The notes: a model not told the origin generated them from the sequence alone. 64,000 nucleotides of DNA from Podarcis melisellensis (GCA_964234715.1 OZ174277.1), one strand, 5' to 3'. Shown: positions 1-64,000, numbered from the stretch's first letter. Program-made: numbers and translations.

Positions 1-97
1 GCGGGAGCGCACCCCGCCGCAGGGATTCGAACCGCCGACCTTTCGATCGGCAAGTCCTAGGCGCTGAGGCTTTAACCCACAGCGCCACCTGCGTCCC
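1..97 (-). mobile_element. Sauria SINE, 5' part (cut by the window edge)
   Basis: Reverse complement begins gggacgcaggtggcgctgtgggttaaagcc with a tRNA-like B box (ggttcgaatccc), as at 19631. Confidence 0.9.
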
Positions 98-683
98 TGT
101 AGCCACCTGCGTCCCTGTGGCTGTAGAGGTAGCTGCAATCCCAGCTGTGGGGACAGAAAGGGAGTGGGTGGAAAAGTAGTTGTCTGGTGTTGTCTTTTGC
201 ATTAAAAACTTCACACTACTGGTCACTTAACATTTTTGGATCTGGGTGCACATTTTGAATTTTGAGAGAGCGCTGGGAGTACCAGTCACAAAATGGCTGG
301 CAACGGTAAGTGGCGTAACACAAAATAGACTATGTCGGGAGCATGGCACAACACAGAACTGTGTTTAGAGAGAGTACAATCATGGTGCAGCTTTCTCCAT
401 AACTGTATTTCCATTCAAGAAAAAGGCCTAATCTATTTAATTCATGCCTAGAAATAAGACACAAGCAGGAAAAGTGCATTAGAGGGGAGGGGGAAACTGC
501 AGCTCTTTAGGACCTTGGAATTCCAGTAGCCTGGAGTCCCAGGAACTCATAAATCATGGCTCTGACTTCACTCACTGATTAAAAACACAAACAGGCAGGA
601 ACAGCCAGCTTGCTCATTTTACAGAAATTCCTTAGAATTGTACCTATGTATTTTGCATCATAAACTAATTCTAGGAGGGCTAA

Positions 684-1875
684 AGAGTGTGATTGGAGTC
701 ATCTCACTCAGCTGCTTTTCCCATGTCTGAAGACCTCATAGCTAAGAATCCCCTTTACTGCGGAAACCTGGAGTTGCCTAAATGGGTCATTATATATATT
801 ATTATAACTTAAGCAGGTATCATCTAAGCCCTTAAGCCCTCTAGCAGGTGATTATATGTACCGATTATATATATCTATACAATGGATTGCTTTGATGTCC
901 ATTGGCTAACAAGTTGTTATTGATCTTCCCTCCACACCTCACTTTTAATTAATTTTCTTTTTCTCAGGTTGTACTTCCATTCTCTTTGTTGCCTTGGTAT
1001 TTCCCGATACCATCCCTGTTTTCCCCCTGCATCTCTCCACATTGAATATAGCCCGCTTGTTCTTTGCGTGCCTTTGGAGAACAGCGTACCAATGGGGGCA
1101 ATGGCTAGTGTGGTAATGCAGAGCTGCCCTACCGAAACCAGCATCACTGGACTGCGCAGGGTGGTGGCAAGGTTGGAGCTGAGTGGACATGTCCTTACTG
1201 AGCTTCAGGTGTCTGGTCAAAACTGTTTTATTTTCTTAGGCCTTTGCAGCTTGAATGCTTCTCATATATTTTACTACATATTATGCATACTCTTGAGCTG
1301 TGTATGAATGCTTCAACCACATAGACAAGAAAAGTCATGTGAATCTTACCCCACCAAGGGGTGGGGTACAAATTCTGTGGGTAAGGCCCACATTGTTGCA
1401 GCATCACATTTAGCCACCTGCGCTGTGGAATTGCACCACAGAAAAAATTATCCTATGTAGCTGCATGTGAAGTGTATCACTATGATGAGGAAAGCATTCC
1501 TGATTTCAAAGAATCCTGCTCCACTCTGAAGGCACGTCTTCATTTCCTCTTTGATGCTATAGAAAAGCACTTGAACATGGGCATCAAACTGACATAACCG
1601 GTGACTGAAAGGGAGAGTTTCATATCCTCAGACTTAGGTGGCTGGTGGTAGCAGGCCAAATGGCTGTGTGGCAAATATAGCAGACTGTATGGTAGAGCTG
1701 CTAAAGGCTGTGCTCTGGTCAATTTTCTCATACACAGCAGGAAGGGGTGGTGCTGTCCAGGCTGTTTTGCCATTTTTATGTCCCGGATGAAATCTGCTTG
1801 AAGGTGACCCTGGCCACAGATTTTAGCTTTTTCTGCTCTGTCTCTTGATATCAGGACCAGATTCCCCACTTACAG
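684..1875 (+). repeat. Direct segmental duplicate, copy 1 (of 58840-60031)
   Basis: Constant offset of 58156; about 10 substitutions and no indels seen by eye in 1192 bp; ORF track nearly identical. Confidence 0.97.
968..1208 (+). other. Duplicate copy of the candidate alternative exon (ATG 1092)
   Basis: Identical to 59124-59364 except for one T/C upstream of the ATG. Confidence 0.45.
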
Positions 1876-2253
1876 GTAAAGGTAAAGGGAGCCCTGACCA
1901 GTTGTGACCGACTCTGGGGTTGTGGCACTCATCTCGCTTTATTGGCCGAGGGAGCCGGCGTACAGCTTCCGGGTCATGTGGCCAGCATGACTAAGCTGCT
2001 TCTTGCAAACCAGAGCAGTGCATGGAAACGCCGTTTGCGTTCCCGCTGGAGCAGTACCTATTTATCTACTTGGACTTGCTTTCAAACGCCTAATTTGGTG
2101 GTACTGGATTTAAACTGGATTTCGAACTGCTAGGTTGGCAGGAGCTGGGGCCGAACAACGGGAGCTCACCCCGTTGCGGGGATTTGAACCTCCGACCTTC
2201 TGATCGGCAAGCCCTAGGCTCTGTGGTTTAACCCACAGCGCCATCCATGTCCC
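1876..2253 (-). mobile_element. Sauria SINE interrupted by a ~32-nt insert (2088-2119)
   Basis: gtaaaggtaaagg tail; body matches the copies at 14330 and 58255. Confidence 0.92.
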
Positions 2254-2257
2254 ATAA

Positions 2258-2361
2258 TAGCACCTTAGAGACCAACTAAGTTTGTTATTGGTGTGAGCTT
2301 TCGTGTGCATGCAAACGAAAGCTCATACCAATAACAAACTTAGTTGGTCTCTAAGGTGCTA
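2258..2361. mobile_element. Near-perfect hairpin made of two inverted Penelope-like terminal segments
   Basis: tagcaccttagagaccaactaagtttgttattgg...ccaataacaaacttagttggtctctaaggtgcta; resembles the Penelope end near 56900. Confidence 0.7.
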
Positions 2362-3034
2362 CTAGAAGGATTTTTTTTTATTTTGTTCCTAGTACTAGGA
2401 TAAAGCTACAATCCTTGCTTCGTAGTAGGTCTCACTGACATCAGAAGGACTTGCTTGTGAATAAACATACATATATCATTCAGCTGTAAATAAAGTCTAC
2501 AGATTAGGGAGGCTCATTTTGGTAAAGTCAGAGGTAATGCCCTGGCCTGGCATCTTTCAGGCTGAACCAGGGTGGAAAATAGATGCTATGCACTGTTGTT
2601 CTACTGTGTCCTGCAGTTTAGCAGATTGTACTTTTTCAGACAGTTTCAAGACTTGTTATCAAAACCTTGTGGGGGGGGATCCTCCCCCTAAACCATGAAA
2701 CATAGCATTATGAGAGCAACTGATGATAGGAAATACAATTGCTAGACTGTGGGCTCACCTTGCGAAAGCTGGCTATTTTAGGTGTTCAATAAAAGCCTCC
2801 AGGTGTTTCCCTCAAATGAATTTTAAAGTGCTCTGAGCATGGCAGTTCTAAGTACGGTAGTTCACTAGCTTCGTATATAGAGGTTTTTGCAGTTAGATTT
2901 CCCCCCCACAGATAATCATGCATACTGTGCCAGTAATTATTGCATCAAAATATATAGACAGTCTCAGATTAGATTCATTTGTATTTTTCTGGGCATTAGA
3001 CAATTACAAAGCAGTTTAACAATATAGGAATAGG

Positions 3035-3167
3035 CAGTGGTCTTTTCCAGAAAAATAGGTTCCAGTACTCACAGTGAAGTTGTTACAGTGAGTGTCGTAC
3101 TTTTTAACAATAAAAAAGGGGTGCTGGTACTGCGTGCCCTTGAGTACCACCTGGGAAAGAAGCACTG
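3035..3167. mobile_element. hAT-like MITE
   Basis: cagtg...cactg termini; similar to 8270 and ~31900. Confidence 0.55.
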
Positions 3168-3286
3168 GCTGTTGGACAAGCTTGCAGAAATATAAATCAT
3201 CTCGGGCATGAAGAAACTACAGCATGAAGAAACTTATAGTGCTGAATTTGCCTGGCAAATCACCTTTAAAAAGGAAATACGTATTA

Positions 3287-3766
3287 TTGTTGTTGTTGTT
3301 GTTTTTGTTTAGTCGTGTCCGACTCTTTGTGACCCCATGGACCAGAGCACGCCAGGCACTCCTGTCTTCCACTGCCTCCCACAGTTTGGTCAGACTTGTG
3401 TTTGTAGCTCCGAGAACACCATCCAACCATCTCATCCTCTGTCGTCCCCTTCTCCTTGGGCCCTCCATCTTTCCTAACATCAGGGTCTTTCTCAGGGAGT
3501 CTTCTCTTCTCATGAGGTGGCCAAAGTATTGGAGCCTCAGCTTCATGATCTGTCCTTCCAGTGAGCACTCAGGACTAATTTCCTTAAGAATGGATGCGTT
3601 TGATCTTCTTGCAGTCCATGGGACTCTCAAGAGTCTCCTCCAGCACCATAATTCAAAAGCATCAATTCTTCGGCGATCAGCCTTCTTTATGGTCCAGCTC
3701 TCACTATTGTGAAAACCATGGTTTTAACTATACGGACCTTTGTTGGCAAGGTGATATCTCTGCTTT
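3287..3766 (-). mobile_element. RTE-BovB LINE, 3' fragment
   Basis: ORF 3217..3630 RVPWTARRSNASILKEISPECSLEGQIMKLRLQYFGHLMRR; (AAC)n tail. Confidence 0.95.
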
Positions 3767-4599
3767 ATTATTATTATTATTATGAGTATTAGTGCTCTTA
3801 ATAAATATTAAAATGACCGAAATGAAATAGAAGGTTATACAAATGTGAATAAAATTATGTGAAAGCCAGAATAAATAAAAGCATAAAATGAACATAAAAT
3901 TTTGAATCTCCCTGTTACCTGAATTCACCAAGGGGGGCAGGGCGGGGCAGGACAACACTCCTCTCATGAATGAAGCCTGGTGCCACAAACCGTGTCTCAA
4001 ATTGGTACCATACACAATGTCACCCTGTCCCATTAATGCACTGTCCTTTTGTCCCCATACCCAAAGTGTGCCCGTAAAATAAGGGTAGACCGCTTGCAAA
4101 AACTCCTCCATTCATAAAGCTTGTGCTGACTTTCCCATTCATAAAATGCTGGACAATCATTAGACAACATTCAAATACCTTTCAAACTAACAGCCAATCC
4201 AGTCCTCTTATGTTGACAGCTGCTGAACTCCCATCCAATAGGGGTTATGGAACAGCACTCCCTGACTGCAGCCATACTGCAGCTGTCAAACCAGCCTCAA
4301 CTCAGTTCACATAAATGGAAACCACTCCGGGGATAAGGGAAAGTGAGAACAAGCTATCAAGACCCTTTGTTACATTGTATCAACTCCAAAGGTTACATAG
4401 TATCCATTTGTAGAGTTTTGGCTCCTCAGTAACAGAAAACCTGTATAAATTCATATAAAATCACCCCATTAACAGATTTGTTCCATTCCAATGGTGTTCT
4501 CACCAGAAGGACTTTGGCTACTAGAAGAGGAGATTGGGAAAGGGCTGGGGACAGCCATAATCCCTGACGCATGGGGTCAACACAACTGCCTCACTGCTT

Positions 4600-5081
4600 A
4601 GGTGATAATCTCTAGCTTCCTGGCACCTGAGTGCCAGACAGGTAGTCATCCCAAGGACAATAGTAAGACCAACCTGAATGGATTGGGGTCTCCATCAAGA
4701 CAAAAGGATATGCTCATCTTGGCTGGGAAACAGGAATATGTACATACTTATCTTTGTTTTACTTAGTAGGTGTGAGGTGGAGGTCAAGGGAGGGATGGGG
4801 GCAAACCTGATACTCAGGTTTCTGCCAAGTGACCCCTTCCAGTTTATGACATAGATACGATGTATGCATGACGTTTTATTAAGGGTAAAATGGGAAGCCT
4901 ATAAAAAAGGGAGCCATCCTTTGTTCGGGGCTTCTTTCTGCGTCTTCCATGTGGTAGTTTGAAGTCCTGTTGCAACAGTTCCTTGAATAAAGATCAGGCC
5001 TACAGGCTGCTGTTTTGCACCATACTCTTGGCTGGTGTCTTTGTTTGGCAATCCAAATGAGCTGGGAATTTTCCTTTAACA
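4600..5081 (+). mobile_element. Probable ERV-type solo LTR (5' boundary uncertain)
   Basis: cctataaaaa TATA (~4898), aataaa (~4986), GT-rich U5-like segment ending tttaaca. Confidence 0.5.
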
Positions 5082-5723
5082 ACCTTGGCAAAACACAGCG
5101 TTCTCTTTCAATAATTATATATGGTCAGCCAGAAAATGAATTAATTGTAATATTTTCAAGCACCTACGCCCTGTTTATTTAAAGCTCTCTATGTGGGGGA
5201 ATGTTGCACAGCCAGGAGTTGGAAAATGAAGGGGGAGGGGGCAAGTGGGGTTCGCCAATGTGATAACAGACCTTCATGGTGTTGTAGTGATGTCATATGT
5301 ATTGATATCACTACCAACACTTTATCTTTAGTGGCTAATGTTGAGGACGTATGGAGCTTTCACATAAATAAACCTGAGAAGGATTTGTGGGTAAAGGTAA
5401 GGACAATTATTTTGACCTCCTGTAATTTCCTGGAATTCTTAAAATGTGGAGGGATGTAATCAGCGTGTGTCCTGATGAAACCTCTATCGAAGTGTTAGGT
5501 TACACAGTGCTGCTTAGTGCACTATAACCACTTGATGGCACCCTTTGATTTAGTACATGCCTCATTAGGGAGTGGGGGGAGGGACATAGTGCAGTGTAGC
5601 TGTAGTATTTGTAATGGAATAACATGTAAGAACTAAAGACTGCAAGGTATCTGGTTAATGTAGAGATGAAATGAATGAAACTGCAAGGCTAAGCTTTCCT
5701 GACCCTTCATGAGAGAATAGATG

Positions 5724-5896
5724 NNNNNNNNNNNNNNNNNNNNNNNNNNNNNNNNNNNNNNNNNNNNNNNNNNNNNNNNNNNNNNNNNNNNNNNNNNNNN
5801 NNNNNNNNNNNNNNNNNNNNNNNNNNNNNNNNNNNNNNNNNNNNNNNNNNNNNNNNNNNNNNNNNNNNNNNNNNNNNNNNNNNNNNNNNNNNNNNN
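5724..5896. other. Assembly gap (173 N)
   Basis: Run of N. Confidence 1.
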
Positions 5897-8269
5897 GTGA
5901 TGTTCAGAACTATCCAATTTTAATATAAAATGGTTCACAGTGCAATGTTTAACATTTAAGCAGCAGTTCGTTAAATTTTGAATTCTTTTTTCCTGCTGCT
6001 TTCTGACCAGAGATTTACTCTAAAGCATGAAGCACTATTTTCTACAAACTTTTTGCAAGAATTTACTAAGTACAGTATCTCATGTGGAATCTAGTTTTTT
6101 TTCTGATGCTTTTTTAACTTAGATGGATTCAGTTGCTTAATAAAACCTCTAATAAAGTCAACCAGCCTCAAGATCTTTAGTAGAAGAGAAACTGCCACAA
6201 AGAGATTTGATTTCAGTGATTTGCTGGTGTGTTCAAGCTTTCCAAGCTGTCTCCTCTCCATCCCACCCCTACCCTGGCTTATGTATATATTTAGTTTGCA
6301 CATATGTATGTGCCAGTTCAGGTAGTTCAACTTTGCTGCACAATCAAAGATATTTAAAGTATGGTATGTTCAAAGTAAACTCCGCAAAATTATGTCAGCA
6401 TCCTTTAAAAAGCATGTGTGTGCACATCATGCATTCTAAGGATCGTGCATGCTAGTTCTCTGATGTGCTCAGTTTTCTTTAAAGTGACTGTAGCTCACTT
6501 TGGAGAGAACAGAAGCATCTAGATAGCTCTGTCTCCCATAGTATGCAGATTCCCCTAAAGCTACCATTGATCGGCTGTGGGTGAAAGAAGTGAAATAATG
6601 TTAAATGGCCAAGAGAAATAAAATGAAGACTACTGGAATTTCAGTATCTGATTTAGCTTGTAATCCTAAACATATTGCGGCTCTTTGCTTTTAGTGGGAC
6701 TTCCTTCTGAATAAGTGTTCCAAGAGCCACAGCCCAGAATGTGATGGGATTACAGGAGCAAGTAATTTAACTTTTTTCTTGATGTAAACTTTGTTTTCCA
6801 TAGAGTAGAACTCTGGATATTTGAGAGAATTGATGAAGAACAATGCCTGCCAGATAGCTGAGCTGTTGTTTAACTTGGGAGGGGGTTTCCTATCAGCTAT
6901 TAAATTCTGACAGGGCTAATTAGCACCTAGCAGTTGTTTATCTAATCAGTGCTAAATAGCTGATGAATGCTGATGAGGAAGGGGGTGGGCAATGAGATCT
7001 ACAGTTGTTAAGCCCAGTATCCCAAAATGTTTGGTTTTTTATTTTTTATTTTTTCTAGGAAGGAAATAGGCTAGGAATGCTTGGACATTGCTTTATGCAT
7101 AATATACATAATATTATGTATAGATAATACCCTTTTTGCAAGGAACCCTGAAATAAATGTTCATGTTCTAGTTTGATTTTCTTTGGTGTTTGTTTTCTCC
7201 ATCTTAATAAAATAATCGTTACATTGAAGTATTCTCTAATGGTGTTTGGCAAATTAGCCTTTCCTTACAAGGAAAGTTTATATTTCTGCTGTGACTGTGA
7301 ATATAGCTGTGTCACATTGCATTTTTCTCATGTGCCCCATGTTTGTTTCCTTGTGCAATTCAGAATTGTTGCATGAATACAGCTTTTGAATTACAAACTT
7401 GAGATGCATATGCACACACGCATAGTAACTAAGACTAGACTTGCGACAGTGTTCATTTTTGCACATATAGCACTATCATCACAACACTCCAAAATTCTAA
7501 CTGTGAGTGTGGACGTGAGCATACTGCCACAAATATTTGATTTTCAAAAGTAAAATACATGTTTCTTTTTCACACTACCACTCTGTCTATGGCTGAATCA
7601 ACATCTACAGTATATTGTAATGATTGAGACCTGCAGCTGAGAAATTGATGAGCCAGAACAAAATTCACCAGGTCAAAACTCTAAATTGGCTGCAACTTTG
7701 GTTGCTATGCTGTATAGGTTGTGTTTTGGACAACAAAAACTTTCTTTTAAAAGAACTTGTTCTGGTTTCTCAGTGAAGTCGACAAAATTCCCAATGATTT
7801 GAATGGGCCTAAATTGCAGGATTGAGATATTTGTATCCTAATACATGGATAAAACTAACTTTTCATGAGTGATGAATGTCAAATGCAATTTTGCAGGTGC
7901 CTTGCATTCTTGAGCCACATATTGTGTTTGTATTTGAGGATCAGCTCAAATTGGCATTAAAAATATAGTGGCACAGTTCAAACTTTCAGCTGTGAATTCT
8001 TTACTCTTTCATTGTAAATAAGCTTAGTGAGTCAGCTTCGTTCGGAGTAATCTTGTAGATCGCAGGAGGATTACACCTGAGTAGGAGTTTTGAGGTGTGC
8101 TGCTAAAAACAGCTTCAGGTTTTCTTATTTGAGACATATGTCACATATGTGACATATTAAATCATATTTGTGTAAATACGTCTTAAAATCAGGAATTGCA
8201 TGGAAGTAAGTTTTACTCAGCAATGATTTTCTGACTGCAAAGTGTAGGAACATGTTGATTAGCTAAAAG

Positions 8270-8432
8270 CAGTGCTTTTTTCTGGGGGATGCTTACCCCG
8301 AAACATTTTGTGAATCTTTGTACTTTTGTCCATTTACTGTATTTATTTCCCCCGATTTGAACTATATAATGGTGTTTTTATTGAGTCAAAATGAGAGTAC
8401 CCCTAAATATTTTTTTAGGGAAAAAAGCACTG
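8270..8432. mobile_element. hAT MITE
   Basis: TIRs cagtgcttttt/aaaaagcactg; 8-bp TSD gctaaaag/gctaaatg. Confidence 0.85.
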
Positions 8433-8638
8433 GCTAAATGTATTATATAATGTATCCAGAATTGCAAGATATCTGTTTCGTGACAGATAGTTGTCATAGA
8501 ATATGTTTATAAACATAATGTTTTAATTCCTCAATCACTTTATAATAGTTTTAATGTTTCTAAACAATTGACACAAAATTCAACAAAGCAGATTATATTT
8601 TTAGTTCTTCACTGCACAGTATCCTGCCCAGCTGCTGC

Positions 8639-8697
8639 TTCCTCCTCCTCCTCCTCCTCCTCCTCCTCCTCTTCTTCTTCTTCTTCTTCTTCTTCTT
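8639..8697. repeat. Compound microsatellite (TCC)n(TTC)n
   Basis: Seen directly. Confidence 0.95.
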
Positions 8698-9481
8698 GCA
8701 TGAGAAGAGAACAGTCTTTCTTGTCTAAAAAAATAAAATCCCTAATGACAGTCACACAGTTTTGGAAAATAGATTTTTTTTAAAAAAAGTGACAAAATGG
8801 TGACAATATGTCTGTTTTAGAGCTATATAAAGAACCATGAGAAAGTGCTCAGCCTCTAATGAAGTAAAAATCCTTAAAAATGCTGAAGTTCACAAAAGGA
8901 TGCAACTGTTGAGGAGGAAGTGAATATGTTTGTTATCTCCACTGATGTTTCAGATACTGATCAATAGGCATTGTGTGCTTAGTGTTGGGGAAAATGTAAT
9001 ATCTCCTCAGCTCATTGCACTGGAAACACAATCTATAATTATGTATTTTAGACATGTATTTTAGAGTTAGTTTTGAAATATTTACAGTGCAAATTAATTT
9101 TAATTCAAGTGCATTTTGAAATTAGATGAATGCTTTCTAGAGAAATAATGTTTCCCCTAATTCTTCAATCTATTAGAATAACTCTGATTTTCTTAAGGAT
9201 TTCCCAAAGCAACATTAGCTTTCCCTTTCACTGCTAGGAAGGCGAAGGCAGTTTGCATGCACAAGCAGCACCCTGGCTTTTGAATACTCCTCCAGGGAGA
9301 CTCTCCTAGTGCTGAATTTCACATCCTGTCAGCACCCATTTATAATCCTTGTTTTTTAGACCTGTTAGAGCTTTTTGATTAGTTTCCTGTCTTGTTTTAT
9401 GCTGACTTTGCTGTTGTCAGTTTTACTATTATGATTTTACAAACTTGTTGGGTCGATGCAAGCATGCACATAAACTGAATG

Positions 9482-9573
9482 GGGAAGCTATAAAGACAGG
9501 AGTGCCTGGCGTGCTCTGGTCCATGGGGTCACGAAGAGTCAGACACAACTAAACGACTAAACAACAACAACAA
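9482..9573 (+). mobile_element. RTE-BovB extreme 3' end
   Basis: gacaggagtgcctggcgtgctctggtccatggggtcacgaagagtc plus (AAC)n. Confidence 0.9.
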
Positions 9574-9693
9574 ATAAAGATACCAGTCCAGCATTTACAC
9601 CACAGAGCGTATTGGCTGTTTGGGCTGGGTACTGGTTTATTTCCATGTGCTGGTTTGAGTGATATACATCCAAAAGTGAAGCATGTGTGCACC

Positions 9694-9726
9694 ATGTATG
9701 TATGTATGTATGTATGTATGTATGTG
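9694..9726. repeat. (ATGT)n microsatellite
   Basis: Seen directly. Confidence 0.9.
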
Positions 9727-12590
9727 TGTATGAGTTGTCTTTTAAAAACACAAATAACACTGAGGAAAATGGCTGCACATGGCATTTACAGAGAATTTAA
9801 ATTTCATACCATTTAGATAGATGCAACATAAGGCTGTTCTAAGTTACAGAAGCTTGTGATTTTTACTTTATAAGAATTATTCTAATTATTGTAGAAATCC
9901 AGGCAATCTGTGCAGTTTGATAGCTCCATATTTGCTGCCTTCTGTAAGCTTGATTATATTTAGGTTAGGCCTGGATTAATACTGGTTTACGGTTACTACT
10001 TACAGCACATTATCATTACAGATCTGTATGTGTAGTTGTGGTAACTAATTAAAGTGCTGCAGATGCTGCTGCCTAAGCCAATTTAAGAACAAAAGCATGA
10101 ATTTCCAGTTACGTGAGCTAGATAATGACAATTCCTTAACATGCTTGTTGCCCTTGAGTTATGTCCTGGTTAGCCGGAGCTGATCTGTGTCTCACTTTTC
10201 CTCAGTGCACATTTCAGCTGTTGGGTAGTCTGAGTTGCCTCTTACTCTTGGTCCTCCCTGCCACAAAGAGTCCTTACTGACAAGCTTCAGGTCATAAGCA
10301 AGTTGCATGTACACGGTGTAATTACTTCCTCCACTTCTTGTCTTACTGTTGTCTTGCTAGAATGTAAGTTTCAGTACTCACAACTGCAAGCTATCTGTAG
10401 CTACAGCATTGATTTCTTTCAAACATTTCTTTCTACTATGAATCATAATTGCTTCTTTGTTCAAGTTTTGAACAGTTCACAGTATTTCAATTAACTGCAA
10501 AATGTTTGTTTTTTAAAAATTGTGTTGAAGTCAGGAAATTATTATTAAGAAAATATCCTATACTATTTTAAGTCTTTGGGTGCCAGTGTTCCTTGTCAAT
10601 GTAATTTTGTCCATGTAATATTTAGAATTTGGTGAGTGCAATCATTCAAACGTGAATGTTAACTTTACCAGACACCTCTTGTGGATGTTGGAAAACTCAG
10701 ATACTTCAGTGAAGCATTTAAATGTGATTGGCAATATTTATTTTAGTATGCCTGAAAGCTGGATAAATAAATATCTATTCTGGGATATCCATAACATCAA
10801 TCTGAAATGTGAATCTTGACAGTCACCAAATTTTGGGTTATTGATATAAAATATATAGGAAAATGTGGATTGGAGCTTTAAATATTAATATACACTAATG
10901 TTAAAAAATGCACAGTCCACCTGAGAAAACCTTTAACTTCACTTCTTAGATTTAGTATGCAGATTTGAATAGTGTCTCCACCCCCACTGGTCCTTTCATA
11001 TAAATTTAAACCTAAATATGTAACATTTCCATTATTCACAGCACTGCTCACTATGCTTTAGATGCACAAACAAATTGTTCATCAAATTCTTTATTACTTG
11101 CCTTGTAGAATACAATTTTATGAATAGGATATAGTTGAGTAATTATAGGAACTATAAGGTTAAAAGGTTGCATTAGTAATTTGTGAAGCATTTCATATCA
11201 CTTCTGCAGTGGTTCTTCCTTTTTTTATTTATTTTGCTGTTACTTTTAAGAAGAGTTGCCTTGGGCAAGGGTTACATACCAGTTGCTCCAGTCTTTCTCC
11301 TCCCCTTTCATTCACAGGAAGTAACTATAACCACCCTTTTCTGTCTTTGTTTTATACAAAGAGAAATCACCCCTTTTCTCACCAGTCCTAACTGTGCGGT
11401 GTCATCTGTCAATAGTGAGTTGGAAATGAAATTGGCATTCAAAGATTACATGGGATCTTGTTTTAATTTCCCAAAAATCTTATGCTGACCATTTCTTTGT
11501 TTTTTATAAGATTATGTGTGCATCAAGAAAACACGAGCACAAAATAATACTTCAGTTATTCCCTGTCCTTTTATTTTATTTTTAAAGTGTAAGTTGTAAT
11601 CAGTTTCACATCTAAATTTCTGAAGAGTTATTCTCCTGGAGAGATCAGGTTTTCTTGGTTGAGCTAGGAAAACTTTAGTTCTCATTCACGACTTGTTTGC
11701 TTCCTACTCCCCAGCAGACTGTGTGGGCTCTATGGTTCTGCAACAAATGCAAAAGTGACATGTTTGAGGGATCTTTGGCAGTTGTGGAGGCTGGGAGTGT
11801 CTGGACAAGTAATTGTTTTGTTTGTTTTGGAGGTATGAATAATGGGAGGTATCAGCAGGTACGTTCTGTAGTCTCCCTGCGGAGACATGTGTCATATTTG
11901 AACCATGGGTGTCCTCCACCCTCTCCCACCAGCTACTCTTACATAGTACTGAGATGAAATAGCATGTGTTTTTTTACAAACCCTTTCGCACACATATCCC
12001 ACAAAACAATTCCCCTCTTTTCTTTAGTCTCTTTCATTCACTTGTGGAACTGTTCAGGAGAAGAAGAAACACATTGTCAATACCAAGGCACCATGCTTCA
12101 TTTGCCTTCACTAGTCATACCTAACTGCGTGACTAGAGTTGGATCAAGGTGTGTCAAATGTTGCTAAGGGCTGCCAAAAAAGGCCTTGGGGGTCACATGC
12201 GCCCCTCAGACTGTGCATTGGACCACCATGGCAAGCATTAGACATACTCCTAATTCATTCTCTCTCTCTTCAAATTCAGAGTTTGCTCTTAGAACAAAGG
12301 CCTGTTTCTCTGCCTCATCCAGATTTTAGAGAAACTGTTCTCCCTGTAATCCTCTAAAAACACAGTAGCTAAGGAACCTGGTCCTTTCTGTCCTCTCTGT
12401 AATTACAGCACTGCTCCCTACACACAAACCTAAGATAGTTGTTGGAAAAATTAATGGAACTGAAGAAGGGAGGAGAATCTTAGATTTACAAATACATTCC
12501 TGCCTGGTCATTTTTTTCCTTAGGTGGCCAAATGACCAATACTTGGCCGGTCTTTTCAGCCTCCTGTAAGAGCCGGTCTATGTAAATAAT

Positions 12591-13101
12591 TGTTGTTGTT
12601 TAGTCGTTTAGTCGTGTCCGACTCTTCGTGACCCCATGGACTCTTCGTGATGCCAGGCACTCCTGTCTTCCACTGCCTCCCGCAGTTTGGTCAGACTCAT
12701 GTTTGTAGCTTCGAGAACACTGTCCAACCATCTCGTCCTCTGTTGTCCCCTTCCCCTTGTGCCCTCCATCTTTCCCAACATCAGGGTCTTTTCCGTCTTT
12801 TCCAGGGAGTCTTCTTTTCTCATGAAGTGGCCAAAGTATTGGAGCCTCAGCTTCACGATCTGTCCTTCCAGTGAGCACTCAGGGCTGATTTCCTTCAGAA
12901 TGGATGCGTTTGATCTTCTTGCAGTCCATGGGACTCTCAAGAGTCTCCTCCAGCACCATAATTCAAAAGCATCAATTCTTCGGCAATCAGCCTTCTTTAT
13001 GGTCCAGCTCTCACTTCCATACATCACTACTGGGAAAACCATAGCTTCTACTATAACGGACCTTTGTTGGCAAGGTGATGTCTCTGCTTTTTAAGATGCT
13101 G
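12591..13101 (-). mobile_element. RTE-BovB LINE, 3' fragment with an 11-bp TSD
   Basis: ORF 12608..13042 MVFPVVMYGSESWTIKKADCRRIDAFELWCWRRLLRVPWTARRSN; TSD atgtaaataat at 12580-12590 and 13102-13112. Confidence 0.96.
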
Positions 13102-13589
13102 ATGTAAATAATAGTTGACCTATATATTTTCCTATATTAGGATAGGGAAACTATTTATAAACCTGTTTAACCATCAAGTGTGAAAATTGGGTAAAAAACA
13201 ACAACACATTTACTGAAGGTTAAAACTGTATCATTTGGGGGCTTAGAAGAGTATGGTTTGCACAGCTTTTACAAACTATGACTCATAAGGATTATCTACA
13301 TTCCTGTTGTGTATAAAGTGACTCTTGGCTTCAATGATAAAAGGTCACTTTCTGTAGTGTACAGAGGTTCAACAAATGTAAATATCAGAATATCTATTGA
13401 AATATTTTTTTAATGGTATTTATTTAGTGTTTCTCAGATGGACCTCACAGTTTGCATAAGATTAGGGCTGTGACCCACTTGGGGTTTGAAACGCACAAGG
13501 CTTTCCTCGCACAGCACTTTTGCACATTGTGCTTTGCAGTTGTATATGTCTTTGCGCACTAACGTTACCTAAAGCCAGAGTTACCATCC

Positions 13590-13735
13590 GTGTTGTCTGT
13601 CTGTTGTTTGGGGAAATTTTTAATGTTTGAAGTTTTATTCTGTTTTTAATGTTCTGTTGAAAGCCGCCCAGAGTGGCTGGGGAAACCCAGCCAGATGGGT
13701 GGGGTAGAAATAATAAATTAGATGATGATGATGAT
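13590..13735 (+). mobile_element. L2-clade LINE 3' end
   Basis: aagccgcccagagtggctggggaaacccagccagatgggtggggta plus a simple-repeat tail; reverse copies at 26050, 29978, 54376. Confidence 0.75.
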
Positions 13736-13791
13736 TGATAACAGTGGGTGTGCTTCTGAAGTAGTGCACATTGATGCTCACTACAGTGGTA

Positions 13792-13991
13792 CAGTGGTAC
13801 TCAGGTTACAGACGCTTCAGGTTACACACTCTGCTAACCCAGAAATAGTACCTCGGGTTAAGAACTTTGCTTCAGGATGAGAACAGAAATTGCGCAGTGG
13901 CGGCAGCAGGAGGCCACATTAGGTTAAGAACAGTTTCAGGTTAAGAACAGACCTCCAGAAAGAATTAAGTTCGTAACCAGAGGTACCACTG
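13792..13991. mobile_element. Tc1/mariner (Tigger-like) MITE
   Basis: TA-cagtggtac...gtaccactg-TA; same family as 22346 in opposite orientation. Confidence 0.9.
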
Positions 13992-14329
13992 TACTTTCCT
14001 GTCCATCGTGTTTTCCGAGCGCTGGCAGAAACAGCAACACCTCACCGCACTTGCACAGACATTTTTCCTTCTTCATGTTTTAAAATATCACACTTTTTTA
14101 TTCACTGGAAGTCAAGTAGGAGAGGGGGAGTGGCACAGCCCTGCAATGTCACTAAGTCCACCACAGTAGGAAGTGACCTACAGAAACGCTATCTGTGTAC
14201 ACTTGGTAGAAAGAAGTGTTTAAGAAGTGCATTCTTGGCACAAATTGGATTAAAACTGTTCATGCAGAATACACTTTAGATCAACTAGTCATGTGGGGCA
14301 GGATCCACATGGGAACAATGTTATATGTA

Positions 14330-14682
14330 AAGGGGGGACCCCTGACCATTAGGTCTACTTGTGGCCGACTCTGGGGTTGCGGTGCTCATCTCGCTTTATT
14401 GGCCAATGGAGCTGGCATGCAGCTTGCGGGTCATGTGGCCAGCATGACTAAGCCGCTTCTGGCGAACCAGAGCAGCGCACGGAAACGCCATTTACCTTCC
14501 TGCCGGAGTGGTACCTATTTATCTACTTGCACTTTGACGTGCTTTCAAACTGCTAGGTTGGCTGGCAGGAGCAGGGACCGAGCAATGGGAGCTCACCCCG
14601 TTGCGGGGATTCGGACTCCCGACCTTCTGATCGGCAAGTCCTAGGCTCTGTGGTTTAACCCACAGCGCCACCCGCATCCCTT
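14330..14682 (-). mobile_element. Full-length Sauria SINE
   Basis: 12-bp TSD atgttatatgta at 14318-14329 and 14683-14694. Confidence 0.95.
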
Positions 14683-17302
14683 ATGTTATATGTACAGCAC
14701 CCCAAAAATGCATGTATATATGAATGCACGTTGGCATTTCAACAACAAACATTTATTCTTATTTTTATTTTAAAGTTACAATAGGATGGAAAAGGAAACT
14801 TGTTTGTTTAGAAGAAACTGTGAGAAGCAATTTGTCTTCAAGTCACTTCCTCTGAATGGAGCATTTTTTCCTCTGCAGAGAAAACCACTTATACCAAGTG
14901 GAGAAAGTGAGCCCTTTCGGCTGCCCTAGGGAGTGCTCAGCTGATCAGTGCTGACAGGGAGCCCTGCTTGCAAAAGGAGGAACTGGAAGCTCCACTTTAA
15001 GTTCCCAATTGTTCCTTGAAGCCCTGTCTGAAACTACTCCACATCTGATATCACATATGACATCAGGTGTGGGGCAGGTGGACATGGATTGTGGGAAATG
15101 GTTTTGCTGGGCCTAATTAGACCAGAGAGGCTTCCCACAGTTGTTACCGTATATGAATTAACTACTGATGCCCTACGCCTCTGTAGTGAATGTATGATGC
15201 TGCCTTACTGTCAACCATCCAGCTCAACAATGCCTGTTCCATCTTTTCCCAGGTTGGAGAACTCCAACTATCATCAACTCCCAGAAACGTTCCTTTCCAT
15301 TAAAGATTTTATTTCCTAATACTGAGTAGAAAGAAAGTGATAATGTGCATTTAGGTCATCTCACTTTAATGCTAGAATTAGATTTTCTGATGTAATTGCT
15401 AGCAGCTAGACAAACTGGTTTGAAATGTTAATTTAAGAATACAGCTCTTGTGTCAATTATAATATGTAGGCATGAACGGGTTTTTGTTTTTAGTTTTTAG
15501 CAAGAATACAAAATGAAGTCCTTCCTTCACATTTATATAATATAGAACATGTCTTAGCCAAAGCAAACAAAACCACGAATGCTTTGTTAATCATCCATAA
15601 CTAATTTGTACATACTCTGGAAAGAAAATTGAATCTGCTTGTGATGTAACTTTTTATATGGAATTGGTAAATTAAAATGAAACAAAGTTGAGCAAATATT
15701 GACAATAAAATGTATGTCATAGGCATTGTTTCTTGATGCAATATGATAAAATACAATATGATAAAAGTTGACTGGCAAAATAAGTATCTCTACATAGATT
15801 CAAAAATAACTACATATTTTTAAGAATGGTAAAGAACTGCTGCATATACATACATACATACATAATTTTATCTCTATGATTATTGCAGAGGAAAGAAGTA
15901 GGCCACTTCAGGGGATATGTGAAACCTATTTCCTTTTGTGTAGAATGCGCTCTTTGCTAAGGTTGTAAATAAATGTATACACAATTGACTACAGTTCTCT
16001 TCACTGAAATATATAGGCTGTGTTTATTAAGAACAATAGCATGCAGAAACATGCATATATTTACATAAATCCTAATCCTCAGGACTCAATGTTCTGTTGT
16101 TATTTATTTCTCCTCTGATGATAACAGCTTTATATATCCAATTCAAATTTGCATACTTTGTGACATTGCTGTTAAGAGTACACTGTGTATCATTAAACAG
16201 TTTCAAAAGACATGGGAGGTGTTGTAAAGGTGAATTGGGAAAGACAACAACTTTGAACACCTCATCCTTAGTGACTGTTTGCATAACCGTTTTGCTGAAG
16301 GTGCTTCAATTCCAGTACCTGTGTTCTCTATGTATTTCTGAGTTCTCCCTGTTGCTCTTATTTTCACTCTCAATCATATACAGATTTATTTTCACATAGT
16401 TGAATAGCATTCTTAACATGGCGTTTAATAGAACTGGGCAGGGCAAGGCACCTAATTCATGTTTGAATCATGGTTTCAAGTTGGCTGGTTTCAAACTAAC
16501 TTTAACTGTGGTTTTGTGGTTCAAAAATCCAAGGATCTGTGATTAAGCAAAAGCTTCTAAACTCTTCTTCTCATTTGTGCCAGAGGAGGGGAAGGGAAGC
16601 TTGGAAACTCAAGGCTCACTCAGGCTTAACTCATCTAAACACAGCCTTAGGCTGCTTCTTCCTTTCAGAAAAGACTCTGAGAGGCAAATGATTTGGGCAT
16701 TGTGTTTTTATGTGTTTCGAAAGGTCTGCAACATTCACCTGAGAATCTCCAATGAAATTCTGAAAGATAGAATCATAGATTCATATATATATAAGAAGAC
16801 ATTCCAACACTTTCTTTCACAAGGAACAAAGTAAACTAGGTTGATTTAGATGTATTATTTTCTTAATTTTATTATTAAACAGGGTAGGTATATAAACGTA
16901 GCTCACATAACAAAGAAAATGCATATAATATTTAAATACATGCACATGGGTAAATATCATCATTGTTCTGTCATATAATTTATAAGTTGGTGCTCTTCGT
17001 TGGCTCAGATGTAGTGACTAAATTTTATCATCTGTGCTACTTGCCAAGTAATGTACCGTTGAGTTGTAAAACATTTTCAGTAAGCTGGGACATTTATTCT
17101 TGCAGAACATAATACATTTATTCGCAAATTCCATGTCAGAATTACCCACCTCTCACCTTATAAATCACACACACAAAAATATTATTGGATCCTTTGAATG
17201 TGCACAGCGTGTCGTGTATTTAAGTCACTGTATCATTTTTCCAATATGTGGATAGAACCCCAAATGTAGAAAATCTCTTAAATGCTTGCTGCACTATCTA
17301 TA

Positions 17303-17536
17303 CAGTCATACCTCGGAAGTCAAATAGAATCTGTTCTGGAAGTCTGTTCAGCTTCTGAAACATTCGACTTCCAAAGCGCAACTCCTGCCTGCAGCCAGTC
17401 GGAAGCTGTGGAAGCCCCGTCGGATGTTCGGCTTCCAAAAGAACGTTCAAAAACCGGAACACTCACTTTCGGTTTTTGATCGTCCGGGAGCCGAAATGTT
17501 CGACTCCCAAGGCATTCGGGAGCTGAGGTACGACTA
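17303..17536. mobile_element. Tc1/mariner (Tigger-like) MITE
   Basis: TA-cagtcatacctc...gaggtacgact. Confidence 0.8.
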
Positions 17537-17579
17537 TTATATTGTTGGCAGCAACATAACCCTCATTGGCTAGTGAATA

Positions 17580-17936
17580 CAGTGGTGCCCCGCAAGACGA
17601 ACGCCTCGCAAGACGAAAAACCCGCTAGACGAAAGGGTTTTCCGTTTTGGAGGCGCTTCGCAAAACGAATTCCCCTATGGGGTTGCTTCGCAAGACGAAA
17701 AAAATCTTGCATCCCCCCCGCGGGTTTTTTCCGCTTTTTCCGCCCTTTTCTTAAGCTGCTAAGCCGCTTATCAGCTGTTCCGCTGATAAGCCGCTTAACA
17801 GCTGATCGCTGGAAGCCGCTTGACAGCTGTAGCGCTAATCCGCTAAGCTGTCAATGGGCTTGCTTTGCAAGACGAAAAAACCGCTATACGAAGAGCCTCA
17901 CGGAACGGATTAATTTCGTCTTGCGAGGCACCACTG
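17580..17936 (+). mobile_element. Tc1/mariner MITE, 'gcaagacgaa' family
   Basis: TA-cagtggtgccccgcaagacg...cgtcttgcgaggcaccactg-TA. Confidence 0.93.
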
Positions 17937-17959
17937 TAGTTGGCTGAGACGAAAAACCT

Positions 17960-18190
17960 GGCCATTCTTCATGTACCTCCTCCACAAGAGGTCCGGAGGG
18001 TGGCAACACAAGAACGGGTTTTTGCTGCAGTGGTTCCCCATTTGTGGAATGCTCTCCCCGGAGAGGTTTCCTCTTGTTGATGGTGTATTTTGTGTTTTTA
18101 TTTTGTGATTTTATCTTGTGACTTGAGACTCGAGAGTATAGGGCAGTATACAAATTTTAATAACAACAACAACAACCACAACCACAACAA
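17960..18190 (+). mobile_element. L2-clade LINE 3' fragment
   Basis: Matches 41775-41875 (gaggtccggagggtggcaacacaagaacg...ccccatttgtggaatgctctccc). Confidence 0.75.
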
Positions 18191-18379
18191 ATTACTCCTC
18201 TATACTATTTTGGACAAATTCTGTAAGAGCTCCTGGAAAAGTTTTACGTTAATTTTCTTTTTTATGTTGGTCCAGTGTTCAGATGCCCACCTCCCATAAA
18301 AATAGCAGCAAGAAAGAGACCATTTTCCAATGGCCAAGACGGTTTCCCACTTTCAAAGCTAGTCCCACTTGCCTCCAGC

Positions 18380-18516
18380 ACAGGGTGCCCAACACTGTGC
18401 CTTCCATATGCTTTGGATTTCAATTCCTATTAGCCCCAGTCAGCATGATCAGTGGTCAGGACTGATGATACCTGTAGTCCAATAACATCTGGAGGGCACT
18501 ACATTGACTAGCTCTG
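18380..18516. mobile_element. Old palindromic hAT-like MITE
   Basis: caggg...ctctg ends; degenerate internal inverted symmetry. Confidence 0.5.
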
Positions 18517-19129
18517 TTCTAGCACATGCAAGGAAAGTATGACCATTTTGAATTGTGTGTTTGGGTGTATAACTTTTTATAGGGTTTTATAAACAAGGAT
18601 CATAGGAATACTAAATGATACAAATAAAAAGAACAAGTGGCCTTGTGGTGCAGCAATAAAACTGCTAGCAAAGTTAAGCAGGGTCTGGTGTGGTTTCAGT
18701 ACCCCTTCCAACTCTACAATTCTATGATTCTAAGTCTTCTCGTGTCATTTGTACATCTCAAAAATAGCATACAAGATTTGTAGCAATATCTACGACACAT
18801 GGTTCATTGTTAGTGGTCAATGTAGAAGTTCATGAACTGGTTTAAACAAAAGTGAAGGAGAAACAGAGTAGAACAGAATTAACAGCTAACTTTCAACATC
18901 GCAAAGCCAAATGCCTAATCAGGAACCCTTGTGCTTTTGCTTACATTAAATAAGAGTAATAATCATTTTCCCTCTTATATTACCTATGAAACCATATAAA
19001 ATGTTAGTCTATTGATGAATGTGGGAGTACAAATAGTAATTTATGTTTAAATTTAAATTTAGATCAACCAGATTGAGCCAAATGCTGGTGGGGGGACTGT
19101 TCATTTTCTGGAATATTGACATATGTTGT

Positions 19130-20270
19130 TAAATTAAACCACACCAGGGTAAAGCCATATTTTATCTGCCTGTGTGTCAATCTTTGTTGTTTCTCTCTTT
19201 GTTAATATCTCAAGTAGAACTGTTTCCCAAACAGTTTTGTACCAATTGTCTAACATTGCACCAGAAAGATCTTTCCAGTGTCTGGTTATGTTGTGTCTTA
19301 CTGCTTGTAATAAATGGCTTATTAATTCTTTATTATGTAAATCCTGGTTGTTGTACTGAACTATATTTAATAAAGCTAATTCTGGTTTGACTTCCAATTG
19401 TTGTTTTGTTGTCTTGTTAATTTTTTGGAATGTTGAATACCAGGAAGTTTGGATTTTTGTCCGCATGTGGTGGAGCCGCCCCTCCAACAATGCAATGAGG
19501 TTCCTGGATGGACCATTGCCTGCTTTCTAAGGTTAGGTATCACCTATACATGAATTTTAGGGTTAATTCTGTATTGCTGGCTGAAATAGACTTAAAGACT
19601 TGAACTTTTGTATTTAGCTAGTAGATCAGTGGGACGCAGGTGGCGCTGTGGGTTAAAGCCTCAGTGCCTAGGACTTGCTGATCGAAAGGTCGGCGGTTCG
19701 AATCCCTGCGGCGGGGTGCACTCCCGCTGCTCGGTCCCAGCGCCTGCCAACCTAGCAGTTCGAAAGCACCTCCGGGTGCAAGTAGATAAATAGGGACCGC
19801 TTACCAGCGGGAAGGTAAACGGCGTTTCCGTGTGCAGCTCTGGCTCGCCAGAGCAGCGATGTCATGCTGGCCACGTGACCCGGAAGTGTCTCCGGACAGC
19901 GCTGGCCCCTGGCCTCTTAAGTGAGATGGGCGCACAACCCCAGAGTCTGTCAAGACTGGCCCGTACGGGCAGGGGTACCTTTACCTTTTAGTAGATCAGT
20001 AATTTCCATTTCTAGTTTTGCTATTGTTGTAGAGGTTTCTTTTTTGATATATGATTTTTCTTTGATACAGCTATCTCTTGTCACTGCTTTCATGGCTTCC
20101 CAAAGGTTGGTAGAATTAGTGATGTCATTGTTGTTTTCCTTAAAATAGAATTGTAGGGTTTCTGCTATCCTTTCTCTGGATAGTTGGTTGGTCACTAAAA
20201 TAGGGTTAAACGACCAGGATGGCAAGATTTGGATTTAATTGTCCAGTCCAGCTTGAAAGAAATGTAAAAT
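19130..20270 (-). mobile_element. L1-clade ORF2 remnant with the RT domain deleted, interrupted by a Sauria SINE
   Basis: WSFNP...LWEAMKAVTR (post-endonuclease linker) joined to KSISASNTELTLKFMYR.YLT...KELISHLL...WYKTVWETVLLE (C-terminus). Confidence 0.85.
19631..19988 (+). mobile_element. Full-length young Sauria SINE (second subfamily)
   Basis: gggacgcaggtggcgctgtggg head, cctttacc tail, perfect 12-bp TSD tagtagatcagt, CpG-rich. Confidence 0.96.
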
Positions 20271-20537
20271 TGAAATCTTTTGGATTTTCTTCACTTGATA
20301 TATCATATAAGTCCCACTTTTGGAAGAGTTGTAGTAATTTGTGTGTGTCTTTTGTTTTCTTTTTGGGATTTATCTTTTAAAAGGTTCCAGCACTGGAAAT
20401 GGTGGGTTGGCTTCTCTGGTGTGCCTTCACTTGCTGAGCTCTATGTTGCCTTGTGCCTTTGCCTCCCAGTAACTGGCAGCATTGGGAAGCCCAGTCAGCA
20501 ACCATTCCCACTGCTTCTGCTGGTGCTGCCTCTGAAC

Positions 20538-21185
20538 ACATAGGAACATGGCATATTGAGTCCGATCATTGGCTCATCTTGCCCAGCATTGTCCACACTG
20601 ATTGACAGAGGGTTTCCAGGGTTTCAGGCAAGTTGTGTTCTCAGCCCTACTTGGTAGGGTTGCCATATGTATGGGAAATCCCGGACATGTCCTCTTTTGG
20701 GGGGCCTACACCCCCATCCACAGGGATTTTTGCATTTTATAGGAAATGTTTTGGTTTGGGGGGGCGATTTGAGGATATTTATTTATTTGTGTTTTTTAAC
20801 TGTGCTCTGAAAGCGGAAGCAGTTGCTTTGGCCGGAGATGAGCGTTCACGAGGCCCGCGTACTACCAGCGTCGCCACCAGGCCCATGCGCATCTTTCCCA
20901 GCTTGGGCTGGCAGTAGCCTCTAAGGAAGCCACCATTGCTTCCCCCTCTTGCTCAGTTTCGGCCACCCAGAACACGAAGTCTGTGAGTAGCGCTAGAGGA
21001 GGCGGCAGCGGTTGGCTATTCCCCCCCCCCCCCAAAAGCTCAAAAACGTTGTTGGCTATCTCATCAAAGAAGCTACCGATCGTCCGGATTTTCACTTCCT
21101 AAAATATGGCAAGCTGGAGATGCTGGGGATTGAAGCTGGGACCTTTTGCATGCAGACCATGCGCCCCCCCACTGAGCTGCAGTAC
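20538..21185 (-). mobile_element. tRNA-derived SINE (Squam3-like) split by a hAT-like MITE
   Basis: cataggaa tail...cagccctacttgg | agatgctggggattgaagctgggacc...ccactgagct. Confidence 0.65.
20655..21115. mobile_element. hAT-like MITE (tagggttgcca TIR)
   Basis: tagggttgccatat...atatggcaagct. Confidence 0.75.
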
Positions 21186-22029
21186 TTGTTGTTACAGCTC
21201 TGAGTTAGTGTTACTGCTCTTAATCAATTTATGTCATTTCTGACACACTTTTATAATTCAGATCTTGAATATTTCTGGTATGTGCCACATTTTAAAAACA
21301 TTAACTTCTCCATTCGTATGCATCATCATTCTTAATAAACGTTCTGGATATCTTGAGCCATGATTTTGCTTTTAAGCACCTTTTCATCGCAGATGGCATT
21401 TGGGCCTCCAAATCTTCCATCCAACTGTCTAAATTATTTTAACTGACATAGTTTCTAATTTACTCTCTCCAGTTGAGAGAGCTTCCCGTAGCTTGTCTAT
21501 TTTAGCATTTAATTGCTCTATGCTTCCACAAATTAGATTCTGTAGTGATCCATTTTGCTCTGTTAGTGAAGCAGTGATCTCTTCAGCATAGCCTAAGTAA
21601 TATGGAACTTGTGATGTAGTTTAAAGACCGTCATCCAGGAACTTCTGGACTTGTTTCACTTTGGAGTGTTTGCAGCAAGTGAAATAGCAATATTACTACC
21701 ATGCATTTCTGAATTGTAGCCAATTTGACTGAAAATATTGCCTTATTTTCTGTCAATTATAATCTCTTTGTTTGGTGACGGAGGGCTGAAGGGATGACCT
21801 GGTTGAAAAGCTTAAGCAAGTGCATCCTGTGTATTATTTAATTGGACTACATGTAAAGTAGAACTTTCAATTAGCACATTTATGATCTCATTACTTTCTC
21901 TCCTTCAGATACCATAGTTACTATTGTGCTTTTTTCTATTTTTGACATACTCATTGAAAAAGCTTTGAAAAAGCAAATGCTCTCTTGCTCTGATCACCTT
22001 AGTATTTTTACTGTGGGTTTTTTTAACGT

Positions 22030-22195
22030 ACTGTATTTTAACATACTGTATAAGACACCCCCATGTATAAGATGCCCCCTATTTTGGGGGACTCCAAATT
22101 AAGAAAACACCCATCAGCCCTATCCGTGTATAAGATGATTTAAACCTAATTTTTTGGTTTAAAAAACCAAGTCTTATACACAGAAAAACATGTGT
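22030..22195. mobile_element. Old pogo/Tigger-like MITE
   Basis: tactgtatttt...tataagac...gtcttatacacagaaaa. Confidence 0.6.
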
Positions 22196-22345
22196 ATATT
22201 CAGAATGGCATTTGTTTTTGATAGTTACTTTGAAACTCCACGCGGAAAGCTACAGAATAAATTAATCAAATTTTGAAGTCTTGTCAGTTTTACATTTGTA
22301 ATTAACCCTTGTTCTATTTATTTTTAAAACAGAAAGATAGCAGTA

Positions 22346-22587
22346 CAGTGGTCCCTCGGGTTAAGTACTTAATTCGTTCTGGAGGTCCGTTCTTAACCTG
22401 AAACTGTTCTTAACCTGAAGCACCACTTTAGCTAATGGGGCCTCCTGCTGCCCCTGCGGCGCCACCACACAATTTCTGTTCTCATCCTTAAGCAAAGTTC
22501 TTAACCCGAGGTACTATTTCTGGGTTAGCGGAGTCTGTAACCTGAAGCGTATGTAACCTGAAGCGTATGTAATCCGAGGTACCACTG
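22346..22587. mobile_element. Tc1/mariner (Tigger-like) MITE
   Basis: TA-cagtggtccctcgg...ccgaggtaccactg-TA. Confidence 0.92.
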
Positions 22588-22777
22588 TACTGTGAAGTGT
22601 AATAGGTGTATTTTATTCATCATATTTGTATCCCATCTTTCCTCCATGGAGTCCACGGCAGTGTACATTATCTAGTCCATTTTGTCTTCACAACCATCCT
22701 GTAAGTAAATACCTGCCCAGTGCTGACCCAGTGAACTTACAGATGATTTCTTTTTTTGCCCAAGTTTAAATCTCTGC

Positions 22778-23090
22778 TGTCATGACCCCAGAGTCCAGCA
22801 GCAATCAAATTAAGGCTCTGAGCTGGAGGCCACAGTCTCCAACTCTGGATCTGGAGCAGGTGCAGGGCTCAAAGCCCGTTCCTGGAAGATTGGCATTCCA
22901 TTCTCAAATCAGAACACAACAGGACAGGACAGATGTTCCATAGAACATTGTAAGAGACCACAAGATCAAGCTGTGGTGAAGATTCTTATCAAGATCATTG
23001 ATAAAACAAAATAATATTACCTTTCTATGTGGAGAATATAAGTGGAACAAATAAAAGGAAAAACTCCAGGGAAGCGTTGAAGACGTCACA
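22778..23090. mobile_element. Possible degenerate solo LTR
   Basis: tgtcatgac...gacgtcaca termini with internal aataaa; no clear TSD. Confidence 0.35.
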
Positions 23091-26049
23091 GTACCTCTAT
23101 CAAATCAGAAAGAAGCTGATACTAAACTATTCCTGCATGCCCAGCGTGCACCCAAGGAAGGCTGCATGGATGTCATTATTGTATGAGAGAACACAGATGT
23201 AATCATCCTAGGTGTTCCTTACATTCTTAAGTATTACAACATAACTGCACCTATGTTTCAGAAACCTGGATTACAACAATCGAGGTATAGCTGGTGTGAG
23301 GCAAATTGCTCCTTTTATAGGACACATTGTACTTAAGGCACTCCATGGCTTCTGTGCCTTCATTTGTTATGACATAGTAAGAGATTTATAATGATTCTGA
23401 TAAACTTGCTGCACTAAAACTTGTTCAGCCCTGCCAAAAATTTGTGGTGAGGTTTTCACAACTTACTGAAGCAGTAAATCAGAACCATTACAATGCCTTG
23501 ACATTTTTACACATGTATGACTGTAAGAACACCGCAGGTGCCAAGGAGTTACACTGCATCACTTTTTTTGCCGAAAAAGGTGTAGTAGAATTGCATCAAC
23601 AGACATATTCCTGTGCCATGCTAATTCAGAAAAACATTCCAAATCCAGATGGCAATGGATGGAAGATGGCAGAGATACCTCGCAGAGTATAAACCAGCAA
23701 CAAATTCACTTCTGGAACTGTTGCACTGCAGATGTGAGCAGTCTGGCACAGTGTTCACATGCAGCTGTATAAAGAATGGTTTGACACGCATGACAGTATG
23801 CTGTGCATAATGTTATTTTGACAACCAAGCTGCTGAAGATGAAATTGACTTTGAATCTTTCCTTGAATGGTGACATTTTAGGATTAGTTGCAACTTTTGA
23901 GAAATTTTTGTTCTTCAACTTTGATATTTTGAGGGGTATATCAGTGCAGGTATAGTGATAACATACCAGCATGATACAAATCTGAAGTTTCCAAACGTCA
24001 CCAGAGGCAGCCCTACGTATAGCGCATTGCAGTAATCTAACTTTGAGGTTCCCGGAGCATAGACAACAGTAGTTCAAACTTGTTTTAAAAATAAAATAAA
24101 GTATTCTTGTAGCCATCAAATGTAGGTATTTATTTGATGGAAAGTTCTAGTAGGATATGATTTTTCTGTCCCAAATTTGTGGCTTAAAAATAGCTTATGG
24201 AGGATGTTTATGATAATTACACTTGCCCAATGTTTCTCCAGTATCCCAGCTATAAAAAGAAATGAATGCAGGCCTGATAATTTGTGTGTGTTTTCCTAAA
24301 CATCCATGTGGAATTAAAAATATGATGATTCTAGCTACCTCCCCCCACAAAAGAGAACAAAAGTATTATTAACCACTTGTTAACTATTATCTAAATAAAA
24401 ATATATTGCTACTACAGTTATTATTTGCCTAGAATAAAATGCACTAATTCAATAAAAAAAATTCCAAAGGCATTTCCTAAAGGTACTTGACATTTCTGCC
24501 CAGTAGGATAAGTCAGAATGTAATATGTCATCCCTGAAGAATACATTGTTTAAAAAAAACACTAGTGTTATCTGTCAGATTATGCACAGTAATATTATAT
24601 GGAACTATTAGCGCATGTAGATACCTTATGAGTGAATTTCAAAAATGCACCAAACACTTGAGAAGGATTTAGTCCCTCTCAGAAGAAATACTTAAGAATA
24701 TGCAAATACTCTCCACCGAATCAAGTTGAACAGATGCTACTATCACAAACAATGCAAGTTCTCCTTTCTGTGGCCTCTGCTGTCAATCAGTGAACAAGAT
24801 TAAGGTCAAAGGTTCTGATAATTGTAAAAGGAAAAGTGTGATCAGCAAGCTTCAGTTCATTGTACTAATATGAACAATAATTATCTGTATCGTGAAAATA
24901 GATAAACACTGCAGCTCCTTTTTTGAATAAAGATACAATGTTGGATATATCCTAAAAGTACTGATTGAAACTCCTTAATTCGCATGCCTCTTGCAATAAT
25001 ATTATAAAGCCATACATACAATGTTCTATTTATATATGGGGGGGGGAGGCAGAAAATCTTGTTGGCATTTCCCCCAGCGAAGTACCATTCTAAAGCTAAT
25101 GTCCTCTTCATTAAAAATTATTACTTTTTTTCTAGCCAAATGGTAATTATTGTTTGAAATATTTTTGCCAAAACTTAAATCCTGTCCCTAGACAGCAATT
25201 AACCTTGGCATTAAGGGACCACCTATAGGATGGCCTCACATTTATCAAATTTTAGTTCCGTTGCAAGTTCACTGTCATGCCACTTGCCTACTCTAACAAG
25301 CAGAAAATGTTTTTCTTGATATTGGTCCTAATGGAAAGGGATTTGTAAGCAGGAATGTACAAGAGTTTACTGAATGTTACATATGGGGATTTAAACAGTT
25401 TAAAATCTAACTGCGAATTCGACCTGAGAGAGACTATAAGCAAAAGCACCTGTCAAGGATGGAGGGGGAAAGTCCTTTTAACTCTACCTCTCCTGTTACA
25501 AGGGAATAGACATTTAAAATGATGGTATTTACCCCTGTCGGTTTTCCCCAAATCCCCTCAGAGTTCTCCCTTTTTTGTTGGAGAGAGTGTGGTCAACAGG
25601 CTCCTCCTTTATGGCAGTCTGTTGGTAGTTTTTAGGCTTCATAAAAAAAATCAAATATATTCACCTCTTCTCCCGCAGTTACGGATATATGGGACTATTA
25701 ACTTGTTCTGTACTTACCTTGGCTGGAAGAAACAAAACTATTATCCTCATTTGACCTTCAGCCTCTTACTTGTCAACATAATTATCATTTATATCCTTTG
25801 CATAATAATATAGCAATGTTTTCAACAACTGTTATTGACTCCTGACTTATGTTTGCTTTTCTGTTAATGTAGTTACAAAATATTTGTTATAAATAAAAAT
25901 TTATTAATAAAAATTATTAGAAAGCAAAAACAAACTCCTTAACAGGTTTACATAGAAAGTGAACTAGCAAAGAAATGTTTGTTACTTCATTTTCTGTGTA
26001 ACTCTGTTAAGGACCTTGTTACCTCTAGTAATAGTATTTTCACAACAAG

Positions 26050-26356
26050 TATTATTATTATTATTTCATTATTTATACCCCACCCATCTGCCTGGGTTTC
26101 CCCAGCCATTCTGGGTGGCTTAGAGCACATATAAAAACACCAAACATGAAAAACTTCCTGATACAGGGCTGCCTTCAGATGTCTTCTAAAAGTTGTCTCC
26201 TTGACATCTGATGAGAGGGCGTTCCACTGCCGAGAAGGTCTTCTGGCTTGTTCCCTGTAACTTCACTTATGAGGGAACCACCAGAAGACCCTCGGAGGGG
26301 AGGACCTCAGTGCCCAGGCTGAGCGATAAGGATGGAGACACTTCTTCAGGTATACA
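26050..26356 (-). mobile_element. L2-clade LINE 3' fragment
   Basis: (ATT)n tail followed by taccccacccatctgcctgggtttccccagcc... Confidence 0.75.
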
Positions 26357-26634
26357 CTTCCACTGCATTGTGTTTTACCAATGATAAGTTATTGGGGGGA
26401 GTATCACATTTTAACAAAGCTTTATGTGTGTGGGGGAGAATGCCAGTTAAACAGATAGACATTTGGTAGGGCAAGATCTGGACAGTAACCTTGCTGAAGC
26501 AAAGCAAGCTTGCATTTGGTTGGAAACCTCATGTACACTGCTGCGAGAAAAAAGGGGGAGTGCATACATTAAATAAATGCATATTATTATTAATACAATC
26601 TTATAACCATATTATTTAATGACTTTTCTTTAAG

Positions 26635-26816
26635 GAATCTCCTTCTGGACGCCGGAAAGCTCTTGCCACCAGCAATATTAACATGAAGCAATATGCAAGT
26701 CCAATGCCTACACAGACGGATGTCAAGTTAAAATTCAAGCCTCTGTCTAAGAAAGTGATATCTGCCACCCTTCAGTTCTCTTTATCATGTATTTTCCTGA
26801 GGGAAGGGAAAGCAAC
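26635..26816 (+). CDS. EHBP1: EHBP1 coding exon (182 nt), C-terminal half of the NT-C2 domain: ESPSGRRKALATSNINMKQYASPMPTQTDVKLKFKPLSKKVISATLQFSLSCIFLREGKA(T)
   Basis: ttttctttaag| acceptor and AC|gtaagt donor; phase 0 start, phase 2 end; translation nearly identical to vertebrate EHBP1 as I recall it. Confidence 0.97.
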
Positions 26817-27117
26817 GTAAGTTTTATGTGAGGTGATAGATGGTGTTTTTTGTTTTTTTAACCCCACTTGCCCAAAAAACTCATTTTGAGCATGCTTATT
26901 GTATGTAGTGAAAAATGCTGTGTGATTTGATTTATAATTTCTTACCCATGCTATAGTCTCCCGTGGCACAGTTGGTTAAGAGAATGATTTGGAAGTCCTG
27001 GTGCAATCCCCATGAATTTGTGCAGGGCTTTAAGTAAGCAACTATTCTCTCTGCCCCCAGTTCATAATATGAGATAACAATATGGGGCAACTGTACAGAG
27101 TTTCTTGTTCTTGTTAG

Positions 27118-27257
27118 GGATGAAGACATGCAAAGCCTGGCAAGTCTGATGAGTATGAAGCAAGCAGATATTGGAAATTTAGATGATTTTGAAGAAGATA
27201 ATGAAGATGATGAAGAAAACAGAGTGAACCAGGAAGAAAAGGCTGCAAAAATTACAG
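27118..27257 (+). CDS. EHBP1: EHBP1 coding exon (140 nt): DEDMQSLASLMSMKQADIGNLDDFEEDNEDDEENRVNQEEKAAKIT
   Basis: ttcttgttag| acceptor and ACAG|gtttgt donor; frame continuous with the previous exon (AC+G = Thr). Confidence 0.97.
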
Positions 27258-28697
27258 GTTTGTTTTCCTCCAAGGATTAATAATTAAAACCATGTCTTAA
27301 CAGATAGGCAATTCTTAACCTTCTATAAAATAATGTAAAGTATTGGGATTGTTTACTGTTCGAAATTTCTTCTAAACCGCTCTAATGGTACCATTTGACA
27401 GGTGGTACGGACAGTTGGCATTTGTGCATCTTTGGAGAGCAGGAGGAGAGCCTGTGAGTCTGGCCCTCTCTGGTTTAATGGACTAGAGGCAAAACTACTT
27501 CAAGGCACAGGGAGGGGAGATTCCTGCATCTGTACTTTAATGTCTACTAGAGTCCTGCTGGAAGAGTGAAGGACTTACCTGTAAAGGGAAGGGTGGGACT
27601 GACTGCATACTGACAGGCCACCAGCCTTTGCAACCCTCCTGACCTTGCTTCTGGGGGTGGCCACATGCAGGAAGAAATAACCTGCTTGAGTGATAATTCT
27701 CCTGTGTTGCAGTAAAACTTTAACATTTGGGTTGCCATCATCTGGAATTATTGTACATTCTGAAGACTAGGCAAATCAGCCTGAATCCACCTGTTGAAGA
27801 TAGTCGCTTTCTCCACTGGTAGTCGCTTTCTCACCCTATCTAGCTAAGCACACTTGCCAGCACTTTAGTAGGGTTTTAGTGCTTTTATAAAAAATGTTGG
27901 TTTTCTCAGGCCTCTGTGATCTTATTCTCCACAGGAGGCACAGACCATTGGCAGCATTTATATGAAATTTTCCAGTCCTGGAGTGTTAGTTAATATAGAC
28001 TTGAATGGGAGATAGGTAGGAACTAAGACTTATATTTTATTAAGCAGATACACTCCATGACATACCTATTTATTGGAATTCCCTGTGCACTCCTTGGTTC
28101 TCCACACCAGTCTGCATCATTCATTCATGGTGCCAGGTGTGTATCCCTCCTGATGCAAATAGAAGCCATGTGTGAGGCACCCTGGACAGCATGTGTAAAA
28201 CATTTCTTTGAAGATTTTGTCTCATTCCCTTAGTTCTCATATCATAATATAGATAAACTTGTAAGCAAGCATAAGCATGTGCAATTGGAATAATCTCATA
28301 GGATTAAATCTGATACCGCACATGCATCATTAAAATGGACTTCCACTTGTGTTGTTGAACCACATCTTCCTTTTCTCTCCTTTGCACCCCTCAATTTGCC
28401 CTCAAAATCTGCTCTGGAGGATTTGGGGGCCCTCTGGAACAGAAGGGGTGTTGGTTGCTGCAGAAGGTGGGAGAGGGCAATGGTCCTGTTACACAAGCAG
28501 AAGTCCACTCCCACAATGTGGGGTCCCACCAATTTTCTTTTTCGCTTTTCCTCCTGTCTCAAAATCCTTTCCTTTGCTCTGTTTGTTTCTTCTATCAAGT
28601 TTTGGATTGGAAGCTCCTTGATTTGTCCTCTTATATCATGGAAATGTCATGCACACTGATGGTGGCAATAATAATATAATAATTAATATAGCAGCTC

Positions 28698-29535
28698 TGA
28701 TAAACCCAGGAACCTCACCTAAATGCTGGAGAGGTTGCACCACTATAGGTACATACCTCCACATGTGGTGGGAATGCCCCAAAATTTTACACTTTTGGAC
28801 ATCAGTCCTACAAGAAATATGTAAAATAACAAAACAGGTGTTGGAAGCAACTCCAGAACTGGCCCCATTGAATGTTTTCCAAGACAACAACACACACTCA
28901 CAATACAAGAACTCATAAGCCACCTACTCTCAGGAGCTAGGAGCATCATAAGTAGATACTGGAGGGACCTGTCAGGAGTAAACATGGACCACTGGTACCA
29001 AACCGTATGGGAAACAGCCATACTAGAAAATCTAGCCAACAAATTGAAATTAGCACGTGGACAAACAAAAGAGGTTGCCTTCAACCATGCATGACTCCCC
29101 TTTGTTACATGCACAGCCCAACAAGACAACAACATAAACCCTCCAACAGTATACAAATTGATATGGCTAATTTGACCCCTCACACACACAAACAGAGCTT
29201 ACTGCAATCAACTGAAGTTCCCCAATCTCCCTCACCACCAACAAAAACTAACAAATGAATCAAATAAATAACCTATCCATTTGACAGTGAAACCAACCCC
29301 CCTCCCATACACACTGTGCAAAAGAAAAAGATAATTTCTTCCCCTTCATTCTCCCACTTCTCTCTCTCCATCTTTTTCCTCGCCACAACCTCACAATGTC
29401 TGCAACAGCAATGTCTCACACCAAATGTAACTGACCTATAGATAGGACACTATGAACTGCAAATAGAGGCTTTATATGTACCTTTGTTATCCATGAAAAT
29501 ATTTCAATAAAAACAATTTAAATAATTAAATAAAT
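28698..29535 (+). mobile_element. L1-clade LINE, 5'-truncated (ORF2 C-terminal CCHC region plus 3' UTR)
   Basis: CWRGCTTIGTYLHMWWECPKILHFW motif; aataaa near 29507 and an A-rich tail; agcagctc on both sides. Confidence 0.9.
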
Positions 29536-29976
29536 TGATAGCAGCAGCTCAGTTACTCCAGTTTCTAGGAATATGTGCCCACCAGTTGAACAAGTTGGCC
29601 AGACAGATTAATCAACAGAAAAAGTGGGTACTATGAAGTTTTATCCATCTGGAATTTCATAACCTTTTTATCCAACCTTACTTCCAAAATGGCAATTGTA
29701 TGGCTAATATAATGCATCATATTCCATAAGCATATTTCTTTATCTTTGTTATACATGCATTGTATGATTTGATACTGTGTTATTTGAAAGTGTTTCTTCT
29801 GAACAGAAGTCAGCCTTACCATCACAAAATACGCTACTAATAGAGGTGGTTTTGATGTTTCTATTTGCTTAGCATTGGATTCTGCAATTCCTATTGTTCG
29901 TCATCTTAGCTTCCTGAATTCCTGTTCTAGATATAGCTGTTTCTTACAGTTTTCATACATTATTTCCTAAGTTATC

Positions 29977-29977
<1 letters not shown>

Positions 29978-30022
<45 letters not shown>

Positions 30023-30110
30023 CCACCTATCTGGCTGGTGTTTTCCGAGCCACTCTAGGCAGCTTACAGCATATCTAAAAACATAAAAACCTCCCGATAC
30101 AGGGCTGCCA
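29978..30110 (-). mobile_element. L2-clade 3' end with an expanded (ATT)n tail
   Basis: (ATT)~14 followed by ccccacctatctggctgg...gccactctaggcagctt. Confidence 0.75.
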
Positions 30111-30790
30111 TATAGAACCCATCAACCATAAAATACCAAAGTTTACAGCCAAATGAAACAAATTACAGAAATTAAAGGAAGGTGTGCATAGTTGTTCACT
30201 GTGCATAATTTTATACCTTTAGAATCTTTCTCAGTAATAATATTTATATATTTATATTGTTATTCATTAGGCAAATTGAAACTTTAGTATAGCACAGCTG
30301 CATTTTGCTTTGGGAAATGGAGGTTTCAATTGCTTCCAAAACCTTTTCTGGAGGAAGCCCTGCAAGATTGAAATCACACTGGTCAACCTCACATTCCCTT
30401 AGTCCCCAAGTAAACCCCTGTCTGCAGAGTGGATCAGAGTTCATATACAGATGAAAGCAAGGTTTCATCTTAAAACTGGTACAGCAAACTGCAGGAGTAT
30501 CTAATTCAGTTACTCAGTTTGTAGCTCTAGTCTGATAATTTCCTGTTACTGGAACGAGCAGTTTAATGAAAAGGTAGCATTCCTTTTCATTAAAATTTTG
30601 AGGAAGATCATCATACAAGTGCTGAATACATTAAGTATTAGAATGGTGATTTTCTCTAGAATGTATTCATTGTAAATTAACACACGTCGTTTCTTTTCCT
30701 TTTTCCTTTTCTAATAACAGCATGTTTTGTACTCCTTTGTCCCTTAAATAACATTACCTTACAATTATCTTGACTGGCTTCTGTTTACAG

Positions 30791-30895
30791 AAATTGTAAA
30801 CCAGTTGAATGCTCTGAGCAGCTTAGATGAAGATCAAGATGACTGCGTAAAGCAAGCAAATATGCTTTCAGCTAAATCAGCCAGTTCCTCTGAAG
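30791..30895 (+). CDS. EHBP1: EHBP1 symmetric 105-nt exon (likely cassette): EIVNQLNALSSLDEDQDDCVKQANMLSAKSASSSE
   Basis: ctgtttacag| acceptor and GAAG|gtctat weak donor; phase 1-1, length divisible by 3; matches the EHBP1 linker. Confidence 0.93.
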
Positions 30896-31458
30896 GTCTA
30901 TGAGCTTTCCTCCTTCCTTTCTGTTTCTGAATGTCTGTCTGTATTTTACTCTGACCTGTTATCCCCTTGGCTTCTGTTTGTAGTTGAATGTCAGTTGTAT
31001 CTTTGTGCTTGACATCCATCGCAGTATTTTAAATAATTTGTAGTGCAGCCAACAGATGACAGCATGACATGGGCACTGAAACTGGCTAAAATGTGCACCA
31101 GAAACATACTTGTGCTCTGTATGTTTTGAAGCCTCACAGTGACATGTAAGCTGTATATAATGGGAAAATTCCAACCTTTTTAGAACTGCTTCCCCCTGCC
31201 CCCAGACAATTTCTTGCAGAAAGCTTTTGCCAGTGTTGAGTGGGTGAAGGCTACAGCGGACTATTTAATAAATATGTGCCTGATTCTATTACTGCCACTG
31301 AGTTAGAAGCATTGGTGTGCTACAGTTTAGCTTTGCAGTAGGGATCACTGTTCCTAGAGATTTTTGGTAGAAATACCTTGGAGAATAAAATGTTTGTTTC
31401 AAACCATGCACAGTCCTAATTTTTGCCATACTGAAAAGTACTGTACTTGGCTTCTCAG

Positions 31459-31581
31459 AGCTTATAAACAAGCTTAATTTTTTGGATGAAGAGGATCAAG
31501 ACGTGGCCAATTCGAGATCAAATCCATTTGTAGACCCTGATACAACAGAGCTGAATCCCTTTGGAGACCTTGATATGGAAG
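31459..31581 (+). CDS. EHBP1: EHBP1 coding exon (123 nt) with NPF motifs 1-2: ELINKLNFLDEEDQDVANSRSNPFVDPDTTELNPFGDLDME
   Basis: cttctcag| acceptor and GAAG|gtatag donor; overlaps ORF 31482..31676. Confidence 0.95.
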
Positions 31582-32027
31582 GTATAGAATTTTTGTATAT
31601 TTTTATTGCTTATGATCTTAGGGTGGCGTTGGATGTTACAGCAAGCTCAGGGTCTCCTGCTTCTCATTTGCTGTAAGTGTCTGGGACTGTATGTGTATTG
31701 ATAATCATTGCTTGTATATTGATAATCTGCTTCTGGGACCTTCAGTTTTATCAAGCCCAACTTGCTAAACCATGGCTAAGCAAATGAAGAGCAAGCATTC
31801 CTTCTATGGCATTCTCCTGTTACATGCAGCATTTGTCCCTGCTGATGGACAAACTGAAGTTCAACCAGAGTTCACCTACAAGAGGGAAGTAGTTTCAGCC
31901 AGTTCTTTTTCCTGGGGGTACTCAAGGGTGTGCAGTACTGCCACCTTTTTTTCCTAGAAGAAAAGCACTTGGTTAAAAGTGTAGCACTTGTAACAACTTC
32001 ATGGTGAGTACCTTTTTTTGCTGAGTA

Positions 32028-32239
32028 CAGTGGTTCTCGAACGTAATCCGTTCTGGAAGACTATTTTGAGTTCTGTGGGGTGCTTGCAATTTCACTTGAG
32101 AAAATTGAAAAACACGCAGTTTTCAAACGCGCCTCGACTTTCGAGGCGCGTTTGAAAACAAGCATTTACTTCCGGGTTTTGGGCGTTCGGGTTCTGAAAT
32201 GTTCGTCAACGGAAACATTCAAGAACCAAGGTACCACTG
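32028..32239. mobile_element. Tc1/mariner MITE nested in a hAT-like MITE (~31900-32280)
   Basis: TA-cagtggttctcg...caaggtaccactg. Confidence 0.75.
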
Positions 32240-32741
32240 CACCTTCGTGGTGAGACACCTTTTTTCTAGAAGAGAAGCTAAGTAGTTCTGTTTGTTGCAC
32301 TGCAGCAAGCCTGTGAAGGGAGGAGGTAGGGAGACAGTGTAACAGGGCTTGTCTTATGATTTAACAAATCAGGGTTTTAAATTCTGAACTTGGCCATTGT
32401 GTGGATATTGCTCTTAATTCTCACATTAAAAACGTGAGTATTATTATTATTAATTTATGAATTGCATTCTACACAATTATCTCAATACATTGTACAATAA
32501 AGACAGCAAAAAGGAGTAAAAAACACAAAATGATATATTTAAAACAAGACAAAATAGACTTTCATATATAAAAATATAAAATATATTAATATAAAAATCC
32601 CAAAATATGAAAATCTTAGCATGACTAGGTTAGGTCCATTAATTTCAGTGGATCTATTCTGAGTAAAAATTAATTGAATACCGTCAGTGAAAACTGAATG
32701 AGCCATTTTGCTGGATAACAGATTTGTTAGTTTAGAATATT

Positions 32742-33518
32742 TACCGTATTTTTTGTCCCATAGGACACACCGGTCCATAGGATGCACCTAGTTTTTTTTG
32801 GGGGGGGGGGAATAAAGGAAAATATTTTTTCCTTTATTTTCCCCCCAAAACCTGGTCGGGGAATCCAAACAAGGTTGGGGAACAGCGGGATGGCGGCGCT
32901 GCACCTCCCCGCTGTCCCCCGAGCTTGTGGGGTTGCCCGATGTCTGCCCGTGCGGCAGGCTGCTATCCGCAGCCTGGGGAGCCCTGTGGGAACTCCCGCA
33001 GGGCTGCCTAGGCTGCGGATGTCTTCCTGAAGCGCTGGGCGCTCTGCTTTCAGCGCGCCTCGCGCTCCAGGAAGCAGGCTGCTATCCACAGCCAAGGGAG
33101 CCCTGCGGGACCTCCCGCGGGGCTCCCTTGGCTGCGGATATCTTCCCGGCAGCCAGGCGCTCTGCTTCAGCACGCACCGGGCAACAGGCTGCTATCCGCA
33201 GCCTAGGGAGCCCTGCGGGAACTCCCGCAGGCTCCCCAGGCTTGCTGATAGCTTGCTGAAGCCAGGAGAGCGAAGGGGGCTGAGGGAGGCAGACGGGGCA
33301 AGTGGAGGAGCCGGTGGAGACAGCGGTGGAGGGTGGAGCCGCGCTTGGCCGAGAACGAGGGGAGAGGGGGACAAGAGGCAGCAGGAAATCCAGATCCTGA
33401 TAGTATCAGACAAAAAACCCCTGGACATTTTGCAAAATGTAAAAAATCCATCTGGACAGAAAATTTAACCCTGAGAAAGAGGACGTGTCCAGGAAAAGCC
33501 GTACATATGGCAACCCTA
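32742..33518. mobile_element. Composite DNA-transposon remnant: pogo-type left end, hAT-type right end, GC-rich palindromic repeats inside
   Basis: taccgtattttttg... left end; ...atatggcaacccta right end; three ~115-bp units. Confidence 0.7.
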
Positions 33519-35696
33519 GGCTGCAGAAAACACAGATTCAGTATAGCAAGGGAGAAAATCTGTTGTCAATACGCTTCTGAATACCGGTTGCTAGAAACTG
33601 GAGGAGAAGCGAGGGATCTTGTGCTCATGGGATCTGCTTGCTGGTTTCCTGCAGGCTTCTGGCTGGCCCTCTGAGAAGAGGGTGCTGGACTAGCCGGGCC
33701 CTTGGCCTGATCCAGCAGCCTCTTATTAGCCTCTTATTTGTTGATTTGATTTGAATACTGCCCTTCATCCATAGATATCAGGGCACTTCACAACATAAAG
33801 ATGCAAGATAAAAAACACAAAATAAATGTTTTATGTCTTTGTGTATAATTAAATACTGTAACTCTTTGGTTAAAAAAAAAGAACCTGTTTCTCTCAAACT
33901 AAAACTTTGTTTTTCTGCAAAACCTAAGGCAGGCCCACACAGCAATTCTGGGCATATTTACTCAGAAATATATCCCACTTTATTCAGTGGAGCTCACTCC
34001 CAAGGATTGCAGCCTTTAACAGTTTAAACAGCAATAGTATTTCCCTTTTAGCTTTGTTCTGGATTAGTAATACATCCCAGATTTCTGCTGTAGCTACATT
34101 TGACAGAAGGATTTAGATTAAGTAGTTAATGTTTGTAAAGACCTTTGAAGATTTAAAGGACAATATAAATGTTAAGTGTTATTACAAGCGACTTATTGTT
34201 TTACTAGCAGCTTTCTTTATGGACGTGCTTTTCTTGCATCTTACATTTTTTTAAAAATTGCTGCATCATTCTTATGTGCTTACCTCACCTCTTAGATTCC
34301 AGTGTTTAGCATTTAATCTGGAGTGGTTTTTTATTTTAAAAAAGAAACCATCTGAAATTTTAAATGGGGCAAATATAAACAACTGCATAAATAGTGAATT
34401 CATCATTTTCTTCATCATTCATTTAATAGGGGCCACTCCAGAACTATTGAGGTCCATCTCTGTCATACTTCTGTGATAAATATTAAAGTAGGATAAAAAA
34501 GAACTTCCTCTGGGGAATTGCATTATAAGCAAAGCCTGCACCCCTTGAATGTGCCTCCACCATTGGCTCTACTTTGAATTTCTGGCCTCTGCCGCCTCCA
34601 TTGTAAACTAACAGGGGGTGCCAGGCGCTGGCCAGAATTTTTTAGAAATTGAAAAATTTTGTGTTTTTAAAATGGACAGTATAATTTGTGAGTTTCGATC
34701 TGTCATGCCAAAAATTGGGTAAAGTCAAGTTTTGTCCATCATCCTGATTCAAAATGGTGTCTAGCAGCTAAACATCAGCAAAGACCCCTGCCTTCACCTT
34801 GGGTACCCTGAGTTTGGGTGAGTTTAAGCAACAGTATCTCAATAGGTGGCTCTTGACAGATAGCAGTATTGAAATAACAAGCAGACAGTTATTTTCACAA
34901 AATATATACTAGCTAGAATTCTACCTTCAGAAGCAACTTAGTTAAGACAGAATGAACAATATAAGGGTTGAGTTTGTTTGATCCTAGGCAAGTTCTTGGA
35001 GTAGATCATTTATAGGTTCTTCCATATACAGCTGGTGGGCTGCTGTTGGCTTGGTGGGTCTCAGGTTCTGCAGCCCTGACTTCTGCCATCAGACATTTCT
35101 CAAGAAAACTAAAGTATTTTTTTTTGCATTGTTGTGGTGCACCTGTTTGCATATTATTGATTCTCCAGAGTGGCTAGTTCTGGGTCACTGTGCTGGCCTT
35201 GGACAATTTTGCACTTGGAATAAAACTCTAAGTGAAAACCCAATTCTATTTTAAAAATCTCCACAAAAATGGAATCTTAAAACAGGAAAATGGTGCTCCA
35301 GCTGGAATCTGCCCAGTGGAGTGAGTGCTTCATCTTATGGGCCCTTGGTGACATCTATGTTGTCTCTGGAGAGCTTAATTGCTATCCTCTTATGTCATTG
35401 ATTCTGTGGGACTGTCATGCCAATCCTGGTAAGTTTTCTTTAGTAGTTTTTTCTGTACTCCACGAGTTACCAAGATGTTAACTTCTTCATCTAATCTAAC
35501 CATTTCTCATAAGGCTTTATTTATCTAGAGAACCATGTAAAAATATTTACCTTATCCTACTTATAACACCTTTATGAATGCTAAATAATTTGAAACTGTT
35601 TAAATGTATTTATAGGGCTAGAAATGTGTTGGTCTCCATGACAGACTGGGAAATCTTTCCATATGAAACAACAAAAAATTATGTTGCTTTCTATAG

Positions 35697-35955
35697 AAAC
35701 AGATATCAATGTAGCTTCATCTTCAAAACAAGAAGAATTCTACTATGATGATGACGATGAATACAACCCTTTCAAGGATGAGGAGGTTGCAGAGTATGTG
35801 AATCCTTTTGATGAGGCAGACCCTGAAATAGAAATGCTAGCACCCGTCAAAGACTTTCCTCCTCAACCAGCAAAAAGAAAAAATATACGCCCTGTGGACA
35901 TGAGCAAATACCTCTATGCTGACACATCAAAAACAGATGAAGAGGAGTTGGATGA
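35697..35955 (+). CDS. EHBP1: EHBP1 coding exon (259 nt) with NPF motifs 3-4 and the KRKNIRPVDMSKYLYAD motif
   Basis: gctttctatag| acceptor and GA|gtaagt donor; overlaps ORF 35663..35959; phase 1 start, phase 2 end. Confidence 0.95.
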
Positions 35956-36621
35956 GTAAGTACATAACTTATTTTAAGCAGTATTTGGGCATCAGTTGGG
36001 ATTTTAGCACAAAGCCTTAGGGCATAAATTATTCAAACCTGATTATTCTTCTACAATGCATAAGGAAGATCCTTCACTTAGAGAACATGAATATATTTCA
36101 TCTGGTTTCATGCATTTTATTGCTATTTACAGTCAGCTTCCTTTTTCTGCTGGGATCTAAATCACTGGTTTTCATGCAGAATAATAAACTTTTCAGGGAG
36201 GTCCAAATGCTGCAAATGTTCAGGATGAACCAATTCTCAGTTCTGTCTGCAGCATCAGCAGTTGACTGATAGCCACCTTTGGGCTATTCAGATAGGGGAG
36301 AAGATTGTTGAAGCTATTCTGTATTGAACGGTAGCCTCCAGGGCAGTGGAAGCAAAGCCAGGAAGGGTAGTGGGTAGATCTGCTTTCCAGCATTGTAATA
36401 TATTGTCAGCTAAACTTTGCAATATGGTATATTACGGTATATTACGATGTCAGAAAGGAGGCGGGGAGGAAAAAGCAGTTGCCGGCCATGAAGATTATTA
36501 GCATCATCATACACAGTTCCTGTCAAGACTGGGCAGACTGGGCGGAGTGTATCAGCTGAGGCACCATGGAGCCGTCAGCCTCCCCGGAACCGTCAGCCGT
36601 GGCTCATCCCAATGATCTCTC

Positions 36622-38802
36622 TTTTAAAAATAATAATAATAATAATATTTATTACTTTTAAAAATTACAGAAAAGGAAAAGAAAAGAAAAGAAGACAAGA
36701 GGGGAAAAACAAAAGAGAAAAAAAACAATACAATACGATATATAGACAATACAAGACACAACCTAAACACATTAAACTAAACACATTAAACTAAACTAAA
36801 CAAAACCCTATCCCTAACCCTAACCCTAAATAAAACAAAACAAAAACAATTTAAAAACATTCATCACACCCTTTCCATACTCTTTCTTTCATTCCTTGTT
36901 TCCTCGACCTCCTCACACCTCCCTTTTTGTATTCCACTTCTATTAATTGTTTCAGCAAATCCTTTCCATCTTTCTCTATTTTTTATCATATTATTAATAT
37001 CTTAACATATTTTTTAACCTTATTTTCCATTAAAACTAAAATACTTATATATGCTTAACTCCTTATAACATTTCTGCTAAGGCCATAAAATTTCATTCCA
37101 CCATTTTTCTATCACTCATTAATTTTACAGTATTTCTATATATAAACTTTAAATTTTCCAATCTTCTTCCACCATCTCCTCTCCCTGGTTTCGGATTCTG
37201 CCAGTCCTTTCCGTCAATTCCATATAGTCCATCAACCTGGAGATCTTATGTCCGAGGCTCTTAACTCTTTTCCAGGTCCCTTCTGCAGGTCTTCTTCATA
37301 TTCTTTAATGCTAAAGAGCAGATCTCGGGAAGACTCCAACCTAACAATACTTTTATGCCTTCTGGACAGGTCAGCCAAATTTCCATAGTTGAAGCTAAGA
37401 TCCATAAAGTGTTTCAAGACATGTTTCAAAATTCCTCCAAATCCAAAGGCCCCCAGAACTTCAATCTCCTCCAGACCCAAGTCCATGTCCCAGAAGTCAG
37501 TTAATCCCTGCATAGAGGGATCTTTCCAACTTTCCTTCTTCAGTCCAAGCCGGGATCCAATCCTCAAAATCTGACTTTTTCTAGATTCAATCATAAAAGG
37601 CCTCAACTTGTAGTCCTCAATTTACTTCTGTAAGACTGAGGATCCCGCTTGTATTACTTTAGGTTCAACAACAACAGCTTTCTCCTTCTCCTCCACAATT
37701 TGTCCTGCCAAAGTAGATTCCTGTACCAAGTCCTGAATTATTTCTGTATTGGTGCTCACTTTTTGTCTCAAATTAATCACTTTTTGTTCCAAGTTGTCAA
37801 TTTTAAAAGACATGTCATCCGTCTTCTTATGAAGCTGTTCCAGCGAATAGCTTATCTTACATAATACCATCACTATGGCTTCTCCTGTCAACATTTTAAA
37901 TAGTCCAAGGTCAATCTCTGGTTCTCACAATTTCTTATCTTGCAGCTGGCGATTCCCCAGTTACACTCCTGTAACAGTTTCAAAAGCTCCCTCTAGAGGG
38001 AAACAGTTTCCACTTGTATCAATCCTTTCAAACACAACTCAAGCCATAAAGATAGTTTCAATTTTCAGTTACTTTTCCTCCTTTTTAAACGCAGAAGAGG
38101 ACAATGGAAACAGTATCTTTCTCTTATTTAGCTAGCTGTCAAATACGTTCTGTTCGCAGTCAATGAACTCTCCCAAAACGTCACTTTTTCTAGCAGCCCG
38201 TTTCCAGATTCAGAGAAGTGGTAATTTGATTTTTCACTCTCTCCTGCAGGCTCGCTAAGTCCAAATTTCCCCCCCTCTTCTCCTGCTTCCAAGGGGTTTT
38301 TTGTAATTTTAACCGATGGAAATTTAATCCTTTGCCAAAAGCTTTCAAAGACTTTAGCTTGTAACGTCTTTGCTTCAATCTATTTACAAAAGAGGAAGGC
38401 GGACTTCCTGTTTAAGACCTTCCCGTTTCGGTGCCAGATTAAGGTATTTAAAGATCCAATTTTCCATTCTACTCATGGGTAGTTGTTTAAAATCCAATTG
38501 TCCACAGGAAAAAGTCAGCGCTCTCTGGCAACCGCAATGCGGCTTCACTCCGTGAAAGAAGCAGTCAATTTGAAGCACTGCGCCACTCACCCCACGTCGC
38601 TCCGGATCCCCAAAACAGGGTTTCCCCGCAAGTAGGGGAGGCACAAAAGGTGCCAGCCGAATCCCAGGTTCACAAGCTTCTCCTGCTTGTGATTTCAGTG
38701 GTTCTCCGCCTTTGCCGTGGCGGTCAGACCCTGCTTTCCACGGAGCAAGTTCCTCCCGATCGGAGGAGCTCCGCCATTGCCGGAGGCGCCAAACCGGAAG
38801 TC
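36622..38802 (-). mobile_element. Complete ~2.2-kb non-autonomous L1-derived retroelement
   Basis: 5' GACTTCCGG; coiled-coil ORF1-like remnant (37622..37894); ORF2 C-terminal LMDYMELTERTGRIRNQGEEMVEEDWK; 16-bp TSD atccc(a/g)atgatctctc at 36606-36621 and 38803-38818. Confidence 0.88.
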
Positions 38803-39769
38803 ATCCCGATGATCTCTCACTGCACAAGTGGCAGCTACTGGAAGCCACTGTTCCACCTTTGGGTGTGCCATTTCCTGCCCTCCACTCTGGGGATTCCTCA
38901 AACAGGTACTTTTTGTATTTGTCCCTGGCAGGTAAATGGAAACATGGCACTTGCGCCTCCCCCCAGGTCTCGCCTGAACTTTCAGGCTCAGGAGACGCAA
39001 GCTGCCTTTGCAGGCTGCCGGGTGTCAGGATGCTGCCAGCGGCTCTCGGCTGGTTGCCCAGTTAAGTATGAGGACAAGGGAAAGTTTCTTCCAGTCCGTC
39101 TTACAGGGAGAGGCTATAGAACCCAGCAGCTTGGATAATGGCAGTGTCCCAAGTGAATCTCCAGCCCCCTTCTCTCCCACTTCCTCATTTGTCATACTTC
39201 ATCATCATCTCTATGGATGTCGCTTAGTGCCCTCTGTCTTCGAGCTCTTTGCTCTCCTACTTTGAAGGCTCGCCAGGTTCTGGGAGATAATAGGTCTGGG
39301 ATGCTTTCTAATGATAACGTGTCAGCCAGCTGCTGCTCTGGCTCTCACATTTTTTCCCAACTTTCCCCCTCATCTGCCTCTGAGCTGCAACCTCCCACAA
39401 ACCACCGTTGTACAACTATACTGTCTTCCTCCTCCTCCTCCTGGAAGGGTCTGGATGGGGTGGTGGTCTCCACCATTCCTCCTCCTCTGCCCAGTCCCTG
39501 ACACTGGGTGGGCATTGTGGCGCTCTGGGGATTCTCAATACATTGATCAGAAATCCTAAAATCGCTCTCACGCCTAGTAGTGGGAAGGACTCCTAGCTAT
39601 TATGAATAAAAGAATGCTCCTCTTACTGCAGGGGTGGGCAACTTCCAGCCCACAGGGCTAATCAGGCCCAACATAGGGCTCTGTTTAGCCTGCTAGGCTG
39701 TTTTCCCAAAACCATGCCCACGTGTCCCACACCTGACATCATATGCAGTGTCATGTGTGGGGCATTTTG

Positions 39770-40357
39770 AGGGCTAGTTGAGTCAGGACGAGGATGATCC
39801 CGTGGAGGGCTTCAGTGAGTTTGATGGGGGGCTCTGCCAGAGGGAATCTCCTAGCAGAAATCCAGAGTGGAGGCTTGCTATCCTGTTTCCCTGTCACCAT
39901 CAATCCCATAGTGAGCTCACTTGCCCCAGCCAATTCCACTGGATCCTCTTGCTTGGAGGAACCACTCATGAGTGAGCACGTTCCGTTATAGCCAGAGGTT
40001 GGCAGCAATCTACAATCTCTTTGCAGGAGTTTGAGACACACCCATCTCCCAAGTCCAGGAGAAGAGAAGAGAGTGCCTGCAGAAATGCCCCCTACCCAGC
40101 CCCTTCAGTATTTAAGGCAGAAAGGGAGGGAGCCAAGGGTTGGATCAACTTTCCATGGCTCTGAGCTAGCTAGGAAACCTACATTGTTTAGCAGAGGGAT
40201 TACCAATGCCTGAATTTCAAAGTAACAACTCAGGGATTAGCAGCATGTATCGCCTGAAGTGCCTGAAGTACTTACATATTGTAGTATTATAACAATTATA
40301 ATCTTTAGAAAGAATTCTGCACCTAATCTCAGTTCTTTGGAAGCTGGGACCCAGGAC
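39770..40357 (+). mobile_element. Possible Gypsy-type solo LTR inside a hAT-like MITE that starts at ~39628
   Basis: tatttaagg TATA-like box, ends ...acccaggaca; host begins caggggtgggcaac; boundaries approximate. Confidence 0.45.
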
Positions 40358-41249
40358 AGGTGGGTTGAGACTTAAAAGTGTGTTTCCAGTTGTTCATTGG
40401 CAAGGGAGGAAGTCTGTCATAGCTGATCAGCTGATTGACAGAGCAAGCCTACTGAATCAGTTGCTCTGCAGAGTTCCCCACGGAGAGCTCCTTAGCGCAG
40501 CCAATCCCTGCAGAAAGTAGGGCTTGAAGTCACTGCCTATCAGCTGATAGGTGGTAACTTCATTCCTCACTTGACTCTGATTTTCTGTAATACAAACAAA
40601 TTGATTAGTCATCTGATATCGCAGTAGCCTGTTTGGCTAGGGTCCAGCCTGCCAGCCTGTTTTCCTCAGCACTCCAAGGGTGGTCAGAGAGAGGTTTCCA
40701 TGGGCAATGGATTCCACAAGATTAGAACATCTGTAGAGGAGGCCCTGCTGCACCATCCCAATAAGGGCAGCTGTGAGTTTGCATTGGTGAGGGGGCTGCC
40801 TACTTTTTTATATATGACTTCTCCCACCGCTTACTAGTCCCCAAATCAACAGCCTTGTATAAAAATTATTTTTATCGAAGTACTCATCAATTTAAGCATG
40901 TGAACGAGATTTGAATATGCAAAATGTAAGACTAAAACATCAAGGAATAATTATTAATATAAGAAAAGATCAACTAACTATAAGTACAGAATTGACAGCA
41001 TCTTCAAAAGGTGCATAGCTTTTGATTTTCAGGTATTGAAATGCAGTACAATATTTCTGGAGAACATTCAGTAGCCCTTGTAAGTTCATATGGGCCTGTC
41101 TTACTCATAGTGCACCATAAACTGCCCAACAGTTAAAAAAAAAGTATTTCATTGTTCAGAATTCTAGAGGGTAGAACTGTCCACAGATAAGATCCAATCT
41201 ATTTATAAGATGCTTGTGTTATCACCAAATTACAGTTGTGAGTGGAAGC

Positions 41250-42075
41250 TCAATCGAGCTAAGACTGTTAGTAGGCGATTCCCTAGACCAGATGAAGAGA
41301 AGGTTCTCAGATCTTGATGGGGTTATACTCCATCTGAAGGAGCAGGTACATAGCTTGGGGGTACTTCTGGATCCACTGATGTCACTTGAGGCTCAGGCGG
41401 CTTCAGTGATGCAGAGTGCCTTACTTCAGCTTCAGCTGGTGACCCAGCTGCACCCTGTCTGGACCAGGATAACCCTACTTCTGTTGTCTATGTTCTGATT
41501 AGATCACTGCAAAGTGTTATACATGGGGCTGCCTCTGAATACAGTTCAGAAACTTCAGCTGGTGCAGGTTCAGCTGCCAGGTTGCTCACCGGAACAAGAC
41601 ATATAACGCCAGTCCTGGTGCAACTGCACTGGCTGCCCATTAGTTTCTGGGTTCAATTCAGAGTGCTGGTTTGGACCTATAAAGCCTTAAATGGCTCAGG
41701 ACGACCATAATACCTCATAGACCACCTCTTCTCATATGAACTGACCTGGACACCGCAATTATCATCTGAGGCCCTTCTTCATATGCCTCCTCCATGAGAG
41801 GTCCAGAGGGTGACAACACAAGAACGAACCTTTTCTGCAGTGGCTCCCCATTTGTGGCATGCTCTCTCCAGGGAGGCCTTCATTGCATATCTTTAGGCAT
41901 TAGGTGAAAACATTCCTCTTTCCCCAGGCCTTTGGCTAATTAAACAATCTATGGCCTTTTTGACTAAGGAGGGGGGTTGTTGTTTTGTTTGTTACTATGT
42001 TATGTATTTTAGTGTTTTTATACTGTAAAACTGTGATTCTCGGCTAAAGACAGTATATGAATTTATTTATTTATT
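41250..42075 (+). mobile_element. L2-clade LINE 3' fragment (decayed ORF2 C-terminus)
   Basis: LDGVILHLKEQVHSLGVLLDPLMSLEAQ; downstream KLQLVQ and LHWLP motifs. Confidence 0.88.
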
Positions 42076-42728
42076 TAAATTATGATTTGCATAATTGCAC
42101 TGTTCTTATATTGCATACATTTAAGCTCTGATTGAATAGTCATACACTTTCCTTTTTGCATTTCATTGCTATTAAACTCAAACATTTACACCTCCCCCCT
42201 TACACCAATGTGTAAATGAACTGAGGGCTACACTTCCTGAATCCAATCTAGTGAACTTTAGTCCATGAAATTTGTTGATCCTTAAGGTGCCAGATAAAGC
42301 CTTGTATCACTGATAAATAAACAGAAAAGCTGGAGAGCAAATATTTAAAGGTGCAGGTTTTTAAAGAAAGAACTCCCCTACTTTTCTTTTCAGTAGGTAA
42401 TGACCAGTTTTCAGTAACCTTTAGTCAGTGTTTGTAAGTGATCCTCAGGTCAGAGTATTGGGCCTTTGTGTCTGTGGAAGTGTGTGTGTTGGTCATGGCA
42501 TGAAGGTCCTTACAGAATCTCATGAAGTCAGTGCTTCCTCTCTTAGAAATTCACCAAGAATGAACCAACCTTACAGATGCCTTGGAGACAAATCCCTGAG
42601 TAGTTGTTGCTGATAATGTAATATGAAAAAAGCTGGTGTGGGCATAGATACAAAAGAGGGTGTGAAGGGATTACACAATAATATTCATGCTTTGGGATAG
42701 TGGATGCCATAGCATTTAAAGGTCTGGT

Positions 42729-42985
42729 CGGGGTGAGTTCCCGTTGCTCGGTCCCAGCTCCTGCCAACCTAGCAGTTCGAAAGCACGTCAGAATGCAAGT
42801 AGATAAATAGGTACCGCTCCAGCGGGAAGGTAAACAGCATTTCCAAGCACTGCTCTGGTTCGCCAGAAGCAGCTTAGTCATGCTGGCCACATGACCCGGA
42901 AGCTGTACGCCGGCTCCCTCGGCCGCAACCCCAGAGTCGGTCACGACTGGACCTAATGGTCAGAGGTCCCTTTAGCTTTACCTTT
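42729..42985 (+). mobile_element. 5'-truncated Sauria SINE
   Basis: ctcctgccaacctagcagttcgaaagcacg...ccctttagctttacc. Confidence 0.9.
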
Positions 42986-43071
42986 TCTTCATTGCTCTAT
43001 TCATATAATTTATTTGATTGTTTTTTTACCTACTATTCATTTCAAGGTGATTATATTTGAGTACTTTAAAA

Positions 43072-43203
43072 TAAGGTTACCAGATTTTTTCAATGAATCC
43101 AGGGACACTTTTCAACTTCAGTCAAATTCAGTGGATTTTGTTTGGGGACCGCTTTGTAAATCCAGGGACTGTCCCCGGGAAATGGGGACGTCTGGTAACC
43201 TTA
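43072..43203. mobile_element. 132-bp hAT MITE
   Basis: TIR taaggttaccaga/tctggtaacctta; perfect 8-bp TSD ctttaaaa. Confidence 0.95.
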
Positions 43204-44989
43204 CTTTAAAATGTAAACCAAGTCTTCCTTTTTAAGATATTGATCAGATTTATTCTGCACTTTTTTTCTGTGCAGGTTTTTTTAAACCCTGTGTTCCCAA
43301 ATGCTAGCACATTTCACATATATAAGCACACTAAAATGACAGCAAATACAATAAAATACATTGCCATAGATGCAGACATGACAGATTAAAAAAACAAAAA
43401 CCAACCCTTCAAATGAAAACAAGAAGCTGACAGTATAAAAGAAAATTATCAACTGATAGAAAGCAGCAACAGACTTTCACTGGTCTATTTTAATAATTTG
43501 TAAATCTCTTTGAGAGGTTTTTTTTACAATCAAGAGGTACATACATTTTATACTTAATGTCATACGATAGTTGTTCTAATTGATTAGAGCAAAATGGTAG
43601 ATTTGAAAATTTTGTTGGAAAAGCAAATGTATAGCTTTTATGTCCTCCTGACTGTTTTTGGGCATGTGTGTCTGGAGTCCTGAGATGGAATTCGTGTAAG
43701 AGAAAGAGCCGTAAGTCCTGAAGTTAGGCTATTTGTGCAAAGTGCTCTTTTTTTCACAATTCCAGTCACCAAAGTTCCCATTTGAGTGCTGTAAGTGTTT
43801 CTGACAGGAGACAAGAAAGATAAAGCCCTTTCTATAATCTGAGTTTCTGTTTGAGGTTTGTGTTGGTATGCTGTGATGAGGTCACAGTTAGTCTGAAGCC
43901 TATGAGTAGGTGTTCTGCAGGACGCAATGAGTTTTCTCCTCCATTGATTACGGGGAAAGTTTTGAAATATCTCTGAAGTCTGTGTTACGTTACTTTGGTG
44001 TTGGAGGCAGGTTTGGGATCTGAGGGACTCTCGGATTTTTTGTGTATCTGCTCCTGCCTGTTACAACCATGACACTCCCATGATTCTGCCCCCGATTTGA
44101 TTACTACACCAGCAGAGTTCCATACATCAGTGTAGTGCTGTTCTAGTATAACCATGAAGATTCCCTGCTGTATCGCCACTAGTGGAAGTGTATGTGGGTT
44201 ATGTCAGTGTAGAAGTGTAGGAAATGCCCATATCCTATGACTCACCTAGGAGGCATAGATCGAGAATAGGATTTAATTCTTAATGTGTGATTTCTGCACT
44301 GGTTGCAGAAGTAGTTAAAGGGCAACCTTTTCCCTTCACCACTCCTTCAGTTATATTAATGAATGGAGAGGTGGTTAAAATTGTTTTAAAGTTGTATCCG
44401 TAGAACTGGAAGATGATAGATTTCCAGATGAATTTATTGTACAATATTTAATATGATAAAGTACCCCAGAGAGAAGTATAAGGTGGGAAGCATGGAGACA
44501 AAGCTTTGAATTTAAAATTGGAGCTTAATAATCCTGTGTTGAGGTAGTGTGTCCCTACTCCCTCTCTAAACAGGTAGAGCTCCAAAGGAGCCAAGGACAT
44601 GTTCCATTGCAGGTCAAGTTCATCTGAGAGTTTGCCATAAAAGATTAGACCAGAGAAACACCATAAATGAGGAAAATAGTTCCCCTTGAAACTGACAATT
44701 TATTGTTAAGCAGTTTGTTTGTTTAGTAACCCACAGTTCTTCTCTGTGTGTATACAGTTGCCTGATTCAGAGACTTACTGTGTACCAGGATTCAATTAAA
44801 ATAAGAGCAAATGAGTTTCAGAGGAAATTAAGTGCATTGTATTAATATATGTATTTCTGCCAGATTTCAAAGCCCCCCCCCAACCTTAGGTTTCTGCTGA
44901 AGGAGGAGAAGCACTAAATGGGACGCAGTTCATTATGTACCAAAACATTTATTTATAATTTGTTCTTTCTTTGTTCTCTCAAAACAATG

Positions 44990-45210
44990 ATTCTAATATT
45001 CTCAATCTTTTTTCACAGAAGTCTCTCCATATCTCTTATCATTTTCATCATGCGTCTCTGGATCATCCTATTTTTCCTACTATATGTCTGTTTTAAGATG
45101 GGGTGACCAGCCTTGCCTGCAATATTCAAGATGAGGGAAATCCCTTTGGTCTATGTGATGGCACGCTGGCCCTTTCAGTATTTCTTTCCATCTCATTCAT
45201 TGTGCATGCA
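44990..45210 (-). mobile_element. Old CR1-like fragment
   Basis: taagatggggtgaccag...caatattcaagatgagg resembles the antisense CR1 post-RT motif. Confidence 0.45.
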
Positions 45211-47368
45211 CTCATTTTGCTTGTGTAGCTGTTGGTTGAATGGAGAAGTATTAAAGAAAGTTGTATGAAAAAGAGAGCTTGTGAAGGTTTATTTTTATCA
45301 CAGGCAAAATATGTTAATCGTTAAGGTTGTCATCATAAACTCTAATATTGTATCTAAGCAAATAATATAATTTGGTTATACATCTGTTTTCTCAAATCCA
45401 AAACCTTACACCCAGCTCCTTGAAGTGTATGATACTGACTTCGGTGGTACTGAGGGGTGTGTGTGTTTGTGTAATGAGACTTATTTAATAAATCTAATGT
45501 GCTAAAACTTCTTGAGAGAGTTGTAATCCCTTTTCTTGGAGGTGCTTCTTTGCTGATGCCAGTTTCTTTATTGTTGTTGTTGTTGCTGCTGCTGCTGTTC
45601 CTGTAGGTCTGGCCCCCTTACTCAAGGCAACTAAGTGTTAGCTGTGAGAAATCCCCAGTACATGTTGGTTCTCAAATTCCAAGACTGCAGAGGGTCAGGT
45701 AGTTCATTGTCAAAATATACGTAGTATCTTGGTTAACTCTTTCAGAAAAAAAGAAAGGGGGGTAGTAGCTTGTAGAACAAAAGAAAACATTGTGACCTCC
45801 CATATATAATGTTTTGCCCTTGTCCTTATCATTTTTTCATCTTAACTTTTACCTTCCTTTGAACTCCCTTAATGTTTGAAGACAGCTCAACCAGGTTGTC
45901 AGCAAAATTAAATGATTGACAGGTAGTCTTGAATCTTCTATTCCAAGCGGAATACCATTCTTTTTCCACCTTTGTCTTCAGTAGAACACGTCTCTTTTGT
46001 TTGTTTTGACATCACCTTAAGCTTTAATTTGGTCCGTGTTTTTTGTGTTTGATGGGTGCTGACGTGAGAACCCCTCAAAGGTGCTTTCACTTTGCAACCT
46101 AGTTGTTTTAGTTTCTCCTTTCATTTATTTATCTAGATCAACATCTTCTCCCTGCAATAAACAACAGCAGTCCCCTTTGTAGAGCAGTTAATGAATTAGA
46201 TTGGGCTGGAATTTGTTTCAGTGCCTCTCTCCTTCCTCCTGTTTCCAAAAGTCCAGATATATCATTACCAAACTTCACTCTTTAACTTACTTTTTTCTGT
46301 CAAAGGCTTGTTCCTATATAGTGTTTTTTTTAAGCCTGTAAGGGCAAGAAGAGATTGGAAATGCATTAATATTCTAAAAAATGTGTTTGTTAAGAGTATT
46401 CATATTCCGCCTTTCTAGCTCAAAAATTAAACTACTCAAGACAACCTACAGCAAGAAATTGCTAAAATAGCACATATAGCGGATAAAATCAGTATAGACC
46501 TAAAAAAATTATACAAATGGAGAGACCAGCAGGAAAATATCCAGTCTGGAGGACAAAGGCTGTCTAAATAAAAACATATGCTGCAGGAGGCAATATGTCA
46601 ACACACATTTTTAGAACAGTAAGGATTGTTCAAATTCTATTATTATTTTTAAGTGAATGAAACTAGGGCTTCAAAATGATACTAATTGGACTGAAGGCTC
46701 TACCGAGAACAATGAGATTTGATTGAGAGTGCTCTGCTTGTGTTAAAACTATACTTGCTTCTGGAGAGAATTTGGTCTGGAGGTGTAGGATTAGATCCAT
46801 AGATGTCTTTCCGTGAATGCAAGGCTCTTCAGTCAAGCAGAGGCTACTGCAAATAGAGGAAGGGGTGTGCTTTTGGATGATTTTGCATTCCCTCCCCATG
46901 TTATCCTCCACACTGTTCCAGTGTATCCCCCCCCCAACCTCTGGAGCAGATTGGGTGGGTGGACTGGAGGACAGGATAATTATGTGATCATTGCCTCCTC
47001 CCTACAATGGTAAAAGCCCTCTGTGGATCAAATAGTTCTCTGCAAGTTGAAGGAGAACTTTGGGTCTATTGCATACCAGATGCAGTTTATATCTTCTAAT
47101 AAAATTCAAGCTAGTTGAGTTATTTTCATATGTTCGACAGTGATATTTTGAGCTTACAGTATATTCAGTCCACGTCACTCTTCTGAATACAGTTTACACT
47201 AGCAATACAGTATTACATAACTCTGTACTGAACATGTGCAAATTCATTCAGATGTACAAAAAACGAGACTTGATTGATGGTATCCAAGGAATTTGAAGCA
47301 GGAGATTTTTAATGGTTTTTAAAATGCTAAACAGCATATGCATTTTCCCCTCTAACAACCTGAGTTTA

Positions 47369-49379
47369 TTTTTTTTTTTTAAATAATTTTTATTAAGATT
47401 TTCCAAATTAAAACAAATAACATCCAATTCATAAACTTTTTTCCAATATCCAGGACTTCCCCTCCCCACCCCCTCTTGTGTTCCAAATCTTCCAAAAAGA
47501 CAATAAATTTCAACAAATTCTTATTCCCAAAATACACTCATCCTCATTAACTTAATTTATCCAAATTTCCATCCCCTAAGGTCGATCTATTCCCTTCCAC
47601 GAGTTCCCCCCTTTCAAATATAATACTAATAATAATAAAATAAAAACAAATAATAGTTTTACAACCTTTGGATTCCAAATTTCCCTCCCCTCGTTCCCTG
47701 TTGCATTCCTCCTATCCCTCCACTTCTAACCTCTTCCTGAAGATCCCACATTTCAATAAATCCACATCCCTCTGGTCCTTTACCGGCCTTTTTAAATTGC
47801 ACGTGTCCAATCATAAAAGGGGTCTATCAATAAAAAGGGGGCCCATTTCTTCTATCCAGATTTTTATAACCAGGAGTAAAAACCCCAAATTTATATCCAT
47901 AAGCTTGTCAAATCTGGATATCCCAAATGTTCCCACCCCAATTCTGTCCTATTCTTATTATTTCCTTGTTCTTGCCAGTCCAATCTTAAAAGGAGTCTGT
48001 CAAAAAAGGGGCCCATTTCCTCTATCCAGACTTTTATAACCAGGAGTAATAACTCCAAATTTATATCCCTAAGCTTGTCAAATCTGGATATCCCAAATAT
48101 TCCCACCGCAGTTCTGTCCCATTCTTGTTGTTTCCTTGTTCTTGTCAGTCCAGTCTTAGGAGGAGTCTATCAAAAAGGGGCCCATTTCTTCTATCCAGAT
48201 TTTTGTAACCAGGAGTAAAAACTCCAAATTTATAACCATAAGCTTGTCAAATCTGGATATCCCAAATGTTCCCACCCCAACTCTGTCCCATTCTTGTTGC
48301 TTCCTTGTTCTTGTCAATCATTCTCTTCCTTTTTACTTCCCTGTTCCCTCACAGAAATGTTCTTTTTCCAAAAGCTTCTAGTGTCTCTACAGAGGCTTGT
48401 TGTTCAAAAGCAGAACATTGCATCATGTTCCTTTCAGTTTTGAACAGATAGATCCATTGTTCCCGGTAGGGTGAAACCCTCTGTAGACAAAATAATGCTC
48501 CATTTCTGCAGTTTCCCAGGAGATTAAAAGTTCCCTTCAACTGTTCATGTTTCCCGTCGAAAGCACATGCAATATCCCTCAGCTCCTCTAGATGGATTAC
48601 AGTAACAATGTTCCCTTCCGGATCACGTCCACCAGTCCAAGTAACTTGTAAATCCTTATTTGAAACAATTTATCTTCAATTTATAGCAAATGTAGCCGGC
48701 AAAGTCCTCATAACAAAGTCTCAGTTTTATTATTCCGTTTTGACAGCTCTTGACAGCTGTCAAAACCTCCGTTTCTCTTCTCCAGGCACTTTCACGGATC
48801 GCTCCAGGGGTTCGGGGGGGGTTGCTTTTTGATACAAATTCCACTTTTCTCCTCCAGCTCAATCTTATAATTTTCCCTCGCGAAGTTGTTAGTTCAGCAA
48901 GATAAGGTTCCACTCGATCTTAGTTATCCAGTCCTTTGTTTTGACTCTTCTACAATTTAGGGGGGGGCTGACTTCCTTTTTTCCACCTCCCCCGTTCGCT
49001 CCCAATTTTTTAAAAAATTTAGCTCTCTTTTTAATCCATATTCCAATTACTCACGGGTTCTTCTTTTAGGTCCAAATTTTCAATAGAAGAAGTCAGCGCT
49101 CTCCGCCGGATGGCTCGCGGCTGCGCTCGGCAGGGATAGCAGAGGACTCAAAGCACCACGCTCCTCCCCGGCACCCGATCCACAGCCTTTAAAAAGGCTC
49201 TTCACGAGTCGGGAGGGCGCTAACGGTGCCAGCCGAGTCTCCATGTCCACGGCCTCCGTGGCCGTGGTTTTTACGGGTCCCCGCATCGCCGGTGCGGTAG
49301 GACCCAGCCCCTGCCGAGCAGGCTCCCTCCGGAGCTCGGAGGGAGCCCGCCATTCGGCGATGGCGCCGACCCGGAAGTC
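47369..49379 (-). mobile_element. Complete ~2.0-kb non-autonomous L1-like retroelement
   Basis: 5' GACTTCCGG, CpG-rich leader, AATAAA plus poly(A) (T-run at 47369), perfect 16-bp TSD taacaacctgagttta at 47353-47368 and 49380-49395. Confidence 0.9.
47813..48317. repeat. ~170-bp tandem repeat, about 3 copies, inside the retroelement
   Basis: gcccattt recurs at 47841, 48011 and 48180. Confidence 0.93.
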
Positions 49380-49544
49380 TAACAACCTGAGTTTAAACAG
49401 AATTAGATGTGAACTTGTGGGAACATGATGGTAGTCATTGTTATTGGCATCTGTCTGTCTCAGGACGCCATGGAGGAGTGTTTGATGTGAAGTCAAACAA
49501 TTGGAGAGTTAAAGGCTGTAGAGACCGATAAGGAAGAAACATGT

Positions 49545-49825
49545 TTTGTTGCAGATGAAGGCACCATGGCATGTCTTATTTCTGCACTCCTCCCAGGGGT
49601 CATTCCTCCTCTGGTCACTGCTATGGATACGTGGCCTGACGGACTGCCTGTCTTCAGGCACTGCAGTTATATTCAAGTGATTCCCACACGGTGGGGTTGA
49701 TGTTTCCAGCCGTCATGTCTCGTTTGTGGACATCTTTATAACACAGAGTTGGTCTGCCAACTCCCTGTAGAGCACATCCTTGGGGATCCTGCCATCTTCC
49801 ATTCTGTGGACATGTCCAAGCCATA
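49545..49825 (-). mobile_element. RTE-clade (non-BovB) LINE 3' fragment
   Basis: VGRPTLCYKDVHKRDMTAGNINPTVWESL resembles the RTE C-terminal GRP..RYKD..KRD motif. Confidence 0.75.
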
Positions 49826-50885
49826 GAAACAAACAACAAAATAAATATGAGATTAGGTACCCTAATCAATAATACTTGAGGGAAACATCAGGCTCTTCGA
49901 TCAACGTAATCACCAAACTTAGCAGTTTTCTCTTTTCTCTTTCTCCTGTAATTGGTAAGAAAAAAGCAGGAAGGCTGCTAACAATCATACTCCATGCCAG
50001 AGTAAAACCACATCTTCCTTGACAAACCATTAAACTGTAGCTATCAAAGAGGAGGGCCTACAGGTAACCTCAAAAAATCATTCTAATTTTTCCTAGGTTC
50101 AATACATTAGCCCACCCAATAAAAATATAAACTAATGGAACATTAAGCCAGAAAGGGTTTTGTGCGCGTGTACTTGTTTGTGTGTATGTTTATTGTGTAT
50201 GTAACAGGTGCAGTGTGATCCTACACATGTCTACTCATAAGTAAGTTCCAGTTCAGTGAGGCATTCCATATTAAGCAGGTTTAGGATTCTACCATTTAGG
50301 ATTCTACCCTTAAGCTACACTCAGGATTAAGCCTCACTGGACAGGTTTCTGAATAGACATGTATAATATTGCACTATAAGTTATCATATTACAGTACATT
50401 TCCATTCAGTCTTCCATTATTATGTAACTAAAAGAGATCCTTGACATATTAAATTATATATATATTGAAACTTCACTCTTCAGACAAAACTAAGGTTCTT
50501 TAATTAATAATCAATATGAATTTTAATCTGTTTGGTATTTTAACTATGTTTTAAGCAATTGTTGTTTCCCCCCTTGATTTTCTTGTTTTATTTTTTTGTA
50601 AACAGCTGTGAGATTTTTTTTAAACAATCAAGTGGTATAGAAATGGTGGCTGCAGATTGCTTAGTTCTGGATATTCTGTTAGCAGTAGGCATGCTTTCGC
50701 TCTTCAGGGTCTAGGGGCTTTATGGTTTGTTTTTGGAGTGGTGGTGAACTAGCAACACAATCAGTGAGGCCGTGGCTTTGTTGTTTCCAAAGTTAAATGA
50801 GTTTTGAATCACTTGTGAAAACAATTGCCTTCTAAAATTTATGTTGAAAATGCAAATAAATTCATTTCCCTTTTTTTTTAATTAG

Positions 50886-51063
50886 ATCAAATCCATTTTA
50901 TGAACCAAAATCAAGTTCTGCTTTTAATAGTCAAGTTCCTCCGCCACAAGAAATGGAAAGGAAGAGAAGAAGAAAAGCTCCTGAACCACCAAAGACAGGA
51001 GTGGAAACAAGTGAGAAGAAGTCAGCTATTTGTCCACTGAAGGAACTTTCCTCTTCTCCCAAG
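50886..51063 (+). CDS. EHBP1: EHBP1 coding exon (178 nt) with NPF motif 5: SNPFYEPKSSSAFNSQVPPPQEMERKRRRKAPEPPKTGVETSEKKSAICPLKELSSSPK
   Basis: tttttttttaattag| acceptor and AAG|gtatgg donor; GA+A = Glu joins the previous exon; ends in phase 0. Confidence 0.95.
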
Positions 51064-51142
51064 GTATGGAACTGCCATGTCACCAGTGTTTGTAAATGCT
51101 TACTAAAAACTGAAATTCCTCTTGTATTTCGCACATGGTATC

Positions 51143-51577
51143 TGTCAGGTGTGGGGGTGGTTGCTCGCAAGTAACCAGGCAGGACTCCAACCTGTCTTTT
51201 ACAGGTTTTATTGGTGCAAACTATTTACAGTGTAAAACCCCAAAGTTCATGTCCGTCTTAGTCGCTTGCAGATTCCAGGAGTGGCCCCTTCCAGTTTCTT
51301 CCCCAACGTAAGAATTTAGAAACCCCAAATCTCCGCCTCCCCTCTGCGCAAGCTGGGTGATGGAAACGGCATGTCTGTTTCCTGGCCAGCCGGGCTAGGT
51401 GAGGCGCTTGGGCTCTCAGTAGCATCTTTGAGCCCTCCCCTTGCCCGGCTACCCCCTTCCCCCTCTGCTTCACTGGAGGTGTGGCTTTCCCCATCGAGAG
51501 GCTCTCTGTATTCCCCTGCCCCCCTCCCCTGTTCCGATGGCAGTACTGACAGTATCCTTCTCTGATGTCCCCTGACA
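51143..51577 (-). mobile_element. Solo LTR (435 bp)
   Basis: TGTCAGG...CCTGACA termini; 5-bp TSD gtatc; AATAAA on the minus strand. Confidence 0.88.
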
Positions 51578-54500
51578 GTATCCTTCTCTGTTAGTACATA
51601 AGTGGTTTCCGTTTGGCTATACAGCCTTCACTCTGCATGGGCAGAGCCAAGATTTTTAAAACTTCAGTGGTTACATAAGTGCACAGCTGGCCCAAGTAGT
51701 TGTTCTGTGTTCCCCACAATATGCATGACTTGTTTCTGCAGAAAGCTCTGAACATGGACCACAAATCATGTGAAGATATATTTAATGAATAGCAGATTTT
51801 GCAAAGCTTTTCTGTGAAAGTAGTATGAAACGATGCACCCTAAAGCAGTCCTGTGTGCACTGATATTGGAATTGGCCCCACTGAGCATAGCAAGACTTCC
51901 TTCAGAATAACTATGTTTAGGATTGCGAAGATAGACCAATTTTTTTTCTTTTTTAAATAAATGAGCTTTTCACTATGAGAAAGATAAGGCAAGTTTAAGG
52001 AAAAAACCACTTGAGTCAGGTGCCAAGCACATCCTGGTAGGAAATACAGGACATCTTACCATAATTTCAAAATATATTTTCTGCATTGTTTGTAGAGCCA
52101 AATGCAACAAATCCATAATTTTTAAAGCATATGAAACTATTAAATGCTATAACTTAATAAGTTTATGGTTTGTATATACTTCAAAAATTGATGGAATACA
52201 AACAAATTTGAATTCTTATATTTGTTACTTTTTAGGCTGGATCTAAGACCATATTGTAAACCAAGAAGCTTCTATGAGCAAAATAACTTGTGCAGATTGA
52301 GGAAATCTCCATATATTTGCCTGTTTAAATCATCTGCTCTGTTTTCACGTTCTTGTTTCTATTATTCTTACACTTGATTTATTAATCATTTCTAAAACCT
52401 TGAGGTGATTTACAAATGGAACAATAACACATAAAATGATTTTTTAAATTTTTAAAGAAGGATTTTCATTTCACGTATTATTTAGCATATCTGTGACATG
52501 TGTTATCCCTTTTCTTGTGCAATGAGATGCGTTTGTTCTTACTTCAAGTGAATTTACTGGTTGTGAGGTGCGGTGGTCAGTGCTTGAAGAATTAGAAAGA
52601 CTCATTCCTCAAGTGAATATGCTAAAAGGAAACAGCACAGTTCACTGTTTTGAGGAATTGAAGAGGGAGATTTCCCTTTCTTCTACCCATCCCAAGAGTG
52701 GGATGATTTCTCTTATAGGTGAGGGCAGATGGAAGGTGGAATCATTTTTTGTTTAGTACTGTATCTAGGCTTAACATACCACACACAGCTTTACTTTGTG
52801 GTAAAAGAATTCTGTATTTCATTGTGGCTCCTGTTTTAGAAAGCATCTTGGAAAGAGAGGATTTTTATTAGACAATGATCCGTTTTGCTCATGATCCTAT
52901 TGTTCTTCAAATCATGAGAAATGGGCTGCCATAGTGCTTTAGCAAATGAATTTTATAAAATACTTTACTGATAACCCTGAAGAATGGCAACCACCAAAAT
53001 CACAAACTAGACTTTGGCAAACTTAAATAGACTGATCCATATGTATTTGTTGTTATATATTGGAAATCAAGGAAACTGTTTATTTTAAGAAAAAGGGGAA
53101 CAAATGAAAGACTGCAGCAATTATTTAACAGGTTTTTAGATAAAAGTAAAAACTATGTGCAATAGTATTACAGGGAATTCAATACAGGAAACAGTTGTAT
53201 TTACCATTTCTTTTCAACAGTTTTTATTTGACCTCGCTTTCCCCCCATTCAATGGAGCCTCTTGGGGAAAAATATATCAATTATATATTGTGCTTTTTGT
53301 TTTGAGACCGGAAAGTAAAAGAGAGCGGGGGGGGGGGGGGGAATCTTTCGGCGTGGCCTCCAGACCCCTCTTAAAACTTATAGCCGCCCTTAAGGGCCCT
53401 GTATTTTAGTTATCATCATTTCAGTTAAAAGCTGAATGGAACTCCTTGTCACATCTATCAAACCACTACTTAATTAGGCAGAGAAGTTGCTGATGACTCC
53501 CTGTCCCTCAAGGGCTGATCTTGCCATTTCCTCAATTCTCCTAAGCAAAGAAGAGAGGCCGATGGCAGAAGCCTACCCAGGTAGAAGTTGATCAGCATGT
53601 TAAATGCAGCAAAGAGCCCACTGGACTGGCACTCACAGGGCAGAATTACAGGGTTGTTGTTGTTTTAAAAAATGTTCTGTTGAAGCACTTACATTTAGTT
53701 TGGTTTGCAATGGAGTTTCAGTGATAAGGCTGAAGCATCTCACCCAGTTTCTGATTGAGATTAGGGAAAGTAACAATTTTGCCGAGACCATAAGATAAGA
53801 AATGGCCACTTAAATCTGGTATTGGCAGAGACTGAGGATGGATGACAGGGATATATATGTATATTTAAATCTGTTTACCTGATAGAGTGCCTGGTGTTTG
53901 ACCACTCAAGTTCTTGTTTGACAAGGGCTGGGGTGGGGGAACATTTGATTAGAGACAATAGGGATTTCTCCTTGGTCAAATAGTGACAGGCCCAAGACCA
54001 TCTCCCTTCCCTCCTGGTTCAGAAGGCATTTTTCCTAATGAGACAGATCTTAATATTCCATACATGGTCATTGCTACTTTTCAGAATTGGGACAAGAACA
54101 GTGTCTGAATATTGCGGGTAGGACTACTTTAGTCAGCATTTTGTATTCTGTTTTCTTTAACTACTTCCTTTACTGGCGCTTGTCCTCTTGGGGGTCAAGT
54201 CCTCCACCAGAGGCTCAGAATCCCATTGCCTTCTGGGTGGTGCTTCTGCTGTCACACTGATTGTGGCAATTTTGAAATGCCATGCCAGTGCAGCAGCGTG
54301 AGAATGCAGGGGTGTAAGACTAAAGCCGGTTCCCTTGGGTGCACCATGGCCCTTCTACCCAAACTCAGCCTTTCTTATATTTGTACCCCGTCCACCTGAC
54401 TGAGTTGCCCCAGCCACTCTGGGCTGCTTCCAACAGAAGAAGATGGGCTCCCTTAAGAAGCATTCAGAGTCAAAGAGCAAGATCTTCCCAGAGAGCAAAT

Positions 54501-54619
54501 TGCCTTGCAAAAGCTCCAGTTCATGGTTAAATTGCTTCAACACTAAGCCTGCAGTAATTTCAGTACTTTTCTAGGCTCTTTATGCTCCAGCTGTTCATTT
54601 TTTAGCACAAGTGGGGGTG

Positions 54620-55330
54620 CTCTTTTTTATTTTAAGGGAAACTGCCCAGGAAGGGCTGCTTCCCTTAATACATCTTATGACTTCATAATTAATTCTGACC
54701 ACCCCAATTTGGTAGACTAATCATTAAAGGTTCTTAACCCGGCTCACCGTGAGAAGTCTCAAATTACTTAGCAAGATGTGAGCCTCTCTTTTAGCCCTTC
54801 TCAGTGGGTTTGTTTGTTTGTTTGTGTACACACGACTTCCATTAGGAGAGAGAGAGCAGATCTAAATTGAAATTCAAGCTGTATTAATGTTGGAGAAATG
54901 TTGCTGTTCACATTGGTACACAAATATGTTGAAGTGTAAATAGTTTCTTATTGAAGGGTATTCTGTCACCTTTATTACCCAATTAAGGTCAGATTAATTC
55001 AGTAAACAGTAACAGTTCTTATCCTTAATAGGCAAATTACAGCCTGATTCTTAACAAGTACATTACTGCAAGTCTTCTAGTGCTGAAGCAGCAGGGCCAA
55101 GGCCCTATTCTGCACACTTGCTCATTGTCTCTTATGGCATTGTTTGGCTTAGCCTTGTGGCATAGGGGATTCATATTTGTAAAACTCGGGATTCTTTTTT
55201 CTTTTTCTTTTTCAAAACCTTTACTACAATAACTCGGGGCATATTAACTTTGTGATCCAGTAACTATAATACTCATCTGAATGAGTTTACGCATCTGAAA
55301 GAGTAGGTAAGAGTATTAGTCAAGAGATAA
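54620..55330. promoter_or_regulatory. Candidate conserved developmental enhancer
   Basis: Repeat-free and dense in TAAT/ATTA homeodomain cores; EHBP1 lies next to OTX1 in vertebrates; conservation not verified. Confidence 0.4.
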
Positions 55331-55786
55331 ACATGGGAGTATTATCCTATAGGCATGTGCCAAATAAATGTTTCTCACAGTGTTCTCAGAACCTTTGATA
55401 GGAGCAAATGCAGGCTGAAATCCTACACAGAGTTTAAAAAAATAGATCTATTACTTCAAAGTAGTATGAGATTGAGTCAAAAATGTATTTGAAGTGTACC
55501 TTTTCATTACTGAAAAACTACTGGTACAATCCATTGGTGTGCTATCTTGGCTTTCATTTGTCTTTCCCCCCGACAAACATTTTTTCCTTGTCAGTCTTAA
55601 ATCATAAGTACCGGTAAGTTGTTTAAACATGATGTTACTACATGACTTTCTTATGGTATCAGTCTCCATTCATTTCAAAATGGTGGAGCTGTGTATCAGA
55701 TTATCCTCTGGAGCATGTTCTTCAAACTGGCCTTTCCCTCCTTGTCTACCAATGCAGACAAGTAGAGAGTTGTGCTGAGCTTAAGG

Positions 55787-55993
55787 CAGTGGCGGAGATA
55801 GCTGCTCCGGCACCTGGAACGGCGCACATGCTATGTACCCGGGGGCGGGGCTAGCTGCCCTCAGGGGCAGGGGAAGCATCCTGGGAGGGGGCAGCCATGG
55901 CAAGTGTCCCATGGGGGGGCGGCAATGTCATCCCCCTCAGGGATGACACCCAGGGCTAGCTGCATGCACTGCACCCCCCTTCCTCTGCCAGTG
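55787..55993. mobile_element. hAT-like MITE
   Basis: cagtggcggag...ctctgccagtg; 8-bp TSD gcttaagg/ggttaagg. Confidence 0.8.
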
Positions 55994-56115
55994 GGTTAAG
56001 GTATGCATAGATCTTGAAGTTTGGGTGAATATATGAACCCATGTACAGATCCTCTTCCCCACACCAAAATTAAACCAGCCAGAGAACCATGGTTACATGC
56101 TGGGTAGGTGGAGGG

Positions 56116-56118
56116 TTT

Positions 56119-56190
<72 letters not shown>
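56116..56190. repeat. (TTTC)n microsatellite
   Basis: Seen directly. Confidence 0.97.
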
Positions 56191-56276
56191 AGATGGTTCT
56201 GCATTGGGTGCTGGAGAAGGAGGTGTTGTTCTTTTTGAAAGAAAGCATACACACCCAAGCACATAGTCATATAGAC

Positions 56277-56399
56277 TAAGGTTACCAGACGTCCTCGTTT
56301 CCTGGGGACAGTCCCCAGATTTACAAATCAGTCCCCATACAAAATCCGTTGAAGTTGAAAAGTGTCCCCGGATTCATTGAAAAAAATCTGGTATCCTTG
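56277..56399. mobile_element. hAT MITE, same family as 43072, inverted
   Basis: taaggttaccaga...tctggtatccttg; TSD atatagac/gtatagac. Confidence 0.92.
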
Positions 56400-56407
56400 G
56401 TATAGAC

Positions 56408-56879
56408 CAGGGGTCAGCAACCCGCAGCTCCGGAGCCGCATGTGGCTCCGGGGCGGATACTAGCGAGGGGAGGAGGTGCATTGTGCGCCCCGACACTCCC
56501 ACTGTGGCGGGCGCTGTACTGGCTGTGACATCACACAGGGGCGGTGCGTGCGTTAGTCACGCACCGTCCCAATGTCACCTTCCCGCCCGCCCGCTACATT
56601 GTAAGGGGCATGTACGCTGGTCACTGCATTGAAAGGGGGCATGTACGCTGGTCACTGTTTTGAAGGGGAGTGAAGAACACACACACAAAAAAAGGTAACT
56701 TGTTAATTTAACGTTTATTTCTATGAGGAGGAGTAATTCTGAGGGGTCAAACAAAGAAATAATTTTAAAAAGTGACAAAAAAGTTATTTTTATAATGACG
56801 AGTTTTGCAGCTCCCAGTTTTTTCTCCTTCAGAAACGGGTCCAAGTGGCTCTTTTTGTCTTAAAGGTTGCAGACCCCTG
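56408..56879. mobile_element. hAT-Charlie-like MITE
   Basis: caggggtcagcaacc...ggttgcagacccctg; perfect TSD gtatagac. Confidence 0.93.
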
Positions 56880-56887
56880 GTATAGAC

Positions 56888-57560
56888 AAAGTAAAAAAAA
56901 GTCTTGTGGAACCTTAAAAACTAACTTGAGTATTATACCATAAACTTGTGTGTACTGCAGTGTAGTCCATCAGATACATGAAATGTTACCCTGAGTTACA
57001 GCTGTATGGGGGATAGGAAAGAATTGTAAACCAAGAGCTCAAAAGGAAATTGAATACAGAAAGTAAAAAATGGTTCTAATTACATTATTAACAGTGGCCA
57101 TTTAAGGGAGTGAGAGAAACAGTTGTTGATAAGGCAGACATCCTGACATCTGGTGTGATTTTTTAATAGTAGAAATAATAGTAATAATAGCATTGAACCT
57201 TCTAATACATTGTCGGTCTCCTGACATTCCTTTGCTCTGGGAATGGCCATTCTTACCGAGTGTTCTTGGAGATTGAAATATTGCCCTACTGGTTTTTGAA
57301 TATTGCCATTCCTCCTTTCAAATTTGTTTCTGTTGATTCTTTTGTATATAGAGAATAGACTGTTTGTCCTGCACAGAATGCGTAATGACATTGCTAGCAT
57401 AGCACTGTAAAATGAGCAGGCAAATGAACCTCTGATGTTGTGGATTACATTATTAGATCCTATATTAGGTGTTGTCAGAGTAGACATGGGTACAAAGTTG
57501 GCACCTTGGGTCATCCACAGAGACCCTCTGGGAATACCATAACATTTTAATAGCACCAAA
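56888..57560 (-). mobile_element. Decayed Penelope-like element (GIY-YIG endonuclease region)
   Basis: ORF 57080..57559 ...HNIRGSFACS...KRINRNKFERRNGNIQKPVGQYFNLQEHS. Confidence 0.85.
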
Positions 57561-58254
57561 GCCTGAAGATGGATTTTATGAATGGGGCTAAATCATACAG
57601 TAGTATTTTCTCATTTGAAAGTTCTTGTTGTTGTTTAGATAGTTTATTGTATTGAAACTATGTTTTTTGCACAATTAAAACTGATGAAAAATATAACCAT
57701 AATGTAATAACTTAATCAAGATTATCAGATGGGAAATGGTCCTAGATCATTAGTGCATTTTTATAAAGAAAGGAGAATGCAGTCCTCAAACACTTGCAGC
57801 CGTATTGCGCATCAGCATAACTCCAGGGTGATGAAAGCAACATAACTACTGTCTGTTCTTAGGTATTTGAACACTGTCTGCAAGAGTCTTTTACATTCAT
57901 TCAGGGTGTGTCTCAGCCCCAAGGTCCAATTTCAAGCTATAATTAATCTTTTCATAAGGGCAAGATTAATTAGAGCACCATTTTTGCAGGGATACAATTA
58001 TGTTTGCTTCTGAAATTTACCAACCTAAAATTGATACTGCAGCACTGCAAGTATTAAGAGAAGGCGTGCCTTACCCTGAAGATCTGTCCAGTTTTATACA
58101 CCCGTCCTCTGTACCAAGAGACGTCTGCTGAGGGAAACAGGTAGAACAACATGGGTTTCAAGGTGTCAGCAGATCTGGACTTCTATCATACTGAAATGAG
58201 CTTAAGTATCTTGATGGATTTTATTGCTCTTGTGGCTATAAATGTGAGTTTTAT

Positions 58255-58603
58255 GTAAAAGTAAAGGGACCCCTGACTGTTAGGTCCAGTCGCAGACGAC
58301 TCTGGGGTTGCTGCACTCATCTCGCTTTACGGGCCAAGGGAGCCGGCATACAGCTTCAGGGTCATGTGGCTAGCATGACTAAGCAGCTTCTGGCGAACCA
58401 GAGCATCACACAGAAACGCTGTTTACCTTCCCGTTGGAGCGGTACCTATTTATCTACTTGCACTTTGACATGCTTTGGAACTGCTAGGTGGGCAGAAGCA
58501 GGGAGCGAGCAATGGGAGCGCATCCCGTCGCGGGGATTCGAACCGCCAACCTTCTGATCAGCAAGCCCTAGGCTCTGTGGTTTATACCACAGAGCCACCC
58601 GTG
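58255..58603 (-). mobile_element. Sauria SINE, near full length
   Basis: gtaaagggacccctgac...taggctctgtggtttataccacagagccacccg. Confidence 0.92.
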
Positions 58604-58839
58604 TTTTATATAGTGTGTATTAAATGTGTATTTTATATCTGAAATATGCCTAGAAAAATGTCTTGAAGAACTATCAAAATAGATCTATTGAAAAATCAGG
58701 TTCCTTTTAGTTTCTGTATTCCAACTGTACTGTAACAAAAACGGTACCCCTTATCAGAAGTTCTGCCTACTTTTTGAGCTAAAAGACAGTGTAGCCCAGA
58801 GGTAAACAACCTTCCCTCCTCTTCTGCCCCACACCACTC

Positions 58840-60031
58840 AGAGTGTGATTGGAGTCATCTCACTCAGCTGCTTTCCCCATGTCTGAAGACCTCATAGCTA
58901 AGAATCCCCTTTACTGCGGAAACCTGGAGTTGCCTAAATGGGTCATTATATATATTATTATAACTTAAGCAGGTATCATCTAAGCCCTTAAGCCCTCTAG
59001 CAGGTGATTATATGTACCGATTATATATATCTATACAATGGATTGCTTTGATGTCCATTGGCTAACAAGTTGTTATTGATCTTCCCTCCACACCTCCCTT
59101 TTAATTAATTTTCTTTTTCTCAGGTTGTACTTCCATTCTCTTTGTTGCCTTGGTATTTCCCGATACCATCCCTGTTTTCCCCCTGCATCTCTCCACATCG
59201 AATATAGCCCGCTTGTTCTTTGCGTGCCTTTGGAGAACAGCGTACCAATGGGGGCAATGGCTAGTGTGGTAATGCAGAGCTGCCCTACCGAAACCAGCAT
59301 CACTGGACTGCGCAGGGTGGTGGCAAGGTTGGAGCTGAGTGGACATGTCCTTACTGAGCTTCAGGTGTCTGGTCAAAACTGTTTTATTTTCTTAGGCCTT
59401 TGCAGCTTGAATGCTTCTCATATATTTTACTACATATTATGCATACTCTTGAGCTGTGTATGAATGCTTCAACCACATAGACAAGAAAAGTCATGTGAAT
59501 CTTACCCCACCAAGGGGTGGGGTACAAATTCTGTGGGTAAGGCCCACATTGTTGCAGCATCACATTTAGCCACCTGCGCTGTGGAATTGCACCACAGAAA
59601 AATTTATCCTATGTAGCTGCATGTGAAGTGTATCACTATGATGAGGAAAGCGTTCCTGATTTCAAAGAATCCTGCTCCACTCTGAAGGCACGTCTTCATT
59701 TCCTCTTTGATGCTATAGAAAAGCACTTGAACATGGGCATCAAACTGACATAACTGGTGACTGAAAGGGAGAGTTTCATATTCTCAGACTTAGGTGTCTG
59801 GTGGTAGCAGGCCAAATGGCTGTGTGGCAAATATAGCAGACTGTATGGTAGAGCTGCTAAAGGCTGTGCTCTGGTCAATTTTCTCATACACAGCAGGAAG
59901 GGGTGGTGCTGTCCAGGCTGTTTTGCCATTTTTATGTCCCGTATGAAATCTGCTTGAAGGTGACTCTGGCCACAGATTTTAGCTTTTTCTGCTCTGTCTC
60001 TTGATATCAGGACCAGATTCCCCACTTACAG
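58840..60031 (+). repeat. Direct segmental duplicate, copy 2 (of 684-1875)
   Basis: As for copy 1; this copy lacks the SINE at the right junction. Confidence 0.97.
59124..59364 (+). CDS. Candidate EHBP1 alternative first coding exon (ATG 59248): MGAMASVVMQSCPTETSITGLRRVVARLELSGHVLTELQ
   Basis: Strong acceptor ttttctttttctcag|, CAG|gtgtct phase-0 donor, non-repeat sequence, located in the phase-0 intron before the CH-domain exons; no expression evidence. Confidence 0.5.
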
Positions 60032-60156
60032 ATGGCTGCCTAATTTGGTGGTACTGAATTTAAATTATTATTTTTAAGCTGCTGAAGTCTACATAATTAG
60101 TAGCATTCTCACACAGCTAGTTTGTGGTTGTTATTCTAGTTTACATTAAGTATTTA

Positions 60157-60414
60157 CTGTATTTTTTGCTCTATAAGACTCACTTTTTCCCTCCTAAAAA
60201 GTAAGGGAAGTGTGTGTGCGTCTTATGGAGCGAATGCAGGCTGCGCAGCTATCCCAGAAGCCAGAACAGCAAGAGGGATTGCTGCTTTCGCTGCGCAGCG
60301 ATCCCTCTTGCTGTTCTGGCTTCTGAGATTCAGAATATTTTTTTTCTTGTTTTCCTCCTCCAAAAACTAGGTGCCTCTTGTGGTCTGGTGCGTCTTATAG
60401 AGCGAAAAATACGG
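60157..60414. mobile_element. pogo/Tigger-like MITE with an internal palindrome
   Basis: TA-ctgtattttttgctctataagac...gtcttatagagcgaaaaatacgg-TA. Confidence 0.92.
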
Positions 60415-61508
60415 TATTTTGCATTTTTGTTCCTTGATTCACTTCTTTGGAATAAGATGTATTTCCCCCCTGACAAGAGAAGAAAAAGAAAATGTACATA
60501 TTATTTAAGTCCTCTATCATGCTGAGATGATGGTGGACTTGTGGGGAGGGGGAGAATCCAAACAAAAATGAAAAGTATTCTTTACTTATCTGGGAGCAGT
60601 CCTTGCTGCTGTTGAGCAGCTGCAGCGCTTCTAATATTTTTAGCCATGTCTGATCAGAAGTAAGTGCTACTCAATTCATTAGGGTGTACTCCCAGGTAAA
60701 TGGGGTCAGGATTCCTGCTGGGTAAAATAGGGACAGTTAGCTTCAAGAAGGTAGGCATATTTTTCATGCTTTTCTAACTACACAACAGTTGGTTTACTTG
60801 CAACAGCTTTTTCTGAATGAAGTGATTATGTGTTTAGGAAGAGAATAATATTGTGGAGAAAGAAAAACATGATGATGTTACTAATTACAGAACAGCCTGT
60901 AATGGGGAGGGGAGGAGAAGAAGAATGAATTGTGTCGTACACTGCAGGAAGCAAACAGCAATGGAACAGAAAGAGCCCCTTCTTCAATGAATATGTGTCA
61001 GGGTGGAAACTGACATTTTAGCAAACGGAAGTGTTCTTTTGTTTAGGGATAGTTTGCAAACCCATGCTACAGTTTTGTCTAGCTTATATATTCACTATAT
61101 TCATCCTTAGGACACTATACTTTTGACAAATTAAGATTTACTAACCAAGACCAAAGTCAGACCCTAGAGTCTGATGACGTTGATTAGATATAAGCACATA
61201 ATAACTCTGTGCAGCTTATATTTGGAAATACTAATGCTTACCCTGATACTATTGCAAAATGTTAGGTAGGCTCTGTTGACACCAGCTGAGAACAAATGGT
61301 ACCTACTGTGGATGCAGAGAACCAAGTTATACTGCTTTTAGAGAGCAGTATAAAATAACTTGTCAATCAAAAGCTTAGTGCCCCAGAGTCTACTACTACT
61401 GCTGTTATTATTATTACTACTACTATTATTGTTATATATATATTCAAACTTTTTTCGTGACAGAGACTCAAGGTGCTTTACAGATAAGAGCAGAGAAAAA
61501 TATCAGTG

Positions 61509-61772
61509 CAGTGGTGCCCCGCAAGACGAATGCCTCGCAAAACGAAAAACGCGCAAGACGAAAGGGTTTTTCGGTTTTTGCGTCGCTTCGCAAGACGAAT
61601 TTCCCTATGGGCCTGCTTCGCAAGATGAAAACGTCTTGCAAGTTTGTTCGCTTTTTTCCTAAAGCCACTTGAAGAGGCGCAGTTGCGACGGACCGTGCTT
61701 CGCAAGACGAAAAACATTGCAAGACGAAAAGACTCGCGGAATGAATTATTTTCGTCTTGCGAGGCACCACTG
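61509..61772 (+). mobile_element. Tc1/mariner MITE, 'gcaagacgaa' family, short form
   Basis: Same TIRs as 17580. Confidence 0.92.
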
Positions 61773-61794
61773 TAGATAGATAGATATAGATATA

Positions 61795-62970
61795 CAGTGG
61801 TACCTTGGGATGCGAACGGGATCCCTTCCGGAGCCCCATTCGCATCCTGAACGCAACGTAAGCTGCGATGGCGCGCCTGTGTGTGTGTGCGAGTCACATT
61901 TTGCTGCTTCCGCGCATGCGTGTGACGTCATTTTGAGCATCTCCACATGCGCGAGTGGTGAAACCCGGAAGTACAGTGGTGCCCCGCAAGACGAATGCCT
62001 CGCAAGATGAAAAACCCGCAAGACGAAAGGGTTTTTCAGTTTTTGCGTCGCTTCGCTAGACGATTTTCCCTATGGGCTTGCTTCGCAAGAAGAAAGCCCA
62101 TAGGGAAATCTCTGGGGACCTCTTTTAAATGCTGGCGGTGGGGAGCAATGCCTTCCCCCCCCCTCTGGCCTTCAGAATAGGTCCAGGAAGGCTGACGGGG
62201 GCCGAAAGGCTTTGCTCCCCACCGCCAGCATTTTAAAAGCGGTCCGGGATAGCAGGGAAGCGCTTCCCGCTATTCCGGACGGCTTTTGAAGGCAGACGGG
62301 GGGGAGAAAAAACTTTTGCCCCCTGCCGGCCTTCAGAAGATGTCCTGGACCTCTTCTGAAGGCCGGCGGGGGGCAAAAGTCTTTGCTCCCCCCTGCCTGC
62401 CTTCCCGGGAGAGCGGAGAAACGTGCTGCGATTCTCCGCTCTCCCGGACGGCTTTTGAAGGCAGGCGGGGGGAGCAAAGACTTTCGTCCTGGACCTCTTC
62501 TGAAGGCCAGCGGGGGGCGAAAGTCTTTGCTCCCCCCCCGCCTGCCTTCCCGGGGGCTTTAAAATCGCCCCGGGACAGCGGAGGACTCCGCTGTCCCGGG
62601 GCGATTTTAAAATGCTGGCAGGCAGCAGCACTGCCGCCCGCCAGGATTTTAAGATCGCCCGGGACAGCGGAGAATTCTCCGCTGTCCCGGGAAGGCAGGC
62701 GGGGTGGAAGCAAAGACTTTCTCCCCCCGCCGGCCTTCAGAAGAGGTCGGGGGACAGACAGTCCCCGGACCTGGTCTGATGGCGGTTTCCATAGGAACGC
62801 ATTGATTGATTTTCAATGCATTCCTATGGAAATAGCAAGACGAAAAACTCGCAAGATGAAAAGACTTGTGGAACGAATTAATTTCGTCTTGCGAGGCACC
62901 ACTGTAACACGCTCCATTTCTTCCTGGTTGCCACGGAGCGCAACTCGAACGCACTCAACCTGAAGCACAT
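61795..62970. mobile_element. Tigger-like MITE acting as host to a nested element; right end lost
   Basis: TA-cagtggtaccttgggatgcgaac...ccggaagTA[insert]acacgctcc... Confidence 0.8.
61974..62904 (+). mobile_element. Tc1/mariner MITE, 'gcaagacgaa' family, long form with GC-rich internal repeats
   Basis: TIRs identical to 17580, TA TSD, 931 bp. Confidence 0.93.
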
Positions 62971-62971
62971 T

Positions 62972-63490
62972 CCTTTTTAAAAAAAATAATAATATTTATT
63001 ATTTTTAAACCTTATAAAAAAGAAGAAGAGAAGAAGAAGAAGAAAGAAGCAAAAGAAAGAAAATACAATACAATACAATATATAAACAATACACAACGCA
63101 ACATTAACACATTAGACTAAACAAAACAAAGCAAAAACAATTTAAAAACATACATCATACCATTTCAATGCCCTATCTTTCATTCCCTCGTTTCATCGAC
63201 CTCCTCTCACCTCCCTTTTTGTATTCCACTTCTGTTAATTGTTTCAACAATTCCTTTCCATCTTTCTCTATTTTCTGTCATATAATTTTCTTAACTTATT
63301 TTAACCTTATTTTCCATTAATACTATAATACTTATTTGTGCTCAACTCCTTATAACATTTCTACTAAAGCCATATAATTTCATTCCAACATTATTCTAAT
63401 ACTCATTAATTTTACAGTATTTCTATAAATAAACTTTAAACTTTTTCCAATCTCCTTCCACCGTCTCTTCTCCCTGGTCTCGGATTCTGC
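62972..63490 (-). mobile_element. 5'-truncated copy with the same L1 3' end as 36622-37201
   Basis: Colinear with 36622-37201 (ctccctttttgtattccacttct...cggattctgc). Confidence 0.9.
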
Positions 63491-64000
63491 AGTCTACTGA
63501 TATAAATTTACCAGTAGAATGTATGAGCTTCATGTCCTAATTAATAAAAAGTGCAGAGATAATTTTAACCTCCATTTATGAGCTGTTTAATTCATTGCTT
63601 TAATAAATATAACTCTGATACATTAGTGTGGCAACATTTGGTCAACAAGTTTCAGTAGTAGTTTGCTAGTTTTTTTAATGTATGGGTCTGCTTCTCTCAA
63701 AGCTGCCTTCAAATTAGTACAAAAACATAATTAACTGTGTTGTGGGTAATAACTTGGAAACAGTAGTCTTCTGCTTCTCTGTCTATTCAGTTTTACCTAA
63801 GATTGGTGGATAAGCCAAGGTTTTATGGCTAGACACTTTCAGTGCTTATATATTTTCTGTATACCAGGACAGCAATAATGTAGGTGAGGTCCTAGAAACC
63901 TAGAAAGGCCAAAGAGAAGACCAAAGACTCATCAAATAAGGTGTGAATCAGAGTTCCCAATATTTCTTACAGCTATCAACATTTGTAGCATCCATGATCA

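Follow-up and report, generated by a model that had tools for sequence, protein, structure and literature searches.

An apparently young, non-coding intronic duplicate with a non-canonical SINE at its right edge in a lacertid EHBP1-family gene

A segment of about 1.2 kb occurs twice in the same orientation, 58 kb apart, within a 64,000-nucleotide stretch of DNA from Podarcis melisellensis (GCA_964234715.1 OZ174277.1; this whole stretch is called the window here), and its presence raises the question of what was duplicated and by what route. A preliminary description of this DNA proposed that the segment is a cassette of promoter and first exon that was shuffled very recently within a gene, where it could give rise to a new protein isoform. 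Our own reading, to which we assign a probability of about 0.5, is that a real, young, non-coding and dispersed duplication in introns of a lacertid EHBP1-family gene had the right edge of one copy set by retrotransposition of a SINE.

Two copies of an intronic segment

Alignment with MAFFT and a blastn comparison of the window with itself both describe a single ungapped direct repeat, in which positions 684-1875 on the + strand (copy A) match positions 58840-60031 on the + strand (copy B) over 1192 bp with 99.16% identity (E = 0). The substitutions, which had been put at about ten by eye, number exactly ten when counted by script, and there are no insertions or deletions. They stand at copy-A positions 719, 941, 1043, 1447, 1496, 1599, 1626, 1641, 1786 and 1809, so that the T previously proposed as diagnostic at 1044 is actually found at 1043. 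Six are transitions and four are transversions, and three fall at CpG sites, with decay of the CpG in copy A twice and in copy B once. This pattern resembles real mutation and not sequencing noise. The differences are somewhat denser toward the right third of the unit, with only three located within its first 763 bp (P = 0.03).

Searches with blastn at a word size of 7 detected no homology between the left flanks of the two copies or between their right flanks, except for 27 nt that are discussed below, and they revealed no third copy of the unit within the 64-kb window. A repeat search, combined with a reading of the ends of both copies, showed that the 1192-bp unit is free of poly(A) and of tandem structure and that its ends carry neither inverted nor direct repeats, long terminal repeats included. 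Target-site duplications (TSDs) are absent at either copy, and an Rfam search gave no match inside the unit. These results uphold the earlier statements that the unit has no terminal inverted repeats, long terminal repeats or poly(A) and that the arrangement is not that of a simple uncollapsed allele, both flanks being unrelated. A simple haplotig can thus be rejected, since the flanks are without a match. Gene conversion of an old duplication was also rejected, because differences are not in excess in the outermost 35 bp at one end of the unit and 66 bp at the other, and it is further contradicted by the absence of diverged homology past 684.

Exons of an EHBP1-family gene of the host, a lacertid lizard, lie along the + strand of the window. 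Judging from the human sequence, this gene is probably EHBP1 rather than EHBP1L1. The exon at 26635-26814 on the + strand, which starts in phase 0 after ...ttctttaag, encodes the end of the NT-C2 domain and matches profile positions 88-140 of the 143 in Pfam PF10358 (E 2.4e-4), a score below the gathering threshold for an exon that is a fragment of the domain. Exons with NPF motifs are located at about 27.1, 31.5, 35.7 and 50.9 kb, and the last coding exon before copy B (50887-51063 on the + strand; NPF...RKAPEPP...) ends in phase 0 before GTATGG. A motif search found neither the upstream NT-C2 exon nor the CH-domain exons within the 64-kb window, and there are no bMERB exons in it. Both copies are intronic and have the same orientation as the gene, because of their positions relative to the EHBP1-family exons and because the upstream NT-C2 and CH exons were not found in the window. 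The earlier placement of copy A upstream of exon 26635, with phase 0 at that exon, likewise agrees with our results: orientation is shared, the phases are compatible, and the phase arithmetic is correct for both copies (at the start of exon 26635 and at the exon end at 51063). Copy A is separated from the EHBP1-family exons by the sole run of Ns in the window (5724-5896, 173 N), which is an assembly gap or a mask, perhaps over a conserved element. As a mask, it would dispel the concern about scaffold order that was raised in the preliminary description.

Several other repeats occur in the window. At 60155-60416, 124 bp to the right of copy B, there is a MITE of about 260 bp. Its terminal inverted repeats are 29 bp long and 90% complementary, and it contains a 35-nt hairpin. 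A repeat with the ORF motif VVPRKTNASQ.EK.ARRKGF occurs in three + strand copies at about 17594, 61523 and 61988, of which the first precedes exon 26635 and the other two lie beyond the right end of copy B.

The two copies differ by K = 0.0084. If neutral rates in vertebrates are assumed to lie around 1e-9 per site and year, the duplicate would be a few million years old. Words of the window are shared with DNA sequencing runs from the same species (two studies) and from five related species. The related species have 0.44-0.56 of the sampled 31-mers, which would correspond to a divergence of about 1.5-2.6% if the differences are evenly spread. Because this value is greater than the 0.4% per lineage that separates the duplicates, the duplicate is predicted to be specific to P. 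melisellensis or its closest relatives.

The putative promoter and first exon

The proposed cassette centers on a putative first exon at 1092-1208 on the + strand (59248-59364 in copy B), where an ATG at 1092 is followed by 39 open codons, MGAMAS...ELQ, and by a potential donor site, CAG/GTGTCT. If this were a working alternative promoter and first exon, a new EHBP1 isoform beginning MGAMAS...ELQ-ESPSGRRK... would be produced that lacks most of the NT-C2 domain. Consistent with this possibility, the ATG, the open codons and the CAG/GT are intact and identical in both copies, with none of the ten substitutions located inside the putative exon, and the phases fit both exon 26635 and the exon following 51063. 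In addition, the longest stretch without a difference between the copies (404 bp) surrounds the ORF, though a stretch of this length is not unusual by chance (P = 0.17).

Nevertheless, a functional exon is highly improbable in our estimation. The frame has no Pfam match, and its configuration is common, as an ATG followed by at least 39 codons and AG/GT occurs eight times on the + strand of the window (two of these being copies A and B) and 13 times on the non-coding - strand. These counts serve as a warning that phase-compatible "exons" composed of ATG, ORF and GT can be expected by chance about ten times per strand per 64 kb of this genome. Moreover, the putative donor departs from the consensus at +4 (A) and at +5 (G), and a C is present at -3 of the ATG. 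The CpG observed/expected ratio of the unit is 0.21 with a GC content of 0.44, compared with window means of 0.34 and 0.41, and the corresponding values for the 408 bp upstream of the ATG at 1092 are 0.37 and 0.41. No CpG island is therefore present in the unit, an outcome that is still compatible with a CpG-poor promoter. Among the listed sequencing runs that share words with the window, none is recorded as RNA.

Further arguments against the exon come from a single database entry. A word search of a protein database with a 109-aa minus-strand ORF of the unit and with a 112-aa ORF yielded no matches, and a full HMMER search among 1.84 billion representatives yielded one match to the unit, P0001 (E 3.8e-10). 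This is a nameless singleton of 224 aa that comes from one 1531-bp Logan contig of a related lizard, and tblastn shows it to be a collinear, unspliced translation of unit positions 882-1559 with 91% identity, which thus reads straight through the putative splice site. In the genome examined here the same frame is interrupted in both copies by four in-frame stops, at 921, 1305, 1458 and 1527. At the codon where the GTG (Val) of the putative donor stands, P0001 has Leu, and because no Leu codon starts with G, there can be no GT at this position in the species of P0001. There is also more change inside the putative exon, with six of its 39 residues altered, than outside it, where 15-16 of 187 are altered (Fisher P = 0.22-0.23), and hence there is no sign of purifying selection on the exon.

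The 224 codons that are open in the relative make P0001 an unusually long accidental ORF. Its length is best explained by chance together with a selection bias of the database, in which it is present because it is long. P0001 also offers an outside reference for the two copies. The substitution at 1447 is the only difference between copies A and B that alters the P0001 frame, and since P0001 agrees with the state of copy B (position 59603), the state in copy A is the derived one.

Given the lack of a family match, of a CpG island and of a donor GT in P0001, and given how often comparable configurations arise, the description of the unit as a promoter-plus-exon cassette is not sustained, and we judge the MGAMAS...ELQ frame to be a chance ORF in intron sequence. 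Our findings point to an intronic duplicate that would be neutral.

The right edge of copy A

Directly adjoining the last base of the unit in copy A, 1875, is the tail of a SINE. This element (1876-2250) is a full-length, minus-strand, tRNA-derived SINE of the Sauria type, and it aligns over its full length with four other copies in the window at 79-94% identity. Its tail, GGTAAAGGTAAAGG, begins at 1875/1876 and consists of short repeats of the TTTACC type (GGTAAA on the + strand), as do the tails of the other copies. The ORFs of the SINE have matches of SINE origin among the annotated ORFs of Podarcis lilfordi and P. muralis, and for the ORF beside copy A there were 12 matching proteins. A 94-aa ORF that spans 1875-2130 has other SINE copies as its only matches, at 77% or less. 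An insert divides the element into a tail half (1876-2087, - strand) and a head half (2120-2250, - strand), the latter carrying the tRNA-like sequence and being complete to the 5' terminus.

By sequence this SINE is a member of its family, and its insertion is non-canonical. Three other copies, at about 14.3, 19.6 and 58.3 kb, are flanked by clear TSDs of 9-12 bp that end in ...TA before the tail. No TSD follows the head of the SINE at 1876-2250, which was tested against both candidate left flanks, namely the end of the unit and the left flank of locus A. Its divergence from a leave-one-out consensus, built from the four other copies in the window, is 7.8%, or 5.1% when CpG sites are set aside. 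This consensus is poor because only five copies are available in all. The closest copy in the window is 94% identical and has several otherwise "private" variants in common with it, which suggests a SINE subfamily.

The family is presumably mobilized by a LINE of the Bov-B/RTE type. Two fragments at 3220-3770 and 12590-13093 are 88% identical to each other and contain minus-strand ORFs, which we take to resemble the C-terminus of the reverse transcriptase of a Bov-B/RTE-type LINE, and these fragments likely represent the partner of the SINE family. At 84-118 there is an 18-bp tandem duplication (GCCACCTGCGTCCCTGTA, 1.9 copies, 100% match), whose position coincides precisely with the 5' terminus of another minus-strand SINE that runs off the start of the window. 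On the other side of the SINE that borders copy A, a palindrome at 2255-2364 starts 4 bp past the SINE head and has 55-nt arms that are 95% complementary with a 0-nt spacer. Several Rfam miRNA-hairpin families were reported for this hairpin, all with scores below thresholds. Its arms contain three mismatches, more than expected at the age of the duplication (P = 0.012), and the palindrome is probably an older hairpin repeat or fold-back.

The insert inside the SINE is informative about the history of the junction. It is 32 nt long (2088-2119, + strand), and its first 27 nt (2088-2114) match positions 60038-60064 on the + strand with one mismatch (blastn E 7.6e-6 in the self search of the whole window), a stretch that starts 6 bp past copy B. 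Its remaining 5 nt, CTGGA, are a repetition of positions 2103-2107. On either side of the insert stands one member of an 8-bp duplication of SINE sequence, TTTCAAAC (2080-2087) and TTTCGAAC (2120-2127), and point errors and a small deletion cluster beside the switch point at 2087. Scored relative to the other SINE copies in the window, these amount to two substitutions and the loss of 6 bp, all no more than about 25 bp from 2087. The insert is absent from the four other SINE copies in the window and from nine SINE-derived ORFs of other loci in the database. It is thus not a feature of a subfamily, since these nine ORFs lack it.

The right flank of copy B is intact and continuous. Copy B is missing exactly those parts that derive from the SINE, and it has kept the non-SINE sequence by which the SINE tail half is bordered to its left and right in copy A. 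Therefore, the order of unit, 6 bp and 27-mer is ancestral, and the SINE sequence was gained in copy A. Derivation of copy B from copy A was rejected, as an exact loss of the SINE-derived parts alone is not credible. The 27 nt of flank preserved in the insert further imply that copy A once reached at least the equivalent of position 60064, so that the original duplicate was at least 1225 bp long. Judged from this arrangement, the present right edge at 1875 is secondary and appears to have been set by a template-switching event that involved the SINE. What was copied was thus not a cassette with fixed borders. Exon shuffling, as put forward in the preliminary description, accordingly finds no support, the putative exon being without conservation of coding or splice features.

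The same structure bears on two other explanations for the presence of two copies. One is that copy A is an assembly artefact, in which a piece was mis-joined or misplaced, or an allele of locus B was stitched into foreign flanks. The divergence of 0.84% is within the range of allelic variation, the run of Ns is only 3.8 kb away, and another individual with the same species label has 0.67 of the sampled words, as against 0.89 in the best sample. However, neither flank is related to locus B, the four junctions offer no repeat or common k-mer by which an assembler might be led astray, and microhomology does not exceed 3 nt. The run of Ns may also be a mask and not a gap. The 27-nt copy of flank with its mismatch, the 8-bp duplication and the 5-nt slip are the signature of a polymerase and not of an assembler, and the six transitions, four transversions and three CpG sites are unaccompanied by indels in homopolymers. 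An artefact is thus unlikely.

The other explanation is that the unit is an unrecognized mobile element, or part of one, that was inserted independently at both loci, as might be supposed from the sharp left end common to both copies, their near identity and their unrelated flanks. We consider this very unlikely. Terminal repeats, poly(A) and TSDs are absent, the 64 kb contain no third copy, and the two loci differ in their right ends, as copy A was formerly at least 33 bp longer. Also, the ORFs of the unit were without a match in the word search and recovered only a singleton in the full search, whereas an ORF of a true mobile element, the adjacent SINE, matched 12 proteins.

Origin of the junctions

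We put at roughly even odds a scenario in which the junctions of copy A were produced by retrotransposition. At least 1225 bp of intron DNA with the copy B arrangement (unit, 6 bp, 27-mer) would have been placed 58 kb upstream. A LINE endonuclease would have nicked the + strand right after the last base of the unit (...CTTACAG^ATGGCT...), and SINE RNA would have been reverse-transcribed from the nicked end, either at the new copy or within one joint event. The polymerase may then have departed from the SINE RNA in the middle of the element and copied 27 nt of the target's own flank, beginning 6 nt past the nick, before a backward slip of 11 nt and a return to the SINE at a TTT microhomology, 8 nt behind the point of departure. 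Finally, the completed end would have been ligated to unrelated DNA rather than to the reciprocal end, with loss of the downstream flank. Both the lack of a TSD and the lack of the downstream flank would be due to this joining of the finished end to unrelated DNA. In a two-step version the event struck a longer duplicate that already existed, and in a one-step version the event itself made the duplicate. The order of events and the templating of the SINE at copy A by RNA are what we infer here. The outcome would resemble a retrotransposition-associated deletion or rearrangement, as in the insertion-associated deletions described for retrotransposons, and breakpoint micro-insertions templated from nearby sequence have been described as well (PMC4229983).

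Some observations run counter to retrotransposition. With its divergence of 7.8%, the SINE looks older than a duplication with 0.84%, unless its source gene belonged to a divergent subfamily, and the argument from SINE age is weak because there are only five copies. Canonical tails (n=3) start after ...TA, and the tail of the SINE beside copy A starts after ...CAG, whereas the left flank of locus A ends in ...CTAA, which would itself be a canonical priming site. At the left junction (683/684) there is no microhomology except a possible AG, which also counts against our preferred explanation. The structure of copy A and both of its junctions are known from one assembly.

In a rival explanation the duplication is again real and non-coding, and was made by serial switching between DNA templates (FoSTeS/MMBIR or repair of the polymerase-theta type) at a locus A that already contained the SINE. 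Synthesis would have left locus A after ...GGGCTAA(AG), copied 58840-60031 of locus B, and returned to locus A at the exact point of departure. It would then have continued through 212 bp of the resident SINE, copied locus B again for 27 nt from a position 6 nt further on, slipped, and resumed on locus A 8 nt back. Such a path advances almost collinearly on both templates (offsets of 0 and then -8 on A, and of +6 on B), and it has AG on both sides of the 1192-bp insertion and TTT at the last switch. With the unit removed, locus A reads ...CTAA/AGGTAAAGG, which is like the canonical SINE junctions ...TA/AAAGGTAAAGG, and the SINE at 1876-2250 is about as diverged as the old copies and looks no younger. 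Moreover, micro-insertions with nearby templates and errors at breakpoints are described for replication-based rearrangements (PMC4229983). However, a resident SINE would be expected to keep its TSD of 9-12 bp, and none is seen, even though the TSD persists in three other SINE copies, one of which is 15% diverged. Four switches between loci 58 kb apart would also be required. We regard this path as a real possibility, if a tentative one.

Returning to retrotransposition, it is conceivable that everything took place in one event. The nick would have been made after 60031 at locus B, the SINE would have been reverse-transcribed there with a brief switch of template, and the strand would have been captured 58 kb upstream, a course that we consider doubtful. 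Equally doubtful is the corollary that the extended strand, consisting of 1.2 kb of host DNA and the new SINE, was displaced or re-replicated and that locus B was repaired intact. If true, a SINE would here have brought about a "primer-side transduction" in the germ line and at the level of DNA, by which promoters or exons beside an insertion site could be moved without the usual marks of 3' transduction.

Comparison with known systems

The locus belongs to a known kind of event, in which a non-LTR retroelement and a templated insertion mark the breakpoint of a small dispersed duplication. Its value is that of a well-preserved natural breakpoint, in which a copy of 27 nt reveals both the greater length of the former duplicate and the switching of a polymerase between SINE and host flank.

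In LINE 3' transduction and in exon shuffling of the Pack type, as here, a fragment of host DNA with an ORF and a donor-like site comes to lie at a new intronic place beside a mobile element. Unlike in these processes, the fragment at our locus adjoins the SINE where priming took place, at the 3' tail, poly(A), a TSD and terminal inverted repeats are all missing from it, and the "exon" is without the signs of an exon. Transduction by read-through from the SINE was itself rejected: the SINE sense strand carries runs of T4 and T6 about 310 and about 430 nt into the unit, where Pol III would terminate, and there is neither a TSD around 684-2250 nor a tail at the left end.

FoSTeS/MMBIR is usually described for larger copy-number changes. 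The likeness to our locus consists in the alternation of short and long pieces from two templates in collinear order, with microhomologies of 0-3 nt, and also in the small duplication at the point of return and in the point errors and small deletion near the switch. The difference is that one of the templates here is a SINE, for which RNA-templated synthesis is an equally good reading.

Rearrangements associated with L1, Alu and SVA insertions include cases in which reverse-transcribed ends are joined to distal DNA and in which insertions are templated near the integration site (PMC4229983; PMC11702581). At our locus, similarly, a non-LTR element stands exactly at the breakpoint with its 3' tail on the priming side, there is no TSD, the downstream target is lost, and a short piece is copied from adjacent DNA. 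In contrast to those cases, the element is a Sauria-type SINE in the germ line of a lizard, the templated piece is in the middle of the element rather than at its 5' junction, and across the breakpoint from the element stands a 1.2-kb duplicate from 58 kb away. Comparable outcomes are known from human L1, Alu and SVA elements and from cancer genomes. Fixed germ-line cases outside mammals help to show that retrotransposition-associated rearrangements also shape the genomes of squamates, through their Bov-B and SINE systems.
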